In this document: piece by piece, positions 1 through 64,000 of the stretch
Numbering within the stretch: the stretch's first letter is position 1
How the letters are laid out: the number at the start of each line of letters is the position of its first letter
Assembly: GCA_050485645.1 (NCBI GenBank)
Contig: JBJHBT010000017.1
Span: 2,752 to 66,751, forward strand
DNA from: Gammaproteobacteria bacterium
Lineage (GTDB): Bacteria > Pseudomonadota > Gammaproteobacteria > Steroidobacterales > Rariloculaceae
Direction of reading: 5' to 3'
DNA length: 64,000 nucleotides
The notes under the pieces: generated by a model
Databases searched by the model: none
What the model saw: only the letters and a program-made list of their open reading frames with translations
What the model was told of the DNA's origin: nothing
Program-made: the position numbers and the translations under genes

Positions 1-795
1 ACGGCCCGCGAACGCCGCCATCGCAACGATTTCGTCGTGAAAGCGCACCGGCAGCCGCTGTGCCACCGCCGCGATCTGCACTTGCAGCTCCGTGGCGATG
101 GCCTGCTCCAGGCGACTGCGATCCCTGGCATGCGTCTGCTCGCCATCGGCGCGTTCACCACCGACGCTGGGCAGCAGCACACGCAGCCACTGTTCGCGCT
201 TCGCCAGCATGCCGGCCAGCATGTCCCGGGCGCGGTCCATGCGATTGTCCAGATGCAGCAGCAGCACGGTGATGGCATCCGACCAGGCCTGCGTGTCGGA
301 CTGTTCCAGAAGCGTGATCGTGTTGGCCGCGGCCTGCGCATACAGTGCCCGCGCATCGTCGGTGATGGCCGGCGGCGCACCGAGTCCGGACAGCAGGGGC
401 ATCTGCCGGGTCAGTGACGCATTGAAGGCGTCGATGGTCTGGATTCGCAACCGTGCCGGATAGCGCAGCAGGCCCCAACCCAGTTCCGCATCGCGGACCA
501 GCACCCGTCGCGCCAGCTCCCGCGTAATGGCCTGATGATCGTCCGCTGGCGGCTCGTCGGCGGCCGCCAGTGTCAACGCGCCGATGATACGTTCACGCAT
601 CTCGCCGGCGGCCTTGCGCGTGAACGTGATCGCCAGCACCTCTTCGGGTGCGGCGACCAGCGCCAGCAGCCGCAGATAACGCTGCGTGAGCAGGCCGGTC
701 TTGCCGGACCCGGCCGGCGCCTGAACGATGAATGACCGCGCCGGGTCCAGCGCGGCCACTCGCGCATCCCTGTCGGCTATGCGTTCAGCGCTCAT
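1..795 (-). CDS. addA: AddA-like UvrD-family helicase/nuclease, N-terminal part (runs off the left edge)
   Basis: Manual translation from ATG 795: MSAERIADRDARVAALDPARSFIVQAPAGSGKTGLLTQRYLRLL...EEVLAITFTRKAAGEMRER (Walker A plus the UvrD motif Ia). Overlaps the addB stop by 11 nt. Absent from the ORF track because it is truncated. Confidence 0.88.
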   Translation of the reverse strand, partial: MSAERIADRDARVAALDPARSFIVQAPAGSGKTGLLTQRYLRLLALVAAPEEVLAITFTRKAAGEMRERIIGALTLAAADEPPADDHQAITRELARRVLVRDAELGWGLLRYPARLRIQTIDAFNASLTRQMPLLSGLGAPPAITDDARALYAQAAANTITLLEQSDTQAWSDAITVLLLHLDNRMDRARDMLAGMLAKREQWLRVLLPSVGGERADGEQTHARDRSRLEQAIATELQVQIAAVAQRLPVRFHDEIVAMAAFAGR

Positions 796-3607
796 CGTCG
801 CTGTCCCCCGCCGTTGCCGCGTCGCGCGCGAAGCCGCCGCGCAGTTCGTCGATGCGGCACAGCGCCGACAGCTGACAGTAGTCACATGCACCACGTAACG
901 GATCCGGTGCCGCGGCACCCGCGAGGAACGCCGCGGTCAGCGACTGCGCCGCGGCGCGCCACTCGGCGCGCAGTTCGGTCCAGCCTCGCTCCTGCGCCGC
1001 CTTCCATTCACCGGCGACCGCGACGCCGGGCAGTTCAGTGTCCTCGCGGCTCACCCCACGCCACTCACAGTGGCCGATGCGTACCCGCGCATAGACCACG
1101 GCGGCCAGTTCGTCGCCGAACAGCGCCGAGTACAACGGCATCTGCGGCTCATCCGGTCGCAGACCCAGCCAGCTGGACGGGTGAGTCCCGCCTGTCTTGT
1201 AGTCGATGAGCACGCGACGACCATCCGCAAGCTCGTCGATACGGTCAACGCGGGCGCGCACGGTGATCGATCGCGAGCCACCGCCATCCACGGCTGACTG
1301 CGCGTTCGTGGACGGCGCCGCCTGTGTGGTGATCAGCACGGTCTGCTCTGTTTCCACGACGCGAAAGTCATCCCGTGCCAGTTCACTTTCGCGCCACTGC
1401 ATCAGCAGCGCCACCAGACACTGCCGCTCCACCGCAGTGAACCGCGGCGTGAACACCAGCGGTCTGTCACGAGCCGCCTGTGCCAGTTCGCTGTCGACCC
1501 AGGACGCGAGCAGCCCGGCACATTCCGCCTCGCTCAGCGCGGCGAGCGCGGAGCGGCTCTTCAGACGTTTCCACATCGCATGCAGGACGCGATGCACGAT
1601 GCCGCCGCGATCCAGTGCGTCCAGGCCCGGTGCCGGCGAAGACAGTTCACTGGCGCCAAGCCGGTGCATGGCGAACGCACGGAACGGGCACTTCGACTGA
1701 TCGCGAAACACCGACGTACCGCCGCGCATTGTGCCGCCAGTGAGTAGCGGTGGGCCCTGAACGTCGATGCAGTACTCGAAGTCACCCGCGTCGAGCAGCG
1801 ATACGCGCCAGGGTGTCACGGCCCATGTATGCGGCGTGACCTCCGGCAGATGCGTCATCAGCGGACTGACTCGCAGATTCCTGTCGTCACGGCGGCGCGC
1901 CCAGCTGACCACCACTTCGGGTGCCAGCACCAGCAGGTGTTTGGTAACGGCGTCGGCGTGTGCCAGCTGACCGGATGCGGATGCCTGTGGCACACCGGCT
2001 TCGCGCTGTACATCGGTGGGAAGAAACGGATTGGGGCGTGGCGCCGCCGGCCAGGTTTCGTCGTCCATACCCAACAGCCACGCGCCGTCGAACGTCTGCC
2101 CGAGCGCATCGTGCAGACCGAGCACCTGCACCGGCGCCGGCAGACTCTGCGGCTGAAAGTTCCTGTCCGCGGCGATCCGGCGCAGCATGCGCAACGCCGC
2201 TTCACGCGGCAGGCGCGGCGACACGCAGGCCAGCGCGGCAAACTCCGCGAGCACTTCCTGCCAGCCGCCCAGCGCCTGGTGCTCGCGACTGTCCAGGCCG
2301 CGTTCTCCCGGCCATCCGATGGCGCGCAGTTGCGCGGCAAAGTGCTCCGCCCAGGTCGCCACGCCGAGACGGCCACCGGCCGAGCGCGCCGTGTCGAGCA
2401 GTGCCGACACGCGCGCCGCCAGCACATCCGCGGTCTCGTGCAACACCTTGCCGTCGACTGCCCAGCGTGCCATCTGCGACAGCGTGCATTCGGCCTCGCG
2501 GCGATCGCGGAGAAACCGCTCCAGCGCAAGCCGCGCGCCACGCTCGCCCTCCGCTCCGCCAATGAACGGTGATCGCAGCAGCCTGCTCGCGGCGGCGAAT
2601 TCGAGCGTACCGACACCCGCCGTGGCACCGAGTAGCATCAATGCATCGTGAATCAGTGGTTCGTCGGCCAACGACCATCCCAGTGCAATATTCCACGGAC
2701 GGCGCAGGCGCGGTGCGCTGCTGGACAGGACCGATGGATCGAGCGTGGCATCCAGCTCGCGGGCCAGCGCGGCACGCGCTCCGGCCAGATCCGGCACGAT
2801 GATCGCGAGCCGCGCATCGGGATCGTTTTCCAACCGCGCCCGCGCCCAGCGAACGGCCGCCGACCGTTCTCCATCCGGATCGCCACAACCGAACCGCCCG
2901 ACCGCCGCGGATACGGATCGATCATCAGCGGCGCCCTGGCCCACCATGAACACGGCAACGTCCAGCGCATCGAGCTGATCCAGCAGCCACTGCTGCTGCG
3001 GCGTGATCACATCCAGACCGACAAGGTACAGTGCCCGCGGACGCAGATCCGGGCGCTGCGCCATCCAGGCCGGCAGCCGCTCAGGCAGCTGCGCGGCAAC
3101 CAGCCAGCCGTTGCGTGCCAGCGTGCGATCGAACGCGTCCGCCCACTGCAGGAAGACGGCTGCATCCTCGTGATGGCGTCCGGCGCGCAGGGCGCCCACA
3201 TCGATATGCCAGGCTGCACACAGTGCGTGCGCTTCGGCCGCGTGGCGGGCGGCCACGGTGGGTTGCAGCAGGCCGTAGTCCTCCGAGCCCTGCTCGATGA
3301 TCCGCTGCCATAGCGCATCCGCCTGCGCCGGCGTCAGCAGCACCGACGGCGCGGCCGGCTCGATGGCACCGCAGGCCAGCGCATCGGCATGCTGACGTTT
3401 CAGCCAGGCCGACCAGGCCAGTGCGTCGCCGCGTTCCCATACGGTCTCGCCTGCACCCGAGCGGGCAATCGCTTCATCGCCGAGTACGCGTCTTGCAAGT
3501 CTTGGGCTGCCGGTGAGTACCGTTGCGCCACCCGCCAGAGCAGCGACCGCCGCCTCGTAAGTCGCTGCAGCAATCACACCCGGCCCCGCGCCGCCATACG
3601 CCGCCAC
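785..3607 (-). CDS. addB: AddB-like PD-(D/E)XK nuclease subunit with Fe-S staple
   Basis: 940 aa. C-terminal nuclease motifs RVDRID and LIDYKTG; four cysteines in CPF and CDYCQLSALC; directly upstream of addA. Confidence 0.85.
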   Translation of the reverse strand: MAAYGGAGPGVIAAATYEAAVAALAGGATVLTGSPRLARRVLGDEAIARSGAGETVWERGDALAWSAWLKRQHADALACGAIEPAAPSVLLTPAQADALWQRIIEQGSEDYGLLQPTVAARHAAEAHALCAAWHIDVGALRAGRHHEDAAVFLQWADAFDRTLARNGWLVAAQLPERLPAWMAQRPDLRPRALYLVGLDVITPQQQWLLDQLDALDVAVFMVGQGAADDRSVSAAVGRFGCGDPDGERSAAVRWARARLENDPDARLAIIVPDLAGARAALARELDATLDPSVLSSSAPRLRRPWNIALGWSLADEPLIHDALMLLGATAGVGTLEFAAASRLLRSPFIGGAEGERGARLALERFLRDRREAECTLSQMARWAVDGKVLHETADVLAARVSALLDTARSAGGRLGVATWAEHFAAQLRAIGWPGERGLDSREHQALGGWQEVLAEFAALACVSPRLPREAALRMLRRIAADRNFQPQSLPAPVQVLGLHDALGQTFDGAWLLGMDDETWPAAPRPNPFLPTDVQREAGVPQASASGQLAHADAVTKHLLVLAPEVVVSWARRRDDRNLRVSPLMTHLPEVTPHTWAVTPWRVSLLDAGDFEYCIDVQGPPLLTGGTMRGGTSVFRDQSKCPFRAFAMHRLGASELSSPAPGLDALDRGGIVHRVLHAMWKRLKSRSALAALSEAECAGLLASWVDSELAQAARDRPLVFTPRFTAVERQCLVALLMQWRESELARDDFRVVETEQTVLITTQAAPSTNAQSAVDGGGSRSITVRARVDRIDELADGRRVLIDYKTGGTHPSSWLGLRPDEPQMPLYSALFGDELAAVVYARVRIGHCEWRGVSREDTELPGVAVAGEWKAAQERGWTELRAEWRAAAQSLTAAFLAGAAAPDPLRGACDYCQLSALCRIDELRGGFARDAATAGDSDDER

Positions 3608-3635
3608 GTGTCGCTACAGACGCCAGGTCCGTCCA

Positions 3636-5549
3636 TCACGGCACACCGTCACCTGGACGCGGAATGCGCTCACCACGCTGCCTGTGGCGCACCACCATGA
3701 ACAATGCAAAGCCGGCGAGCGCGGCCAGCACGGTATAGGGTGAATCCTGTCCCAGCCATACGGTGCTGCTACCCACCGCCAGCGCGACCAGACACAGCGA
3801 CACGCCCATCAGCAGTCTGCCGGTGTCGCGCCAGCGCGCGGTCTGAATGCCGCGTCCGATCAGCACGGCCGCCGCCACGGCGGTGACGATGGCGAACGCC
3901 ACGGCTGCCGGTGATCCTTCGAGAATCAGCGCTTCGTTGTAGACCCAGAGGAACGGCAGGAGATAGGCCACGGCGGCAAGCTTCACGCCCTCCCACGACG
4001 TCTCCCACATACCGCTGCCGGCAAGTCCGGCGGCCACATAGCTGGCGACGGCCACCGGCGGCGTCAGGAATGACAGCAGGCCGAAGTAGAAAATGAACAG
4101 ATGCGCGGCCATCGGCGAAATACCCATGCCGACCAGCGCCGGCGCCAGCACCACGGACAGCACGACATAGATCGCCGTGGTCGGCATGCCCATGCCAAGC
4201 ACGATGGAAATCGCGCCGGTGAGCAGCAGCATGACGAACAGGCCGAGGTTCTCACCGATCTGACTCAGAACCAGCGACAGCGAGAAACCCAGGCCGGTGA
4301 GATTCATGACGCCGATCACAATGCCTGCGCCGCCGGCGATCATCAGCAACGGCAGCATGTTCGCTCCGCCACCGACCACCAGATCCTGCCATGCCTTCAG
4401 ACCCGGGAGGCGACGGTCGCGCACGATCGCCAGCAGCAGCAGGGAACCGGCGGCGAGCAGCGCCGCCAGACCCGGATCAAACCCGCGCCAGAAAAGCAGG
4501 TACACGAGCACCGCCAGCGGCAGCAGAAATATCCAGCCACCGGCCAGCACGCGGCGTGCTCGCGGCAGCTCGGAACGGGGCAGTCCATGCAGGCCGTAAC
4601 GCGCGGCGATGGCATCGACCTGCAGGAACAGACAGAGGTAGTAGAGCAGCGCCGGAACCAGCGCCGCCTTCACCACTTCCACATAGCTCACCTGAAGGAA
4701 CTCGGCGATCAGAAACGCCGTCGCGCCCATCACCGGCGGTGCAAGCTGTCCGCCGTTGGAAGCCACGGCTTCGATCGCGCCGGCGAAACGCGGCTTGAAA
4801 CCGGATCGCTTCATCAGCGGTATCGTCACGATACCGGTGGACATGATGTTGCCGATGGCAGTGCCGTTGATCGAACCGAAGATGCTGGATGCGATCACGG
4901 CCACTTTCGCCGGCCCGCCACGACGATGCCCCATGGCGGACAGCGCAAGATCGGTGAAGAACTTCGTCGCGCCGGTAACCTCCATCAGTTTGCCGAGCAT
5001 GATGAAGGCAAGCACCAGCGTACCGACCACGGTGAGCACCAGACCGGGTATGCCGTTGCTGTCCGCATACACGTACATCACGACAGCGGGCAGCGCCTGA
5101 CGTTCGGCCTGGAAAGGCGGTGGCAGCAGACTTCCCAGCAGACCGTAGGCGGCCAGAATCCATACCAGAATCGTGATCGGCAGACCTGCCGCCTTGCGCA
5201 TCGCTTCCATCAGCAGCAGGATCGCGATCAGACCGGGCACGAACTTGTCGGCCGTGTAGCCGCCGATGTCGATGATCCATTCGTTGTAGTTCAGTGCCAT
5301 CCAGCCCCAGCACGCGATGGCGGCAACACCGGCCAGCAGTTCCGGCCAGCCGGCGGCGCGGCCCCGATCGGCCAGATACGGAAAGCGCAGATAGGCAGCC
5401 GCCACGCCCACACCCAACAGCGGCCCCATCCACTCGGCGGGCACGAGATGGATGCCGATGCTGCGCGGCAGATCGAGAATCCAGGACACGCCGAGCACGA
5501 CGATCGCGCCCAGATAAACTTTCTGAAGGAAGCTCAGGATGCGCGACAT
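3636..5549 (-). CDS. TRAP transporter fused small+large permease (4TM/12TM, DctM-like)
   Basis: Very hydrophobic; motifs GGPAKVAVIASS, GQLAPPVMGATAF, LGMGMPTTA, LTPPVAVA. Start taken at ATG 5549 (MSRILSFLQK), 4 nt after the upstream stop. Confidence 0.9.
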   Translation of the reverse strand: MSRILSFLQKVYLGAIVVLGVSWILDLPRSIGIHLVPAEWMGPLLGVGVAAAYLRFPYLADRGRAAGWPELLAGVAAIACWGWMALNYNEWIIDIGGYTADKFVPGLIAILLLMEAMRKAAGLPITILVWILAAYGLLGSLLPPPFQAERQALPAVVMYVYADSNGIPGLVLTVVGTLVLAFIMLGKLMEVTGATKFFTDLALSAMGHRRGGPAKVAVIASSIFGSINGTAIGNIMSTGIVTIPLMKRSGFKPRFAGAIEAVASNGGQLAPPVMGATAFLIAEFLQVSYVEVVKAALVPALLYYLCLFLQVDAIAARYGLHGLPRSELPRARRVLAGGWIFLLPLAVLVYLLFWRGFDPGLAALLAAGSLLLLAIVRDRRLPGLKAWQDLVVGGGANMLPLLMIAGGAGIVIGVMNLTGLGFSLSLVLSQIGENLGLFVMLLLTGAISIVLGMGMPTTAIYVVLSVVLAPALVGMGISPMAAHLFIFYFGLLSFLTPPVAVASYVAAGLAGSGMWETSWEGVKLAAVAYLLPFLWVYNEALILEGSPAAVAFAIVTAVAAAVLIGRGIQTARWRDTGRLLMGVSLCLVALAVGSSTVWLGQDSPYTVLAALAGFALFMVVRHRQRGERIPRPGDGVP

Positions 5550-5553
5550 GCCG

Positions 5554-6414
5554 TCAGCTGTCGCGGGATGACAGGAAGGACACCGCGTGACCGGCAATTG
5601 CCGTCTCACCACCCTCCATGTGCAGATGATGGCCGCCCGGCAGTCGCAGCTCCAGACGATTCGCGAACAGCGGCACCATGCGGCGATAGATCGGCCAGTT
5701 GCTGAACGGACTGTCCTCGGCAAACACGATCATCGACGGTGCACGCACCCGCATGACGAACGCCTCGATCTGTGCAGGCGTCAGCTTCAGTTCCGAGGTG
5801 CCTTTGAGGCGCGGATCCACGCGCCACCTCCAGCCACCCGATACCTCCTGAAGCGATCGTTCGGCCAACTTTCGCGCCGCGGGCATGCTGACCCGCGACA
5901 GCCCGCTGGTACGCTCCTGCACGGCTTCATCATAGGAACTGAACATCCGCCCGGTACGTGCGGCGACCCGAGCGCGTTCGGCCACCGACTTCGCCAGCGT
6001 TTCCGGCGCTTCCTCCGGTTCCGACTGGAAAGGAATTCCGCCTTCGATCATGACCAGGTGTGTGGCGCGCTCGGGGAACGCGCTGGCCGTCAGCATGGCG
6101 ATGGCTGCGCCACGCGAATGGCCGAGCAGCGCGAAGCGTTCCCAGCCCATGGCATCGGCCACGTCGATGACATCGGCAACGTCCTGCCAGATCGCGTAGC
6201 TGCTGTCAGGCGAGCGCCAGCCGCTCCGGCCGTGACCGGCCAGATCCGGCACGATCAGGTGGCAGTCGGAGAGCAGTGGCGCCAGGAAATCAAAGCTGCC
6301 GGCATTGTCCAGCCAGCCGTGCAGCGCGATGACCGGCATGCCACCGGCGCGACCCCATTCGCGAGCGCACAGCTCATAGGCAGGCAGTTCGAATGACCGG
6401 TCGCGATGATTCAT
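5554..6414 (-). CDS. alpha/beta-fold hydrolase (SERHL-like)
   Basis: LHGWLDNAGSF oxyanion motif, GHSRG nucleophile elbow, GGHHLH catalytic His region. Confidence 0.9.
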   Translation of the reverse strand: MNHRDRSFELPAYELCAREWGRAGGMPVIALHGWLDNAGSFDFLAPLLSDCHLIVPDLAGHGRSGWRSPDSSYAIWQDVADVIDVADAMGWERFALLGHSRGAAIAMLTASAFPERATHLVMIEGGIPFQSEPEEAPETLAKSVAERARVAARTGRMFSSYDEAVQERTSGLSRVSMPAARKLAERSLQEVSGGWRWRVDPRLKGTSELKLTPAQIEAFVMRVRAPSMIVFAEDSPFSNWPIYRRMVPLFANRLELRLPGGHHLHMEGGETAIAGHAVSFLSSRDS

Positions 6415-6423
6415 AGGTCGCGG

Positions 6424-6432
6424 ACTTTAGCA
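6424..6432 (-). promoter_or_regulatory. Extended -10 promoter (TGcTAAAGT) for the hydrolase-TRAP-addB-addA unit
   Basis: TGn plus TAAAGT lies 9 nt upstream of ATG 6414, with no SD visible. Confidence 0.45.
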
Positions 6433-6538
6433 TCCGCGGCCACGCCATGTACCCGGTTGGACCGCGACGATACGGCGGTCCGTGGTTCTGGCGAGTGAAG
6501 CCGCACCGGCGGAGAGAGACCGCTGCCTCCAGCGTGCG

Positions 6539-9500
6539 CTAACGCGCCTCGCCCGCCGCTTCCGTGCCACCAAGGCGGCGGAAATATTCGGCCACGGCTT
6601 CCTCGTAACCCTGGGTCGCCTGTGCGGGCGCTTCGGTGCGTACCGACCGGCTGGCGCGCGCGTTCTCCGCGCGCAGCTGCAGCTCCAGCTGATCGGTCAG
6701 CTCCACCAGCGCCTGAAACTCGCGTGCCAGCAGCTCCGGATTGCCGCGGAATCCGCCGCGCAGCTGGTCGCCGAGCTGACGTACCCATTCCAGCTGCTCA
6801 TCCGTCAGCCCCTGGTCGCGCAATTGATTGCCCAGCCGCAGCAGATCCCCACCGGCTTCGGCCAGACGCTCGCGCATCTCTTCGACACGTTGCGGATCTT
6901 CCCAGATGCGCGGATCGTAGGGTCCAAACTGTCCCCAGCCGCGTTCACGCGGATCCCAGTAGCCACCGCCACTGGCCCACGCATTCCAGCCGCCGCCACC
7001 GAACGCACCGCCACCCGGACCCTGCTGTTCGCCGGGGCCGCCAGCCTGCTGGCCACCTTCCTGCGGCTCTCCGCCGGATCCGGGCTGCCCACCCTGCTGA
7101 CCCTGCTGACCGGGTTGCCCCTGCTGCGCCTGGGTACCCGGCTCACCACCCTGACCCGGCGCCCGTGACAGTTCCGCCAGCTCGCGGCGCAACATGCCGA
7201 TCTCAGCCAGCAGTTCCTGGTTGGGATCGATCTCCGCCTCGCCCGCGACGGCCTCGCGTGTCGCTGTTGCCAGCGCGCGCTCCGTGTCGCGCTGCAGATC
7301 GCGCAGTGCCGATGTGGTGACGGCTTCGGTTGCAGCCACCTGTGGCGCTGCGCCACCGCGAATTGCGTTCACGGCCGCGTTCAGACGCGCAATCGCCTGC
7401 GACCGTTGCAGGTTGGCCAGCGCATCGCCAAGTTCGTCGGCCGCACGCGGTGTGCGACGCTGGAAGTCCCGCGCGACCTGCTGAAGATCACGCTCCAGCT
7501 GTTCAAGTTCCCTCTGCAGATCCTGACGGCGCTGCGCAAACTCGATCGCGGAATCCACATCCAGACCGCCGATCAGTTCGCTGCGATCCTCGATCTCACT
7601 GCTGGCGCGCAGCTGTGCCTGCAATTCGGCCGCGAGTTGGCGCTGATCCTCATACAGGTCGCGCGAACGGTCGGCGAGTTCGGAGAACGCGGCTTCCGCC
7701 AGCTGCTGGCGCTGCTCGGTCATCTGCGCCAGCGCACGATCCAGCTGCCGGCGCGCCTGCTCGGCCGCCCGACGGGCCTGCTCCGGATCGCTGGACATGC
7801 CAGCCTGATCCATCGCATCCAACGCATCCTGGATCTGCTGGATCGCCTCCTGGAGCTGTCCGGCCTGGCCACCGGTCTGGGCAAACTGTCCGCCCATCTG
7901 GCCGGGTTGGCCGGGTTGGCCGGGTTGGCCGGGTTGGCCCGGTTGGCCCGGTTGGCCCGGTTGGCCGCCCTGCTGAGCCTGCTGGCCCTGCTGGCCCTGC
8001 TGGCCCTGCTGGCCCTGCTGGCCCTGTTGGCCTTCCTGACCCTCCATGCCTTGCTGACCGTCCTGACCTTCCTGGCCCTGCTGTCCTTCCTGCTGCTGCG
8101 CCTGTGCCAGTTGCTGCTGGAGTTCTTCCAGCTGCTGCCGCAGCTCTTCGGTTTCGCGGCGCAGCGATTCCTGACGCCAGCGCTCCTGCTCGGTGAGATT
8201 GTCGCGACGGTTCGCTTCGCGGGCCAGCCGTTCCTGCCGGCGCGCCAGCTCCTGCAGACGCGCGATCGCCTCATCCACCGCATCCTGAGGCGGCTGGTCA
8301 AATGAAACCTGCTGCTCGGTCTCGTACTGGTTGCGCTCCAGATCCATTTCCAGCTCGAACAGCTCGGCGAGATCACGACCAGCCATGCTTCCGCCGCCGC
8401 CGCCACCGCCGCCACGCTCCATCGACACCTGGATATCCGTGAACAGCGCTTCGGCGCGCAGCAGATACTGCAACGCCTCCTGCTCGTATGGCACGGCGTC
8501 GTCGAGGTCGAGATTCGCCAGTCTCTCGGAGGCCGGGCCCATGAGTTCGGCCGCGTCTTCGAGATGATCGACGAACTGCGCGATGCGTTCGTCCTGGGCA
8601 TCCAGCAGCCTCGCGCGGGTGCGGTCGGCCAGTGTGCGTGCCTGGTCGGCCAGTGTCTGCTGCAGTTCGGACAGCATGATGGCGTTGTCGCGCATCTGCT
8701 GCCTGTCGAGGAAGCTTGCCTCCTCGGACTGTTCACGGATCAGGTTCCAGGTTGCGACCAGAATCTCGCGCTGACGCTGTGAGATCTCGTCGTCCTGGTC
8801 GCCACCGCCACCTTCGCCTCCACCGCCGCTCTGCATGGACTGCGAAAAGCTGCGATCGAAGGGTTGAACGTCGATGAAGAACAGGTCGGTCTGCACTTCC
8901 TGCCCACGGTCCGCGGCCACGACGTAGTAGGAAATGAGGTCTCCGGGCTGCAACACGCGATCGGTGGGCGGCTCTTCGTCCAGCGCCTCGGCCAGCGCTT
9001 CCTGCGTTGCGGATTCGGCATTCGCATCGCGCAGACGCCGCAGATCGTCCAGGCTGCGAATCTCTCCCGGGTTGCGCAGCGGGAATGTCAGCGCGCTGTC
9101 CTCATCGCTCGCACTGGCACGTGAGCGGCGCAGCGGCGCGCGCAGATCCTCCAGGCTGAGGACATGCTCGGCGAGCACCTGATCGCCTTCGGCATCGAGC
9201 TCCGCAGACTGCCATGGTGCACCATTTACCGAATAGCGCAGTTCCAGACGCTCGATCCCGAAATCGTCACTCGCATCCACGCGTATCGTGACTTCCTCGA
9301 TGCTGCTCGCGCGCCAGTCGCGCCCGGGCTTGACGAGACGCACGACGGGTTTTTCGTCTGCGATCAGTGAAATGAAGTAGTCGTCGGTGACGCGCACAAG
9401 GTCGGCGTTGAACAGTGTCGCAATGTGATACTCGCCGTCTTCGCTGACGCTGAGCCGTGCGGTGGCGGTGTTGCCATCCGTGCTCATCGCGATGCGCTCG

Positions 9501-10507
9501 CTGTTGGCAACCAGCGCCGGATCGTTCAGCGGCGCATCGGTCGTTACTTCAAGACGCACCTGCGTACCTTCAACGGCACGGATATCACGGCCGGGATCGA
9601 CCGTGCGCGGATCCATGCCGGTCCATTCCGGGTATTCGTATTCGAGCTTGATATTGGTGACCCGCGGCAGGTCGACGACCTGAACACGATATTCCGAACT
9701 GCGCAGTCCGGCTGTCTGGATGTAGTAGCGCAGCGGCTCGCGCAACGCGAAGAACGTGAAGTCGAACTGCCCGCTCTGGCGGTCGCGGTTCATCGGCACC
9801 CGCTCCCAGCCGTCGCTGCCTTCGAACAGGGCGAACACTTCCATCTGCGGCGGATCGAATCCTTCCGCGCGGGCATTGATGGCCAGATCTCCGCCACGGC
9901 GGACGGTCAGGTCGCCGGGCGTCACGTTGATGCGCTGCGGCGGCAGCGTGTCGCTGAACATCCAGCCCGCCCACAGATGCCGCACGCCGTAACGCCAGTT
10001 GTCCGGACCAAAGGCCGCGAACCACACGAGCCCGATGAGCGCGACCGCGGCCGCGGCTGCCGGCAGCGAAATCTGCCAGGACGGAATCTTCAGTGCGACA
10101 GGGATGCGGCGGGCGAATCGCAGAGCGTCTTCGGCAAGCAGCGACAGAAACGGGGTTGGAGGCTGATCCGCCCGCGCGGGATGCATGAGGCCGTCGTAGG
10201 TCTCCAGCCGTCCGTCAAAATCGGGCGCACGCTGCTCCAGGTCGCGGATGCCACGATTGCGCCTGAGCAGATACAGCGGATAGACGATCAGGCCCGCGGC
10301 CACGGCAACCAGCGCGAGAATGAGCACGAATCTGGCCGAAACCATGAACGCCGGGTCGAACGCGCGGCGCGTCCCCATATAGACAGCGAGCAGCGTGACG
10401 GCGAGTGCGACGCCGGCGGCCAGCGCCGCACCCCGGGCAACGATCAGTACCTTGAGGCGCTGGCGGAATTCACCAAGATAGGCTTCGAGCTGCGACTGTG
10501 CGGACAT
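6539..10507 (-). CDS. Large membrane-anchored coiled-coil protein (DUF4175-like) with Gln/Gly/Pro repeats
   Basis: 1322 aa. Three N-terminal hydrophobic helices, a beta-rich middle, long Q/E/R/L heptad stretches, GQQ/GQP repeats, C-terminal YEEAVAEYFRRL. SD AGGGG upstream. Confidence 0.75.
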   Translation of the reverse strand: MSAQSQLEAYLGEFRQRLKVLIVARGAALAAGVALAVTLLAVYMGTRRAFDPAFMVSARFVLILALVAVAAGLIVYPLYLLRRNRGIRDLEQRAPDFDGRLETYDGLMHPARADQPPTPFLSLLAEDALRFARRIPVALKIPSWQISLPAAAAAVALIGLVWFAAFGPDNWRYGVRHLWAGWMFSDTLPPQRINVTPGDLTVRRGGDLAINARAEGFDPPQMEVFALFEGSDGWERVPMNRDRQSGQFDFTFFALREPLRYYIQTAGLRSSEYRVQVVDLPRVTNIKLEYEYPEWTGMDPRTVDPGRDIRAVEGTQVRLEVTTDAPLNDPALVANSERIAMSTDGNTATARLSVSEDGEYHIATLFNADLVRVTDDYFISLIADEKPVVRLVKPGRDWRASSIEEVTIRVDASDDFGIERLELRYSVNGAPWQSAELDAEGDQVLAEHVLSLEDLRAPLRRSRASASDEDSALTFPLRNPGEIRSLDDLRRLRDANAESATQEALAEALDEEPPTDRVLQPGDLISYYVVAADRGQEVQTDLFFIDVQPFDRSFSQSMQSGGGGEGGGGDQDDEISQRQREILVATWNLIREQSEEASFLDRQQMRDNAIMLSELQQTLADQARTLADRTRARLLDAQDERIAQFVDHLEDAAELMGPASERLANLDLDDAVPYEQEALQYLLRAEALFTDIQVSMERGGGGGGGGSMAGRDLAELFELEMDLERNQYETEQQVSFDQPPQDAVDEAIARLQELARRQERLAREANRRDNLTEQERWRQESLRRETEELRQQLEELQQQLAQAQQQEGQQGQEGQDGQQGMEGQEGQQGQQGQQGQQGQQGQQAQQGGQPGQPGQPGQPGQPGQPGQPGQMGGQFAQTGGQAGQLQEAIQQIQDALDAMDQAGMSSDPEQARRAAEQARRQLDRALAQMTEQRQQLAEAAFSELADRSRDLYEDQRQLAAELQAQLRASSEIEDRSELIGGLDVDSAIEFAQRRQDLQRELEQLERDLQQVARDFQRRTPRAADELGDALANLQRSQAIARLNAAVNAIRGGAAPQVAATEAVTTSALRDLQRDTERALATATREAVAGEAEIDPNQELLAEIGMLRRELAELSRAPGQGGEPGTQAQQGQPGQQGQQGGQPGSGGEPQEGGQQAGGPGEQQGPGGGAFGGGGWNAWASGGGYWDPRERGWGQFGPYDPRIWEDPQRVEEMRERLAEAGGDLLRLGNQLRDQGLTDEQLEWVRQLGDQLRGGFRGNPELLAREFQALVELTDQLELQLRAENARASRSVRTEAPAQATQGYEEAVAEYFRRLGGTEAAGEAR
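7904..8032 (-). repeat. In-frame 9-bp tandem repeats encoding (GQQ)6 and (GQP)7
   Basis: Plus strand: GGGTTGGCC x4 and CGGTTGGCC x3 (7904-7966), then CTGCTGGCC-type units. Confidence 0.95.
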
Positions 10508-10555
10508 GTGCTCTGTTCCCCTATGAACGTGCGCGGCGCCCTGCTGATCGCCGAG

Positions 10556-12550
10556 CTACAGTGCCCGACGCACCCTAAGATGCCAGTTTCCGACCCAGGA
10601 TTCCATGATCGCCGCCGCGACCAGCAGCAACAGCAGCCACGGCCCCAGGGCCCAGGGTATGCGGCTGACGGTGTCGTCGGCGGCTGTCAGCTGACGACCA
10701 TCGGCCTGCTGGCCCAGCGCCGTCCAGCGGGCCAGCGCTGCCTCGTCCAGCGTCGTCAGATCGGATTCTCTGGCATCGAAATTCACCGCAACCAGTTCCG
10801 TCCGACCGCCACCGACGACTTCGTAGTAACCAATCTGATCCACGAGAACGTCACCAGTTCCCCCACCGAGGCCCAGTGCGGCACGTCCGCGCGGGTCGAA
10901 GATCTGCCCGCCGGCCATGCCCATGGCGCGCAGCGCCAGCGTACTACCCAGCGCGGCCTCACTGCTGAAACCGGCGCCACCGAGCATATGATCGGAGAAG
11001 TTCGCCACCATCGGCACGAACACCGGCTGCAGCGGCAGGTCGTTCCAGGCCCGGTCCATCGACGAGGTGAACAGCAGCACACGCCCGTTCCCGACCGTGG
11101 ACTCCACAACCAGCGGTGTGTCGTCCTCCAGGCGCGCCAGAACCCTGTCCTGTTCCGTCGTCTCCAACGCCACGTAGCGGTGGAAGCGCGCCGAACGCAG
11201 GCCTTCCAGGCCGCGCATGGCCGGATGCGTGAGGTCCAGCACACCGGCCGCGACGAATTCCGCCGACCGCTCGGCAGTGGGCGGACGCCCCAGTACCCGA
11301 AAGGCATGACCGGTGACCGGCACCTGGCTCAGTGCGGTCGACCGCTGGCTGAATCCCATCAGCAGCACACCACCGCCACGCACGTATTCGGTCAGACGGT
11401 TGACGGCCGCGGTATTCAGCAGCCCGGCGTCCGTCACGACCACGAATCCGTAGCTGCCAAGGTCACTGTCGATCACGGCATTGAATGTGGCGCCCTCCGG
11501 CTGCAGGGACAGCGCGTCCAGGGTGCGCATCGCCGAACTCAGAAACAGCACGGCGACACCGCCGGGATCGCTGCCGACGACCAGTACCGGGCGCGGTTCG
11601 GCGCGCTTGAGTGCAAGAAAGCGTTCGTCGTCCAGCGGCAGGCGGTCGCCGGGCTGAATGAACGCGCGCACGCGATTCACGCCGGCGGCCAGCTCCAGCG
11701 GCTGGAAACTGATCTGCGCGCGCCCGCCCGCCGGCAGACTCACGGTCTGCTGCTCCACCGTGCGACCATTCAGCTCCAGCGCGACCGTGCGTTCGGCATC
11801 CCGGGCGGCAAAGCTGCGCACGCCGGCCTGCAACTCGCCGGTGACCGCAGAGCCGCCGAAACTCTCCACCGCCCAGTTGTCCTCTCCGTCAGTGGCGACG
11901 CTGCGGACGTGCAGTTCCATCGGTCGGCGCGGGGCGAGCTCGGCGAACCTCGCCGGCATCGCCGAGCGCTGCGCGTCGGTCACGAAATGCAGCACCACCG
12001 GAAGCTCGGCGTTGCGGGTAATGGCTTCGGCGGCCCGCGTCATCTGTCCGTAGTCGGCTCTGAAGACACCAGGTTCCAGCGTGTTGATGCGCTGCCGTAC
12101 CACGGCGCGGTCCACCGTGGCCTCGGTGAGCATCTCGGTTACCCGCCCGCTGGCCAGCAGCTGGATCTGATCGGCGCCATCGATCTGGTCGAGCACCGCG
12201 AGTGCCTCCTGTCGCGCACGCGTCCAGCGGTCGCCATAGCTCATCGACGCGGAGACGTCCATGACGATCACGTGAAGTCTTGCCGTTGCGCCCGCACCGG
12301 CGTCGGCCGAACGCCACCAGGTGGGCTGGGTGAATGCCAGCGCGATCAGCACCAGCAGCGCGATACGCAACGCCAGAAGGAGCAGATACTGAAGCTTCCT
12401 CGCCAGCACCCGCTGCGGCTCACCGGGTTCCAGAAACATCAGCGAACTGAATTTGCTGCGGTTGGGATTGTCCGACGACAGCCGATGCAGCCACAGCGGC
12501 AATGCGATCGCCAGCAGTCCGGCAAGAAACACGGGGGCGAGCAGGCTCAT
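10556..12550 (-). CDS. BatA-type double-TM / vWA / GATase1-like domain membrane protein
   Basis: BatA N-terminus (FLAGLLAIALPLWLH), MIDAS DVSAS...TD, GGVLLMGF GATase-like strand, C-terminal TM helix followed by a basic tail. Confidence 0.85.
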   Translation of the reverse strand: MSLLAPVFLAGLLAIALPLWLHRLSSDNPNRSKFSSLMFLEPGEPQRVLARKLQYLLLLALRIALLVLIALAFTQPTWWRSADAGAGATARLHVIVMDVSASMSYGDRWTRARQEALAVLDQIDGADQIQLLASGRVTEMLTEATVDRAVVRQRINTLEPGVFRADYGQMTRAAEAITRNAELPVVLHFVTDAQRSAMPARFAELAPRRPMELHVRSVATDGEDNWAVESFGGSAVTGELQAGVRSFAARDAERTVALELNGRTVEQQTVSLPAGGRAQISFQPLELAAGVNRVRAFIQPGDRLPLDDERFLALKRAEPRPVLVVGSDPGGVAVLFLSSAMRTLDALSLQPEGATFNAVIDSDLGSYGFVVVTDAGLLNTAAVNRLTEYVRGGGVLLMGFSQRSTALSQVPVTGHAFRVLGRPPTAERSAEFVAAGVLDLTHPAMRGLEGLRSARFHRYVALETTEQDRVLARLEDDTPLVVESTVGNGRVLLFTSSMDRAWNDLPLQPVFVPMVANFSDHMLGGAGFSSEAALGSTLALRAMGMAGGQIFDPRGRAALGLGGGTGDVLVDQIGYYEVVGGGRTELVAVNFDARESDLTTLDEAALARWTALGQQADGRQLTAADDTVSRIPWALGPWLLLLLVAAAIMESWVGNWHLRVRRAL

Positions 12551-12590
12551 GCGTCGACTCCCTCCAGCAGAGCGATACGCGGCCCCGTCA

Positions 12591-13493
12591 TCATCCGCGC
12601 CTCTTGCGGAACATCAGATAGTTGCGCATTGCCGCATCCAGAGGCTGATCGGTTCGCACCAGCATGTGTTCAGCGCCAGCGCGCATGGCGGACTTCTTCA
12701 GCGCTGCAATATGTTCCTGAATCCGTTCGCGGTAGCGCGAACGCATGAATACCGGCGACACTTCCATTGCCTCGCCCGTTTCCATGTCCTCCAGAAACAT
12801 CGATTCCCTGACCACCGGCTCCAGCTCCTGCGGGTCCAGCAGCTGGAACAGCGCAACATCCTGCCCCTGATAGGCAAGCGGCTGCACGCCCTTGAGCATC
12901 GCATCCGGATCGCAGTAGAAGTCGGAGATCACCACGACCAGACCGCGCCCGCGTTCATACTGGTGAAAGCGCTCGAACGATGCCGCCAGATTGGTCTTGC
13001 GGCCCGGTTCGGCGCGGTCGATTGCATGCAGCACGTTGCTCAGACGGCCGGTGCGCGAGGATGCCGGCCGGTGCTCGCGCACCGCCTCGTCGAACACGAT
13101 CAGACCAACGGCATCGTGCTGGCGGGCGCCGAGATAGGCCAGTGTGGCGGCAAGGTACTTGGCGTACTGCAGCTTGGTCACCGCACCGGATCCGTAACCC
13201 ATGGACGCGCTGGCATCCAGCAGGATCACCAGGCGCGTGTTGGTCTCACCGATATAACGCTTGACGTAGGTGCGCTCGGTGCGTGCATAGACGTTCCAGT
13301 CGACAAATCGCGGATCGTCGCCCTCCGAGTAGGCGCGGTATTCGGCGAACTCCTGACTGAAGCCGAAAAACGGAGAACGATGCATGCCGGTGAGCACACC
13401 TTCCACAACGACGCGCGCAATCAGATCAAGGTTGGACAGGCCCGCGAGCACCTCCGGGTGGAGCAGGCTTCTGCCCTGTGCCAGGGCGCTCAT
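12591..13493 (-). CDS. DUF58 domain (vWA-like) protein
   Basis: G.S.EFAEYRAY..GDD.R.VDW signature and LLDASASM; follows moxR. Confidence 0.92.
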   Translation of the reverse strand: MSALAQGRSLLHPEVLAGLSNLDLIARVVVEGVLTGMHRSPFFGFSQEFAEYRAYSEGDDPRFVDWNVYARTERTYVKRYIGETNTRLVILLDASASMGYGSGAVTKLQYAKYLAATLAYLGARQHDAVGLIVFDEAVREHRPASSRTGRLSNVLHAIDRAEPGRKTNLAASFERFHQYERGRGLVVVISDFYCDPDAMLKGVQPLAYQGQDVALFQLLDPQELEPVVRESMFLEDMETGEAMEVSPVFMRSRYRERIQEHIAALKKSAMRAGAEHMLVRTDQPLDAAMRNYLMFRKRRG

Positions 13494-13536
13494 CGATCAC
13501 GCCCGGACGGCGACCGGCCTGGTACCGCGCCGGATG

Positions 13537-14577
13537 TCATCCGGCACTGGCCCGTCGTGCCGACGATTCTCCCTCGACCAGATTCGTCAGTACCTGATCG
13601 GCCGTGATGCCGTCGGATTCAGCAAAGTAGTTGGTGAGTACACGATGGCGCAGTACCGGCAGCGCCAGCGCCGCGATGTCTTCGCGCGTCACATGATAAC
13701 GCCCGGCCATCAGTGCACGCGCCTTCGCGGCCAGCGTGATGAACAGCGTGGCGCGCACGCTGGCGCCGTACTGTATGTAGCGCTTGACCATGTCCGTTGC
13801 GCCGGGATCACCAGGTCGCGTGGCACGCACCAGCTCAACCGCATAGCGGTTGACGTTTTCGGCAACCGGCACCTGACGCACGAGTTCCTGAAAACGGACG
13901 ATCTGCTCGGGGGTGGTCCACGGCTGAATATCCGGCATGGCCATCGTGGTCGTGAAGCGGTTGACGACCTCCAGTTCATCGTCGGCGGTGAGGTAATCCA
14001 GCACCACGTTGAACAGGAACCGGTCGAGCTGCGCTTCGGGCAACGGATACGTGCCCTCCAGCTCGATCGGATTCTGCGTCGCGAGCACGAAGAACGGTCG
14101 TTCGATCCGATGCAGGTTGCCGCGGACGGTCACGGTGAATTCCTGCATGGCCTCCAGCAGCGCGGACTGCGTCTTCGGCGGTGTGCGGTTGATCTCGTCC
14201 GCCAGCAGCACATGCGCGAACAGCGGGCCGGGCACGAAGGTCCAGGTGCGGTGACCGGTGGTGATGTCTTCCTCGATCACATCCGTACCGGTCACGTCGG
14301 TGGGCATCAGATCGGGCGTGAACTGAATGCGTTTGAAACTGAGTCCCAGTGCCGATGCCAGAGTGCGCACCAGCAGTGTCTTGGCGGTACCCGGCATGCC
14401 GGTGATCAGGCAGTGTCCGCCAACCAGCAGTGTGAGCATCAGATGCTCGACTACTTCATCCTGGCCGACGATGACCTTGCGGACTTCGCTGCGGATTCCG
14501 TTCAGGGCGGTCTGGAAATCCGCGATCAGCGCACGGGTCTCCTCGGTATCGAACTGATTGGCGGATTGAGAACTCAA
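13537..14577 (-). CDS. moxR: MoxR-family AAA+ ATPase
   Basis: GMPGTAKT Walker A, RIQFTPDLMP.D, LLADEINRTPPKTQSALLEAMQE, EGTYPLPEAQLDRF. TTG start overlaps the upstream TGA. Confidence 0.95.
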   Translation of the reverse strand: MSSQSANQFDTEETRALIADFQTALNGIRSEVRKVIVGQDEVVEHLMLTLLVGGHCLITGMPGTAKTLLVRTLASALGLSFKRIQFTPDLMPTDVTGTDVIEEDITTGHRTWTFVPGPLFAHVLLADEINRTPPKTQSALLEAMQEFTVTVRGNLHRIERPFFVLATQNPIELEGTYPLPEAQLDRFLFNVVLDYLTADDELEVVNRFTTTMAMPDIQPWTTPEQIVRFQELVRQVPVAENVNRYAVELVRATRPGDPGATDMVKRYIQYGASVRATLFITLAAKARALMAGRYHVTREDIAALALPVLRHRVLTNYFAESDGITADQVLTNLVEGESSARRASAG

Positions 14578-16877
14578 CGTACGGTCTCCATTAACAGCTG
14601 TTGTGCTTCCCGGTAGTGGGGCGCAATGTCCAGAGCATACAACAATTGCTCCCGGCCACGTTCGCGGTCGTCGAGCGCCAGATAGGCACGCGCCATGCGC
14701 AGATGCGCGGCGGGTTTATCCTGCGGATCCATGGCCATCATCGCCTGATACTCGGGCAGCGCATCATCAGCGCGACCGGCCCGCATCAGCCAGTCACCGA
14801 GCTGCGTATGCAGTGAGACCTGCATCGGCGCCACCCAGATCACGTCTTTGAGTACAGCCAGCGCCTCATCGTGGCGCTCGGCCTCATCCAGCCAGTCCGC
14901 GAGCCGCGTCAGCGCACCGGGGTTGTGTCCGCCGCGCCTGTGATAGTCGGTGAGCACCTCGATGGCCTGCTCGCGATCGCCGAGTTCATCCAGTGCACGC
15001 GCGCTGATCAGATACGCGCTGCCCTGACTCACGTACTCGGGATGAATGGCGATCGATCTGGCGGCTGCGCCGCGGGCGGCGGGCCAGTCTTCATTCTGTG
15101 CCGCCTCCTGAGCAGCACGTTGAGCGTCCTGCCAGTCGTCGAGGTTGTCCAGCAGACTGCCGAACTGCTGCTGCACATGGGCGGCGAACTCGCGGTCGAA
15201 ATCCTGTGGCTCGATATCCAGCGCCATCTCGACCGCCTCCGCCGTATCACGGCCGTTCCGGTACAGACGCAGCATCTCGGCCAGCGCCTCCTGCCCCCAG
15301 CGTGTGGCAATGAATTCGCAGATCAGTCCCGCCTGCATGTACGAGACAATGACCTGGCCGCGATAGGTCGGGCGAACGAATCCCTGATCCAGTTCCACCA
15401 CCGGCAGCATCAGCCCTTCCTTCATGGCTTCGAACACCTGTGGCGGCAGATGCCGGCCAGGCAACGGACCGGTGCTCCATTCCTCGAACACCGAGACCCC
15501 TTCACTGAACCAGCGCGGCACCAGATGATCGGTCGCACCGAGCGTGAAGATGTGCGCAATCTCGTGCCACAGCGTCGTGCCCCAGTGAAATTCACCTTCA
15601 GTGCGTGCGGTCGGGCTGTTCATCGCCACCAGATAGCCGAACGCCACGCCGAGCAGTCCGATGCCGGGAAGACCGGCGGTACGCACGGCGAAGTCATCAT
15701 CCTGCGGATACAGTTCGACGATCACCGGCTCCTCGAGCTCGAATTCGTAGCGCTGCGTGAATGTCTCGATGCTGCGTCGCGTCAGATCGATCACGTAGGG
15801 GGTCATCACGTCGGCCTCGGAACGATGCAGGCGCAGAATGATGGCCGCCGAGGCCGGTCGCGGTTCCGCCGGACCACGGTCGGTGGCCTGCGCATCGGCG
15901 GCGCGGTCGATATCCAGTTCCACTTCGTGGTGTGTGACGACGAAGTTGTCGAAGCTGTCGATCAGCCGCAGCGTGTTCGCGATTTTCGCGCTGAACGGAT
16001 CGCCGCGGTAGGCGATTGCCAGATGCCGCTGCGCCGCGTCCACCTCGTTGTGACGCAGCAGGTTCACACCCAGTTCGGCGTGCGCCGAGTACAGATCGGG
16101 TTTGATGTCGATGGCGCGATTCAGCAGTTCGATCGCCTCGCGGTAACGGCGCGTGATCACATAGAAGTAGGCAAGGGTCTCGTAGACCTCGCCATAGCGC
16201 GGGTTGTACGACAGCGCCCGATCCGTCCAGGGACTGGGCACCGTGCCGGTCAGCAGGTCCAGCGACGCCTTCAGGGCATAAACCTCCAGCGGCGGATAGG
16301 CACGTCTCCCGGCGATCTCCAGTGCCCGCTCCAGTCGGTCCGCGGCCCTGTCGTAGGCGCTCTCTTCCAGGTCCATCCGTGCAATCAGCAGATGCGCCGC
16401 CAGCGCATCGGGTTCCACTTCCAGCACTTCCGCCGTCCACTGCCGCGCGCGGTCCTCGAAGCGACCGGCCGCAACCTTTGCCAGACCCAGTGTGGCCGGC
16501 CAGTAGTCCGGCGCCAGCGCCAGCGCCTCCTGAAACAGACGCACCGCCTCGTTGTTCTGGTGCGTTGAGATGAACAGTTCACCCCAGCGGGTCAGCACCA
16601 CGGGATCGTCGGGATATTCGCGGCTCGCAGTCTGGAAGTGCGTATTCGCACGGCGCGGATCACCCAGTGCACGCGCAGCCTCGGCGCGTATGAGCGGATC
16701 CTCATGGTTGTTCAGCAGCGCGCCGTAACAGCGCGTGGCTTCCGCCTGGGCGCCACGATTGTGCTGCTGGTCGCATTGGACGAGATCCTCGGGACGGTCC
16801 GGCCCGTATTCGATCGCCGCCCAGAGCGCCGGCGCCGCGAACAGCGTCAGGGCACTCAATGCGGCGCGGCCGAACAT
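14574..16877 (-). CDS. Exported TPR-repeat protein with central gluzincin (peptidase MA-like) domain
   Basis: Signal peptide (..APALWA), TPR-like helices on both sides, HEIAH followed by PRWFSEG. Confidence 0.8.
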   Translation of the reverse strand: MFGRAALSALTLFAAPALWAAIEYGPDRPEDLVQCDQQHNRGAQAEATRCYGALLNNHEDPLIRAEAARALGDPRRANTHFQTASREYPDDPVVLTRWGELFISTHQNNEAVRLFQEALALAPDYWPATLGLAKVAAGRFEDRARQWTAEVLEVEPDALAAHLLIARMDLEESAYDRAADRLERALEIAGRRAYPPLEVYALKASLDLLTGTVPSPWTDRALSYNPRYGEVYETLAYFYVITRRYREAIELLNRAIDIKPDLYSAHAELGVNLLRHNEVDAAQRHLAIAYRGDPFSAKIANTLRLIDSFDNFVVTHHEVELDIDRAADAQATDRGPAEPRPASAAIILRLHRSEADVMTPYVIDLTRRSIETFTQRYEFELEEPVIVELYPQDDDFAVRTAGLPGIGLLGVAFGYLVAMNSPTARTEGEFHWGTTLWHEIAHIFTLGATDHLVPRWFSEGVSVFEEWSTGPLPGRHLPPQVFEAMKEGLMLPVVELDQGFVRPTYRGQVIVSYMQAGLICEFIATRWGQEALAEMLRLYRNGRDTAEAVEMALDIEPQDFDREFAAHVQQQFGSLLDNLDDWQDAQRAAQEAAQNEDWPAARGAAARSIAIHPEYVSQGSAYLISARALDELGDREQAIEVLTDYHRRGGHNPGALTRLADWLDEAERHDEALAVLKDVIWVAPMQVSLHTQLGDWLMRAGRADDALPEYQAMMAMDPQDKPAAHLRMARAYLALDDRERGREQLLYALDIAPHYREAQQLLMETVR

Positions 16878-16884
16878 AAGCGGC

Positions 16885-17796
16885 CTACTCCGCCTGCGCC
16901 GCGTCTATACGATCCTGCAGCGTTGCCAGCCGCAGCAGCAGCGGTTGCAGTTCGTCGAAGTAATCGCTGGTGGACAGGGTCTCGCGCCGGTCGCGAAGTT
17001 CATCGATGGCGCGCTCGATGTCGTCTCGCTCACGGTACATGCGCTCCAGAGTCGGGGTCATCGTCACCCGCGCCGCCAGACGCGCGATCTCGAACTGCGC
17101 CGCGCCATCGCCCGTGATCCGCGGATGTTCAGTGGCCAGATTGCCGGCCGACTCGTAGCTGTCGGCCACCCGACGGGCCGTGTAATCGAAGGCCTCCTGC
17201 ACGGTGATGACGCCGTTGCGGTTGGCGTCAGCCGCCTCGGATGTCAGTGCATCCGCCCAGTGTTCGGCGAAGCGCGTCGCGTTGCGCTCGTTACCGCTGC
17301 GGGTGGCGGTGATCACGATGCGCCCTTCCGCTTCCCAGGACTCCAGTACGGCACCGCTGGCACTGGAGGTGTTGACCACCAGCTGCGTACGCGCCGGCAG
17401 CGTGTTCAGCAGTTCCGCCAGCTCCTCGCCGGTGGGATCCGGCCCGGGCAGGTTGTATTTGTAGTGTTCCCCATCGTAGGTGCCGTGGCCGATCAGAAAC
17501 ACTGCCACGCTGTCGGTTGGTCTGAGATCGGCCGACAGGGCCTCGATGGCCTCGACCAGTGCTTCGCGGGTGGCATGCTCGCCACTGAGCACGGTGACCC
17601 GGCTGTCGCTGCCGGTCGTCAGGGCGGCCGCCGCCGCCATTGTGTCCGCATGCGCGACGAACGCCTGTTCATAGCGCGGCTCACCGCCCAGACCACTGAC
17701 GATCAGATAGTGAAGCTCGGCGCGGGCTGGCGACGCGCCAACGCACAGCGCGGCAATGACCGGGACCGCGGCGGCCATGACGGCACGGCGGCTCAC
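16885..17796 (-). CDS. Exported caspase/legumain-fold (C13/C14-like) protein lacking the catalytic Cys
   Basis: GTG 17796 overlaps the upstream TGA; signal peptide ending PARA; VFLIGHG, VVNTSSASG, IVITAT, DANRNGVITVQEAF; C-terminal coiled coil. Confidence 0.7.
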   Translation of the reverse strand: MSRRAVMAAAVPVIAALCVGASPARAELHYLIVSGLGGEPRYEQAFVAHADTMAAAAALTTGSDSRVTVLSGEHATREALVEAIEALSADLRPTDSVAVFLIGHGTYDGEHYKYNLPGPDPTGEELAELLNTLPARTQLVVNTSSASGAVLESWEAEGRIVITATRSGNERNATRFAEHWADALTSEAADANRNGVITVQEAFDYTARRVADSYESAGNLATEHPRITGDGAAQFEIARLAARVTMTPTLERMYRERDDIERAIDELRDRRETLSTSDYFDELQPLLLRLATLQDRIDAAQAE

Positions 17797-20048
17797 AGTC
17801 GCCCCCACGCCAGTCGTAGCACCCATTCTCCGGCCTTCAGCAGCAGCAGCAGCAGAAAGGCGAAAGGCATGTTCCACAGGTCCAGTATGTGTCGCTCGAC
17901 GATGCCGGCTTCGGAATAGCGCACGGCCTCGGGCAGGCTGTGCAGATCGCTGAGCGCGAAATAGCGCCCGCCGGTGGCGTCGGCCAGACGTTCAAGCAGC
18001 GCGCGGTTGTGTTGAAACCGGAAGTGTTCGGAGACGCCCGCTTCGCGGCGTACCGCATACTGCGCCGAACCGACCTGTTCACCGTCGACGCCCGCGCTCG
18101 CCGAGAAGCGCACCACGCCGGAACCGGACGGATCGTACACGGCCGCGAACACGCCACGCTCACCCGCCACCGGCTGCATCGGCAAGGTCGTCGCGGGGCC
18201 GCGACCGGTATCCACCGACAGGATGACTTCGGCCGTGTCGGCCGGGTTGTAGCTGCGATCACGAACTTCGGCACGCAGTTCGATGGCACTGTCGTCGCCA
18301 TAGAACGTGCGTTCGCTGGTCAGTGTGACCGGAGGCGGACTGTGCGCGACCAGCGCCTGCATCAGCTGGCGCCAGAACGTCTCGTGACGCTCGTCGGTAT
18401 GTGGCAGCTGCATCTGCCAGCGCCATGTACCGCCCGTCGCCAGCACATAGGCGCTGCCGGCGCCGAAACGCTGATGTGCCAGCAACGGATACACCGTATT
18501 GGTGTTTCGTCCCTCGGGGCGCGCCTCAAGCAGCACGGTGGCACCGGGCTTCAGCGCGCCGGTGGCCTGGTAATCGGCGATGTTGGGCATTTCACGCCAC
18601 ATCGCGGCGTTCGCGGCGTCGTCCACGTCCAGACGCGTAATCAGCGACTGCACGCCTTCCGGTGTCAGCATCGGGCGTGCGGGCTCCCGCACGAACGTTG
18701 GCGCCGAGGGTTCGGGCAGCAGCACCGGCAGCACATCCGCCACTGAAGTGGAGCCCCAACCGCCATCGGCCAGTCCGCGCTGCCCGCCCAGCAACAGCAG
18801 GCTGCCGCCGCGGCGACTGACGAAATCACGCACCATGCGGCGCTGTGCAGAGGTCAGGGCGGCCGCCTCGATGCTGCCGATGATCAGTGCGTCGTAAGCG
18901 AACAGGGTTTCCTCGTCGTCGGGAAAGCCGGATTCGAGCTCCTCGGGCGACGCGATGCCCTGGCGATAGAACTTGTTCGGCGTCGTACGCAGCAGCGTGG
19001 CCAGGCGTACCGACGATCCTTCCGTCAGCGCTCGCCGCATGAACTTGTAGTCCCAGCGCGGCTCGCCCTCCAGGTACAGCACCTGGCGGCGCGCGGCGGG
19101 CACCTCCACCGGCCGAAACTGCGTGTTGTTGATCAGATTGCGCTCACCGGGCAGAGGATCCAGCGAGAAACGCAGATCCATCAATCCGGGCTCATCCACA
19201 TCCAGCTCTATCCAGCGGGTGGTGACGCCGACGCGATCCGGCAGGTTGATGGTGCGCGAGGCGATGATCGCATCGCCGTTGTAGACACGCAGATTGGCCT
19301 GCGCGGCACGCGCATGGCGGACACTGACCTGGGCACTGACGCTGGAGCCGGGCAGCACCTGCTGCGAGATGACGACGTTCTCGAGCTCGATGTCTTCGGG
19401 GATGATCTCGCGGCCAACGCCGACGGTGTGCACCGGCACACCATGGGAGGCGATCTCGGCGATGCGTGCGGCGTCGAGGCGATCGGAATTGTCGGCGCCA
19501 TCACTGACCAGAATGATCGCACCCAGCGAGCCGGACTGTGCGGCACGCAGCACATCCAGCAGAGCGTCCCCGATATGGGTTACCGCGCCGGGAGGTGGCA
19601 CGTCGTCGAGCGACGTCATCGCAATCGCATCGCCGGCGAACGCGAACAGTTCCAGATCGAACTGGGACTGCAGTTCCGGCAGCGCGCGTTCATTCAGTGC
19701 GGTAACCGCCTGCTCCAGGCGGGAACGGTCGTTGTCGCCGTAGCCCATGCTCGCCGAGGTATCAAGCAGCACGGCAACGGAATTCTCCTGAGCACGCAGC
19801 GTCTGGGTCATCAGGGCCGGCTGCCAGGCCAGCACCAGCACGACGGCAATCATCAGCGCCTGAAGGACGCCGATGACTGCCAGCCGCCCTGGACTGAGCA
19901 GCCCCCTTCGACGCGCCAGCATGATCGTGACGGCGATGGCGCCGGCAGCGATCAGCAGCGCCAGCAGCCAGACCGGCCAGCCGCTCGCGAAGAGGAACTC
20001 GCCCCTTTCGTAGGTCGTACGGGAGTACTTGAATAAAAACTCGAACAC
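17793..20048 (-). CDS. Membrane-anchored vWA + Ig-like + GATase1-like (DUF1355-type) protein
   Basis: Two N-terminal TM helices, MIDAS DTSAS...T...VSDG, VLYLEGEPRWDYKF, GGSLLLLGG, C-terminal TM helix. GTG start. Confidence 0.8.
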   Translation of the reverse strand: MFEFLFKYSRTTYERGEFLFASGWPVWLLALLIAAGAIAVTIMLARRRGLLSPGRLAVIGVLQALMIAVVLVLAWQPALMTQTLRAQENSVAVLLDTSASMGYGDNDRSRLEQAVTALNERALPELQSQFDLELFAFAGDAIAMTSLDDVPPPGAVTHIGDALLDVLRAAQSGSLGAIILVSDGADNSDRLDAARIAEIASHGVPVHTVGVGREIIPEDIELENVVISQQVLPGSSVSAQVSVRHARAAQANLRVYNGDAIIASRTINLPDRVGVTTRWIELDVDEPGLMDLRFSLDPLPGERNLINNTQFRPVEVPAARRQVLYLEGEPRWDYKFMRRALTEGSSVRLATLLRTTPNKFYRQGIASPEELESGFPDDEETLFAYDALIIGSIEAAALTSAQRRMVRDFVSRRGGSLLLLGGQRGLADGGWGSTSVADVLPVLLPEPSAPTFVREPARPMLTPEGVQSLITRLDVDDAANAAMWREMPNIADYQATGALKPGATVLLEARPEGRNTNTVYPLLAHQRFGAGSAYVLATGGTWRWQMQLPHTDERHETFWRQLMQALVAHSPPPVTLTSERTFYGDDSAIELRAEVRDRSYNPADTAEVILSVDTGRGPATTLPMQPVAGERGVFAAVYDPSGSGVVRFSASAGVDGEQVGSAQYAVRREAGVSEHFRFQHNRALLERLADATGGRYFALSDLHSLPEAVRYSEAGIVERHILDLWNMPFAFLLLLLLKAGEWVLRLAWGRL

Positions 20049-20056
20049 GACGGCCC

Positions 20057-20131
20057 TTAGTGCGTATCAACCAACCAATTGACACCAGCAAGGCGCACAA
20101 GTGCCGCAGCCGTCACCGCACGCTTCGCCAT
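20057..20131 (-). CDS. Putative 24-aa leader/uORF MAKRAVTAAALVRLAGVNWLVDTH
   Basis: GGAGG SD 7 nt before ATG 20131; the TAA ends 8 nt before the first operon gene. Confidence 0.35.
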   Translation of the reverse strand: MAKRAVTAAALVRLAGVNWLVDTH

Positions 20132-20219
20132 CACCACCCCTCCCTGGCACCGGCTCCGCACGGGCGTAAACGCGTGGAGCCGGATCCGGCGACGTCTGTC
20201 GTCGCTCAGTATTCGCGGC

Positions 20220-20228
20220 ATAGTATCA
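20220..20228 (-). promoter_or_regulatory. Extended -10 (TGaTACTAT), candidate promoter of the MoxR operon; overlaps a plus-strand TATCAT
   Basis: The clearest -10-like element I found in this divergent intergenic region. Confidence 0.4.
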
Positions 20229-20348
20229 TCTTCGCGCTGGCGTGCAGCAGGCACGCAGCAGCCCGCGGATGCGCCTCACAGGGCCTTGCGGAAACAACGC
20301 CTGGGGGTCCGCCCGCCACAACAGTCCGTCCCGTATGACGCTGCCCGT

Positions 20349-20624
20349 ATGACGCTGAATGAAAAAAAAGCCGTGGTCGCCCGATTTCTGCGACAGTGCA
20401 ACGAATACGCCCGCCACGAGCTGGCGCGCTATCGCACCGAACTGGATCAGGCCGAAGGCCGGCAGGCGCTGGCACTGCAGGACCGTATCGGTCACTGGAC
20501 CGCCTACATGGCCTTCAACGAATACACGCTGGAAGAACTCGACGGCGACATGCTGGATTCGTGGTTCGACGAAGTGGACGCGGCGGCAACCGGCAGCAGG
20601 CGCGGTCCGGACAGCGGACGCTGA
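20349..20624 (+). CDS. Small hypothetical protein (91 aa, alpha-helical)
   Basis: MTLNEKKAVVARFL...WTAYMAFNEYTLEELDGDMLDSWF; GC3-rich codons; SD of the next gene follows. Confidence 0.75.
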   Translation: MTLNEKKAVVARFLRQCNEYARHELARYRTELDQAEGRQALALQDRIGHWTAYMAFNEYTLEELDGDMLDSWFDEVDAAATGSRRGPDSGR

Positions 20625-20648
20625 CGCGCCGGCATCTGGAGCATCAGG

Positions 20649-22370
20649 ATGAGCATCAACAGCGCGGCAAACGCCGCCGTCACTGTCGCCGAAACCTTCC
20701 TGCGGTCGCTACGGCATCGTGGCATCGACCATGTATTCGCCAATGCCGGCACCGATCATGCGCCGATCATCGAGGCGATGGTCAAGCTGGCGGCGCTCGG
20801 CGAGCCGCTGCCGAAGTTTGTCACCGTTCCACACGAGAACCTCGCGGTGGCGATGGCGCACGGCTACTACCGGGTATCCGGAAAGCCGGCCGCGGTCATC
20901 GTGCATGTGACGGTGGGAACCGGCAATACGGTCTGCGCGATCATGAATGCCTGCCGCGACAACGTGCCGCTGCTGCTGATGGCCGGACGCACACCGATTA
21001 CCCAGTCCGGACACATCGCCTCTCGCACGCACCCGATTCACTGGGGCCAGGAAGCGTTCGACCAGGGCGCGGTGCTGCGTGAATACACCAAGTGGGACTA
21101 CGAACTGCGCGGCGGCCAGCCGGTGGACGAGGTGCTGGGGCGCGCGCTGGATGTCGCCATGGCCGAACCGCGCGGGCCGGTCTACCTGACGCTGCCCAGG
21201 GAGGTGCTGGCCGATCCGGATACGAATCCGGCCCTGGGAGCCGTGGCGCCACCCGCCGCCAGTCCGCAACCCGGCGCCGACCACCTGTCCACCGTCGGCG
21301 AGTGGATCGCGCAGGCTGTCTGGCCTGTCGTCGTCACCTCGCATCTGGGTCGTGATCCGGCCGCGGTGGCGGCACTGGCGGCGTTCGCCGATCGCCATTC
21401 GGTACCGGTCGTCGAAGCCAGTCCCACATGCCTGAATCTTCCGTGGGGTCATCCGCTGCACAGCGGTGTCAGCGGCACCACGCTGCTGGAGCAGGCGGAT
21501 CTGATCCTCGTCGCCGAAAGCGACGTGCCGTGGTTTCCGCGTGCGTTCACACCGGCGCCGCACGCGCGCGTGGTGCACCTGGGCGTGGACCCGCTGTACC
21601 AGCGTTATCCGATCCGCGCGTTTCCGGCCGATCTGATCGTGCCCGGCTCGGCCGCCACCGCATTCACGCTGCTGGATCAGTTTGTCGGCGAACGAACACC
21701 CGCCCATCCGGATGCTGCGGCCCGGCGACGACAGGCCGTGGCCGACATCGTCGCGGCGCGCGCCGCCGCACTGCAACACGAGATCTCGTCGGCGCGCCAC
21801 AGCAAACCGATCCGCTACAGCGTACTGGCCGACTGCCTGCGCACGGCGATGCCCGACGACAGCCTGCTGGTGTCCGAACTGGGCGTCTCACCCGCCCATC
21901 TGCAACTGAGTCGCCCCGGTTCGCTGCTCGGCGTGGGCATGGCCGGTGGCCTGGGTTTCGCACTGGGCGCATCGCTGGGCGCGAAACTCGCCGCACCCGA
22001 ACGCACCGTGGTCACGACGCTGGGCGACGGCAGCTACATGTTCGGCAATCCGACGCCGTTTCATTTCGTCGCCCGCGCGGCAGGTCTGCCAGTTCTTACC
22101 ATTGTCTGCAACAACCGGCGCTGGCAGGCGGTGGATTCGGCCACACGTATCGTCTATCCCGATGGCCTGGCCGCCGCTGAACCGGTCATGCCGCTGGTGG
22201 AACTGCAGCCGTCTCCCGAGTTCAGCCTGGTTGCACAGGCATCGGGCGCTTTCGCGCGCCGCATCGATGACCCCGATGAACTGCCCGAAGCGCTGCGTCA
22301 GGCCTTCGCCGCCATGGCCGAAGGCCAGCAGGCACTGCTGGACGTACGCATGGAACACGGCCGGCGCTGA
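20649..22370 (+). CDS. Thiamine-diphosphate-dependent enzyme (acetolactate synthase/benzoylformate decarboxylase-like)
   Basis: FANAGTD, PHENLAVAMAHGY, GDGSYMFGN...NN ThDP-binding motif. Confidence 0.9.
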   Translation: MSINSAANAAVTVAETFLRSLRHRGIDHVFANAGTDHAPIIEAMVKLAALGEPLPKFVTVPHENLAVAMAHGYYRVSGKPAAVIVHVTVGTGNTVCAIMNACRDNVPLLLMAGRTPITQSGHIASRTHPIHWGQEAFDQGAVLREYTKWDYELRGGQPVDEVLGRALDVAMAEPRGPVYLTLPREVLADPDTNPALGAVAPPAASPQPGADHLSTVGEWIAQAVWPVVVTSHLGRDPAAVAALAAFADRHSVPVVEASPTCLNLPWGHPLHSGVSGTTLLEQADLILVAESDVPWFPRAFTPAPHARVVHLGVDPLYQRYPIRAFPADLIVPGSAATAFTLLDQFVGERTPAHPDAAARRRQAVADIVAARAAALQHEISSARHSKPIRYSVLADCLRTAMPDDSLLVSELGVSPAHLQLSRPGSLLGVGMAGGLGFALGASLGAKLAAPERTVVTTLGDGSYMFGNPTPFHFVARAAGLPVLTIVCNNRRWQAVDSATRIVYPDGLAAAEPVMPLVELQPSPEFSLVAQASGAFARRIDDPDELPEALRQAFAAMAEGQQALLDVRMEHGRR

Positions 22371-22429
22371 GCGCCAGGCGCCCGGACGGCCCGGACGAAT
22401 CCGCTCAAACCCCCACCGGGCGCGTCAGC

Positions 22430-22622
22430 CCGGCTCGTTCATGAACGGCGACAACGTCAACGCCGGCCTGCTGCGGAGCAGTCCCCTTTCTCGGGGCGTC
22501 CGCGGCCATGGACGGCCGCGGCCGAGGCGCATGGACGCTCTTCCGCCGTCCCCGAAGATAAGGGGGCTGCTCCGCAGCAGACCGGCCACCACCGCGCTCA
22601 ATCCCGTTCCTGAACGATCCGG
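22430..22622. repeat. Nested palindromic intergenic element (MITE/REP-like or structured RNA)
   Basis: Outer IR 22430-22447/22605-22622 (16/18), inner IR 22462-22488/22560-22586 (25/27), and two internal hairpins with ATGGAC loops. Confidence 0.7.
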
Positions 22623-22624
22623 AG

Positions 22625-23320
22625 TCAACCTTCGCGGCGCAGCCGCCTGATCGCGGATCGGGCGCTGTCGAGGCGCTCAGGTGTGCCTGCATCCAGCCAC
22701 AGGCCGTCGAAGTGCACGCCGTGCAGTGCACCGCGGCCGATGGCATCGAGCAGCACCGGTCGCATCGGCAGCGGTCCGGCTGGCAGTGCGGTAAACAGTG
22801 CCGGAGAAAAGAGTCCGATGCCGGCGTATGTCAGGCGCGGCGCCTGATCGCGCAGGCGGCCGTGCGCATCCAGCGCGAAATCGCCATCGGGGTGATGCGG
22901 CGGATTGTCGACCATGACCAGGGTGCCCGACCATTGCCCTGGATCCGGGTTGTCCAGCGATCGCAGCAGTCGGGCAAAGTCGAGGCTGCACACCACATCC
23001 GAACTGACGACGAGGAATGGCTGATCGCCGAGCAGAGGCAGCGCATGCACGATGCCGCCGGCGGTTTCCAGCGGCGGTTCGCCCTCCTCGCTGTAGCGGA
23101 TGCCGGTCTGCCAGGCGCTGCCGTCGCCCAGCGCGTCGCGGATCTGCTGTCCTCGGTACGACAGGTTGATGACCAGCTCATGGACGCCCGCCGCCGCCAG
23201 CGCACGAATATGGCGCACGATCAGCGGCTCACCCCCGACTTCCAGCAGCGGTTTCGGTATGCGCCGGGTCAACTCACCCATGCGCTCGCCCCGTCCGGCC
23301 GCTAGAATCATCGCCTTCAT
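22625..23320 (-). CDS. murU: N-acetylmuramate alpha-1-phosphate uridylyltransferase
   Basis: MKAMILAAGRGERM..LT...PKPLL, LETAGGI, W.DAGTPERL; lies divergent from lptD as usual. Confidence 0.85.
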   Translation of the reverse strand: MKAMILAAGRGERMGELTRRIPKPLLEVGGEPLIVRHIRALAAAGVHELVINLSYRGQQIRDALGDGSAWQTGIRYSEEGEPPLETAGGIVHALPLLGDQPFLVVSSDVVCSLDFARLLRSLDNPDPGQWSGTLVMVDNPPHHPDGDFALDAHGRLRDQAPRLTYAGIGLFSPALFTALPAGPLPMRPVLLDAIGRGALHGVHFDGLWLDAGTPERLDSARSAIRRLRREG

Positions 23321-23439
23321 CGTGGGAGTATGCGCGCGCCCCCCGGCTGCCGCGACAGTCAAGACTGAAACCCCGCAACCGCCTGCAATGCCGGTGGCGT
23401 CTCCTGATTACGGTTCAACGCACGCATGAGTCCGCTCAT

Positions 23440-23455
23440 TGTAAACAACCTCACA
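23440..23455. promoter_or_regulatory. CRP-like box TGTAA-N6-TCACA
   Basis: 9/10 match to TGTGA-N6-TCACA, in the murU/lptD intergenic region. Confidence 0.4.
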
Positions 23456-23481
23456 TCGCTGCTGCCGCGGGACATTCGGCA

Positions 23482-25773
23482 GTGAATGCACGCCGATTCC
23501 GGCCGCGTCTGCTGGCGGGCCTGTGGCTGGCCGCCGTGCCGGCCCTGCACGCCATTGCACAACCGCCGTCGCAGCCGCCGACACCCGCGGCGACGCGATC
23601 GCCCGTGCCGGACATGATGGCCTGCCGGGTGGAACCTGTGTCGACGTCGATCATGCGCACGACGCCGGTTACCGCCGACCGGAGTGAACCGCGGGACGAC
23701 TCCGGCATGCTGGTGCTGGAAGCCGAACCGGGAGGCGAGTACCGATTCGACGCCGCAACCGGCGAGGAACGCTTTACCCTGTTCAGGTTTCGTTACCGCG
23801 ATCGCGTGCTGACCTCCGAGGAAGCCGTGTATTCTCCCGAACAGCAGCTGATACAGCTGATCGGTCAGGTGCTGTATACGGACTCGGACTTCACCGTTTA
23901 CGGGGAGAACGCCCGCGGTGATGAACGGGCCGGGAACGTGAGTTTCGACAGCGCGGGTTTCAACATTCCCCAGCGTCCGGCCCGCGGCGAGGCCACGCAG
24001 ATCACGCTGCGCGGCGATCGCACCATGTCGCTGGCGTCCGTATTCTTTACCACCTGCCCGGAAGATCGCACCGACTGGCGACTGCGCGCCGAACACATCG
24101 AAATCGACGCCGACCAGGGCATCGGCCGTGCGCGGCGGGTGCGGCTGGACTTCTTCGGTGTGCCGATCCTGTACGCACCACGGATGACGTTTCCGCTCGA
24201 CGACCGACGCAAGAGCGGCTTCCTCACACCCAGTTTCGCCGAGCGCGACCGCACCGGCTGGGACATCACCGCCCCGTACTACCTGAACATCGCTCCCAAC
24301 TACGACATGACGATCTCGCCACGCTACCTGAGCCGGCGTGGCGCACGACTGGACACCGAGTTCCGCTACCTCACACCGCGCAGCAGCGGCCAGCTGGACA
24401 TCGAATACCTGCCCGATGATCGTGAACTCGACCGCGACCGCAGCTACTTCGGCCTCCAGCACCAGACCCTGCTCGGACGGCGCTGGCAGATCCTGGCCGG
24501 CCTGGAACGCGTATCCGACGATGTGTACTTCGCGGACCTGGGTACATCGCTGGCCATCAGCAGCCAGACCCACCTGAACCGGTTTATTGATTTCGGATTC
24601 TTCACGCCCTACTGGTCGCTGCTGACGCGCGTGCAGAACTATCAGACCATCGATTCGCTGATCGAAGATGAATCCCTACCCTATGAACGCGTACCGCAGG
24701 TGCGGTTCGAGGGTACCTGGTATCACGGCCTGTTGACCTTCGACTCCACCGCCGAGCTCGTCAACTTCAATCGTGACACCGGCGATACGGGCTGGCGCTT
24801 TCACACCAATCAGGAACTCGCGTTCCGCTTCGCGCGGCCGGGCATGTACGTGACACCGGCCCTGTCGCTGCGCCAGACAAACTACTGGCTGGACGATCAC
24901 GAGCCGGGAACACCCGACTACATGTCGCGCACCGTGCCAATCGGCAGCGTGGACATGGGGCTGCGCTTCGAGCGGCTCACCGGCGATGGCGACCGATGGC
25001 TGCATACGCTGGAGCCGCGCCTGCTGTATCTGCGTGCGCCGTACCGCGACCAGGCGCAGTTCCCGGTTTTCGACACCATAGAACCCGACTTCAATCTCGT
25101 GCAGCTGTTCCGCAAATCGCGGTTCATCGGCCCCGATCGCATCGGCGATGCCAATCAGGTGAGCATCGGCCTCACCACGCGCCTGATCGACGCGCGCAGC
25201 GGCCGCGAACGGCTGACGGCGACGATCGGCCAGACCCGCTACCTGAGCACGCAGAACGTGACGCTGCCCGGACGTGCGCCGAACGACGCCAATGCGTCCG
25301 ACTACGTCGCCGAACTGGGGGTGGCTCTGAACCCCGCCTGGAACATGAATGTCGGCTACCAGTGGAATACGGTGACAGAGTCCACCGCGCGGGCTGAAAC
25401 CCGCTTTGAGTACCGGCCGCGGGACGACCGGCTGTTCGGCATCGGTTACCGGCACCGCAGCGGCTTCCTCGAGCAGGGCGACATCTCGCTGGTCTGGCCC
25501 GTTGCGGAGCGCTGGCGGGCCATCGCCCGCTACAGCTATTCCGTGCTCGACCGCGCGCCGTTGGAACAATTTCTCGGCTGGGAGTTCGAATCCTGTTGCT
25601 GGCGCGTGCGAATGGTGGGCCGGCGGTACGTGAGCCGGCGCACCGGCGAGTTCGACAGCGGCATATCGATTCAGCTGGAACTGCGCGGCCTGAGCCAGCG
25701 TGTGACCGCGCCGGAGGACCTGTTGGACCGTGGTATTCTTGGCTATCGGAGTATCGACGGCCGCGGCCTGTAA
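23482..25773 (+). CDS. lptD: LPS-assembly protein LptD
   Basis: FTTCP, PILYAP...FP.DDRRKSGFL.P, YYLNIAPNYD.T, SCCW, FSIQLELRGL-like C-terminus; precedes surA. Confidence 0.95.
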   Translation: MNARRFRPRLLAGLWLAAVPALHAIAQPPSQPPTPAATRSPVPDMMACRVEPVSTSIMRTTPVTADRSEPRDDSGMLVLEAEPGGEYRFDAATGEERFTLFRFRYRDRVLTSEEAVYSPEQQLIQLIGQVLYTDSDFTVYGENARGDERAGNVSFDSAGFNIPQRPARGEATQITLRGDRTMSLASVFFTTCPEDRTDWRLRAEHIEIDADQGIGRARRVRLDFFGVPILYAPRMTFPLDDRRKSGFLTPSFAERDRTGWDITAPYYLNIAPNYDMTISPRYLSRRGARLDTEFRYLTPRSSGQLDIEYLPDDRELDRDRSYFGLQHQTLLGRRWQILAGLERVSDDVYFADLGTSLAISSQTHLNRFIDFGFFTPYWSLLTRVQNYQTIDSLIEDESLPYERVPQVRFEGTWYHGLLTFDSTAELVNFNRDTGDTGWRFHTNQELAFRFARPGMYVTPALSLRQTNYWLDDHEPGTPDYMSRTVPIGSVDMGLRFERLTGDGDRWLHTLEPRLLYLRAPYRDQAQFPVFDTIEPDFNLVQLFRKSRFIGPDRIGDANQVSIGLTTRLIDARSGRERLTATIGQTRYLSTQNVTLPGRAPNDANASDYVAELGVALNPAWNMNVGYQWNTVTESTARAETRFEYRPRDDRLFGIGYRHRSGFLEQGDISLVWPVAERWRAIARYSYSVLDRAPLEQFLGWEFESCCWRVRMVGRRYVSRRTGEFDSGISIQLELRGLSQRVTAPEDLLDRGILGYRSIDGRGL

Positions 25774-25797
25774 CAAGCAGCCTGTAAGCCAAGTAGG

Positions 25798-27138
25798 ATG
25801 ATCATGTTCAAGCGACCCATGACCGCAGCCGGCGCGCTACTGGCGCTGGCGCTCATTTCACATCAGGCAACGACGCAGACCAGGGAGCTGGGCGCGTCCG
25901 GCGAACTGCTGGACGGCATCGCCGCGATCGTCGACAGCGGCGTGGTGCTGAGAAGCGAACTGGACGCATCCGTCCGCTTCTACGAGAGTTACCTCAGGGA
26001 TCAGCAGGCCGCGTTGCCGCCGAACCAGCGGCCGCCGCTGCCGCCGCTGTCGGAAATCGAAAGGCAGGCGCTCGAACAGCTGATCGTCCGCCAGGTGCAG
26101 ATGCAGCGCGCCTCGCGAAGCGGCATTGTCATCGACGACGCCATGCTCAATCAGGCCATCGCACAGATTGCCGCGCGACTCGACCTGACACTCGACGAGC
26201 TGCCCGCGGCACTTGCCGCCGAAGGCATTGACTACGCGGCCTACCGGCAGGAGTTGCGCGAGGAACTGACCATCGAACAACTCGAACAGAACGAGGTGTT
26301 CGGTCGCATATCGATTTCTCCCCGCGAGCTCGAACAGTGCCTGGTGCGTCTGGAAGCCGCGCAAAGTGGCCAGTTCGACTACCTCGTCTCCCATATTCTG
26401 GTTGGCCTGTCGGCGTCGGCCGATCAGGACGAAATCAGCGCCGCACGCGAGCTGGCCCGCGACATCGTCGCGCAGCTCAATGATGGCGAGGACTTCGCAC
26501 GACTGGCTGTCAGTCACTCCGACGGCCAGACCGCGCTGGAAGGCGGCTCGCTGGGCTGGCGACAGGGCGCGCAGCTGCCCACGGTATTCGCCGATCAGGT
26601 TCTGCGCATGCGCCCTGGCGAAGTATCGGAGCCGATTCAGGCCGCCAGCGGATTTCATATCGTCAAGCTCGTGGACATGCGCGGCGCCGATCCGATCATG
26701 GTCGACCAGGCGCGCATCCGCCACATCCTGATTCGTCCGGACGAGCTGTTCGATGACGACGCCGTGCGCCAGCGACTGATCGGCATCCGTGATCAGCTGC
26801 TGGCAGGCGATGAATTCGGGCCGGTGGCGCAGGCGACTTCCGAAGACACGATGTCGGCTGCCGACGGCGGGTCCCTGGGTTGGGTGTCGCCGGGCGAAAT
26901 GGTCCCGGAGTTCGAGCAGATCGTCGCCGCACTGCCTTTGGGCGAGATCAGCGAGCCGTTCGAGAGTCGTTACGGCTGGCACATCGCACAGGTCACCGAG
27001 CGGCGCTCCCACGACAGCACCGATGAGATGAAGCGCCAGCAGTGCCTGACGCAGATTCGCAATGCCAAGGCGGACGAAGAGCGCGATCTCTGGGTACGTC
27101 GACTCAGGGACCAGGCTTTCGTCGACGTCAAGCTGTAG
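25798..27138 (+). CDS. surA: Peptidyl-prolyl isomerase/chaperone SurA
   Basis: LDGIAAIVD N-terminus; two parvulin domains (HILV, GGSLGW, S.YGWHI). Confidence 0.95.
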   Translation: MIMFKRPMTAAGALLALALISHQATTQTRELGASGELLDGIAAIVDSGVVLRSELDASVRFYESYLRDQQAALPPNQRPPLPPLSEIERQALEQLIVRQVQMQRASRSGIVIDDAMLNQAIAQIAARLDLTLDELPAALAAEGIDYAAYRQELREELTIEQLEQNEVFGRISISPRELEQCLVRLEAAQSGQFDYLVSHILVGLSASADQDEISAARELARDIVAQLNDGEDFARLAVSHSDGQTALEGGSLGWRQGAQLPTVFADQVLRMRPGEVSEPIQAASGFHIVKLVDMRGADPIMVDQARIRHILIRPDELFDDDAVRQRLIGIRDQLLAGDEFGPVAQATSEDTMSAADGGSLGWVSPGEMVPEFEQIVAALPLGEISEPFESRYGWHIAQVTERRSHDSTDEMKRQQCLTQIRNAKADEERDLWVRRLRDQAFVDVKL

Positions 27139-27141
27139 CGC

Positions 27142-28137
27142 TTGCGCAGTCCGGCTCCAGTCATCGCGATCAGTTCCGGTGAACCCGCCGGCATTGGTCC
27201 GGACATCTGCCTCGCGCTGGCCGACAGGGAGCTGGATGCCAGACTGCTGGTCCTCGCCGACCCGACGCTGCTTGCCGAGCGAGCCCGGGCACTCGGAATA
27301 GCGGCCCGCCTCCAGTCCGTCATCGATCCCGAGTCAACCCCGCTGCACCAGGTCGGTTCACTGTCGGTGCTGCCTGTCTCCGCTGCCGTAGCGGCGGTGC
27401 CCGGACAGCCGGACACGCGCAACGCGGACTATGTGCTGAACATGATCCGCAATGCGGTTGCGCTGTGCATGAACGGCGAGGCCGACGCCCTGGTCACGGC
27501 GCCGGTGCAGAAGAGCATCATCAGCCGGAGCGGCGTGAGCTTTACCGGTCACACGGAATTGCTCGCCGAACTCACCGGCGCGCCCCGGTCGGTGATGCTG
27601 CTGGTCAACGACGAGCTGCGTGTGGCCCTGGCCACCACACACCTGCCGCTGCGCCGTGTCGCCGATGCCATCACCGCCACCGGAATCATGCAGCTGCTGG
27701 GTGTCCTGCATGCCGACCTGAAGACACGCTTCGGCATCGCGCGGCCGCGCATCAAGGTGCTGGGGCTGAATCCTCATGCCGGCGAGAGCGGCACGATGGG
27801 ACGCGAGGAAATCGAGGTGCTGCAGCCGGCGCTCGAACAGGCACGCGCGCAGGGCATCGACGCGGCGGGACCGTATCCGGCCGATACGGCGTTTACACCC
27901 GCGGCGCTGGACGGATTCGATGCGGTGCTGGCGATGTACCACGATCAGGGCCTGCCGGTGATCAAGGCACGCGGCTTCGGCGACACCGTAAACGTCACCT
28001 GCGGACTGCCCATCGTGCGCACATCCGTAGACCACGGCACCGCATTGGATCTGGCCGCCACCGGCCGCGCCAGCGCACACAGCCTGATCGCCGCAATTGA
28101 ACTGGCACGGCAGCTTGCGCGCGGCGACAGCGCGTGA
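27142..28137 (+). CDS. pdxA: 4-hydroxythreonine-4-phosphate dehydrogenase
   Basis: GEPAGIGPDI, GHTE, GLNPHAGE, AMYHDQG, RTSVDHGTA. Confidence 0.96.
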   Translation: MRSPAPVIAISSGEPAGIGPDICLALADRELDARLLVLADPTLLAERARALGIAARLQSVIDPESTPLHQVGSLSVLPVSAAVAAVPGQPDTRNADYVLNMIRNAVALCMNGEADALVTAPVQKSIISRSGVSFTGHTELLAELTGAPRSVMLLVNDELRVALATTHLPLRRVADAITATGIMQLLGVLHADLKTRFGIARPRIKVLGLNPHAGESGTMGREEIEVLQPALEQARAQGIDAAGPYPADTAFTPAALDGFDAVLAMYHDQGLPVIKARGFGDTVNVTCGLPIVRTSVDHGTALDLAATGRASAHSLIAAIELARQLARGDSA

Positions 28138-28922
28138 TGAGGCCACCGCCCCGCAAGTCACTGGGGCAGCATTTCCTGCACGACCCGGCGGTGATCGCGC
28201 GCATCATCGCCACGATCAGACCACAGCCGGACGACGTGTTCGTGGAAATCGGCGGCGGTCATGGCGCGCTCACCTGGCCGTTGCTGGAACGCGTTGCGCG
28301 ACTGCATGTGATCGAGGTGGATCGCGAACTGGCGACGCGCCTGGAAGCGCGGTCCGCCGACCATCCCGGCCTGACCGTCCACTGCGCCGACGCGCTGAGC
28401 TTCGACATCGGCACGCTGGCTGCAGACGGACCGGTTCGCGTTGCCGGCAATCTGCCCTACAACATTTCCACGCCACTGCTGTTTCACCTGCTCGACCACA
28501 GTGAGGTGATACGCGATATGCACCTGATGCTGCAGAAGGAAGTCGTGCAGCGCATGTGCGCGACGCCGGGCGGCAAGGAATACGGCCGCCTGACGGTCAT
28601 GCTGGGCGCCGCGGCCCGGACCAGCCGCTGCTTCGACATCGGCCCGGGTGCCTTCACGCCACCGCCAAGGGTATGGTCCAGCATCGTGCGCGTCGTCCCC
28701 TATCCCGCCGCGCCGTTCGCGATTCACGACCACCGACAGTTCGCCGCCCTCGTCACGCATCTGTTCTCGATGCGCCGCAAGACGCTGGCGCGGAGCCTGA
28801 AGGGACTGGTGTCCGATGCGCAGTTCGCGGCGCTGCAGCTGGACCCCAAAGCACGGCCGGAAACGCTGCAGCCGGCCGACTTCGCACGGCTGGCGCAGAC
28901 CATCCACGGTGCAAAGCCATGA
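28134..28922 (+). CDS. rsmA: 16S rRNA m6,2A dimethyltransferase
   Basis: KSLGQHFL, EIG.G.G, GNLPYNIST, LQKEV. Confidence 0.96.
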   Translation: MMRPPPRKSLGQHFLHDPAVIARIIATIRPQPDDVFVEIGGGHGALTWPLLERVARLHVIEVDRELATRLEARSADHPGLTVHCADALSFDIGTLAADGPVRVAGNLPYNISTPLLFHLLDHSEVIRDMHLMLQKEVVQRMCATPGGKEYGRLTVMLGAAARTSRCFDIGPGAFTPPPRVWSSIVRVVPYPAAPFAIHDHRQFAALVTHLFSMRRKTLARSLKGLVSDAQFAALQLDPKARPETLQPADFARLAQTIHGAKP

Positions 28923-29740
28923 CGCTGTACGCGGCAGGCGACCTGCAGGGCTGCGATCAGCCGTTCGAGCGCCTGCTTGACCGCCTGGACTTCGACCCGG
29001 CACGCGACCAGCTGTGGCTGGTTGGCGATCTCGTCAATCGTGGCCCCGGATCATTGAATCTGCTGCGCCGCGTGATCGCGCTCGGTGACAGCGTCACGAC
29101 GGTACTGGGCAATCACGACCTGCACCTGCTGGCGGTGGCCGCTGGTGCCAGACCGCCAGGCACCAGGGATACCCTGAACGATATACTCGGTGCACCGGAC
29201 CGTGACGAACTGATCGACTGGCTGCGACGGCGGCCACTGCTGCACGTCGATGCACAACGCCATCTGGCGCTGGTGCATGCCGGCATACCGGCCGCATGGT
29301 CCATCCAGGACGCGCGAACAAACGCCGCTCAGGTGGAAACACTGCTGCATGCCGATGACTGGGCCACTGGCATCGGCGCGCTGTTCGGCAATACCCCGGA
29401 CCTGGAGTCCGACGCACTGACGCCTGCACTGCGACAGCGGTATACGGTGAACGCGCTGACGCGGATGCGCTGCTGTCACCGCGACGGGCGCCTTGATCTG
29501 GACTATTCCGGCCCCCCGGAACAAAGGCCCGGGCACCTGACGCCCTGGTTCGACATGCCGGACAGGCAGACCGACGGCTGGCATCTGGTATTCGGCCACT
29601 GGGCCGCGCTCGGGGTGCTGCGTCGCGACAATCTGACAGCACTGGACAGCGGCTGCGTATGGGGCGGCAGACTGACCGCCATGACCGTGGATCCGCCAGG
29701 CGATCTGGTATCGATCGACTGCAGCACACGCGGCCGGTAA
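28919..29740 (+). CDS. apaH: Symmetrical bis(5'-nucleosyl)-tetraphosphatase
   Basis: GDLQGC, GDLVNRGP, LGNHDLH, FGHWAAL, LDSGCVWGG; ATGA overlap with rsmA. Confidence 0.95.
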   Translation: MTLYAAGDLQGCDQPFERLLDRLDFDPARDQLWLVGDLVNRGPGSLNLLRRVIALGDSVTTVLGNHDLHLLAVAAGARPPGTRDTLNDILGAPDRDELIDWLRRRPLLHVDAQRHLALVHAGIPAAWSIQDARTNAAQVETLLHADDWATGIGALFGNTPDLESDALTPALRQRYTVNALTRMRCCHRDGRLDLDYSGPPEQRPGHLTPWFDMPDRQTDGWHLVFGHWAALGVLRRDNLTALDSGCVWGGRLTAMTVDPPGDLVSIDCSTRGR

Positions 29741-29750
29741 CGGCGGACCC

Positions 29751-30545
29751 TCAGACCGCCACCGGCGCCCTGATCGGCGGATGCGCCTGGTAGCCGACCA
29801 GCTCGAAGTCCTCGTAGCGGTAGTCGAAGATGCTGTCCGGCCTGCGCCTGAGCACCAGACGCGGCAGCGGCAGCGGATCGCGGCTGAGCTGCAGATCGGC
29901 CTGCTGGAGGTGATTCAGATACAGGTGACAGTCACCACCGGTCCAGATGAATTCACCCGGCTGCAGATCGGTCTGCTGCGCCATCATGTGCGTCAGCAGT
30001 GCATACGAGGCGATATTGAAAGGCACGCCGAGAAATACATCCGCGCTGCGCTGATAGAGCTGCAGCGACAGGCGGCCGCCGGCCACATGGAACTGGAACA
30101 GCAGGTGGCAGGGCGGCAGCGCCATCCGGTCGAGCTCACCGACGTTCCACGCGCTGACGATGATGCGCCTTGAGTCGGGGTTGGTGCGCAACAGCTCCAC
30201 CGCGGTTGCTATCTGGTCAACGTGATGGCCGCCGGCCGTGGGCCAGGAGCGCCACTGTGCGCCGTACACGGGACCGAGATCGCCGTTCTCATCAGCCCAC
30301 TCGTCCCAGATCGATACGCGGTTTTCGTGCAGGTAGCCGACGTTCGTTTCTCCGCGCAGGAACCACAGCAGTTCGTGGATGATGGAGCGAAGATGCAGCG
30401 TCTTCGTGGTCACCACCGGGAAGCCGGCAGCGAGATCGAAACGCATCTGGTGACCGAATACACTCAGCGTACCGGTGCCGGTGCGGTCATCCTTGCGTGA
30501 ACCTGTCTGGCGAATCAGTCGCAACAGATCCAGATATTGACGCAC
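29751..30545 (-). CDS. thyA: Thymidylate synthase
   Basis: [37 protein letters not shown]. Confidence 0.98.
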
Positions 30546-30563
30546 GATCAGCTCCCCGCCGTC

Positions 30564-31358
30564 TCAGCCGTGGGCAGTCGCCGTCGCGCGGCGCCATGCC
30601 AGCCACAGCAATACCGCCCCGGCGATGATCATCGGTGTCGTCAGCACCTGACCCATGGTCAGCCAGCCGAAGGCAAGATAGCCGATATGCTGATCCGGCA
30701 GCCGCAGGAACTCCACTGCGAAACGGAACACGCCGTAGAGCACCAGAAACAGTCCGGACACCGCCATCATCGGGCGCGGCTTTCTTGAGAACCACCACAG
30801 CACGACGAACAGCACCAGACCCTCCAGAATCGCCTGGTAGAGCTGCGTGGGGTGACGCGGTACACCGTCGACCAGAACAGCCCAAGGCGCATCCGGGCGC
30901 GTCGGCGCACCCCAGAGTTCACCGTTGATGTAGTTGCCCACACGGCCCAGGCCCAGTCCCGGCGCGGCCCACGGCGCGAGAAAATCAGTGATGCGGAAAA
31001 ACGGCTGACCGACACTGCGGGCGAACAGCAGGATGGCCGCCAGCACGCCGAGCAGTCCGCCGTGAAAAGACATGCCGCCTTCCCAGATGGCGAACAGCTT
31101 CAGCGGACTGCCGAGGAACGCCGCGAAATCGTAAAACAGCATATAACCGACCCGGCCGCCAACGACGACGCCCAGGACAACGTAGAAAAACAGATCCTCG
31201 ACGCGTGCGGGTTGAATGGGGCTCCACGGACGTCGTGCGCGCACGCGCATACCCGCCCAGCCGATCAGGAAGCCGCCAAGGAACATCAGCCCATACCAGC
31301 GCACGTCGACCGGACCGATCGAGAAGGCGATCGGATTGAATTCAGGATACTCGAACAG
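30564..31358 (-). CDS. lgt: Prolipoprotein diacylglyceryl transferase (probable CTG start at 31358)
   Basis: [51 protein letters not shown]. No ATG/GTG/TTG in frame between TAA 31436 and GTG 31304. Confidence 0.93.
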
Positions 31359-31576
31359 CGTGCAGCCCCTGTGTTGATACGTTGATGCGCTTCGGGCGTG
31401 GTGCCGGAAGCGGCGCGACCGGCGGCGCGTTAGTTAACCACGCATTCCCGCGCCTCGCCAGTGCCGCAGGCCTGTCCGGTGGCACCCGCGAGGCCACGTG
31501 CTGCCCTGCAATCGCAGTGACCGCGGGCCGCGCTGCGACCACGGAACGCCGCTTCGGGCATTGCTATAGTGTGGGC

Positions 31577-33640
31577 ATGAACAATCGGCTCCGCCACGAA
31601 ACCAGCCCCTATCTGCTTCAGCATGCCGACAACCCCGTGCACTGGCAGCCGTGGGACGAACAGGCGCTGCGGCTCGCGCGCGAGTCGGACAGGCCGATCC
31701 TGCTGTCCATCGGCTACTCGGCCTGCCACTGGTGTCACGTGATGGCACACGAATCGTTCGAGGACGCCGACACCGCGGCGCTGATGAACGAACGGTTCGT
31801 GAACATCAAGGTCGACCGCGAGGAACGACCCGATCTGGACAGGATCTATCAGCTGGCCCATCAGCTGTTCGTCGGCCGCGGCGGCGGCTGGCCACTGACC
31901 GCATTCCTGACCCCGGACAGCCACCTGCCGATCGCGGTGGGCACCTATTTCCCTCTTCAGCCACGTTACGGCATGCCGGCTTTCAGCGAAGTGCTGCGCC
32001 GTGTTGCCGACTACTACGCCGGGCATCGCAAAGAAATCACCACGCAGGGCCATGCGCTGGTCGATGCGCTGCGGCGCATGGACGAACGCGCAACGGCACG
32101 GGATGGCCAGCCGCTGGACGCGGCACCGCTTCACGCCGCGCGTGAATCGCTGCGTGCCGGCTTCGACGTGCGTCATGGCGGCTTTGGCGGCGCGCCGAAG
32201 TTTCCGCGCGCCGGGAGCCTCGAGCTGGCATTGGAGCTGTGGCACGACGCAACAGATGCGGACACCGGCACGCGGCACGAAGCTGATCTGATGTCGATGG
32301 TGACATTCAGCCTCAGCACAATGGCCGCGCGCGGTCTCTACGACCATCTGGCTGGCGGATTTTTCCGCTACGCGGTTGACGAAGCCTGGGCGATACCGCA
32401 TTTCGAGAAAATGCTGTACGACAATGCCTCACTGCTGGCGTTGTATGCGGATGCATGGGCCGCCACCGGCCAGGCGGCGTTCGCGACAGCGGCGACTGAG
32501 ACCGCGCGGTGGCTGAACCTTGAGATGGCGCATGCGCAAGGCGGATGGTACGCGGCGCTGGACGCCGATTCGGAAGGCGAGGAAGGCCGCTACTATCTGT
32601 GGACACCCGAGCAGTTCGAATCGCTGCTGCCGGCACCACAGAGCGAGGTGGCGAAAACGGTCTACGGCCTGTATCGCGAACCCAATTTCGAAGGCAGCGA
32701 ATGGCATCTGCATCATGCGGAGTCGGTGGCCACGGTCGCGGCCGCCAACGACACGGCCACGGACGAGGTGCAGGCCTTGCTCGACAGCGCGCGACAAACG
32801 CTGCTGGACGCGCGCCGCGGCAGGCCCGCCCCGGAGCGCGACGACAAGGTGCTCACCGCGTGGAATGCGCTGACGGCACGTGCGATGGCACGCGCGGCGC
32901 GCCGTCTGCGGCGCCCGGATCTGGCGCAACCCGCACTCGCCGCCATCGACTTCATTCGCGGGCAGCTGTGGGATGGCCGGCGCCTGAAAGCCGTCTACAA
33001 AGACGGAAGATCGCGCTTCAACGCCTACCTCGACGACCACGCCTTCATGATGGACGCATTGCTCGAAACCCTGCAGTGCCGGTGGCGAACCGCGGATCTG
33101 GAATTCGCGATCGCCCTTGCGGACACGTTGCTGGAACGGTTCCAGGACGCCCGCGGGGGATTCTGTTTCGTCGCTGACGACCACGAAGCGCTGATCCATC
33201 GGCCACGATCATTCGCCGACGAGGCCATTCCTTCCGGCAATGGCATCGCGCTGTCGAGCCTGCTGGTGCTCGGCCATCTGCTGGGTGAAACCCGCTACGT
33301 GGATGCGGCTGAACGCGGCCTGCTCGCGGCCCGGCAGGTGGTGCTCGGCCATCCGGATTCGTACGCGGCGACCCTGCACGCACTGGCGCTCTACCTGCAC
33401 CCGCCGGAACTGATCATCATTCGCGGCACGCGGGAGGAAACGCACCATGTGTGCGAGGAGATCGGCGCCAACTACCATCCGCGCCGCTACGTGTTCAGCA
33501 TTCCGCCGGATGTCGGCACACTGCCGGGCCTGCTCGCAACCCGCTTACCGGCATCGTCCGGCGCAGTCGCCTACCGCTGCGCGGGCACCCGGTGCGACCT
33601 GCCGGAGACGGACATCAACCGCCTGATCGATCAGCTGTAA
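31577..33640 (+). CDS. Thioredoxin-domain/alpha-alpha-barrel protein (YyaL/SSP411/DUF255 family)
   Basis: [59 protein letters not shown]. Confidence 0.93.
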
Positions 33641-36455
33641 TCGTCACCGGCGACGCATGCAGCGGATTGCGTTGCCAGTAGCCGTCTTCGCGCCGGAGCT
33701 CGTACGCGGGCCAGTACAGCCCGTCGAGCGTCAGCGTGATGACTTCCGGGACGTCGTTCCAGCTCACGGTATGCAGACGCACCGAGTCGGTGCTGCCCAG
33801 ACGCCGTATTTCACGAACGAAGCTGTCCATGTCGAGGGTCGGATTGCCGTTGACCGCCACGATGCGCCGGCCGGCCACCAGACCGAAACGACTGGCCGGG
33901 GATCCGAAATTGTAGAACGAGACATACACACCGATCGGTTCCACGCTGCGCTGTGCCGACAGTTCACGGTGCGGTGACTGGATCAGGGCACCGGCCCACA
34001 TCAGCACATGGTCGATATCGACGCCGCTGAGTTCGACGGTTTCCAGCACGCGGGTGATCTCGCGGCCATCCCGAAAGACGGTGACCTCCACCTGTTCCGC
34101 CTGTGACGCCCGCTCCACTTCACGGAAGGTGTTCGCCGGCTCGCCGTTGATGGCAAGCAGAATGTCGCCGGCACGGAAGAATCCGGCGGCCGGCGTACCG
34201 GCAACGAAACTGGACACGGCCAGAACCTGGCGCCGCTGACGGTTATGCAACTCATAGGTGGCTGCCCAGGCCTCGGGCAGATCAAGCTTGCTGGCGGTTG
34301 CCAATGGCATCCGCCGCCATTCGACTTCGAGCGACCGGATGGGCGTGTCGCTGCGCAGATGCTCGAGCATATCCACGACCAATTCCGCGGGCACGCCCAG
34401 ATTGACCTGATGGAGATCGCGTCCGGTCTGATACGCGAAGCTGGACCACAGTGCCAGTACGCCGCCGTCGCGATCGGTGATCACACCGTCGAAGCTGCTG
34501 GGGCCATTCACCAGGGTGTAGGCCTCCAGGTTCGAGTCGCGGAAGCGGAAGGTGCGTGACGGCGGGAAATTGGCGTCGGTTATCGAGCCGATCTCACTGG
34601 ACTGGGAACGCAGCCCGTGGTCCGCCCCCAGGCCCACCACCAGCACGGAACGGCCCGGTTCAGACTCCTCAACACGAAATTCCGCACTGCGAACCGGCGT
34701 ATCGCCGATCAGCGCGGTGTCGTACGACACCACCGCAAGGTTGTGCAGGGGGTGTACATAAACGACGTTGCCGGGTATTTCCAGCGAGCCCGCGAACGTG
34801 AGCCGCACATCGCCCAGTGCCACCGGCACGGTGTTGCGATCGACCACCACCCAGCCGCGTTCGGCATCGGCTACCACGCCGGTACCGTAGTAGTAACGAT
34901 CCGATACACCCGAAACCGTGTAAGGCATCTCGAAGTTCACCAGCACCAGTGAATGCTGGATGATGTCCAGGTGGGGGTCCGTATTGTCCGGAAACGAGGT
35001 CGTGCGGGCTTCGCGTGCCGGCGCGGGCGCCCCTGCCCCAAGCTCACGACACGGCCATACGCCCGCCGCATCGTCACGATGACAGCGCACGGCCGGGTAC
35101 CAGTGGCGGCTGTTCGTCAGAATCCGCTGATGCTCGCTACGCGGATCGTCGAAAGGCACGAAGCGCACACTGACCTGCTGACCGATCGCCAGGCTTTCCA
35201 GCACCGCTTCGAATTCGTCCAGGTCGGCGACGGGTTGACCATCGAGTTCGGTGATCAGGCTGGCGCGCGGGATGCCGGCGGTGCCGAACACGTATCCGGG
35301 GCTGGCCACATAGACCCCGCTCACCGGGCGGAACAGGTGTCGCGCCTGCTGATACGACAGTTCGTGAAATACACCGTCACCGAATTCCACGTACTCGTCG
35401 GGCGTCACGGCGTGAAGGTCGTCCACGAGCAGCCGGTACGTGGCCGCCTCGCCGCCTCGCTCAACAACCAGCTCAACGGACTCGCCAACGCTGCCGTCCA
35501 GGATCGATGCCAGTGGCACGAATTCGGTCACCAGTTCGCCGTTCAGTGAAATGAGAATGTCACCCGGCTCGAGCAGCGACGACGCCGACGAACCGGGCAG
35601 CACCTGCTCAACCACCAGCATGCCGGTCTGTTCCGGGTGCGCACGACGCGCCGCCGCTTCGGCGGATTCGGTCAGACCCAGCCGCCGCAGTTCAGCGTAA
35701 GGCTTGCGTACGAATTCGGTACGAAGCGTCCCGCGCGTTACCGGCCTGCCCTGTCGAATGAGCTGGAACGCTTCATTGACGCGATCCAGCGGCAGAAAGA
35801 AACTCGACGCGGCCTGGGAATTGCCGCCGGCATTGAGCGCGACCGCGCGGCCCTGTATGTCGATGACCGGCGAGCCGGATGAACCACCGGATGTCCCGGA
35901 CGCCGCCTGGAAATAGAACGTGTTGAAGTCGTTGTAGTTGCCGCGCCCATAGTTCGGTGCCTGTCGGTCCAGACGCGCAATCGTGCCGGCCAGGATCGAC
36001 AGCTGTTCCCCGGCATCGTTGCCCACGACGCGTATGTCGGTGCCCACCTGTGCCGCCGCCGGCGCCAGCGGGATCTCGGCCGGCTCCATGAAGACAAGAT
36101 CGTCGGGGTTGTAACTGAAGAATCCGAAGTCGTGAACCGGATCGCGATAGACGGGGATCAGATCCACCTCTTCCTGATTCAGAAAGATGGCCTGTGCCCG
36201 CACCGGTCCGGGAGTGACCACATGACGGTTGGTGAGGATCAGGCCGCGCTCGGCGTCAACGACAAACCCGGTTGCCTGGGTGGAGCGGTTGCGCTCCGTG
36301 TCGAATGCACGCGTACTGTCCACGCGTATCGACACCACTCCCGTCGCGATGCGTTCCAGCGTCTGGTTCCATGTCTGTGTCTGTGCCTGTGCCGATGCAT
36401 GCGCCGCAGTCAGAGCGACCAGCGCGATGACCAGCAAGTTTTTGATTGATTTCAT
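33615..36455 (-). CDS. Exported tandem HtrA-type serine protease with multiple PDZ domains (Nma111/DEG7-like)
   Basis: Signal peptide [22 protein letters not shown]; triad in TNRHVV / DPVHDFG / GGSSGSP; second degenerate trypsin domain (VVVDRNTVP); PDZ-like segments. Confidence 0.88.
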
Positions 36456-36557
36456 GTAACTGGCTTCTTTGATGTCGATCGCTGGTAGGTTCAGACAATC
36501 CTCGCAGCATTTTATTCCCAAGGAAAGCGAAGCCGGCTGCGCGGCGGACCCCGCCCG

Positions 36558-37787
36558 CTACAATGGCGGGCGGAGTAGCGCACCGCGGCGACTGCCGGTC
36601 CCCAGTGCCTGACGCATCAGCCAGCGACGTCCCGGACCGAACCACTGCACGGCGGAGAGTCCGAAACGGCGCGCCGGCGACACCCAGCCCGGCAGGTTGC
36701 CGCTGCGAGCGATCACATCCAGTGCCAGCAGCATCGCCAGGTTCTCGCCCTTGCTGGCGCGTTCATAACGGCGCAGTACCCGCAGATCGCCCGGCGACTG
36801 CCCTTCGTCCAGCGCCTGTTCCAGCGTACGGGCAAGCCGGGTTGCGTCCAGCAGGCCCAGATTCATTCCCTGACCGGCCAGCGGATGCACGGTGTGTGCC
36901 GCATCGCCGGCCAGCACCAGCCGCGGCGCGCAGTAGCGCAGGGCGTGCAGCGCGCGCAGAGGAAACGCAGCGCGCGGGGACGGTGCCGACAGCCGTCCCA
37001 GTACGCCGCCACTGGCCTGCTGCAATGCAACGAGAAAACTCGCCTCATCCGCGGCGAGCAGCGATTCCGCCTGCGCCACGGGCATGGACCACACGATCGA
37101 CACGCGACCGTCGGCCAGTGGCAGCAACGCCAGCGGGCCACCGGCAAGGAAACGCTGTCGGGCACACTGGCCGTGATCCAGTTCGCAGTCGATGTGCGCG
37201 ACCACGGCCTGCTGGCCATAGGCTTCGGTAACCACAGGCAGCTGCGCAAGTTCACGCAGCCGTGAGGCGCTGCCGTCCGCGGCCACGATCAGGTCGGCAC
37301 GGATGCGCTCACCGTCATCCAGTCTCACCATGACATCATCGGCGCCGGTGTCCAGCGACTTCACCCTGCGGCCGAAGGTCAGTGACGTTTCAGTACGCGT
37401 TCGCAGCACGTCCAGCAGTGCGACTCTCAGCAGGCTGTCTTCGACGATATGTCCGAGGTCCGGCTCGCCGATTTCGGCTGCATCGAAACGCAGTACGCCG
37501 ACGTCATCGTTCGGGCTCCCTTCCCACACCAGCATGCTGCGGTACGGGCTGACGCGCGCGGCAGTCACCGCATCCCATGCACCCACCGAGTCGAACAGCT
37601 GCTGCGACAGACGAGACAGTGCGTAGACACGCAGATCGGTGCGCTGCGCGGACCACTCGGGTGGATCGCGACCGTCGAGCACATGCACCTCGAGCTGGCG
37701 TTGATGAGCACCGCAGGCCAGTCGAGCCGCAAGCGCAAGACCGACCGGTCCACCGCCGACGATCAATACGCGGCATGAAGCTGTCAT
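36558..37787 (-). CDS. ubiI: UbiH/UbiI/VisC-family FAD monooxygenase (probably UbiI)
   Basis: IVGGGPVG, LRVYALS, AADG..S, AGDAAHTVHPLAGQGMNLG; follows ubiH. Confidence 0.75.
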   Translation of the reverse strand: MTASCRVLIVGGGPVGLALAARLACGAHQRQLEVHVLDGRDPPEWSAQRTDLRVYALSRLSQQLFDSVGAWDAVTAARVSPYRSMLVWEGSPNDDVGVLRFDAAEIGEPDLGHIVEDSLLRVALLDVLRTRTETSLTFGRRVKSLDTGADDVMVRLDDGERIRADLIVAADGSASRLRELAQLPVVTEAYGQQAVVAHIDCELDHGQCARQRFLAGGPLALLPLADGRVSIVWSMPVAQAESLLAADEASFLVALQQASGGVLGRLSAPSPRAAFPLRALHALRYCAPRLVLAGDAAHTVHPLAGQGMNLGLLDATRLARTLEQALDEGQSPGDLRVLRRYERASKGENLAMLLALDVIARSGNLPGWVSPARRFGLSAVQWFGPGRRWLMRQALGTGSRRGALLRPPL

Positions 37788-39034
37788 GGCGTGCCGACTG
37801 GCAGGCCACGTGCCAGCGCGGGCTGACGGCCGGCCAGCCCCATCATCTGCTCAGCCAGCACGGCCTTGAGCGGCGGCAGTCGATCGAACGCGGCCAGGCT
37901 CATGCCACGTACCAGACCCGCGCCCGGCACGCCGCAGCCGAACAGCTGCACCAGACCGTGTGTCAGAGTGACGACACGACGACGATCAGCGGCTCGCGCC
38001 TGGCGATAGTCCCGCAACACCGCCGGCGAGCCGACATCGGCATCGTTGTTCGCGCCGCGCTGCACTGCGGCGGCCAGACAGTCAGCCAGCTCCGCCACAT
38101 CCCGCAGCGCCAGATTGAAACCCTGACCGGCGACCGGATGCAGACTGGCGGCCGCATTGCCGATCAGCACCGCACGCTGCCCGTTGATCGACTCGCTGAC
38201 GACACGTCGCAGGGGGTGCACGATCCGCGTTCCGCACTGCCGGATGCTGCCCAGCCGGTAGCCGAAAGCGCGCTGCAGGCGCGCACGGAATGCGGCATCG
38301 GGCAGACTCATCAGCTCCGCGGCATCATCGGTGCGAACGGTCCAGACCACCGCCATGCGTCCCTGACCAAGCGGCAGCAACGCCAGCGGACCATGGGCGG
38401 TGAAGCGCTCGAAAGCGATTCCCCGATGCGGTTTCCCGGTAAGGCAGTTCACCACCACCGCAGACTGCGCATAGTCATCCTCGCGCGCAGCAATGCCCAG
38501 CGCACCGCGTAACGGCGAACCGGCGCCATCGGCGGCCACCAGCAATCGCGCATGCAGCGACTGCCTGCCAGTGGCCGACTCGACATCGACAACCACCGCA
38601 TCGTCCCGGTGCCGCACCGACACCACGCTGGCCGGCGCCAACGTTCGCAGCCGCGGCGCTTCGGTCAGTGCATCCCAGATCACCTTGCCCATGACACGGT
38701 TGGCGATCGTACAACCCAGCGCGGCGACGCCGTAGTCGCGCGCATGCAGTCGGGCCGTGCCAAACCGCCCGCGTTCACCGATATGGATGGTGGTGATGGG
38801 TTCGGCGTGGCCGGCCAGCGCCGCCCACAACCCCAGCCCGTCCAGAATCCGGCGTGATCCTTCGGCCAGTGCCGTACAGCGATCGTCGAAACTGGGTTGC
38901 GCCAGTTCACGCGGATCGCGCGCCTCGACCAGTGCGCAGGTCAGCGGCAGCGAAGCCAGTGCGTGCGCCAGCACGGAACCGACCAGTCCTCCGCCGACAA
39001 TCAGGACATCGACCGATGTCGCGTCATGGCTCAA
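37784..39034 (-). CDS. ubiH: 2-octaprenyl-6-methoxyphenol hydroxylase
   Basis: TTG start overlapping the pepP stop; IVGGGLVG, FDDR.TAL, AFERFT, LIGNAA.SLHPVAGQGFNL.LRD. Confidence 0.88.
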   Translation of the reverse strand: MSHDATSVDVLIVGGGLVGSVLAHALASLPLTCALVEARDPRELAQPSFDDRCTALAEGSRRILDGLGLWAALAGHAEPITTIHIGERGRFGTARLHARDYGVAALGCTIANRVMGKVIWDALTEAPRLRTLAPASVVSVRHRDDAVVVDVESATGRQSLHARLLVAADGAGSPLRGALGIAAREDDYAQSAVVVNCLTGKPHRGIAFERFTAHGPLALLPLGQGRMAVVWTVRTDDAAELMSLPDAAFRARLQRAFGYRLGSIRQCGTRIVHPLRRVVSESINGQRAVLIGNAAASLHPVAGQGFNLALRDVAELADCLAAAVQRGANNDADVGSPAVLRDYRQARAADRRRVVTLTHGLVQLFGCGVPGAGLVRGMSLAAFDRLPPLKAVLAEQMMGLAGRQPALARGLPVGTP

Positions 39035-40338
39035 CGCGTGCTCTCCATGAACCGCTCGATCTCCGCGGCGCCGGCCGGCAGCCCTTCGGTGAGGACGCGC
39101 GGCCCGTTGCGCGTCACCACCACGTCGTCTTCTATGCGTATGCCGATGCCGCGCCACGGCCGCGCGGCGCCGGGAGCGTCCGTGTTCACGTAGATGCCGG
39201 GCTCGATCGTCAGCACCATGCCCGGCTCGAGCAGTCGCCACTCGTCACCCACACGATAGTCGCCAACATCGTGCACATCCAGGCCCAGCCAGTGACCTGT
39301 GCGATGCATGAAGAATGACCGGTACGCGCCGTCGCGTATCAGGCTCGGGACGCGACCGCTGAGTATGCCCAGATCACGCAGGCCGCGGGTGATCACCTTT
39401 ACCGCCGCGTCGTGGGGATCGTTCCAGTGATTGCCTGGCTTCACGGCCGCGGTCGCGGCCTGATTGGCTTCATGGCAGATGTCATGCAGCTCGCGCTGCC
39501 GCTCACTGAAGCGCCCGTTGACCGGAAACGTGCGGGTAATGTCGGATGCGTACAGCCCATGCTCGCAACCGGCATCGATCAGCACCAGGTCTCCATCGTT
39601 CAGGACGGCGTTGTTCGCGCGGTAGTGCAGCACGCAGGCATTGGCACCCCCGGCAACGATGGGCGAGTACGAGCATTCCACACCGTTGCGACGGAACTCG
39701 TGCTGAAACTCCGCTTCCAGTTCGTATTCCTTCATGCCCGGACGACATATCCGCATCGCCCGCCTGTGTGCGACAACGGCGATCCGCGCGGCCTTGCGCA
39801 TTTCCGACAGCTCGGCGCGACTCTTGAACAGCCTCATTTCGTGCAGTAGATGGCCGAGCGCAACCAGCTCACCCGGCGCATGGGAACTCTGTCGTCTGGC
39901 GTTCAGCGCCGTGATCCAGCCCAGCATGCGCTGGTCGAATTCCGCCATGACGCCCATTGCGCAATAGACGCGTTCGCGCGGCTCGAGCAGACCGGGGAGT
40001 ATGTCCTCCAGGTCCGATACCGGAAACGCATCGTCGGCACCGTAGCGCTCGATCGCACCAGCGGGTCCGGCACGCGGCCCGTCCCACTGCTCGCGCGCGG
40101 GGTCGCGTTCGCGACAGAACATGATGAATTCGCCCTGCTCACGACCCGGCACGAAGACGGCGACGGCGTCGGGTTCATCGAATCCGGTGAGATACCAGAA
40201 ATCGCTGTCCTGACGATAGGCGTAGGTGCTGTCGCGGTTGCGCGTGCGTTCCGGTGCCGCGGCGACGACGGCGATGCCCTCGTGCCCGATCATCTCCATC
40301 AGGTGGCGGCGTCGCCGCGCGAATTCTTTTGCATCCAT
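39031..40338 (-). CDS. pepP: Xaa-Pro aminopeptidase
   Basis: YRQDSDF.YLTGF.EP, LIDAG.E...YASDITRTFP, HRTGHWLGLDVHD, TIEPG, RIEDD. Confidence 0.96.
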   Translation of the reverse strand: MDAKEFARRRRHLMEMIGHEGIAVVAAAPERTRNRDSTYAYRQDSDFWYLTGFDEPDAVAVFVPGREQGEFIMFCRERDPAREQWDGPRAGPAGAIERYGADDAFPVSDLEDILPGLLEPRERVYCAMGVMAEFDQRMLGWITALNARRQSSHAPGELVALGHLLHEMRLFKSRAELSEMRKAARIAVVAHRRAMRICRPGMKEYELEAEFQHEFRRNGVECSYSPIVAGGANACVLHYRANNAVLNDGDLVLIDAGCEHGLYASDITRTFPVNGRFSERQRELHDICHEANQAATAAVKPGNHWNDPHDAAVKVITRGLRDLGILSGRVPSLIRDGAYRSFFMHRTGHWLGLDVHDVGDYRVGDEWRLLEPGMVLTIEPGIYVNTDAPGAARPWRGIGIRIEDDVVVTRNGPRVLTEGLPAGAAEIERFMESTR

Positions 40339-40353
40339 CGGGTAACCGGTCCG

Positions 40354-40956
40354 TCAATGCAGCGTGCGCTGATCCAGCTTCGTGCGCACCGCCGCGAGTT
40401 CCTCAAATACGATCTGCACGCTGACGCGCACATACTCGACCACTTCCAGCAGCGCGAAGTCCGGCTGTGCCGGCTCCTCGGATGAATCATCCTCCAGGAC
40501 CGCGCGACTGATCTCCGAAAAGTCGTTGAAAATCTCGGTGATCGTGTCTCGGCCGCGATCATCGAGCATCTGCGGATCCAGTCCACCCAGTCCGAGCCCC
40601 GCGAGAAAGCCCTGACACCATTCCGCCAGCGCTTGCACGCGTTCGGGCAGCGGCTTTTCGTCGTGCGGCAGCAGCGGCTCGAAGCCCAGCTCGTCACCGG
40701 CCAGCGTGCGCCAGGCATCGATGCCGAGTTCGTTGAGCCGGGAGCGCAATCGCGCGATGGTTTCCAAATCGCCGCCGGCGTCTTTCAGACACTCATCCAA
40801 CCAGCGCTCGCTCGCGTCACCGCCACCGCTGCACAGCAGCCCGCAGACGCATCCATGCAGCTCCGCCACGCCGGAGACCACGCCGGCTTCCCTCAGCGCC
40901 GAACCCAGCGCCGCATAGTCGATGTTGTCGCCACCCGTCACTGTGTTCCCGCCCAT
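40354..40956 (-). CDS. ygfB: UPF0149 (YgfB/YecA) family protein
   Basis: AELHGCVCG, WCQGFL.GLG, EVVEYVRV; upstream of pepP. Start approximate. Confidence 0.88.
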   Translation of the reverse strand: MGGNTVTGGDNIDYAALGSALREAGVVSGVAELHGCVCGLLCSGGGDASERWLDECLKDAGGDLETIARLRSRLNELGIDAWRTLAGDELGFEPLLPHDEKPLPERVQALAEWCQGFLAGLGLGGLDPQMLDDRGRDTITEIFNDFSEISRAVLEDDSSEEPAQPDFALLEVVEYVRVSVQIVFEELAAVRTKLDQRTLH

Positions 40957-41045
40957 CCGTTTGCGCGGACCAATGCTAACACCGGCGCCTGCCCCGCCCC
41001 AGCCATCGTGCCTGCCTGCGATCCAGGCGCCGGCGGACCTGGCGA

Positions 41046-41075
41046 TTGACCGTCGGATGCCGCGCACTCTATATT
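41046..41075 (+). promoter_or_regulatory. sigma70-type promoter TTGACC-N18-TATATT, 6 nt before ATG 41082 (leaderless candidate)
   Basis: Read directly from the sequence; no SD. Confidence 0.6.
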
Positions 41076-41081
41076 CCGCGC

Positions 41082-41315
41082 ATGAGTACCGACCCGAACG
41101 TGCATCGATTCGATCTCGAATTGCAGAGACTTGAGAAGCGCCTGGAAGAACTGGTGCTGATCTGCAAGCAGCTGCAGGAAGAGAATCGATCGTTACGACA
41201 GCGTCAGGACACACTGACGGCCGAGCGCGCGCAGCTGTTGCAGCGCAATGAACAGGTCCGTGGCCGGGTGGAAGCCATGATCGGCCGACTCAAGGGCATG
41301 GAGCAGACCTCGTGA
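41082..41315 (+). CDS. TIGR02449-family coiled-coil protein (ZapB-like)
   Basis: 77 aa of heptads ending RVEAMIGRLKGME; upstream of zapA. Confidence 0.88.
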   Translation: MSTDPNVHRFDLELQRLEKRLEELVLICKQLQEENRSLRQRQDTLTAERAQLLQRNEQVRGRVEAMIGRLKGMEQTS

Positions 41316-41626
41316 CCGACAGTTTCACGCAGGTCACGATACGCATTCTCGAGAAGGAATATCAGGTGGCCTGCCCGGTGTCGGAGCGCGCCGCGCTGCT
41401 CGCCTCCGCGGAACTCCTGAACAAGAAGATGCGCGAAATCCGTGACAGCGGCAAGGTCGTCGGGCTCGATCGCGTCGCTGTCATGGCAGCGCTGAACATG
41501 GCCAATGAGCTGATCCAGGCGCAGGGCTTCAGCGAACAGATGGCCAACGTGGTCGGCACCCGGGTGCGCACGATGCGCGAACGCCTGGATTCAGCACTCG
41601 GTCCACCCAAGCAACTACCGCTGTAA
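41312..41626 (+). CDS. zapA: Cell division protein ZapA
   Basis: ILEKEYQVACP, KMREIR..GKVVGLDRVAVMAALN. Confidence 0.93.
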   Translation: MTDSFTQVTIRILEKEYQVACPVSERAALLASAELLNKKMREIRDSGKVVGLDRVAVMAALNMANELIQAQGFSEQMANVVGTRVRTMRERLDSALGPPKQLPL

Positions 41627-41709
41627 CCCATACGGCTGGGCCGGTCCTGCCCGTACCGGGCAGATCGGACTGACTACGGCCGCTATCAATAGTATCCTGA
41701 CAGCCATGG

Positions 41710-41893
41710 TGTTCCCTGCGGTGTTCGACGCGAATTGGAAGTCTTTCGACCCTAACTCATGATCCAGGGGTTACCGTCTGTCGGTGGCGTTGTGCAGATC
41801 CGGTCTACCCGGGTAGCCTGCAACCATCACGGCCTACCCCACTTGTTGCTCCGGTTCGAGAGCAACGATTCGTGACGGCACAGGCGGGGAGCA
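41710..41893 (+). ncRNA. ssrS: 6S RNA
   Basis: Canonical zapA-6S-ygfA position; 5' TGTTCCCTGC pairs with 3' GCGGGGAGCA; about 184 nt; 5' CCCTG..GTGTTCG resembles known 6S RNAs. Confidence 0.85.
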
Positions 41894-41900
41894 CCTCTCC

Positions 41901-42542
41901 TTGACAACACCAGACCAAACCGCGCAGGCACACCATGCCGCCGAACGTCGCGCGCTGCGCAGACAGGTACGGGCACAGCGCCGCGAATTCCCGCCAGCCG
42001 CGCGCGCGGCCGCCGACTCGCAGATCCTGCGCAGAATACTTGCGCTGCCGGCTTTCCGGGCAGCGCGCAATATCGCCGTCTACTTCGCCTTCGACGGTGA
42101 GCCATCGCTGTCGACGCTGATGCGCATCGCCGAACGTCGCGGCAAACGCCTGTTCGCTCCAGTCATCAATGCCGAACATATGCATTTCGCCCCGGTAGAC
42201 CGAAGCGCACGGATGAACACGAATTTCTTTGGCATCCACGAGCCCCGGAACGCGCGGGCATTCGATGCCCGGCGGCTGGATCTGGTGCTCACCCCACTGG
42301 TTGCGTTCGATGAGTACGGAACGCGCATCGGCGTGGGACGTGGTTACTACGACAGGGCATTCGAGTTTCTTGGCCACCGATCATCATGGCTGCGGCCGCG
42401 ACTGGTGGGAGTGGCCTACAGTTTCCAGTGCATGCAAAACCCGCTGCATCGTTCGCACTGGGACATCCCATTGGTGGGTGCCGTCACCGAAGCGCGGACG
42501 TATCGCTTCGATACCAATGCCGCGCATCAGCCGACTCCTTAG
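41901..42542 (+). CDS. ygfA: 5-formyltetrahydrofolate cyclo-ligase
   Basis: IAVYFAFDGE, GI.EP, LDLVLTPLVAFD..G.RIGVGRGYYDR, WDIPL. Confidence 0.93.
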   Translation: MTTPDQTAQAHHAAERRALRRQVRAQRREFPPAARAAADSQILRRILALPAFRAARNIAVYFAFDGEPSLSTLMRIAERRGKRLFAPVINAEHMHFAPVDRSARMNTNFFGIHEPRNARAFDARRLDLVLTPLVAFDEYGTRIGVGRGYYDRAFEFLGHRSSWLRPRLVGVAYSFQCMQNPLHRSHWDIPLVGAVTEARTYRFDTNAAHQPTP

Positions 42543-42565
42543 ACCAACAGCCCGGGAGGGTTTCG

Positions 42566-43030
42566 ATGAACTACTGGCTGCTCAAGTCCGAACCTTCGAC
42601 CTTCAGCATCGAGGATCTGGCCGCCAGTCCGGGTCGACGGACATGCTGGGATGGCGTGCGCAATTATCAGGCGCGAAACTTCATTCGGGACGAAATGCGG
42701 CGCGGCGACCGCGCTTTTTTTTACCACTCCAGCTGCGCGCAACCGGGCATTGCCGGCATCGTCCGCATCGCGCGCGCCGCCTATCCGGATCACACCCAGT
42801 TCGACCCGGAGAGTCCTTACCATGATCCCGACAGCGAGCCGTCCGACCCGCGTTGGTACATGGTGGACATCACACTCGACAAGGCGTTCAACCGCGTCAT
42901 AACCCTGCCAGAACTGCGTGAACACACGGCTGGCGGGCTTTCCGGCATGACTTTGTTGCGGCGTGGAAACCGGCTTTCGGTGATGCCAGTGAGCGACGAT
43001 CACTGGGAGTTCATCCTGAAACTTTTGTGA
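42566..43030 (+). CDS. EVE domain protein
   Basis: MNYWLLKSEP.TFSI.DL, WDGVRNYQARNF, GD..FFYHS, RLSV.PV...W. SD GGGAGG. Confidence 0.95.
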   Translation: MNYWLLKSEPSTFSIEDLAASPGRRTCWDGVRNYQARNFIRDEMRRGDRAFFYHSSCAQPGIAGIVRIARAAYPDHTQFDPESPYHDPDSEPSDPRWYMVDITLDKAFNRVITLPELREHTAGGLSGMTLLRRGNRLSVMPVSDDHWEFILKLL

Positions 43031-43206
43031 GGCTGCATCGCCCTGCTGCACATCGACACGACGCGTTTTGTTTTCACAACTGAGCATCCAGTCACACTTC
43101 CTGGTTGGACACGCTTGGGCGTTGATGCGCAAAAATCGGTAACACGCTGGAATTTTTGATCCTTTTATATATACTCAACGCCGTTTAACCGACACGGAGA
43201 CTACCC

Positions 43207-43569
43207 ATGGCTCAAGAATCGGCTTCTCAGAAAAAGACATCTGTGAAAAAGACGTCTACCAAGCGTAAGTCTGTACGACGCAAGGTAGCGAAGAAACCTG
43301 CCGCCAAGAAGAAGGCTACCAAGAAGCGAGTAGCGAAGAAGGCGGCGAAGAAAAAGACGACCAAGAAAAAGGCAGCCAAGAAAAAGACCAAGAAAAAAGT
43401 AGCCAAGAAGAAAACCGCCAAGAAGAAAACCAAGAAGAAAGTGGCGAAGAAAAAAGCTGCCAAGAAAAAGACCAAAAAGAAAGTAGCCAAGAAAAAGACA
43501 ACCAAGGCTCGCGGTAAGAAGGCCACCAAGAAGAAGGCAGCCCGCAAGACCGCGCGTAAGAAGCGGTAA
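43207..43569 (+). CDS. Lysine-rich histone-H1-like (Hc2/AlgP-type) basic protein
   Basis: 120 aa with 58 Lys, 8 Arg and 1 acidic residue (counted); SD GGAG; AT-rich promoter region upstream and terminator downstream. Confidence 0.85.
   Translation: MAQESASQKKTSVKKTSTKRKSVRRKVAKKPAAKKKATKKRVAKKAAKKKTTKKKAAKKKTKKKVAKKKTAKKKTKKKVAKKKAAKKKTKKKVAKKKTTKARGKKATKKKAARKTARKKR
43375..43500 (+). repeat. Three imperfect 42-bp repeats encoding AKKKTKKKVAKKK(T/A)
   Basis: Units start at 43375, 43417 and 43459. Confidence 0.9.
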
Positions 43570-43616
43570 GATGTTTGACCGCTCAATGGAGTCGTGATTC
43601 GACTCTATGCCTCAAC

Positions 43617-43647
43617 AAGTGCCCGCTACGTAGCGGGCACTTTTTTT
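43617..43647 (+). terminator. Rho-independent terminator
   Basis: AAGTGCCCGCTA-CG-TAGCGGGCACTT perfect stem running into T7. Confidence 0.9.
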
Positions 43648-43661
43648 CCGCCGGGTGAACC

Positions 43662-44318
43662 ATGAATCAGAACGAACTCAAGCGTAACGCCGCGCTGGCG
43701 GCAATGGAGTATCTGCAGGATGGCATGGCGCTGGGCGTGGGCACCGGCAGCACGGTGGACCATCTGATCGACGCCCTGGCGAACACCCGCCGCAGGCCGG
43801 ACGTCGTCGTTTCAAGCTCCGAACGATCTACGGCCCGGTTGCGCGACGCGGGAATCGAAGTCGTCGAGCTTGCCGAAGTCGGCACCCTGGATCTGTACAT
43901 CGACGGCGCCGATGAAGCCACCAAGCATCGTCACCTGGTGAAAGGCGGTGGCGGTGCGCTGACGCGCGAAAAGGTGCTCGCGGCGGCGTCCAGAAAGTTC
44001 GTATGCATTGCCGATGAGTCGAAACTGGTCGGCATGCTGGGTCGATTTCCGCTGCCCGTGGAAGTCGTGCCGATGGCGCGATCCTACGTTTCGCGCCAGT
44101 TCGTGAAGGCCGGTGGACAACCGATCTGGCGCGATGGATTCGTCACCGACAACGGCAACCAGATTCTGGACGTGCACAATCTGACGATTGCGAATCCGCT
44201 GGAAATGGAGTCGCGCTTCAATCAGATAGCGGGCGTGGTCACGGTGGGACTGTTCGCCCGTCGACCGGCGGATGTGCTGCTGATCGCGGCGGCCGGCGGC
44301 ATCAAGACGATCAGTTAG
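43662..44318 (+). CDS. rpiA: Ribose-5-phosphate isomerase A
   Basis: [35 protein letters not shown]. Confidence 0.97.
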
Positions 44319-44335
44319 GCGGGCACGGCCGGGAG

Positions 44336-44409
44336 TGGCTGGGGGACCAGGATTCGAACCTGGGTTCTCGGAGTCAGAGTCCGATGTCTTGCCTCTAGAC
44401 GATCCCCCA
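44336..44409 (-). tRNA. tRNA-Gln (anticodon CTG), CCA encoded
   Basis: TGGGGGATCGTCTAGAGGCAAGACATCGGACTCTGACTCCGAGAACCCAGGTTCGAATCCTGGTCCCCCAGCCA folds as a cloverleaf. Confidence 0.97.
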
Positions 44410-44453
44410 ATCCAGAAGCGCGAATCCTGCCCCGGATGCCCGGGAAACGCGAA

Positions 44454-44846
44454 TCAGCGCTTGGAGAACTGGGTGGCCCGGCGAGCCTTGCGCAAACCAA
44501 CCTTCTTACGCTCGACTTCACGTGCGTCGCGGGTAACGAACCCGGCACGACGCAGCGGCTGACGCAGTGTTTCATCGTAAGCCATCAGCGCCCGCGTGAT
44601 CCCGTGCCTGATTGCACCGGCCTGGCCGGTGGTGCCGCCACCCCTGACCGTGACGTGAATATCGAAGCGGTCGGTCAGTTCGGCCACTTCCAGCGGCTGG
44701 CGCACGATCATGCGCGCGGTCTTGCGACCGAAAAAATCATCCAGAAGGCGGCCGTTGATGCGGATCTCCCCGCTGCCGGGCTTCAGAAATACACGTGCGG
44801 CCGAGGTCTTGCGCCGGCCCGTACCATAGTTGGAAAGCGTCGCCAT
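44454..44846 (-). CDS. rpsI: 30S ribosomal protein S9
   Basis: [39 protein letters not shown]. Confidence 0.99.
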
Positions 44847-44863
44847 ATCAGCGGAACTCCGGG

Positions 44864-45292
44864 TCAGAAGGACAGCGGCGCAGGCTGCTGCGCCTCATGC
44901 GGATGGGATGGGCCGCGGACCACCTTCAGTTTCCTGAGCATCTGGCGACCCAGCGGATTGCGGGGCAGCATGCCCTTCACAGCCAGCTCCAGCACCCGCT
45001 CCGGAGCGCGCGCCAGCAGGTTCTCCAGCGGCTCGGATTTCAGGTTGCCGATGTACCCGGTGTGATGATGGTACATCTTGTCCTTGAGCTTGCGACCGGT
45101 GACGCGGATCTTTTCCGCGTTGATCACAACAATGTAGTCGCCGGTATCGACATGCGCCGTGTACACGGGCTTGTGCTTGCCGCGCAGACGACTGGCGATT
45201 TCGGTTGCCAGTCGGCCAAGGGTCTGCCCCGTGGCGTCGACGACGTACCAGTCACGCCGGACGGTCTCCGGCTTTGCGGAATATGTTTTCAT
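44864..45292 (-). CDS. rplM: 50S ribosomal protein L13
   Basis: WYVVDA....LGRLA..IA..LRGKHKP.YT.HVDTGD, KGMLP. Confidence 0.99.
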
Positions 45293-45418
45293 CGTGGTGG
45301 CTGCCGCTGATTATCCGGGCCGCACCGGCCCGGCGAAAGGCGGAATACTACTGATGCGGCCTGCCCGGCGCAACAGGCGAAACCGCCAATCTTGCCTCGG
45401 GCCGGCTTGCGGCCATGC

Positions 45419-46150
45419 TCAGAAGGCGTATTCCAGTGAAACCGACGAGAAAATATCCGTGCGGACCGACCCGGGCGGCACGTCCGAGTCACGCCGCAGG
45501 CGGTACGAGACAACCAGGGCGATGTCCGTGAACAGCCTTGCGCGCAGCGCCGAGACGGATTCCGTGCGGGTATTGGACGAGCCGGATTCCACGACCAGCT
45601 CCTGGGCGAACGAGGTGGTGGAATTGAGCGTCCACTCGTAGTCGAGCGTCGCACGGGCAATCGCCTCTTCCGTGGTGGCGCCGTCGATACGGCGCGCGAA
45701 ACGCCGGCCCAGACCGGCCTCGACGTTGAATTCGTGATTATCGGTATCAACCACCGTGTGGCCATAGCCGAGTGATTCCGAACGCTGCCGTTGATAGGCC
45801 GCGAACCGGTTCTTGTTCCAGTCGAGCGCTGCGAACATGAAGCTGCGCCCCCAGGCGCGGCGCGCCACGTAGCGGCCGGTGTACGCTTCGGTGGTGGTTT
45901 CCTCCTCGCGCGTCGCGCCCACGGCGGACAGATCCCACTCATGACTCCATTCATTCGGCACATAGCGCAGACGCAGCCGTGCGTTGGTATTGGTGCTTTC
46001 CGTGTTACCGGTGGTGGACAGAAAACCCAGGGTTGCGCGGCCCGACACCGTGTCTTCGTCGCCCTGCGCGCTGGCCGCGGTGGCGAGAAACTGGCCCGCC
46101 AGCACAAAGCCGGCCAGGCGTCCGGACAACGCAACAGATCGCTTGAGCAT
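45419..46150 (-). CDS. DUF481/YdiY-like outer-membrane beta-barrel protein
   Basis: Signal peptide, G...TTGNTES, alternating beta-strand pattern, C-terminal LEYAF; SD GGGAG. Confidence 0.8.
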   Translation of the reverse strand: MLKRSVALSGRLAGFVLAGQFLATAASAQGDEDTVSGRATLGFLSTTGNTESTNTNARLRLRYVPNEWSHEWDLSAVGATREEETTTEAYTGRYVARRAWGRSFMFAALDWNKNRFAAYQRQRSESLGYGHTVVDTDNHEFNVEAGLGRRFARRIDGATTEEAIARATLDYEWTLNSTTSFAQELVVESGSSNTRTESVSALRARLFTDIALVVSYRLRRDSDVPPGSVRTDIFSSVSLEYAF

Positions 46151-46237
46151 CAAAAAACTCCCAAAATCGGCGAAAAAACGGCAGAAAGTCCGCTGGATCT
46201 CCCCCTGTACCCGCGGATGGCGCAGTATAATCGACGC

Positions 46238-46876
46238 ATGATGCGCGATTTCAATCGTCTGGATCTGCTTCTGGCGGTCGCCGACGATGCCCTGCGAACG
46301 CTCACAACGCGGCCGCACCCGGCACGACCGGACCCTGCCGTCGGCCATGCCGATGGCGACATGTCCGCGATCGAACGCGATCTCAGCGCCTCGCTGATGC
46401 GTGTCAATCACGCCGGCGAAATTTCCGCCCAGGCGCTGTACACGGGTCAGGCGCTTACCGCCCGGGCAGCCGACACGCGTGCCGTGCTCCAGGCAGCGGC
46501 GCTGGAGGAACGCGACCACCTTGCGTGGTGCGCCCGACGCATCGATGAACTGGGTGGCCGCATCAGTCTGCTGGCGCCGCTCTGGTACACCGGCAGCGTC
46601 ACGCTGGGCGCGCTCGCCGGGCTGGCCGGCGACCGGGCCAGCCTCGGGTTCGTCGCGGAAACCGAGCGGCAGGTCGAAGCGCATCTGCACGACCATCTGG
46701 AAAAACTTCCCGAACAGGATCAGAAAAGCCGGGCCATACTGGAACAGATGGCCGACGATGAGGCCCGACATGGAGCGACGGCACGCCTGGCCGGCGGCGC
46801 CGATCTGCCCGTGCCGGTACGCCTCCTGATGAAGGCAGGCGGCGAAATACTGCGCAAGACCGCGCTGCACCTGTGA
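46238..46876 (+). CDS. coq7: Demethoxyubiquinone hydroxylase (di-iron, Coq7 type)
   Basis: MRVNHAGE..AQALY.GQ, EE.DHL.WC, ETERQVE.HL, DE..H. TATAAT 6 nt upstream of the ATG. Confidence 0.95.
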   Translation: MMRDFNRLDLLLAVADDALRTLTTRPHPARPDPAVGHADGDMSAIERDLSASLMRVNHAGEISAQALYTGQALTARAADTRAVLQAAALEERDHLAWCARRIDELGGRISLLAPLWYTGSVTLGALAGLAGDRASLGFVAETERQVEAHLHDHLEKLPEQDQKSRAILEQMADDEARHGATARLAGGADLPVPVRLLMKAGGEILRKTALHL

Positions 46877-46887
46877 TCTGAATCACA
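46872..46887. promoter_or_regulatory. Perfect CRP box TGTGA-TCTGAA-TCACA upstream of crp
   Basis: 10/10 core match; downstream TTGTCT(46906)-N16-TTTAAT(46928) promoter candidate. Confidence 0.8.
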
Positions 46888-46964
46888 ATGCGCCCGTGTT
46901 ATTGCTTGTCTGGGCGTTGCGATTTGATTTAATACAACATTACGTCAAGCGGGAGTGACGAACG

Positions 46965-47648
46965 ATGGACGAAGCCCTGAGACCACTGAGCGATATACCG
47001 GCGATCAATCGATTCCTCAGTTATTGCCGTGTGCGCACGATTGCGGCGAAAACCGTGATGATCCACGCTGGCGACCTGCCCGACGTGCTCTATTTCATTG
47101 TCGACGGCTCGGTCGAAGTCATGATCGAGGACGAGGACGGCAACGAAATGGTGCTGGCCTATCTGAACAAGGGCCAGTTCTTTGGTGAGATGGGGCTGTT
47201 CTACGAGCAGCCCACACGCAGCGCCTGGGTCAGAACACGCACCGAGAGCGAAATTGCGGAAATGACTTACCCGCGCTTCCGCCAGATTGCTTCGGAGAGT
47301 CCCGGTCTGATCTTCGAACTGGCAACCCAGCTGGCCACGCGGCTGAATCGCACCAACCGCAAGCTCGGCGATCTGGCATTCGTCGACGTCACCGGTCGCG
47401 TGGCGCACGCGATCATGGATCTGTGCAAGGAACCGGACGCGATGACGCATCCGGAAGGCATGCAGATCAAGGTGTCACGGCAGGAGCTGTCACGTCTCGT
47501 CGGCTGTTCGCGGGAAATGGCGGGTCGGGTGCTGAAGGTGCTTGAGGATCAGGGCCTGGTGCGGGCCAACGGCAAGACCATCGTCGTGTTCAATGCCCGC
47601 CGCGACCCTCCGAAAGCACGCCGGGAAGGGCTGCGCCGCCAGGCGTAA
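46965..47648 (+). CDS. crp: cAMP receptor protein (Crp/Vfr/Clp)
   Basis: cNMP domain (GQFFGEMGL, RSAWVRTRT), LAFVDVTGRVA, HTH RQEL.RLVGCSREM.GRVLK. Confidence 0.95.
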   Translation: MDEALRPLSDIPAINRFLSYCRVRTIAAKTVMIHAGDLPDVLYFIVDGSVEVMIEDEDGNEMVLAYLNKGQFFGEMGLFYEQPTRSAWVRTRTESEIAEMTYPRFRQIASESPGLIFELATQLATRLNRTNRKLGDLAFVDVTGRVAHAIMDLCKEPDAMTHPEGMQIKVSRQELSRLVGCSREMAGRVLKVLEDQGLVRANGKTIVVFNARRDPPKARREGLRRQA

Positions 47649-47688
47649 CGTTGGCGGGCATCCGCCACGCTGACGCCCGCGGTCACCT

Positions 47689-48477
47689 TCACCTGGACGC
47701 CCGGTGCGCCTTGATGCGTTCGTAGGCAGCGCGGATTTCGTGCGTCTTCTGCTCGGCCACCCCCGCCATGGAGTCGGGCAGTCCACGGGCCACCAGCTTG
47801 TCGGGGTGATGCTGGTTCATCAGCCTTCGATAGGCGGTCTTGATCTCCTGATCACTGGCCGCTGACTCCACACCCAGCACCTGATAGGCACGATCCAGGT
47901 CTTCAGCCGTGTTACCCCGCCCGACACCCGAGAACTCCTGCGCTCGCGCAAGCGCCTCGATCTGCGCCAGTTCGACACGACCCACATGCAGTGTCCGTGC
48001 GACTTTCCATAATGCGTCTCGCTTGGCCTTGCCCATGTTGCCGGCGGCTACCAGCGCCTGCATCTGAATCTGCACAAAGGCACGCACCAGATCGGGACGG
48101 TCCTCCAGTTCACGGTGGAACACCGCCAGACGCTGTGCCAGCGGGTACGCGCCGGACTTGCCACGCGTGAAACAGATAATGGCTTCGCGCACTTCCTCCG
48201 GCCCCAGGCGCATTGCGTGCATCACACGGCGCGCAACGCGTATTTCCTCCTCGGAAACGCGTCCATCGCTCTTCGCCAGGTGGCCCATGACTTCGAAGGT
48301 GACATCGGCGTACAGCTTCTGTACCCGGCCAGGCGGCGGGGCGGCCGCGCCGGGCCGCAAGCCGAAACCGCGATCAAACTGATGCCCCAGCACCACACCC
48401 ACCAACGAACCCACCGGGCCGCCTGCCGCGAAGCCGAGCAGCCCCCCGACCGCCTTGCCAAGCCAGCTCATGGCCAT
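47689..48477 (-). CDS. djlA: Co-chaperone DjlA
   Basis: N-terminal TM helix, [12 protein letters not shown] TerB-like segment, J-domain HHPDKL. Confidence 0.95.
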
Positions 48478-48588
48478 GCTAAGCTCCGCGCCGTATCGGG
48501 TTCACGCTGGCAAGTTGCCCTGTCGCCAGCCCAGAAGTCATTATCCCGCCTTCACGTACATAGACATTCACGTATAGACCTTCACGCA

Positions 48589-49497
48589 ATGACTCAGCCT
48601 CCGACAAGGCTCACAGAAACGCCTGTTTTTGAAACCAGCCTGCACAGTCTGCAAAGAATCGCCCGCGGGAAGGTGCGCGACATCTATCACGTGGATGAGC
48701 GCCATCTGCTCATTATCGCGACCGATCGTATATCAGCGTTCGACGTGGTGCTACCGGACCCGGTGCCCGGCAAAGGCAAGGTACTGACAGCGATCTCGAA
48801 ATTCTGGTTCGATCGACTCGCGCACATCATTCCCAACCACCTTACCGACATCACACCGGAAGACGTGCTCAGCGACGCGCGCGACCACGCAGTGGTACGC
48901 GATCGCGCGGTAGTGGTGCGCCGACTGCAGCCGCTGCCGATAGAAGCCGTGGTGCGAGGCTATCTGATCGGTTCCGGCTGGAAGGATTACTGCGGCTCTG
49001 GCCGGGTGTCTGGCGTGCCATTGCCACCGGGCATAGAGCTTGCCGAGCAGCTGCGTGAACCGATCTTCACGCCGAGCACCAAGGCGCCGCCGGGCGGGCA
49101 TGACGAAAACATCACGATGGCCGATGTGAAGACTTGCATAGGCAGGGAACTCGCGGACCGCGTCGAGCAGGTATCGCTGCAGATCTACCGGGAGGCCAAC
49201 GACTATGCGCGCGGACGCGGCATCATCATAGCCGACACCAAGTTCGAGTTCGGCACCGATGATGGTGAACTGAAACTGATCGACGAACTGCTGACGCCGG
49301 ATTCATCGCGCTTCTGGCCGGCTGACAGTTACGAGCCCGGCGCCTCGCCAAAAAGCTTCGACAAACAGTACGTGCGGGACTATCTGGAAACCCTGGACTG
49401 GAACAAGTCAGCTCCGGGACCACGACTGCCGGAAGTCGTCATCGAGCGCACGCAGGAAAAGTATCTCGAGGCACTGCGCCGGCTGACGGCGGTATAG
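48589..49497 (+). CDS. purC: SAICAR synthase
   Basis: [56 protein letters not shown]. Confidence 0.97.
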
Positions 49498-49526
49498 CAG
49501 CGGCGGTCGAACCGTCGCGACAGAGG

Positions 49527-50843
49527 ATGGAACGACTGCGCCGAAAATTCCTGCGATGGCTGTGGCGCTCCGAGCCCCGCAACCGGTTCGAGCAGGTTGC
49601 CACCATCGCAACCCGACTTGCCTTCGCCCTGCTGCGCGATCTCAGGCACGGAGAGCTCAGCCTGCGCGCCATGAGTCTGGTCTACACGACCATGCTCGCC
49701 ATCGTGCCACTGCTGTTTTTCAGTTTCTCGGTGCTGAGGAGCCTGGGCTTTCATCGCCAGCTCGAACCCATGCTGCTGAATTTTCTCGCGCCGCTGGGGC
49801 CGCGCGCGGAGGAGCTGAACGACACGGTCATGAGTTTCGTGGACAACGTCAGCGGCACCGCCCTGGCCAGTGTCAGTCTGGCACTGCTGCTGTACACCGC
49901 GCTGTCCATGGCACAGAAAGTCGAGGAGAGTCTGAACTTCGTCTGGCGAGTGGACCGGCCGCGCAGCTTCGCGCGACGCTTCAGCGAATACCTCACGGTG
50001 ATGATCGCCGGGCCGCTGCTGATGAGCGTGGCGATGGGCATCACGGCGGCGGTCTCCAGCACAGCGCTGATGGAAGCGCTGCGCGCCAGCGAGCCGTTCG
50101 GCAGCTGGCTGGCAGCGCTGACCGCAGTCGTACCCTACACACTGGTGGTGATGGCGTTCGCGTTCCTCTACAAGCTGGTGCCCAACACCCATGTGCGCCT
50201 GCCCGCGGCGCTGGCCGGCGGTCTGCTCGCGGGCATTCTGTGGGCTGGTGGCGGACGCCTGTTTGCGCAGTTCGTCGTCACGGCGACGCGCACCGAAGTC
50301 ATCTATTCGGGTTTCGCGATTGTGATCGTGGCCATGCTGTGGCTGTACCTGTCATGGCTGATTCTTCTGACCGGCGCTCAGCTCGCGTTCTATGTGCAGA
50401 ATCCCGACTACCTGCGTTTCGGACAGCGCACGCCACGGGCATCCAATACGTTGCGTGAACGTCTGGCATTGAACACCATGCTCCTTGTCGCGCAGGACTT
50501 CGGCGCAGCCGGGCGCGGCTGGCGCGATGAGAGTCTGGCGCCGAGGCTGGGTGTGCCGCGCCACATACTGGAACCGGTTACCGCCGCGCTGACATCACGT
50601 GGACTGCTGGTCGCCTCCCGCGAAGGGCAGTGGCTGCCCGGCAGGGATCTGCGCCACATCACCCTGCTGGACGTACTCGCGGCGGTGCGCAGCACGGCGC
50701 TCGACGGCGCCTCTTACCGCGGCCGACACTGGAGCCCGCTTGTCGTGCAACTGGGCGAGCGCATCGATCAGGCGATCGCCACCGAGCTCGGGGAAAAGAC
50801 AATCGCCGATCTCGTCGACGAGGCTACTCGCCCGCAACCGTAA
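49527..50843 (+). CDS. YihY/BrkB-family membrane protein with C-terminal Rrf2-like winged helix
   Basis: AMSLVYTT.LAIVP, LYKLVPNT.V, W.YLSW.ILL.GA; tail ESLA.RLGVP...L...GLL...ITLLDV. Confidence 0.88.
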   Translation: MERLRRKFLRWLWRSEPRNRFEQVATIATRLAFALLRDLRHGELSLRAMSLVYTTMLAIVPLLFFSFSVLRSLGFHRQLEPMLLNFLAPLGPRAEELNDTVMSFVDNVSGTALASVSLALLLYTALSMAQKVEESLNFVWRVDRPRSFARRFSEYLTVMIAGPLLMSVAMGITAAVSSTALMEALRASEPFGSWLAALTAVVPYTLVVMAFAFLYKLVPNTHVRLPAALAGGLLAGILWAGGGRLFAQFVVTATRTEVIYSGFAIVIVAMLWLYLSWLILLTGAQLAFYVQNPDYLRFGQRTPRASNTLRERLALNTMLLVAQDFGAAGRGWRDESLAPRLGVPRHILEPVTAALTSRGLLVASREGQWLPGRDLRHITLLDVLAAVRSTALDGASYRGRHWSPLVVQLGERIDQAIATELGEKTIADLVDEATRPQP

Positions 50844-52155
50844 GGCCGTCGACCAGCACCGAACCGCAGCGAATCGCGCCGCGCGTGTCGCGGTCCGATC
50901 CGATAGCGCGGATATTGCGCAGCATCTCGCCGAGGTTGCCCGCGATCGTGACTTCGCTCACCGGATGACGCACCTCGCCCGACTCGACAAGAAACCCCGC
51001 CGCACCGCGCGAATAGTCACCGGTGACGGTGTTCGCACCCTGCCCCAGCAGTTCACCGATCACGAACACTTCGCCACGATCAGCCATCAGCTGAAGCGGG
51101 TCGTCTTCGGTGGCGCTCACCGTGAGGTTGTGGACGCCACCGGCATTGCCGGTGGTTGCCAGACCCAGCCTTCGCGCCGAATAGCTGGACAGCACATAGC
51201 CCTGCAGTACGCCGTTGCTGACCAGGGCGCGCTGCCGTGTACCCACCCCTTCGGCGTCGTAAGGCGCACTGGCCATGGCACGCGCGATGAACGGGTCCTC
51301 ATCGATGTTGACGAAGTCCGGAAGCACCTGCTGACCGGCGGCACCGAGCAGAAACGATGCCTTGCGGTACTGACTGCTACCGCTGATGGCCGCCACCAGA
51401 TGACTGAACAGGCCGCGCGCCTGCTCCGGAGGAAACAGCACCGGCATCACGCGTGTCTTGAGACGGCGGGCGCCAAGTCTGCGCACCGCGCGCCGGCCGG
51501 CCTCCTCGCCGATCTGCTCCGGCGAGGCAAGCCCCCCGGGCCAGCGCGCCACGTCGTACCAGTAGTCGCGCTCCAGTGAACTGCCGTCGCGCGCCACGAC
51601 GCTGACGCTGATCGAGTGGCTGCTGGTGGGATAGCCACCGAGAAACCCGTGCGAGTTTGCGTAGATGCGCAGACTGCTGCCAGTGGAAAGCGACGCACCT
51701 TCGGAATTGTCGATGCGCCCATCCACCGCGCGAGCCGCCGCCTCGGTGCGTCGCGCCAGCTCCGCCGCCTCGTCCACGTCGATCGGCCACGGGTGACAGA
51801 GATCCAGATCCGGCGCGTCGCCGGCCATCAGCCCGGCATCGGCCAGGCCCGCGTGATGATCGGGCGCCGTGAACCTGGCAATGCTCAGCGCCTTGTCCAC
51901 CGCCTCGGCCACCGCCTCGCGCGTAAACCTGGCCGTACTCGCCGACCCCTTGCGATTGCCCTTGTAGACCGTCACAGCAAGGCCCCGGTCGCGCTGGCGC
52001 TCCACGGATTCCAGTTCACCCATGCGTACCGTAACGTTCAGGCCTTCGTCGAAACTGGCTCCGGCCTCCGCCTGATCAGCACCAAGCTTGCGAGCGCGTT
52101 CCACGGCATCGGCCGCGGCCGCTTCCAGTGACTGGCGGACAGCATCAAGATCCAT
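50824..52155 (-). CDS. pmbA: Metalloprotease PmbA/TldE
   Basis: G..V.VR.GELE.VE..RD, NSEGA, PYDAEG, TG.YSRGA.GF, E.TIAGNL. Confidence 0.93.
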   Translation of the reverse strand: MDLDAVRQSLEAAAADAVERARKLGADQAEAGASFDEGLNVTVRMGELESVERQRDRGLAVTVYKGNRKGSASTARFTREAVAEAVDKALSIARFTAPDHHAGLADAGLMAGDAPDLDLCHPWPIDVDEAAELARRTEAAARAVDGRIDNSEGASLSTGSSLRIYANSHGFLGGYPTSSHSISVSVVARDGSSLERDYWYDVARWPGGLASPEQIGEEAGRRAVRRLGARRLKTRVMPVLFPPEQARGLFSHLVAAISGSSQYRKASFLLGAAGQQVLPDFVNIDEDPFIARAMASAPYDAEGVGTRQRALVSNGVLQGYVLSSYSARRLGLATTGNAGGVHNLTVSATEDDPLQLMADRGEVFVIGELLGQGANTVTGDYSRGAAGFLVESGEVRHPVSEVTIAGNLGEMLRNIRAIGSDRDTRGAIRCGSVLVDGLTVAGE

Positions 52156-52212
52156 TGTGAGAAGGTTTCCGGCGAGATGAGAAGGCCATTCTAACTGCTG
52201 TACAATGCATCG

Positions 52213-52728
52213 ATGAAACCGCAGACGGTCAACCCGCTGGTCGGCGTCATCATGGGGTCGGTATCCGACTGGTCTACGATGCGCCACACAGCCGACACTC
52301 TGGAGTCGCTTTCGATACCACACGAAGTCAGGGTGGTGTCCGCCCATCGCACACCCGATCTGCTGTTCGAGTACGCGGCATCGGCACGCGGGCGCGGACT
52401 GATGGTGCTGATCGCCGGTGCCGGCGGCGCAGCGCATCTGCCCGGCATGACCGCGGCTAAGACGGATCTTCCGGTGCTTGGCGTGCCAGTGGAATCGCGC
52501 GCACTCAACGGCCTGGACTCACTGCTCTCCATCGTGCAGATGCCCGGCGGCATCCCGGTGGCCACGCTGGCCATCGGCAAGCCCGGCGCGATCAATGCGG
52601 CGCTGCTGGCCGCGGCGATACTCGCCGGTCACGATTCCGACATCGCCACGGCGCTGGCCGCATTCCGGCGGAATCAGACCGACAATGTGCTGAGCTGTCC
52701 GGATCCGCGCGATGCCGGTGCCGGCTAG
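52213..52728 (+). CDS. purE: N5-CAIR mutase
   Basis: [42 protein letters not shown] 6 nt upstream of the ATG. Confidence 0.98.
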
Positions 52729-53854
52729 TCGCACCGACGACGCCGGCGCAACGACATTGAACGCTCCGACCATAGGCATCATCGGTGCCGGACAGCTGGG
52801 CCGCATGATGGCACTGGCCGCCTATCCACTGGGTGCCCGGATCATGTTCCTGGATCAAAGCGGGGATTCCCCCGGCGGACAGGTCGGCCACATCATGACA
52901 GCAAACATCGACGATACCGCGGCGTTGCTCAGGCTCGCCGATGCCGTGGATGTCGTGACCATCGACATCGAGAACGTTCCCGTCGAAGCGCTGGACGCGG
53001 TGGCGCATCACGCCAATCTGTATCCGCCCGCCGCCGCGATCGCAGCGGCACAGGACCGCCTCACCGAAAAGGAACTGTTTGCTTCGCTGGGCATCCCCAC
53101 TGTTCCCTTCGTGGCGATAACCCGTCCCGAAGACCTCGACCGCGCGACAACACTGGGCTGGCCGCTGGTGCTCAAAACACGCCGGCTGGGCTATGACGGA
53201 CGTGGTCAGCATCTGGTTCGCGGCAGATCCGAGCTGGAGAGCGCCTGGCGCGAGCTGCGCAACGTACCGGCAATTGCCGAGGCATGGATCCGGTTCGACC
53301 GCGAAGTGTCGCTGGTCGGCGTGTACGGCGCCGACGGTGAACGGCGCTTCTATCCCCTGGCAGAGAACGTGCACCACCAGGGACAGCTGTACTCGACAGT
53401 TGCGCCCTTCGACGATCCGCAGCTGCAGGCCACGGCCGAGCGCTGGCTCAATGCGGTGGCGGACCGGTTCCGCTACCGCGGCGTGCTGACGGTGGAATTT
53501 TTCCATACCGACGCCGGCCTGCTCGTGAACGAGATGGCGCCACGGGTGCACAACAGCGGTCACTGGACCATCGAGGGTGCCGACACCAGTCAGTTCGAGA
53601 ATCACATTCGTGCCGTGCTGGGCTGGCCGCTGGGCAGTACCGCACCACGCGGGCACGCCGCCATGCTCAACCTGATCGGCAGTCTGCCGCCACCACAGCA
53701 ACTGCTCGCCATGCCCGGACTGCATTTCCACGACTATGGCAAGTCCGCCCGCGCGGCCCGCAAGGTGGGACACTGCACCATCGTCGACAGCGATCGGAGG
53801 CGCCTGCTGCGGCGACTCGGCGAGCTGCGACAGACGATCGGCCCGGCCCAGTGA
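52712..53854 (+). CDS. purK: N5-CAIR synthase
   Basis: [42 protein letters not shown]. Confidence 0.97.
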
Positions 53855-53925
53855 TGCCGTTCCTCGTATCGCCGGTACGTTTGTATTAGGCTTCGGAGGC
53901 CTGACACGGAGCTTTCTGTTAGCCG

Positions 53926-55350
53926 ATGTATTGCCAGCTGTTCAAGCTACGCGAGCCGCCGTTCCGACTGACGCCGGATCCGCAGTTCCTTTTCGCGAGC
54001 AAGCAGCATGCCCGCGCGAAAGCCTATATGGAATCCACCATATGGCTGGCGGACGGGTTCGTGGTGGTGACCGGTGAGATCGGCTCCGGAAAGACCACGC
54101 TGATCGAGAGTTTTCTCGACGAGCTTCCCGACGACGTCGTCCTGGCGCATATCAGCCAGACCCAGCTGTCCCCGGTGGAGTTTCTCCAGGCGTTGCTGGT
54201 GGAGTTCGGCTACAAGCCGTTCCACGAACGCAAGATCGAGCTGCTGTCCATGCTGCGCGACTTCCTGGTGGAGCAGTACGCGAACAGGAAGAAGGTTCTG
54301 CTGATCATCGATGAGGCACAGAACCTCTCCCGCAAGGTGCTCGAGGAAGTGCGGATGCTGTCGGGCATCGAAGCGCAGAAGGAAAAGCTCCTGCGCATCA
54401 TTCTCGCCGGCCAGCCGGAGCTTTCCGACAAGCTGGATTCTCCCCGCCTGGAGCAGCTGGCCCAGCGCGTACGCCTGCGCTTTCACCTGAGCACGCTATC
54501 GAAGCGTGAAACCCGCGAGTACATCCGCCACCGCCTTGAAGTCGCCGGTGCGGAGGGACGAAGCATCTTCGACGACGACGCCATCGACATGGTGTTCCGC
54601 TATACCGGCGGCGTGCCCAGGCTCACGAACATTCTCTGTGACACGGCCATGCTGTGCGCATTCGCGGAAGGTCAGGACACCGTCAATGAGGGGCTGATAC
54701 AGTCCGCCGTCGACGAACTCCAGTGGGTGGAGTACACCGAAAGACGTCGCGAAAAGGAACCGCAACTCGAATCCACCGGCCAGTACGAACAGAGCGGCAC
54801 GCTTTCCGCCGGTCGGTTCGAGGTCATGTTCGGTGATCAGTTCGTTACCGAATTCATCGTGCCTTTCGGTCGCAGTGTACTCGGGCGCACTTCCGAGAAT
54901 GACTTCCAGATCCGCAGCAAGTTCGTATCACGACACCACGCGCAGATTACGGCGGAACGTGACAGGATTGTGATCAAGGATCTGAACAGCACCAACGGCA
55001 TCGTGGTGCGTCAGCGCCGGGTCAAGAGCCACGTACTCGCGGATGGCGACCTGATACAGCTTGGTGAGCACAGGCTGCTGTTTCGCCGCATGAACCAGAT
55101 GTCCGCGCCGGCGGCCGACTGGAGCGAGGATGAAGAGCAGGACGAACATTGCGCCACCTATGTTCACGCCGACGATGAACACGGTGTCGACACCCCCGCC
55201 GATGCCGATGCCGATGCCGATGCCGATGCCGATGCCGAATCAGCCAGCGGCCACGATACCGGTGAAGTCAACGCGGGAGCAGAAGAAAAAGCCAGGGAGG
55301 AAGAAGCGAATACCGCCTCCGAACGCGTACTGGAAAAGCAGGCCCGGTAG
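53926..55350 (+). CDS. ExeA/GspA-like AAA ATPase fused to a C-terminal FHA domain and acidic tail
   Basis: PF.LTPDP.FLF, GEIGSGKT, IIDEAQ, GQPEL, GG.PRL.N; FHA motifs LGR...VSRHHA...STNG. Confidence 0.88.
   Translation: MYCQLFKLREPPFRLTPDPQFLFASKQHARAKAYMESTIWLADGFVVVTGEIGSGKTTLIESFLDELPDDVVLAHISQTQLSPVEFLQALLVEFGYKPFHERKIELLSMLRDFLVEQYANRKKVLLIIDEAQNLSRKVLEEVRMLSGIEAQKEKLLRIILAGQPELSDKLDSPRLEQLAQRVRLRFHLSTLSKRETREYIRHRLEVAGAEGRSIFDDDAIDMVFRYTGGVPRLTNILCDTAMLCAFAEGQDTVNEGLIQSAVDELQWVEYTERRREKEPQLESTGQYEQSGTLSAGRFEVMFGDQFVTEFIVPFGRSVLGRTSENDFQIRSKFVSRHHAQITAERDRIVIKDLNSTNGIVVRQRRVKSHVLADGDLIQLGEHRLLFRRMNQMSAPAADWSEDEEQDEHCATYVHADDEHGVDTPADADADADADADAESASGHDTGEVNAGAEEKAREEEANTASERVLEKQAR
55198..55233 (+). 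repeat. (GCCGAT)6 in-frame microsatellite encoding (AD)6
   Basis: Six perfect copies followed by GCCGAA. Confidence 0.95.
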
Positions 55351-55368
55351 CCTGAGTCCGACAGGCCG

Positions 55369-55647
55369 CTAGCGTCGACGCACATCCTGTCGCGACGGCG
55401 TCGCACCGCCCGACTGCCGACCCGAAGCCTCGGCGACGGGCCGTCCTGACGCCTCGTGTCGCGCCCTGAGCATGTGTTTCAGGAGTGAGGGCTCCCAGGC
55501 ATCGATAGCCAGCCGCGCACGGTCCTCGTGGCTCAGCCCTCTGATCAGCGTGTCATCGCCGGGGGCCTTTCCGCCCGACGCCCTGGCATCACCAGCCTGT
55601 CTGCCGGAACTCCCGGTCTGTCTGCGGAGATTCGATGCGGATTTCAT
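55369..55647 (-). CDS. Possible 92-aa orphan protein
   Basis: Open frame filling the gap; central DTLIRGLSHEDRARLAIDAWEPSLLKHML looks helical. No SD and several AGA/AGG codons. Confidence 0.35.
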   Translation of the reverse strand: MKSASNLRRQTGSSGRQAGDARASGGKAPGDDTLIRGLSHEDRARLAIDAWEPSLLKHMLRARHEASGRPVAEASGRQSGGATPSRQDVRRR

Positions 55648-55699
55648 CAGGTGACTGGCTGCTGGCGGTATCAGACCGGGTAGTGCGTGGCTCGCGCTG

Positions 55700-55873
55700 C
55701 TAGTTGCGACGGCGGCCAAGCAGCATGCCGAGCAGCCGTACAAAGGGATTCTGCTCCAACCCGTCGACGCTCAGATCCGGGTCGTTGTCGGCCTGGCTGG
55801 CGAGCCACTGCTCGTCGGCACCCGACAGCGGCGGGCGAAACTCCAGGTCCGTCATCGTGTCGTCATATCGCAT
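55700..55873 (-). CDS. Unannotated 57-aa protein MRYDDTMTDLEFRPPLSGADEQWLASQADNDPDLSVDGLEQNPFVRLLGMLLGRRRN
   Basis: Manually translated (below the ORF-track cutoff); GC3-rich codons; sits behind a class II CRP promoter. Confidence 0.65.
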   Translation of the reverse strand: MRYDDTMTDLEFRPPLSGADEQWLASQADNDPDLSVDGLEQNPFVRLLGMLLGRRRN

Positions 55874-55907
55874 CGCATGCCTGCCGTGAACCAGTGGGTG
55901 TCTGTGA

Positions 55908-55950
55908 AAGGTAGGCTCATGGCCGGATCAATGCAGTGAACCACATCACA
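55908..55950 (-). promoter_or_regulatory. Class II CRP-dependent promoter (box TGTGA-TGTGGT-TCACT plus -10 TACCTT)
   Basis: The box at 55935-55950 (9/10) is centred at -41.5 when TACCTT (55913-55908) is taken as -12..-7, which puts the start site at about 55901. Confidence 0.65.
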
Positions 55951-55988
55951 GGCCCGTGCCACGGGCGGCCGGTCTGCGGACGCGCGGC

Positions 55989-57485
55989 TCAGGTCTGTGT
56001 ACCGCCCACCGTCAGCGAGTCCACCTTCAGGGTCGGCTGACCGACGCCCACGGGCACGGACTGCCCCTCCTTGCCGCAGACACCAATGCCGGGGTCCAGC
56101 TCCAGGTCATTGCCGACCATCGACACCATGGTCAGCACCTGTGGCCCGTTGCCGATCAGCATGGCGCCCTTGATCGGCGCACCCTTGCGGCCGTTCTCGA
56201 TCATGTACGCCTCGCTGGCCGAGAACACGAACTTGCCCGACGTGATGTCGACCTGCCCACCGCCGAAGTTCGGCGCGTAGATACCACGCGACACCGACGC
56301 GATGATTTCCTCCGGATCGTAGGACCCGGGGAGCATGTAGGTGTTGGTCATGCGCGGCATCGGCATATGCGCATAGGATTCGCGTCGCGCATTGCCGGTG
56401 GGTGATACGCCCATCAGCCGCGCATTGAGCTTGTCCTGCATGTAACTGCGCAGCACGCCATTCTCGATCAGCGTATTGCAGCGCGACGGCGTCCCCTCGT
56501 CGTCGATGTTCAGCGACCCGCGACGGCCCGGCAGCGTACCGTCGTCCACCACGGTGCACTGCGACGCTGCGACACGTTCGCCGATGCGACCGGCGAACGC
56601 CGACGTGCCCTTGCGATTGAAGTCGCCTTCCAGACCGTGGCCGATCGCCTCATGGAGCAGCACGCCCGGCCAGCCGGCGCCCAGCACCACCGGCAGCACA
56701 CCGGCCGGTGCCGCGATCGCCTCCATGTTCACCGTTGCCTGACGCACCGCTTCGGCAGCCATGGCCGCCCGATAGTCGGCCGACGTGAACATCGTGAAAT
56801 CCGTACGGCCGCCGCCACCGGCAAACCCCTGCTCGCGTCGGCCGTTGCGCTCCATGATCACGGACAAGTTGAGCCGCACCAACGGGCGCACGTCGGCGGC
56901 CAGCGTACCGTCCGATCCGCGCACCAGGATCACTTCGTAAACGCCGGCAAGACTGCCTGTCACCTGCACCACCCGTTCGTCGAGTGCCCTGGCGCGACGA
57001 TCCAGATCGGCCAGCAGTTCAACCTTTTCGCTGTCAGTCAGACTGCCCAGCGGATCCATCGCCGGATACAGCGACCGGCCACCATCGCGACGCGCCACCT
57101 GATAGCTGCCGTCACCGCGAGTGCGCGCGATGGCACGCGCCGCCCCCACCGCTTCCATCAGCGATGAAGTATCGAGCTGATCGGAGTACGCGAATCCGGT
57201 GCGATCGCCGCTGACGGCACGCACACCCACACCCTGATCCACGCTGTGCACGCCTTCGCGCACGATGCCGTCGTCCACGGACCATGCTTCATAGCGCGTC
57301 ATCTGCAGATACAGATCGGCATAGTCGAGCTGGCGTGACATCAGCGCACCCAGCGCCCTGTCGAGCGCATGCAGGTCCAGCTCCGCCGGCGCCAGCACCA
57401 GCTGTTCGGCCAGTGACAGTGTCTCGGCCCCGGTTGGCGGGGTCGCGGCGATGGTCATGGTGGAATTCTGCGTGCTCATTGGCAT
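55989..57485 (-). CDS. tldD: Metalloprotease TldD
   Basis: [62 protein letters not shown]. Confidence 0.97.
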
Positions 57486-57493
57486 GGAGGCCT

Positions 57494-58315
57494 CTACAGT
57501 TCGCGGCGATGGCGGAGAGTCGGGAAGGAATGACGGATGCGGGCGAGCCGTATCATGTCCAGCTCCGCGAGCACGACGCCGGCCCCGGCCTGGAGCAGCG
57601 ACATCACTTCACCCCACGGGCCGATGATCATCGAATGGCCCCAGGTTCTGCGTCCGCCGGCGTGCTCGCCCCACTGGCCGGCCGCGACAACGTAGCACAA
57701 CGACTCGATCGCCCTCGCCTGGAGCAATGGCTGCCAGTGCACCTGGCCGGTGGGAACCGTGAAAGCGGCCGGCATGCTGAGTATATCCATTCCCATCATG
57801 CCGAGGCGGTGAAACAGCGCAGGGAACCGCAGGTCGTAACACACCGACAGGCCGATTCTTCCGAATGCCGACTCGGCAACCACCACCTCGGAACCCGGAA
57901 CCGTGGTAGCGGACTCCCGATACGACTCGGCATCGTTATCGGTTTCATCATCGGGAATCTCGACATCGAACAGATGAATCTTGTCGTAGTGACCAACGCA
58001 CTCGCCGCGGGGGCTGAACAGCATGGATCGCGACGCGGCGCGGTCGTTCTCGACCCGTACCGGAATCGTGCCACCGACCAGCCAGACGTTGCGACGCGCG
58101 GACTGCTCGGCAAGGAACTGCTGCGCCTTGCCGTTGCCCGGTTCCTCGGCGACCGCCAGACGTTCGGCATCCTCCGCGCCCATGAAGGAAAAGTTCTCCG
58201 GCAACACGACCAGCTCGGCACCCTGTTCGGCGGCCGACGCGATCAGGCGTCCTGCATCGGTGAGATTGCGGGCCACATCGCGGCCACTCGTCATCTGTAT
58301 CGCTGCTGCTTTCAT
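57494..58315 (-). CDS. Carbon-nitrogen hydrolase (Nit1-like/deaminated glutathione amidase)
   Basis: [23 protein letters not shown] (E-K-C triad), ARAIE..CYV, GHSMI. Confidence 0.93.
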
Positions 58316-61300
58316 TGCATCCCTGTTTCTACGGCGGCACTGGACAACCGCACTTCCGGCACCGGCGCCACGCATGCGTCGTTCTGAGCCGACTGGGAAG
58401 CAGGCAGGCGCTCCACCTGCGGGTCTTCCCAGCTGCCGGTCACGCAGTAGTTCACCCTGCCGATTCCCTTCAATGGTTCCCGAAAAATATGTGTAAACAG
58501 CAACAGCGCGGCGCCGACACCGGGCCCGCCGATCAGACCGCCAACCGTCGGCAGAACCTTGCCCGGTTCAGCAGTCACGGTGGCGTACTGCTGATAGTCG
58601 TGGTCGCGCAGCCCGGTGCGCCCGGCCACGCCGATTTCCACCGCTGGACCGGTCAGCGTCAGATTGCTGGTATAGGCATTCCCGTCGTCGATCTGAAAAT
58701 CGCCGCTGATCCGATCGAATACCAGTCCACGCTGAAACACATCGCGAAAATCCAGCGCCAGCCGGCGCGGCAATGCGGTGATGCTCATCAGTCCGACCAG
58801 CCGTCCGGCACCGGGCTGCACGTCAACCAGACTGCCCGTGTTGACGCGTATCGACAGCTCACCGTTCACATGTCGTGCCCAGTCGCCGGAAGGCGGTCCC
58901 GGCCAATACACGCTGGCGCTGACTTCACCCGACTCGCCTTCGGCGAACCGCTCGAAGCCCAGCTCATCCAGTGACGCCGCCACATCGGACGACTGCAACG
59001 CGAACGAGAGCTGCGTTCCGGCACCCTGGGAACCGAGAAACCAGCTGCCGCTGCCGTCCAGGGCGAAACTTCGCGCATCGCCACGAAAGCGGGTCATGCG
59101 CAGACCCAGAGGCTCGGGTACGACTTCCGCCTCCACACTGCCGAAGTGCCGCGCACCCAGCATGAACTCGTCGGCGGTCAGCGACAGACCCGGCAGCGTA
59201 CGCGGATCGGTGCCGATCAGATCGGCACCGCCGTCCACATTCAGATGCAGGCGTTGCATTCTGGCGCGCACATCGGCGCGCTCATCCGCTGTACGCGTCA
59301 GCGTCACCCGCCCTGCGACCGGATCGCTGTCGATGTCCAGCAGCCAGACATCGTCCTGTCGCGCCAGATTCACCGTCGCGGACCCGAGAGACTGACCGAA
59401 AGCGTGCAGATCGACAAAATCCAGATTCATCCCCAACAGCTGTTCACCGTGCGCCACCGACAGCCCACCGTCACGCGCCAACGCAAGCCAGTCATCCAGC
59501 CGCACCGCACCCAGCTGCCCATCGAGCACGAATCCGGACTGCTGCGGGAGATCAGGCCAGGCGCCACCGAATCGCAGCGTACCGCGATCCAGCGTCAGGC
59601 CATCGCCGTAGTCGCGCCAGGCCAGCGCAAACCGCCGCGTGAAGCCGAAGTCACCACGCAACTCCATGCGATCGTGGTCCGGGAACACAAATTCCAGGCG
59701 TACACCCGCTGCGTCGGCGGCGGCTTTCGCAAACGGCGGCGGCAGGTCCAGACCGACACCGGACAGACTCGAACTCACCGACGCCCGCACCGGCGCACCA
59801 CCGTTACCGGCATTCATCGGCAACAACAGGCTGCCCTGCCAGCGGGCGCGGCCGGCAATGAAGTCCTCTCCCGGCAATTCGAACCGGCTCAGCACATTCG
59901 CCATATCCACGTCGCCCTCGACAGAGACACGGGCGCGATAACCAGGCAGCGACACCGACTCGACCCTGGCGGTCACCGGGCCCTCCAGCAGCATCGCGCT
60001 GATGCCGTCACCGAACACCATGTCGTTGCTGAACTCCAGCACGCCTTCGATGTCCGTGGCGCGTGCCGCAACGCCGCTGATCGCCAGATCGCCACCCAGC
60101 ATGGCAACAGAACCCTGCAGCTCATAGCCGGCGGGATCGGCAAGCGGCAGAGACAGCTGCAATGCCACAGTGCTGTCGCCATCCAGCACCAGGACGCGAT
60201 CAAACTCCGGACCCAGCTGGCGCGCGATCAGCGGTGCACTGCGCAGATAGCGCAACACATCCGGCAAGGGACCGTCGGCGGCCGCGTCGACTTCGATCAC
60301 CGCTCTGCGCATGTCGGCAATCCGGACCCGGATGTCGTTACCCCTGTGGCCCAGCACCCGCCCGCTGCCGCGGGCATCGAACGATGCGTTGACGAACTCG
60401 ACCGTACCGTCAAGGCCCTCGGCAACCGGCCAGTCCTCGAGGTAGGCGAGAACGCCGCCCTCGATCCGCGCGACGGCACGAAACTGTCCTTCACCATCGT
60501 CGAACGGGAACGATCGCAGCGGACCGAAGAACGTGACGTCGGCATTGACGACGCGGCCGTCCACCAGGGCGTGATCCAGCCATGTGACCAGTCCCGGTGC
60601 CATGATCGCTTCAGGCAGGTAGCGTCTGACAGCCGGAACCGTGGATTCGGTCAGCGTTGTATCAAGTTCCAGTATCGGTGAGGAACCGTCCAGAGGCCAT
60701 GTCAGTTCAAGATTGGACAGCGTACTGGCGTCGGCATTGGCGAGCACCAGATTGTCGCTCACCACCCGCACGCCGTCGCGCCCTTCGCGCCAGACCAGCA
60801 GGCCGCTGAGCGTGTCGATGGCCAGCGGCTGACGGAACAGCATGGGCCAGTCCACGACCACATCGCTGCTGTCCAGCTGCAGGCGGCCGCTGCGCCCGTC
60901 CGCGCGCAGTTCTCCGGAGAGCCGACGCACATCAGGCCACTGCGCGAACCCCGGAACATCCAGCCGTTCGAAGCGCGCCGCGATCCGATAGTCCGGTTCG
61001 CCGCCGGTAGAGGTCCACGAGCCATCGAGGTCGCGCAGGTCGCCTCGCGGCGCGGCGGCCATCCAGTCGCGCAGGACTTCCGGGACAAGGCGCCGCGGCA
61101 ACATCGGGATCAGGTCGTCGATGCGCGCAAACGTGGCGGTCAGATGGATGTCGCGCAGACTGCCTTCGTATTCACCGACCACCAGTTCGGATCGCACATC
61201 GCGCGGCCAGGCGCGACCGCCCCGGACCAGCGCGACGTCATCCACCGTGATCCGCCAGCCCGCCTCCGTACCGCGCCAGCGGGCCGCGAACCTGATCTGG

Positions 61301-62226
61301 TCGTAGCGGGGTGATCCGCCGGCGACACTGCTGTCTTCCGACTGTGCTGCGGTCAACCGCGTTTCCGCCAGTTGCACATCCGCAAGGGCGATGGTCGCGT
61401 TCACCTGATCAAAACCGCTGCCATGCCAGTGAACCTCGACGGCAACATCGCCATTGCCCTGTTGCGGCAGGTCCGCGATATCCGGGAGCGCGCGTGCCAG
61501 TTCGGCGAGATCCAGACCACTCACCTGCGCCTGCAGCACGGCCGGCCCGTCGACACTCATCGACGGCGCCTGTGCCTGCAACGAGAACTCAAACCGTTCC
61601 GCGAGCTGGGCGGGCGGCGCGGCCTGCGCACTCAGCATCAGCACGTCGTCGGCATGCGTGAGCGATCCGCTGAGGTCATGAAACTCCCAGGCGATGGCGC
61701 GCTCGCGATCCCGATAAACAACGGTGCTGTCATGCACCGCGACCTCCAGCTCGGCCGGCAATTCCAGATTCCAGGCGCCGCGCGCGCCGCCAGGCAGTGG
61801 CGCACCCTGCAGGCTGAGTGCGCCGTCGACATCGCGCACCAGCACCAGGCGGGTGCCGTCGAAGACAAGCTGGCTGAAACGAACACGACGTTCGGTCAGC
61901 AGCGCCCTGGCATCGATGCGGACCCGTGCCTGACGTGCGCTGAGGAAGGGGTCGCCCTGGCCGGCACCGCCGACGCTGGCGTCGTGGAAGGTGAGCTCGG
62001 GGCCGCGCATGCCCAGACGTATGTCGACGCGCTCAAAGTCCACTTCCAGGCCCAGCGTCTCCGTCACCCAGGCCTGCATCTGCTCCTGATAACCGGGCAA
62101 CTGCGCAATGAGCAGGCGAAACCCGCCGATGGCGAGCGCCAGCACGATCACCATGGCCGCGGCAACGGCTAGCACCCGGCGCGCCAGTTCGCCGAGCAGG
62201 GTGCGTTTTCTGCGTGTCGCGTTCAA
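58312..62226 (-). CDS. yhdP: AsmA-like lipid-transfer protein YhdP (TIGR02099)
   Basis: 1304 aa; N-terminal TM helix, repeating beta-groove, GRLVGLMSI.ALPRRL.LDF.D.F; between rng and nit. Confidence 0.9.
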   Translation of the reverse strand: MNATRRKRTLLGELARRVLAVAAAMVIVLALAIGGFRLLIAQLPGYQEQMQAWVTETLGLEVDFERVDIRLGMRGPELTFHDASVGGAGQGDPFLSARQARVRIDARALLTERRVRFSQLVFDGTRLVLVRDVDGALSLQGAPLPGGARGAWNLELPAELEVAVHDSTVVYRDRERAIAWEFHDLSGSLTHADDVLMLSAQAAPPAQLAERFEFSLQAQAPSMSVDGPAVLQAQVSGLDLAELARALPDIADLPQQGNGDVAVEVHWHGSGFDQVNATIALADVQLAETRLTAAQSEDSSVAGGSPRYDQIRFAARWRGTEAGWRITVDDVALVRGGRAWPRDVRSELVVGEYEGSLRDIHLTATFARIDDLIPMLPRRLVPEVLRDWMAAAPRGDLRDLDGSWTSTGGEPDYRIAARFERLDVPGFAQWPDVRRLSGELRADGRSGRLQLDSSDVVVDWPMLFRQPLAIDTLSGLLVWREGRDGVRVVSDNLVLANADASTLSNLELTWPLDGSSPILELDTTLTESTVPAVRRYLPEAIMAPGLVTWLDHALVDGRVVNADVTFFGPLRSFPFDDGEGQFRAVARIEGGVLAYLEDWPVAEGLDGTVEFVNASFDARGSGRVLGHRGNDIRVRIADMRRAVIEVDAAADGPLPDVLRYLRSAPLIARQLGPEFDRVLVLDGDSTVALQLSLPLADPAGYELQGSVAMLGGDLAISGVAARATDIEGVLEFSNDMVFGDGISAMLLEGPVTARVESVSLPGYRARVSVEGDVDMANVLSRFELPGEDFIAGRARWQGSLLLPMNAGNGGAPVRASVSSSLSGVGLDLPPPFAKAAADAAGVRLEFVFPDHDRMELRGDFGFTRRFALAWRDYGDGLTLDRGTLRFGGAWPDLPQQSGFVLDGQLGAVRLDDWLALARDGGLSVAHGEQLLGMNLDFVDLHAFGQSLGSATVNLARQDDVWLLDIDSDPVAGRVTLTRTADERADVRARMQRLHLNVDGGADLIGTDPRTLPGLSLTADEFMLGARHFGSVEAEVVPEPLGLRMTRFRGDARSFALDGSGSWFLGSQGAGTQLSFALQSSDVAASLDELGFERFAEGESGEVSASVYWPGPPSGDWARHVNGELSIRVNTGSLVDVQPGAGRLVGLMSITALPRRLALDFRDVFQRGLVFDRISGDFQIDDGNAYTSNLTLTGPAVEIGVAGRTGLRDHDYQQYATVTAEPGKVLPTVGGLIGGPGVGAALLLFTHIFREPLKGIGRVNYCVTGSWEDPQVERLPASQSAQNDACVAPVPEVRLSSAAVETGMQ

Positions 62227-62319
62227 TGCATCGTCTTCAGTATCGTCAACAGGTTCCGGCGGGATGCGCCCGTCGCGCTGTGCTGCCGGTGTCCGTCACG
62301 GCGGCCTCCGGTCCCACAG

Positions 62320-63795
62320 CTACATCAGCACGACATCGAACTGGTCGGGCACATACGCGGCTTCGCTCTGCAGCCGTATCGGCTTGCGGGTGAACTCTTC
62401 CAGCTCGGCCATACCGGTGGATTCCTCGTCCAGCAGACGCTCGATCACTTCCGGTCTGGCCAGCACCAGCAGCTCCTGGAAGTCGAACTGGCGATACTGG
62501 CGCAGGATCTCGCGGAAAATCTCATAGCATATCGTCTCAGGGGTCTTTACGAACCCCCGACTGTTGCATGTAGGACAGCCCTGACACAGCACGTGTTCCA
62601 GGCTTTCCCGGTTGCGCTTGCGTGTCATCTCCACCAGACCCAGCGGCGACACGTTCATGATCTCGGTCCGGGCGTGGTCCAGCGCAAGCCGCGCCGTCAG
62701 CGCCTGCTGCACCTGCCGTCGATGCTCCTCATCAGCCATATCGATGAAATCTATGATGATTATCCCGCCGAGATTGCGCAGCCGGAGCTGCCGCGCGATC
62801 GCCACCGCGGCCTCCAGATTGGTGCGATACACCGTTTCCTCGAGGTTTCTGTGGCCCACATAGCCGCCGGTATTGACGTCGATGGTCGTCATGGCCTCCG
62901 TCTGGTCGAACACCACGTGACCGCCGGATTTCAGTGGCACCCTGCGCTGCAGCGCCCGGTCGATCTCGTCCTCCACCCCGTAGAGGTCGAAGATCGGGTG
63001 ATTCTCCTCGTACAGGCTGATCCGCGCGAGCATGGACGGCATGAAACGGCCGGCGAACGCCTGCATGCGCGCGAACGTCGTTTCGCTGTCCACGCGTATC
63101 CGTTCCACGTCGATGCCGACCAGATCCCTGAGAACACGCAGCGGCAACGACAGGTCCTCATGCACGAGCTGCCCGGACCGGCTGTCCGCCGCGGTCTGCA
63201 GGATCGCCTTCCACAGCCTGTCGAGGAACAGCATGTCCGCACGCAGCGCATCCAGTGACGCGCCCTCGGCCGCCGTGCGCACGATGTAGCCGTAGCCGCT
63301 GGCCGGGTCCGTGATGCAGCCCATCACTTCGCGCAGCCGCAGTCGCTCGGCCTCGCTCTCGATGCGCGCGGAAACCCCCGTGCCGCCCCCGCCCGGCAGG
63401 AGAACGAGATAGCGGGACGGAATGGAGATGTGAGTGGTCAGCCGCGCGCCCTTGCTGCCCAGCGGATCTTTCAGCACCTGTACGAGTACATCCATGCCCT
63501 CGCGCAACAGGTCGCGAATATCGCCCTCCTGATCGCCCGGGCCATCCTGCCCGTGAGGATGGTGTGTGCCGCGGGCGATATCGGAATAGTGCAGAAACGC
63601 GGTGCGCTCAAGGCCCAGGTCCACGAACGCCGCCTGAATGCCCGGCAACACGCGCGATACCCTGCCCTTGTAAATATTGCTGATCAGCCCGCGACGACTG
63701 GCACGCTCGATCAGCACTTCCTGCAGCATCCCGTTCTCAACGACGGCGGCACGTGTTTCGCGCGGTGTCACGTTGACGAGGATTTCCGCCTTCAA
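62320..63795 (-). CDS. rng: Ribonuclease G
   Basis: [51 protein letters not shown] start overlapping the maf TGA. Confidence 0.96.
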
Positions 63796-64000
63796 CAACC
63801 CGCCTCCACGCCTTCGAGCCACGCGGGAAGACCGAAGCGGCGCAGCAGCATCGTGGTTTCGAACAGCGGCAGCCCCATCACCGACGAATAGCTGCCGCTC
63901 AGATGCTGGACGAAGACAGCGGCCAGCCCCTGAATGCCGTAACCGCCGGCCTTGTCGTAGGGCTCGTCGGACGCGCAGTACGCCATTCGCTCGTCCTCGC
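63792..64000 (-). CDS. maf: Maf/YhdE nucleotide pyrophosphatase, C-terminal part (runs off the right edge)
   Basis: [24 protein letters not shown]; upstream of rng. Confidence 0.93.

What the first reader, a model, noticed from the sequence alone, without database searches (positions are those of the whole stretch)
33615..36455. Secreted bacterial protease with the fungal Nma111 / plant DEG7 tandem-HtrA architecture
Seen: 946 aa, about twice a normal DegP/DegQ, with a Sec-type signal peptide. The first trypsin domain has an intact triad ([25 protein letters not shown]); PDZ segments follow, then a second degenerate protease domain (VVVDRNTVP, no His) and more PDZ. The segment [37 protein letters not shown] matches yeast Nma111/Ynm3 as I recall it, not bacterial DegP. 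Established: Nma111 and DEG7 are eukaryotic, lack signal peptides, and are nuclear or plastid-associated. Inference: a periplasmic bacterial member that could inform the origin of the family or reflect inter-domain transfer.
Basis: partly seen in the sequence, partly recalled or inferred. Interest (0 to 1): 0.8.

Follow-up and report, generated by a model that had tools for sequence, protein, structure and literature searches.

The report
Bacterial exported Nma111/DEG7-type tandem HtrA protease
This gammaproteobacterial gene encodes a double-length HtrA protease with a signal peptide that belongs to the Nma111/DEG7 family, described in the papers I found only from fungi and plants; it is one ordinary member of a very large bacterial branch that no paper I found has studied.

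Summary
A 946-aa ORF lies on the minus strand at 33615-36455. It has a Sec-type leader and an active HtrA protease domain (H78/D109/S193). PDZ1 and a PF12812-type PDZ2 follow, then a second protease-like domain without His or Asp (N541/N572), then PDZ3 and PDZ4.

The family assignment is supported. The protein aligns end to end with Swiss-Prot Debaryomyces hansenii Nma111 (36% over 929 aa) and with a plant DEG7 orthologue (49% and 33% in the two halves). E. coli DegP matches at 25% over one half only. In bootstrapped NJ trees the family separates from DegP/DegQ/DegS in 100% of replicates. All N-halves group together (97%), and so do all C-halves (98%). The duplication and fusion therefore happened once, before bacterial and eukaryotic members diverged.

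It is not a one-off or a recent transfer. About 911 clusters (50% identity) belong to the family, and roughly half of the best 150 are bacterial-type. The gene sits in conserved core synteny (pepP-ubiH-visC / DUF255-lgt-thyA) across related Gammaproteobacteria. Databases already auto-label some members 'NMA111'. I found no paper describing tandem bacterial members; a 2011 paper says the family is restricted to fungi and plants. The likely function, inferred and not shown, is a periplasmic ATP-independent quality-control protease and chaperone. The direction of the bacteria/eukaryote relationship is unresolved.

The parts
33615..36455 (-). Whole gene: 946-aa Nma111/DEG7-type tandem HtrA protease, stop codon 33615-33617
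   Evidence: ORF list; Pfam; end-to-end alignment with D. hansenii Nma111; AF2 model with pLDDT 91.1 and pTM 0.87
36390..36455 (-). Sec-type signal peptide, residues 1-22 ([22 protein letters not shown]), predicted signal peptidase I cleavage after ASA
   Evidence: Read from the sequence. Similar hydrophobic leaders occur in 82-95% of bacterial-type representatives. Homology to eukaryotic members starts only at about W29. No SignalP was run.
35736..36368 (-). Active HtrA protease domain, residues ~30-240, catalytic triad H78, D109, S193
   Evidence: Trypsin_2 at E 2.1e-24. The triad columns are conserved in 141-145 of 145 aligned sequences and in both arms.
35421..35723 (-). PDZ1, residues ~245-345
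   Evidence: PDZ_6 at E 1.4e-9 and PDZ at 1.2e-5
35046..35420 (-). PDZ2 of the PF12812 (PDZ_1) type, also annotated in the eukaryotic Nma111/DEG7 sequences retrieved here; residues ~346-470
   Evidence: PF12812 at E 9.4e-21. The same Pfam family is precomputed for the plant and fungal homologues.
34965..35045 (-). Ala/Pro-rich inter-half linker, residues ~471-497
   Evidence: The AF2 secondary structure shows mostly coil over 472-493. Plant DEG7 orthologues carry a much longer insert at this point.
34341..34964 (-). Degenerate (catalytically dead) protease-like domain, residues ~498-705; N541 replaces His and N572 replaces Asp
   Evidence: Internal repeat alignment at E 9e-22. Column counts. 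Trypsin_2 only at E 0.008, below cutoff. A family profile hits the DegP protease domain at E 9.3e-6. DegP aligns to residues 524-869 at E 2e-9.
34020..34340 (-). PDZ3, residues ~706-812
   Evidence: PDZ_6 at E 8e-7 and PDZ_2 at 3.1e-5
33663..34019 (-). PDZ4, residues ~813-931, paralogous to PDZ2
   Evidence: PDZ_6 at E 6.4e-7. It aligns with PDZ2 in the internal repeat.
36558..40338 (-). Upstream same-strand housekeeping genes pepP, ubiH-like and visC-like, about 100 bp from the protease start; syntenic context only, no functional link shown
   Evidence: Pfam. Conserved next to the protease gene in 24-34 of 80 related loci.
31577..33640 (+). Convergent DUF255/thioredoxin-domain gene whose 3' end overlaps the protease stop by 26 bp; the most conserved neighbour
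   Evidence: PF03190 at E 2.1e-68. Present beside the protease gene in 48 of 80 loci.

Best explanation
The gene encodes a genuine bacterial member of the Nma111/DEG7 tandem-HtrA family. Its architecture is signal peptide, active protease, PDZ1, PDZ2, dead protease-like domain, PDZ3, PDZ4.

Shown here:
- Family membership.
- Domain anatomy.
- An intact first catalytic triad and a degenerate second one.
- A single origin of the duplication, shared with eukaryotic members.
- Vertical inheritance of the gene within a gammaproteobacterial lineage.

Inferred, not shown:
- The leader sends the protein through Sec to the periplasm, where signal peptidase I cleaves after Ala22.
- The mature protein of about 101 kDa trimerises through the dead protease domain. 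This is what was found for Arabidopsis DEG7.
- The complex acts as an ATP-independent quality-control protease and chaperone for unfolded envelope proteins. The PDZ domains would bind substrate ends and gate the active site, as in other HtrA proteases.
For: Architecture.

Similarity to named eukaryotic members:
- 36% identity in one HSP over 929 aa to D. hansenii Nma111.
- 49% and 33% in the two halves to a plant DEG7 orthologue.
- E. coli DegP gives only 25% over 371 aa.
- All NCBIfam DegP, DegQ, DegS and HtrA models score far below cutoff, for example 102.7 against 416.2 bits.

Phylogeny:
- The family separates from DegP/Q/S in 100% of NJ bootstraps.
- N-halves form one group at 97% and C-halves at 98%.
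- Asn at the Asp position of the second domain is shared by 51 of 62 bacterial and 48 of 63 eukaryotic sequences.

The gene is truly bacterial:
- GC content matches the flanks.
- The gene sits in the core block UPF0149 (ygfB-like), pepP, ubiH, visC, next to 6S RNA and a 5-formyl-THF cyclo-ligase gene.
- That synteny is conserved in related genomes, including complete chromosomes.

Other support:
- Export signal.
- Trimerisation by the degenerate domain in DEG7: PMC3194040.
- Chaperone and protease activity of yeast Ynm3: cited in PMC4877387.
Against: - There is no experimental data for any bacterial member.
- The signal peptide and its cleavage site come from inspection and a heuristic, not from SignalP.
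- Oligomeric state was not modelled; AF2 was run on a monomer only.
- No solved Nma111 or DEG7 chain is in the PDB copy. Structural matches cover only half the protein and are to DegP, DegQ, Deg2 and Deg9.
- The final location (periplasm, outer surface or medium) is unknown.
- No stress-regulon promoter was found upstream.
Confidence: 0.8

Rival explanations
1. The gene reached this bacterium, or its recent ancestors, by horizontal transfer from a eukaryote, and is an isolated acquisition.
For: Similarity to eukaryotic proteins is high, 49% in the N-half to plants. The backbone of the N-half tree is unresolved.
Against: - The gene is syntenic in 48 of 80 related genomes. Identity to the window protein falls from 94% to 55% in step with the neighbouring housekeeping genes.
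- The bacterial arm is as deep as the eukaryotic one. Mean distance is 1.18 within bacteria, 1.26 within eukaryotes and 1.32 between them.
- The window protein sits in an 82%-supported gammaproteobacterial clade.
- GC content equals that of the flanks.
Confidence: 0.04
2. The tandem architecture arose independently in bacteria by duplication of an ordinary DegP/DegQ gene, so the likeness to Nma111/DEG7 is convergent.
For: Each half on its own resembles DegP.
Against: - All N-halves, bacterial and eukaryotic, form one group (97%). All C-halves form another (98%).
- The same degenerate residues are shared by both arms.
- The PF12812 PDZ type is shared.
- The full-length alignment has only 3% gaps.
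Confidence: 0.02
3. The ORF is eukaryotic contamination or a chimeric assembly in a metagenome-assembled genome.
For: The closest relatives are all MAGs.
Against: - The same gene and neighbours occur in many independent assemblies, including closed chromosomes of 3.8-6.0 Mb.
- A cultured bacterium carries it: Thalassotalea agariperforans WP_448245592.1.
- The protein has a bacterial signal peptide, the gene has no introns, and its GC content is that of the host.
Confidence: 0.01
4. The protein is mainly a secreted or surface-exposed degradative or nutritional protease, or a virulence-type HtrA, and not a periplasmic quality-control enzyme.
For: Some homologues carry lipoprotein-type leaders with a Cys, for example the Thalassotalea protein P0264 and P0255. 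From my own background knowledge, some HtrAs are released from cells. The carriers are marine, sediment and soil heterotrophs.
Against: The window protein has no lipobox Cys and no recognisable secretion-system signal beyond Sec. The HtrA family is typically periplasmic. No secretion genes lie nearby.
Confidence: 0.12

Closest known systems
Fungal Nma111p/Ynm3 (S. cerevisiae YNL123W; compared here through Debaryomyces hansenii Nma111, Swiss-Prot Q6BKM0 = P0413)
   Same: The order of six domains is the same. The first triad is intact and the second protease domain is dead. Both have the PF12812 PDZ. Identity is 36% over 929 aa in one alignment. The [29 protein letters not shown] block is shared.
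   Different: The fungal protein has an N-terminal extension of about 55 aa and no signal peptide, and is nuclear (PMC3194040). The window protein has a 22-aa Sec leader directly before the conserved W29. The pro-apoptotic role and the Bir1p substrate of the yeast protein have no bacterial counterpart.
Plant DEG7 (Arabidopsis At3g03380; compared here through the N-terminal fragment P0122 and the full-length Stephania orthologue P0299)
   Same: Identity is 49% in the N-half and 33% in the C-half, with the same architecture. In DEG7 the degenerate domain mediates trimerisation (PMC3194040), which is the model adopted here.
   Different: DEG7 is about 1100 aa with an insert of about 100 aa between the halves. 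It is reported in the chloroplast stroma and acts on photodamaged PSII proteins. The bacterial protein has a short linker of about 27 aa and is exported.
Bacterial DegP/DegQ (E. coli b0161, b3234)
   Same: Both have a Sec signal peptide, a periplasmic destination and a trypsin-fold protease followed by two PDZ domains. These are the best structural matches to each half.
   Different: DegP and DegQ are half the length. Identity is only 25%. NCBIfam Do-family models are missed by a wide margin. A long, 100%-supported branch separates them from this family. DegP trimerises through its active protease domain.
Single-unit bacterial HtrAs called 'orthologs of Nma111' in the apoptosis-evolution literature (Desulfatibacillum Dalk_4440, Rickettsia MC5_06825; PMC10565124, PMC5982838)
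   Same: They are bacterial HtrA proteases presented as relatives of Nma111.
   Different: They are proteins of about 58-59 kDa, which I estimated by subtracting about 27 kDa for GFP from the reported fusion masses (84.7 and 86.2 kDa). They are only 23-30% identical to yeast Nma111. They are therefore not the tandem type. The window protein is a full-length tandem homologue.

Membership tests
Nma111/DEG7 tandem HtrA family (plant 'clade III' Deg proteases; the label 'pro-apoptotic serine protease NMA111' in JGI and UniRef names) | Roughly double HtrA length with the order protease, PDZ, PDZ, inactive protease, PDZ, PDZ | tested here: met
   946 aa. Pfam on the whole protein and on six pieces. 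Internal repeat at E 9e-22. The AF2 model has pLDDT 91.
Nma111/DEG7 tandem HtrA family | First protease domain keeps the His-Asp-Ser triad | tested here: met
   H78, D109 and S193. These columns are conserved in 141-145 of 145 aligned sequences and in both arms.
Nma111/DEG7 tandem HtrA family | Second protease domain has lost its catalytic residues | tested here: met
   N541 stands for His and N572 for Asp. Asn at the Asp position occurs in 51 of 62 bacterial and 48 of 63 eukaryotic sequences.
Nma111/DEG7 tandem HtrA family | PF12812 (PDZ_1) type PDZ domain | tested here: met
   E 6.8e-22, 77.7 bits against a cutoff of 28. The same domain is precomputed in the plant and fungal homologues.
Nma111/DEG7 tandem HtrA family | Full-length similarity to named Nma111 and DEG7 proteins that exceeds similarity to DegP/DegQ | tested here: met
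   563 bits to D. hansenii Nma111. 421 + 224 bits to a plant orthologue. 76.6 bits to E. coli DegP.
Nma111/DEG7 tandem HtrA family | Groups with Nma111 and DEG7 to the exclusion of DegP/DegQ/DegS, and shares the same duplication event | tested here: met
   100% NJ bootstrap. N-halves group at 97% and C-halves at 98%. The method was NJ with a Kimura correction only; no ML tree was built.
Nma111/DEG7 tandem HtrA family | Trimerisation through the degenerate protease domain | not testable with these tools
   Shown for Arabidopsis DEG7 by yeast two-hybrid and size-exclusion chromatography (PMC3194040). Only a monomer was modelled here.
Nma111/DEG7 tandem HtrA family | Eukaryotic, intracellular (nuclear or plastid) and without a signal peptide, as the literature describes the family | tested here: not met
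   The host is a gammaproteobacterium and the protein has a Sec-type leader. This describes where the family was first seen and is not a structural criterion, so I treat it as a difference and not as an exclusion.
DegP/DegQ 'Do' family (TIGR02037, NF008189, NF007526) | Score above the curated cutoff of the family models | tested here: not met
   TIGR02037 scores 102.7 bits against 416.2. DegP scores 59.7 against 720. DegQ scores 56 against 756.

The most novel reading that the evidence does not exclude
The tandem Nma111/DEG7 architecture was invented in bacteria as an exported periplasmic protease and passed later to eukaryotes, by endosymbiont or by ancient transfer. There it lost its signal peptide and took on nuclear and plastid roles. 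On this reading the published picture of a fungal and plant innovation is reversed, and the bacterial arm is a large, unstudied class of envelope quality-control machines.
Probability: 0.45. Interest if true: 0.55.

Novelty: new variant of a known kind. Interest (0 to 1): 0.42.

Why it matters
**The published range of the family looks too narrow.** The papers I found describe Nma111/DEG7-type double HtrA proteases as a eukaryotic speciality of fungi, plants and algae. They discuss their origin as a eukaryotic gene duplication and fusion.

**What the data here show:**
- The same six-domain protein, from the same single duplication, is widespread in Proteobacteria. Members labelled Myxococcota also turned up.
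- The bacterial proteins carry an export signal.
- The bacterial arm is as deep as the eukaryotic arm.

**What this opens up:**
- The question of the family's origin becomes testable.
- Genetically tractable and easily expressed bacterial proteins become available for studying how a dead protease domain organises an HtrA oligomer.
- Many Gammaproteobacteria may have an uncharacterised envelope protease.

**Limits.** The window's gene is itself an ordinary member of this large group, and annotation pipelines already name some of these proteins 'NMA111'. The gap is in description and characterisation, not in discovery of an unknown sequence family.

Tried and rejected
1. **PDB sequence search for a solved Nma111 or DEG7.** None is present. 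The 2017 Nma111p cryo-EM paper (Zhang et al., Cell Res) could not be read by the DOI I recalled for it. No direct structural comparison with Nma111p was therefore possible. Foldseek returns only single-unit HtrAs covering half of the model.

2. **Obtaining eukaryotic sequences.** No database of named proteins is directly queryable. I used my recalled N-terminal halves of yeast Nma111 and Arabidopsis DEG7 purely as bait. All later comparisons use the real database sequences that came back. That search returned only proteins under about 800 aa, so the hits were fragments. Full-length named eukaryotic members came from the representative search plus cluster look-ups.

3. **Eukaryote monophyly and root position.**
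   - The N-half NJ backbone is unresolved; an exact eukaryote group appears in 1% of bootstraps.
   - The full-length alignment gives about 92% separation of the two arms, with a few sequences of uncertain class.
   - Outgroup rooting puts the root on a bacterial lineage in 95% of replicates. Paralogue rooting does so in 75% and 84%.
   - In nearly every case that lineage is a single long-branch sequence, P0377 or P0368. I treat this as suggestive only.

4. **Promoter and terminator scan around the gene.** Nothing above chance.

5. **Other HtrA genes in the window.** None.

6. **Cluster look-ups.** Most metagenomic representatives carry no name. My bacterial or eukaryotic class for unnamed representatives rests on tree position, leader type and similarity to named sequences. 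It is uncertain for P0255, P0272, P0282 and P0297.

7. **Third protein search and second structure job.** Not used. They would not have changed the verdict.
Full report
**1. The observation**

One search shows a long ORF on the minus strand, 33615-36521 (968 aa from a TTG). The finding's coordinates, 33615-36455, correspond to the in-frame ATG that yields 946 aa. The finding gave no strand.

That start gives [22 protein letters not shown]|QAQTQTW. It has a basic n-region, a 13-residue hydrophobic core and an Ala-X-Ala site. A purine-rich stretch lies just upstream. Orthologues align from residue 1.

- **Whole-protein Pfam:** Trypsin_2 at 61-207 (E 8.8e-27), four PDZ_6 stretches, PF12812 PDZ_1 at 349-422 (E 6.8e-22) and PDZ_2 at 744-801.
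- **Pfam on six pieces:** protease, PDZ1, PDZ2 (PF12812), a weak Trypsin_2 signal in residues 498-705 (E 0.008), then PDZ3 and PDZ4.
- **Internal repeat:** residues 1-470 and 471-946 align end to end at 26% identity, E 9e-22.
- **Catalytic residues:** the triad is H78, D109, S193. In the second half the equivalent positions are N541 and N572.
- **Second domain:** a profile built from 20 family members hits the DegP protease domain at E 9.3e-6.
- **Structure:** AlphaFold2 with a 102-sequence alignment gives a confident model, mean pLDDT 91.1 and pTM 0.87. Two beta-rich protease-like domains are each followed by two PDZ-like units.

All elements of the observation are confirmed.

**2. The host and the locus**

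GC content is uniform across the region, 0.64-0.66. The neighbours are housekeeping genes.

- Upstream on the same strand are UPF0149 (ygfB-like), pepP and two ubiH/visC-type flavin monooxygenases.
- Downstream and convergent are a DUF255 thioredoxin-domain gene, lgt and thyA.
- 6S RNA and a 5-formyl-THF cyclo-ligase gene lie beside UPF0149. From memory, E. coli has the same ssrS-ygfA / ygfB-pepP-ubiH-visC arrangement.

The closest genome is a Gammaproteobacteria MAG with 94% protein identity. Other relatives are Candidatus Rariloculaceae, Woeseiaceae and Steroidobacteraceae assemblies, some of them closed chromosomes.

In 80 related loci the DUF255, lgt and thyA genes accompany the protease gene in 48, 41 and 37 loci. 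The visC, ubiH and pepP genes do so in 34, 33 and 24. Identity of the protease falls from 94% to 55% in step with that of the neighbours. The gene is therefore a vertically inherited chromosomal gene. It is neither contamination nor a recent import.

**3. Which family**

All NCBIfam DegP, DegQ, DegS and HtrA models score far below cutoff; the Do family scores 102.7 bits against 416.2.

To obtain real eukaryotic sequences I used recalled N-terminal halves of yeast Nma111 and Arabidopsis DEG7 only as bait. The search returned genuine named database proteins. Among them were an Arabidopsis DEG7 fragment, other plants, fungi, oomycetes and algae. It also returned bacterial fragments with scores similar to those of algal and oomycete sequences.

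An exhaustive search of 1.84 billion representatives with the window protein found 911 clusters at E<=1e-30. Most of the best 150 are 900-1100 aa and align with query residues ~20-930 in a single stretch. Cluster look-ups named the following:

| Representative | Organism |
|---|---|
| P0413 | Debaryomyces hansenii Nma111 (Swiss-Prot Q6BKM0) |
| P0308, P0373 | Salinomyces and Martiniozyma Nma111 |
| P0299 | Stephania, a plant DEG7 orthologue |
| P0342 | a pedinophyte green alga |
| P0289 | Albugo (oomycete) |
| P0301, P0305 | two choanoflagellates |
| P0264 cluster | Thalassotalea agariperforans WP_448245592.1 (cultured bacterium) |
| P0259 | a Marinobacter MAG |

Direct BLASTP comparisons of the window protein:

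| Target | Identity and coverage | Score |
|---|---|---|
| D. hansenii Nma111 | 36% over 929 aa, one HSP, 3% gaps | 563 bits |
| Plant DEG7 orthologue | 49% (N-half) and 33% (C-half) | 421 + 224 bits |
| E. coli DegP | 25% over 371 aa | 76.6 bits |

In the same comparison DegP also hits the C-terminal half separately at E 2e-9.

**4. Phylogeny**

All trees here are my own NJ trees with Kimura-corrected distances and 100-200 bootstraps.

- On 441 N-half columns the family is separated from E. coli DegP/DegQ/DegS in 100% of replicates. The window protein falls in a gammaproteobacterial clade supported at 82%.
- When every full-length protein is cut into its two halves, all N-halves form one group (97%) and all C-halves another (98%). 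Bacterial and eukaryotic sequences behave alike in this. The duplication and fusion therefore happened once, before the two arms diverged.
- The Asn at the second-domain Asp position is shared by both arms. The degeneration is therefore ancestral too.
- On 886 full-length columns one split separates about 92% of eukaryote-type from bacterial-type sequences. Mean distances are 1.18 within bacteria, 1.26 within eukaryotes and 1.32 between them. These are two deep arms, not a recent transfer.
- Rooting by outgroup (95% of replicates) and by paralogy (75% and 84%) puts the root on bacterial lineages. In nearly every case that lineage is a single long-branch sequence, so I regard a bacterial origin as suggested and not shown.

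**5. How bacterial and eukaryotic members differ**

Bacterial-type representatives have a median length of 938 aa and about 28 residues before the conserved Trp. Between 82% and 95% of them have a strongly hydrophobic leader.

Eukaryotic ones have a median length of 998 aa and a median N-terminal extension of 65 residues, and such leaders are rare. Some bacterial homologues have lipoprotein-type leaders. Plant proteins carry an insert of about 100 aa between the halves.

**6. Mechanism**

Shown here:
- An intact catalytic triad in domain 1.
- A dead domain 2.
- Four PDZ domains.
- An export signal.

Inferred from the family:
- Sec export and cleavage after A22.
- Trimerisation through the dead protease domain, as shown for DEG7 by two-hybrid and SEC (PMC3194040).
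- ATP-independent protease and chaperone action on unfolded envelope proteins, as for DegP/DegQ and for yeast Ynm3 (cited in PMC4877387).

No experiment on any bacterial member was found.

**7. What is already known**

- Schuhmann et al. [quoted passage not shown] They propose a duplication and fusion of a DegP-like gene.
- The 2012 plant Deg review treats the type as clade III.
- Klim et al. 2018 and Kaushal et al. 2023 note bacterial relatives of Nma111. The proteins they use are about 58-59 kDa (my estimate from the GFP-fusion masses) and 23-30% identical, so they are single-unit HtrAs.
- Searches for tandem bacterial members in the literature found nothing.
- Databases already hold thousands of these proteins. 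JGI labels some 'pro-apoptotic serine protease NMA111', and NCBI calls them 'trypsin-like peptidase domain-containing protein'.

**8. Verdict**

The protein is a bacterial, exported variant of a known family and one ordinary member of a very large, uncharacterised bacterial arm.

It does not indicate a recent inter-domain transfer. It does show that the published taxonomic limits of the family are out of date, and it makes the family's origin and assembly principle testable in bacteria. Interest is moderate.

Noticed in passing
window 41710-41894 (+): A 6S RNA (SsrS) gene (Rfam RF00013, 65.1 bits) lies directly upstream of a 5-formyltetrahydrofolate cyclo-ligase gene (41901-42542) and is divergent from the UPF0149-pepP-ubiH-visC block. 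From memory, E. coli has the same ssrS-ygfA / ygfB-pepP-ubiH-visC layout. This supports a core gammaproteobacterial chromosome.
   Followed up: partly
window 33615-33640: The convergent DUF255/thioredoxin-domain gene (ending at 33640, + strand) and the protease gene (stop at 33615-33617, - strand) overlap by 26 bp at their 3' ends. No terminator-like structure was found between them.
   Followed up: partly
window 42001-44409: GC content dips locally to 0.577. The stretch holds an EVE-domain gene (42386-43030), rpiA (43662-44318) and a tRNA-Gln(CTG) gene (44336-44409, minus strand).
   Followed up: partly
window 37784-39241 and 39031-40338 (- strand): The longest ubiH-like ORF (485 aa, GTG start) overlaps the end of pepP by about 210 bp. 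Its Pfam match begins only at residue 77, so the true start is probably further downstream.
   Followed up: no
L083 3539-5074 and 5136-6425: In one metagenomic contig the family gene is split into two adjacent ORFs. One is a 511-aa N-half with a leader (P0384) and the other a 429-aa PDZ-containing C-half, 61 bp apart. This could be an assembly or frameshift artefact, or a naturally split two-gene form.
   Followed up: partly
P0264 (Thalassotalea cluster), P0255: Some bacterial homologues have lipoprotein-like leaders with a Cys after the hydrophobic core (…LMLSGCAST…, …MASVAACGH…). This suggests membrane-anchored variants. The window protein has none.
   Followed up: no
P0301, P0305 (and unnamed P0295): Choanoflagellates (Salpingoeca punica, Diaphanoeca grandis) encode full-length family members with long N-terminal extensions. 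The eukaryotic range therefore reaches beyond the 'fungi and plants' stated in 2011, to close relatives of animals.
   Followed up: partly
L011, L014, L029: MAGs labelled 'Rhodospirillaceae bacterium' carry the gene at 65-68% identity. L014 has the full gammaproteobacterial neighbour set and L011 the downstream part; the short L029 locus showed no neighbours. The taxonomic labels of these MAGs may be wrong.
   Followed up: no

Follow-up and report, generated by a model that had tools for sequence, protein, structure and literature searches.

Positions 55950 to 55369 on the minus strand of the window, the whole stretch of 64,000 nucleotides analysed here, very likely constitute a small transcription unit under the control of a sigma-70 promoter of the CRP-dependent class II type. 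The unit opens with s1, which comparison with relatives shows to be a real coding gene of a widespread, uncharacterised small-protein family. The same comparison shows that the promoter architecture is conserved and that CRP is present. Coordinates of the features are collected in Table 1.

Table 1. Features of the s1 region and of the crp locus in the window
Feature	Coordinates	Strand	Basis or remark
Perfect CRP box TGTGATCTGAATCACA	46872..46887	+	78 nt 5' of the crp start codon
crp/vfr orthologue, likely regulator	46965..47648	+	Identity, NCBIfam, Pfam, structures, residues
Convergent AAA_22 + FHA ATPase gene	53926..55350	+	Accompanies the s1 family
Possible weak terminator: hairpin CAGGCUACCGGGCCUG, then CUUUU	55334..55354	-	Fold just 3' of s2; uncertain
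s2, small gene (92 aa)	55369..55647	-	Conserved in the window-type clade; start and end in L165, pN/pS
s1, small protein gene (57 aa)	55700..55873	-	Composition, homologues, pN/pS, family alignment, AF2 model
Weak Shine-Dalgarno sequence GGCAGG	55880..55885	-	6 nt ahead of the s1 ATG
Predicted transcription start	~55901	-	~7 nt past the -10 hexamer
-10 hexamer TACCTT (TAnnnT)	55908..55913	-	21 nt past the box
CRP-type box TGTGATGTGGTTCACT	55935..55950	-	9/10 match to TGTGA-N6-TCACA; centre 55942.5
tldD	55989..57485	-	Upstream neighbour of s1, same strand

Results

s1 is a coding gene of a widespread family

The s1 reading frame (55873..55700, minus strand), composed of 57 codons, translates as MRYDDTMTDLEFRPPLSGADEQWLASQADNDPDLSVDGLEQNPFVRLLGMLLGRRRN. 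Taken by itself, this frame shows no excess over chance in the window; 61 open reading frames of at least 30 residues overlap one 5.5-kb stretch of this 65% GC DNA. Its GC content at the three codon positions is 0.71/0.40/0.83, against 0.68/0.49/0.80 for tldD, and the frames that overlap s1 in other registers have codon-position GC contents unlike those of real genes.

A homology search with the single s1 sequence returned one relative only, 93% identical. When 80 tldD loci were collected from species-representative genomes and searched by tblastn with s1, Woeseiaceae and unclassified gammaproteobacterial MAGs proved to carry a homologue directly 3' of tldD, and an HMM of the family added two further loci. 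A word-index profile search (E<=0.01) recovered 1,557 family proteins (~1,557 clusters at 90% identity), which are stand-alone, ~55-61 residues long and devoid of Pfam domains. HMMER, run exhaustively over 1.84 billion representatives, yielded 99 clusters at 50% identity, all of 30-115 residues, so the family does not occur as a domain within larger proteins. As far as these searches indicate, the family ranges over Woeseiaceae and related uncultured Gammaproteobacteria. GenBank annotates the relatives of s1 as 'hypothetical protein' and nothing more. Searches of Pfam, NCBIfam, PADLOC and PHROGs with s1 and three relatives gave no curated match, a PDB sequence search with s1 gave no significant match (best E-value 0.75), and no paper on the family was found in the literature.

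Comparison of the window with two close relatives, L081 and L165 (GCA_050485545.1), gives a pN/pS of 0.18-0.21 for s1 and 0.10 for tldD. Nine of the 15 nucleotide differences between s1 and its L081 counterpart fall at third codon positions, and amino-acid conservation extends to lineages in which the DNA can no longer be aligned. The ATG and the Shine-Dalgarno sequence are kept across relatives, the latter as GGAGG or AGGA at the equivalent position. The proposal of an earlier note on this DNA, that an unannotated 57-residue protein is encoded here, is thus borne out by a large family, purifying selection and a kept start codon and Shine-Dalgarno sequence; of the comparisons with relatives that it had suggested, tBLASTn uncovered homologues of the s1 protein, and the box upstream of s1 is conserved as well.

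A CRP-type box and a -10 hexamer lie upstream of s1 at a spacing that fits a class II promoter

The hexamer TACCTT lies 21 nt past the box and, when set at -12..-7, places the box centre at -41.5, a value that assumes a start 7 nt past the hexamer. RNA-seq runs were searched for this DNA, and none contained it. The -35 position is occupied by CTGCAT, which matches TTGACA at 2/6 positions, as expected of an activator-dependent promoter. A scan for consensus sigma-70 promoters and terminators reported no promoter in the s1 region; this silence is likewise expected of an activator-dependent promoter and yields no independent support. At a permissive threshold, the sole Rfam hit was a eukaryotic element matched by chance. 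The intergenic gap between tldD and s1 measures 115 nt and contains no recognised terminator.

Within the window, the s1 box taken alone is statistically unexceptional: three boxes with at most one mismatch were observed against 1.5 expected, and three were reached in 20/100 shuffles. The composite of a box (at least 8/10) followed by TAnnnT exactly 21 nt on is far more restrictive. It occurs once in the whole window, at s1, and 15 times in 1.43 Mb scanned on both strands over 84 loci, with 12 of these occurrences directly 5' of s1 and three elsewhere.

The promoter architecture is conserved across the family

In a first set of 13 s1 loci, a (T/C)GTGA-N6-TCAC(T/C) box is present 69-77 nt 5' of the ATG in 12, and TAnnnT follows it at 21 nt in 11 of these 12 and at 22 nt in the remaining one (L083). 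Addition of 80 metagenome loci gave 84 distinct s1 upstream regions, 82 of which carry a box of at least 8/10 (9/10 in 70 of them); one locus, L003, has a box of only 7/10. TAnnnT lies exactly 21 nt past the box in 81 of the 82 boxed promoters. Since related Woeseiaceae contribute many of the 84 promoters, these are not fully independent; box, hexamer and spacing are nevertheless kept in the divergent window-type and third clades as well.

Information content reaches ~2 bits only at TGTGA (-49..-45), TCAC (-38..-35), T-12, A-11 and T-7, with 1.6-2.0 bits at the box positions and 1.9-2.0 bits at the three hexamer positions, and the N6 and most of the spacer are variable. At the final position of the box, nearly all family members have T or C instead of A. 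Woeseiaceae-type promoters possess an additional conserved TTCACA at -63..-58 together with a conserved spacer.

Close relatives display the same pattern at finer scale. The window and L081 differ by eight intergenic changes, all of them outside the box and the hexamer; the box is identical in the window, L081 and L165, and the hexamer is TACCTT in L081 and TACATT in L165. Between tldD and the box there are substitutions and a 13-nt indel, and from the box onwards to the ATG no indels occur.

The palindrome was also considered as an RNA hairpin or terminator, and this candidate was rejected. Across 12 deviating inner palindrome pairs, none is compensated on the other arm, and the RNA fold of the promoter region is unremarkable (z = -0.53), which argues that the conserved object is a protein-binding DNA site and not a hairpin. 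Loci that carry s3, a downstream neighbour described below, and lack s1 (L004, L017 and L038) also lack the box, so the box belongs to s1.

These results uphold what had been read from the window alone: the 9/10 box and TACCTT stand where the earlier note placed them, centred 41.5 bp upstream of the predicted start near 55901. The class II geometry that it assigned recurs in the family (box in 82/84 regions, TAnnnT at 21 nt in 81/82), with the start itself derived from the hexamer, and the promoter that it proposed for s1 apart from tldD accompanies s1 and is missing where s1 is missing.

The window encodes a CRP/Vfr orthologue

The crp orthologue lies 8 kb from s1 and encodes a protein 53% identical to E. 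coli CRP, composed of cNMP_binding and HTH_Crp_2 Pfam domains. It scores 310 bits against the NCBIfam CRP equivalog NF008732 (cut-off 266). Comparison with solved structures gives 258 bits for P. aeruginosa Vfr, 253 for E. coli CRP and a clearly lower 203 for Xanthomonas Clp, which acts independently of cAMP. At the DNA-recognition positions, R180, E181 and R185 match E. coli CRP exactly. The cAMP pocket retains G71, E72, R82, S83 and T127 and has Asn in place of S128. Against the activating-region residue lists and class II definition (-41.5, AR2, AR3) of PMC7192510, AR1 is identical at 8/9 positions, AR2 is basic (H19R, H21R, K101R) and AR3 is acidic.

s1 is embedded in a conserved gene neighbourhood

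The conserved gene order is yhdP, CN-hydrolase, tldD, s1, (s2), s3, convergent AAA_22-FHA, purK, purE and pmbA, and tldD precedes s1 in 58/59 metagenome family loci. The s1 island is thereby situated between the genes for both subunits of the TldD/PmbA protease. The convergent FHA ATPase gene is present in all s1-bearing tldD loci with enough flank, in only 4 of ~66 s1-less loci, and in 43/44 metagenome s1 loci. The FHA domain of the window protein is canonical, with the residues GR...SRxH...N.

Below s1, separated by a 52-nt gap without a recognised terminator, lies s2, which is probably co-transcribed with s1. The N-terminus of the s2 protein is basic, and the protein carries an AIDAWEPSLL motif, with an invariant DAWEPSLL core in the window-type clade; its start, MKxAxNxRRQ, and its end, RQD(V/I)RRR, are kept in L165, and its pN/pS is 0.29. 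Both s2 and the association with the FHA-domain ATPase were absent from the earlier note. A (V/I)D(G/A)(L/W)ExSLLxxxL stretch is shared by s1 and s2, with a weak profile-profile match by hhalign (probability 23%). The candidate hairpin past s2 has an unremarkable fold (z-score -0.71) and was not reported by the consensus terminator scan.

s3, a two-helix (2-TM) membrane protein of 72 residues, is encoded downstream in 72/72 metagenome loci. It was looked for in the window and in L165 and is absent from both, and an independent metagenome contig of 615 bp spans 55266-55880 without s3; the gene appears to have been lost from the window lineage. In Woeseiaceae loci, s1 is followed by a terminator-like hairpin and s3 has a separate sigma-70-like promoter, which together make s1 a separate transcription unit in this family of bacteria.

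The s1 protein combines an acidic N-terminal portion with an amphipathic C-terminal helix

Column conservation, taken from 292 distinct family sequences, revealed near-invariant residues T6, T8, E9, D11, P32, D33, L34, V36, G38, L39, S42, S45 and R46, along with the hydrophobic positions of the C-terminal helix. Three elements recur in the family: F-(D/E)-x-T-x-T-E-x-D at the N-terminus, PDLxVDGL in the middle and the amphipathic helix at the C-terminus. The helix reads (S)xLSRLLGLFG in most family members and FVRLLGMLLGRRRN in the window s1, in which LLGMLLGRRRN deviates from the family consensus LLGLFGxG. LLGLF resembles the beta-clamp-binding motif QLxLF, with the Phe not kept in every clade or in the window. 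s1 also resembles the McbA leader peptide, a likeness too short to be meaningful.

An acidic N-terminal portion followed by a basic, amphipathic C-terminal helix had been claimed for s1, and both descriptions hold. The first 40 residues carry a net charge of -9 and the C-terminal tail +4, with the most amphipathic 11-mer of the protein situated in this tail (muH 0.57). The amphipathic helix is common to the family: in four members, the highest hydrophobic moment lies within the last 15 residues (muH 0.48-0.71). An AlphaFold (AF2) model computed from a 60-sequence alignment has low confidence (pLDDT 67) and places helices at residues 17-29 and 43-52 with the rest as coil; residues 43-52 form its highest-confidence stretch. 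s1 is thus described as an acidic, mostly disordered peptide. Membrane targeting by its C-terminal helix is plausible from amphipathicity.

Since tldD and pmbA neighbour s1, we also considered s1 as a RiPP precursor or dedicated TldD/PmbA substrate and rejected this role. The protein has no Cys-, Ser- or Gly-rich core and stops 5-10 residues past the helix, and its neighbours (CN-hydrolase, tldD, FHA ATPase, purEK) include no modification enzymes.

Proposed mechanism of s1 expression and action

In the mechanism that we favour, the cAMP-bound CRP/Vfr orthologue (46965-47648) would bind TGTGATGTGGTTCACT at -41.5, replace the missing -35 element and recruit RNA polymerase to TACCTT through its AR1, AR2 and AR3 surfaces. 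CRP binding, cAMP dependence and the start site are predicted from the conserved architecture. Transcription would start near 55901 and produce an mRNA with a leader of ~28 nt that encodes s1 (57 aa) and, in the window lineage, would also encode s2 (92 aa). The s1 protein would be a small regulator induced under carbon limitation. The C-terminal helix may attach s1 to the cytoplasmic side of the inner membrane or else to another protein, and engagement of a presumed target would fall to the acidic N-terminus; the membrane association is putative.

One candidate for this engagement arises from the N-terminal motif. Residue 6 is Thr in 278/278 sequences, never Ser, with E or D at +3 in 277/279, and residue 8 is Thr in 269/279, with D or E at +3 in 276/279. 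The strict Thr6, the acidic residues at +3 from Thr6 and Thr8 and the constant FHA neighbour make a phosphothreonine-FHA interaction an attractive hypothesis. Thr6 (and Thr8) would be phosphorylated and then bound by the FHA domain. A search for a Hanks-type kinase motif in the window found none. In its full form, with s1 as a CRP-induced phosphothreonine bait for the FHA domain of the ExeA-like AAA+ ATPase, tethered to the inner membrane by its helix, this proposal is speculative and rather unlikely to be correct. If true, a 57-residue adaptor would tie cAMP signalling to Ser/Thr-phosphorylation signalling.

Alternative explanations

The regulatory assignment has to be weighed against three other accounts of the same DNA. 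It is distinctly improbable that the box is bound by a different CRP/FNR-family paralogue of CRP-like specificity or by a nucleotide-independent Clp-type protein, or that CRP works at this site as a repressor or a roadblock instead of a class II activator. The analysis covers 64 kb of the genome and paralogues may be encoded elsewhere, nearly all members end the box in T or C where the consensus has A, the cAMP pocket of the window CRP has Asn for S128, and the Woeseiaceae-type TTCACA at -63..-58 with its conserved spacer could bind another factor; however, the window CRP is an equivalog-level match, nearer to Vfr and CRP (258/253 bits) than to Clp (203), its recognition-helix residues are the same as those of E. 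coli CRP, and a fixed 21-nt spacing to the -10 hexamer without a usable -35 element is the geometry of an activator. CRP-controlled small RNAs are known, some of which encode small proteins, such as AzuCR (PMC8915982), so the transcript might be a non-coding or dual-function RNA under CRP control, with the ORF translated incidentally or not at all. This account is scarcely credible in view of amino-acid conservation across unalignable DNA, a pN/pS of ~0.2, the 9/15 differences from L081 at third codon positions, the kept ATG and Shine-Dalgarno sequence, the lack of an Rfam match and the unremarkable RNA folding. Very unlikely, and the least probable of the three, is a chance match of box and hexamer with the ORF expressed by read-through from tldD. 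The 20% of window shuffles that equal the box count and the 115-nt tldD-s1 gap without a recognised terminator are compatible with it, but the composite is present in 81/84 upstream regions, compared with three background occurrences in 1.43 Mb, and indels occur between tldD and the box and not between the box and the ATG.

The function of the C-terminal helix is a more balanced question. Rather than anchoring s1 to the membrane, the helix may be a protein-binding peptide of a soluble adaptor or inhibitor, with the FHA ATPase, s3, TldD/PmbA or another protein as candidate partners; we regard this as a real possibility, with somewhat less than an even chance. Conservation of S42, S45, R46, G49, F51 and G52 exceeds the needs of generic amphipathicity, s2 contains a comparable (I/V)D(A/G)(W/L)E(P/x)SLLxxxL segment, and s1 is strictly syntenic with s3 and the FHA ATPase gene. 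On the other side, the s1/s2 profile-profile match is weak (23%), and the window lineage, without s3, still keeps s1, so s3 is no obligatory partner.

Discussion

The s1 promoter appears to be a further example of the class II CRP type, attached to a protein family that is uncharacterised. Its closest parallel among those considered is galP1 of E. coli (PMC7192510), a class II promoter that likewise combines a CRP site at -41.5 over a poor -35 element with a sigma-70-type -10 element and is served by a CRP in which AR1 is conserved, AR2 is basic and AR3 is acidic. In contrast to galP1, the s1 promoter resides in an uncultured high-GC gammaproteobacterium, its start and CRP binding are predicted from sequence, and the outermost 3' box base of the family is T or C, not A.

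Two small proteins of E. coli offer partial parallels to s1. The gene for YtfK is activated directly by cAMP-CRP in carbon starvation, through a distant CRP site that belongs to one of its two promoters and lies 229 bp ahead of the start codon, and the protein targets SpoT (PMC8600398). Like YtfK, s1 is a stand-alone small protein that is cAMP-CRP-activated, as predicted, and presumably binds a larger protein; the two differ in the distant CRP site of ytfK and have no sequence similarity. AzuC, a 28-residue amphipathic, membrane-associated protein encoded on a dual-function RNA, is repressed by CRP (PMC8915982). It shares with s1 a small size, an amphipathic helix and an expression tied to carbon source via CRP (a prediction for s1), but it is half as long, has no acidic N-terminal domain, responds to CRP in the opposite sense and is not homologous.

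Amphipathic membrane-targeting helices at the C-terminus are also found in MinD and FtsA, with MinD ending in ...KRLFGG. The s1 family has a comparably short, basic C-terminal amphipathic helix with small residues at its end (...RLLGLFGxG). The likeness is one of style and not of homology: s1 possesses no ATPase domain, and its membrane binding is putative.

s1 and s2 illustrate small genes that are easily overlooked in high-GC annotation. The s1 family is previously uncharacterised and widely distributed, mostly in Woeseiaceae and related sediment and soil Gammaproteobacteria, and comes with an unusually clear regulatory prediction; the gene could be used to track the CRP regulon in metatranscriptomes. 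For small-protein induction under carbon limitation, it may also offer a compact and directly testable example. The fixed spacing over ~80 lineages suggests that CRP-type catabolite control, with a promoter geometry like that of E. coli, operates in these uncultured groups.

Organization of the s1-s2 island

The island comprising purE, purK, the FHA ATPase gene, s2 and the 57-aa small-protein gene s1 is flanked by pmbA (tldE) and tldD, both on the (-) strand, whose products are the two subunits of a single protease. The earlier note listed s1 but did not mention s2, a second small gene on the same (-) strand. It is kept in L002, L082, L083, L086-L092, L106 and L165 (loci from other genomes and metagenomes), and its product combines a basic N-terminus with an invariant core, DAWEPSLL. 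A short motif is common to s2 and the helix region of s1. L081, a soil-metagenome relative (run X2), has lost 52 nt (window 55564-55615) from the N-terminal portion of s2, which is poorly conserved, and carries a 23-nt insertion at the s1 3' end (window 55709); the s1-s2 junction is therefore indel-prone.

In the metagenome loci, s1 is followed in 72 of 72 cases by s3, which encodes a 72-aa two-helix membrane protein (MWLSRPxYExLP...LKRRD). The window lacks s3, with 18 nt (55351-55368) between the s2 end and the convergent gene, and so does the congener L165. The convergent product is composed of an ExeA/PEP-CTERM-ATPase-like AAA_22 domain, a canonical FHA domain and an acidic (DA)n tail, and its gene shows near-perfect co-occurrence with the s1 family. 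Many unrelated metagenome contigs match at the (DA)n repeat (~55176-55263).

Coordinates of the genes and promoter features (window positions unless stated)
Feature	Position	Strand	Remark
crp box TGTGATCTGAATCACA	46872-46887		perfect CRP box, 78 nt 5' of crp/vfr start codon
crp/vfr orthologue	46965-47648		
pmbA (tldE)	50824-52437	-	
ATPase gene	53926-55350	+	convergent
s2	55369-55647	-	second small gene, 92 aa
tldD	55989-57485	-	
s3 in L082	6450-6668		locus coordinates
s3 in L008	5831-6028		locus coordinates
Two extra s1-promoter elements, Woeseiaceae-type	-63..-58 and -31..-21		relative to inferred s1 transcription start

CRP boxes and additional promoter elements

A COQ7-family ORF (45791-46876) ends inside the perfect CRP box, and the position of this box upstream of the crp/vfr start codon suggests, from sequence, crp autoregulation in this genome. 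A third CRP-like box in the window, TGTAAACAACCTCACA (23440-23455), has one mismatch.

Inspection of the Woeseiaceae-type loci (L008, L032, L015 and others) reveals two additional conserved s1-promoter elements of ~1 bit each: a half-site-like TTCACA upstream of the CRP box and a spacer, ATTCAACATAT. Neither is present in the window-type clade; in Woeseiaceae-type promoters, they might form a site for a second regulator.
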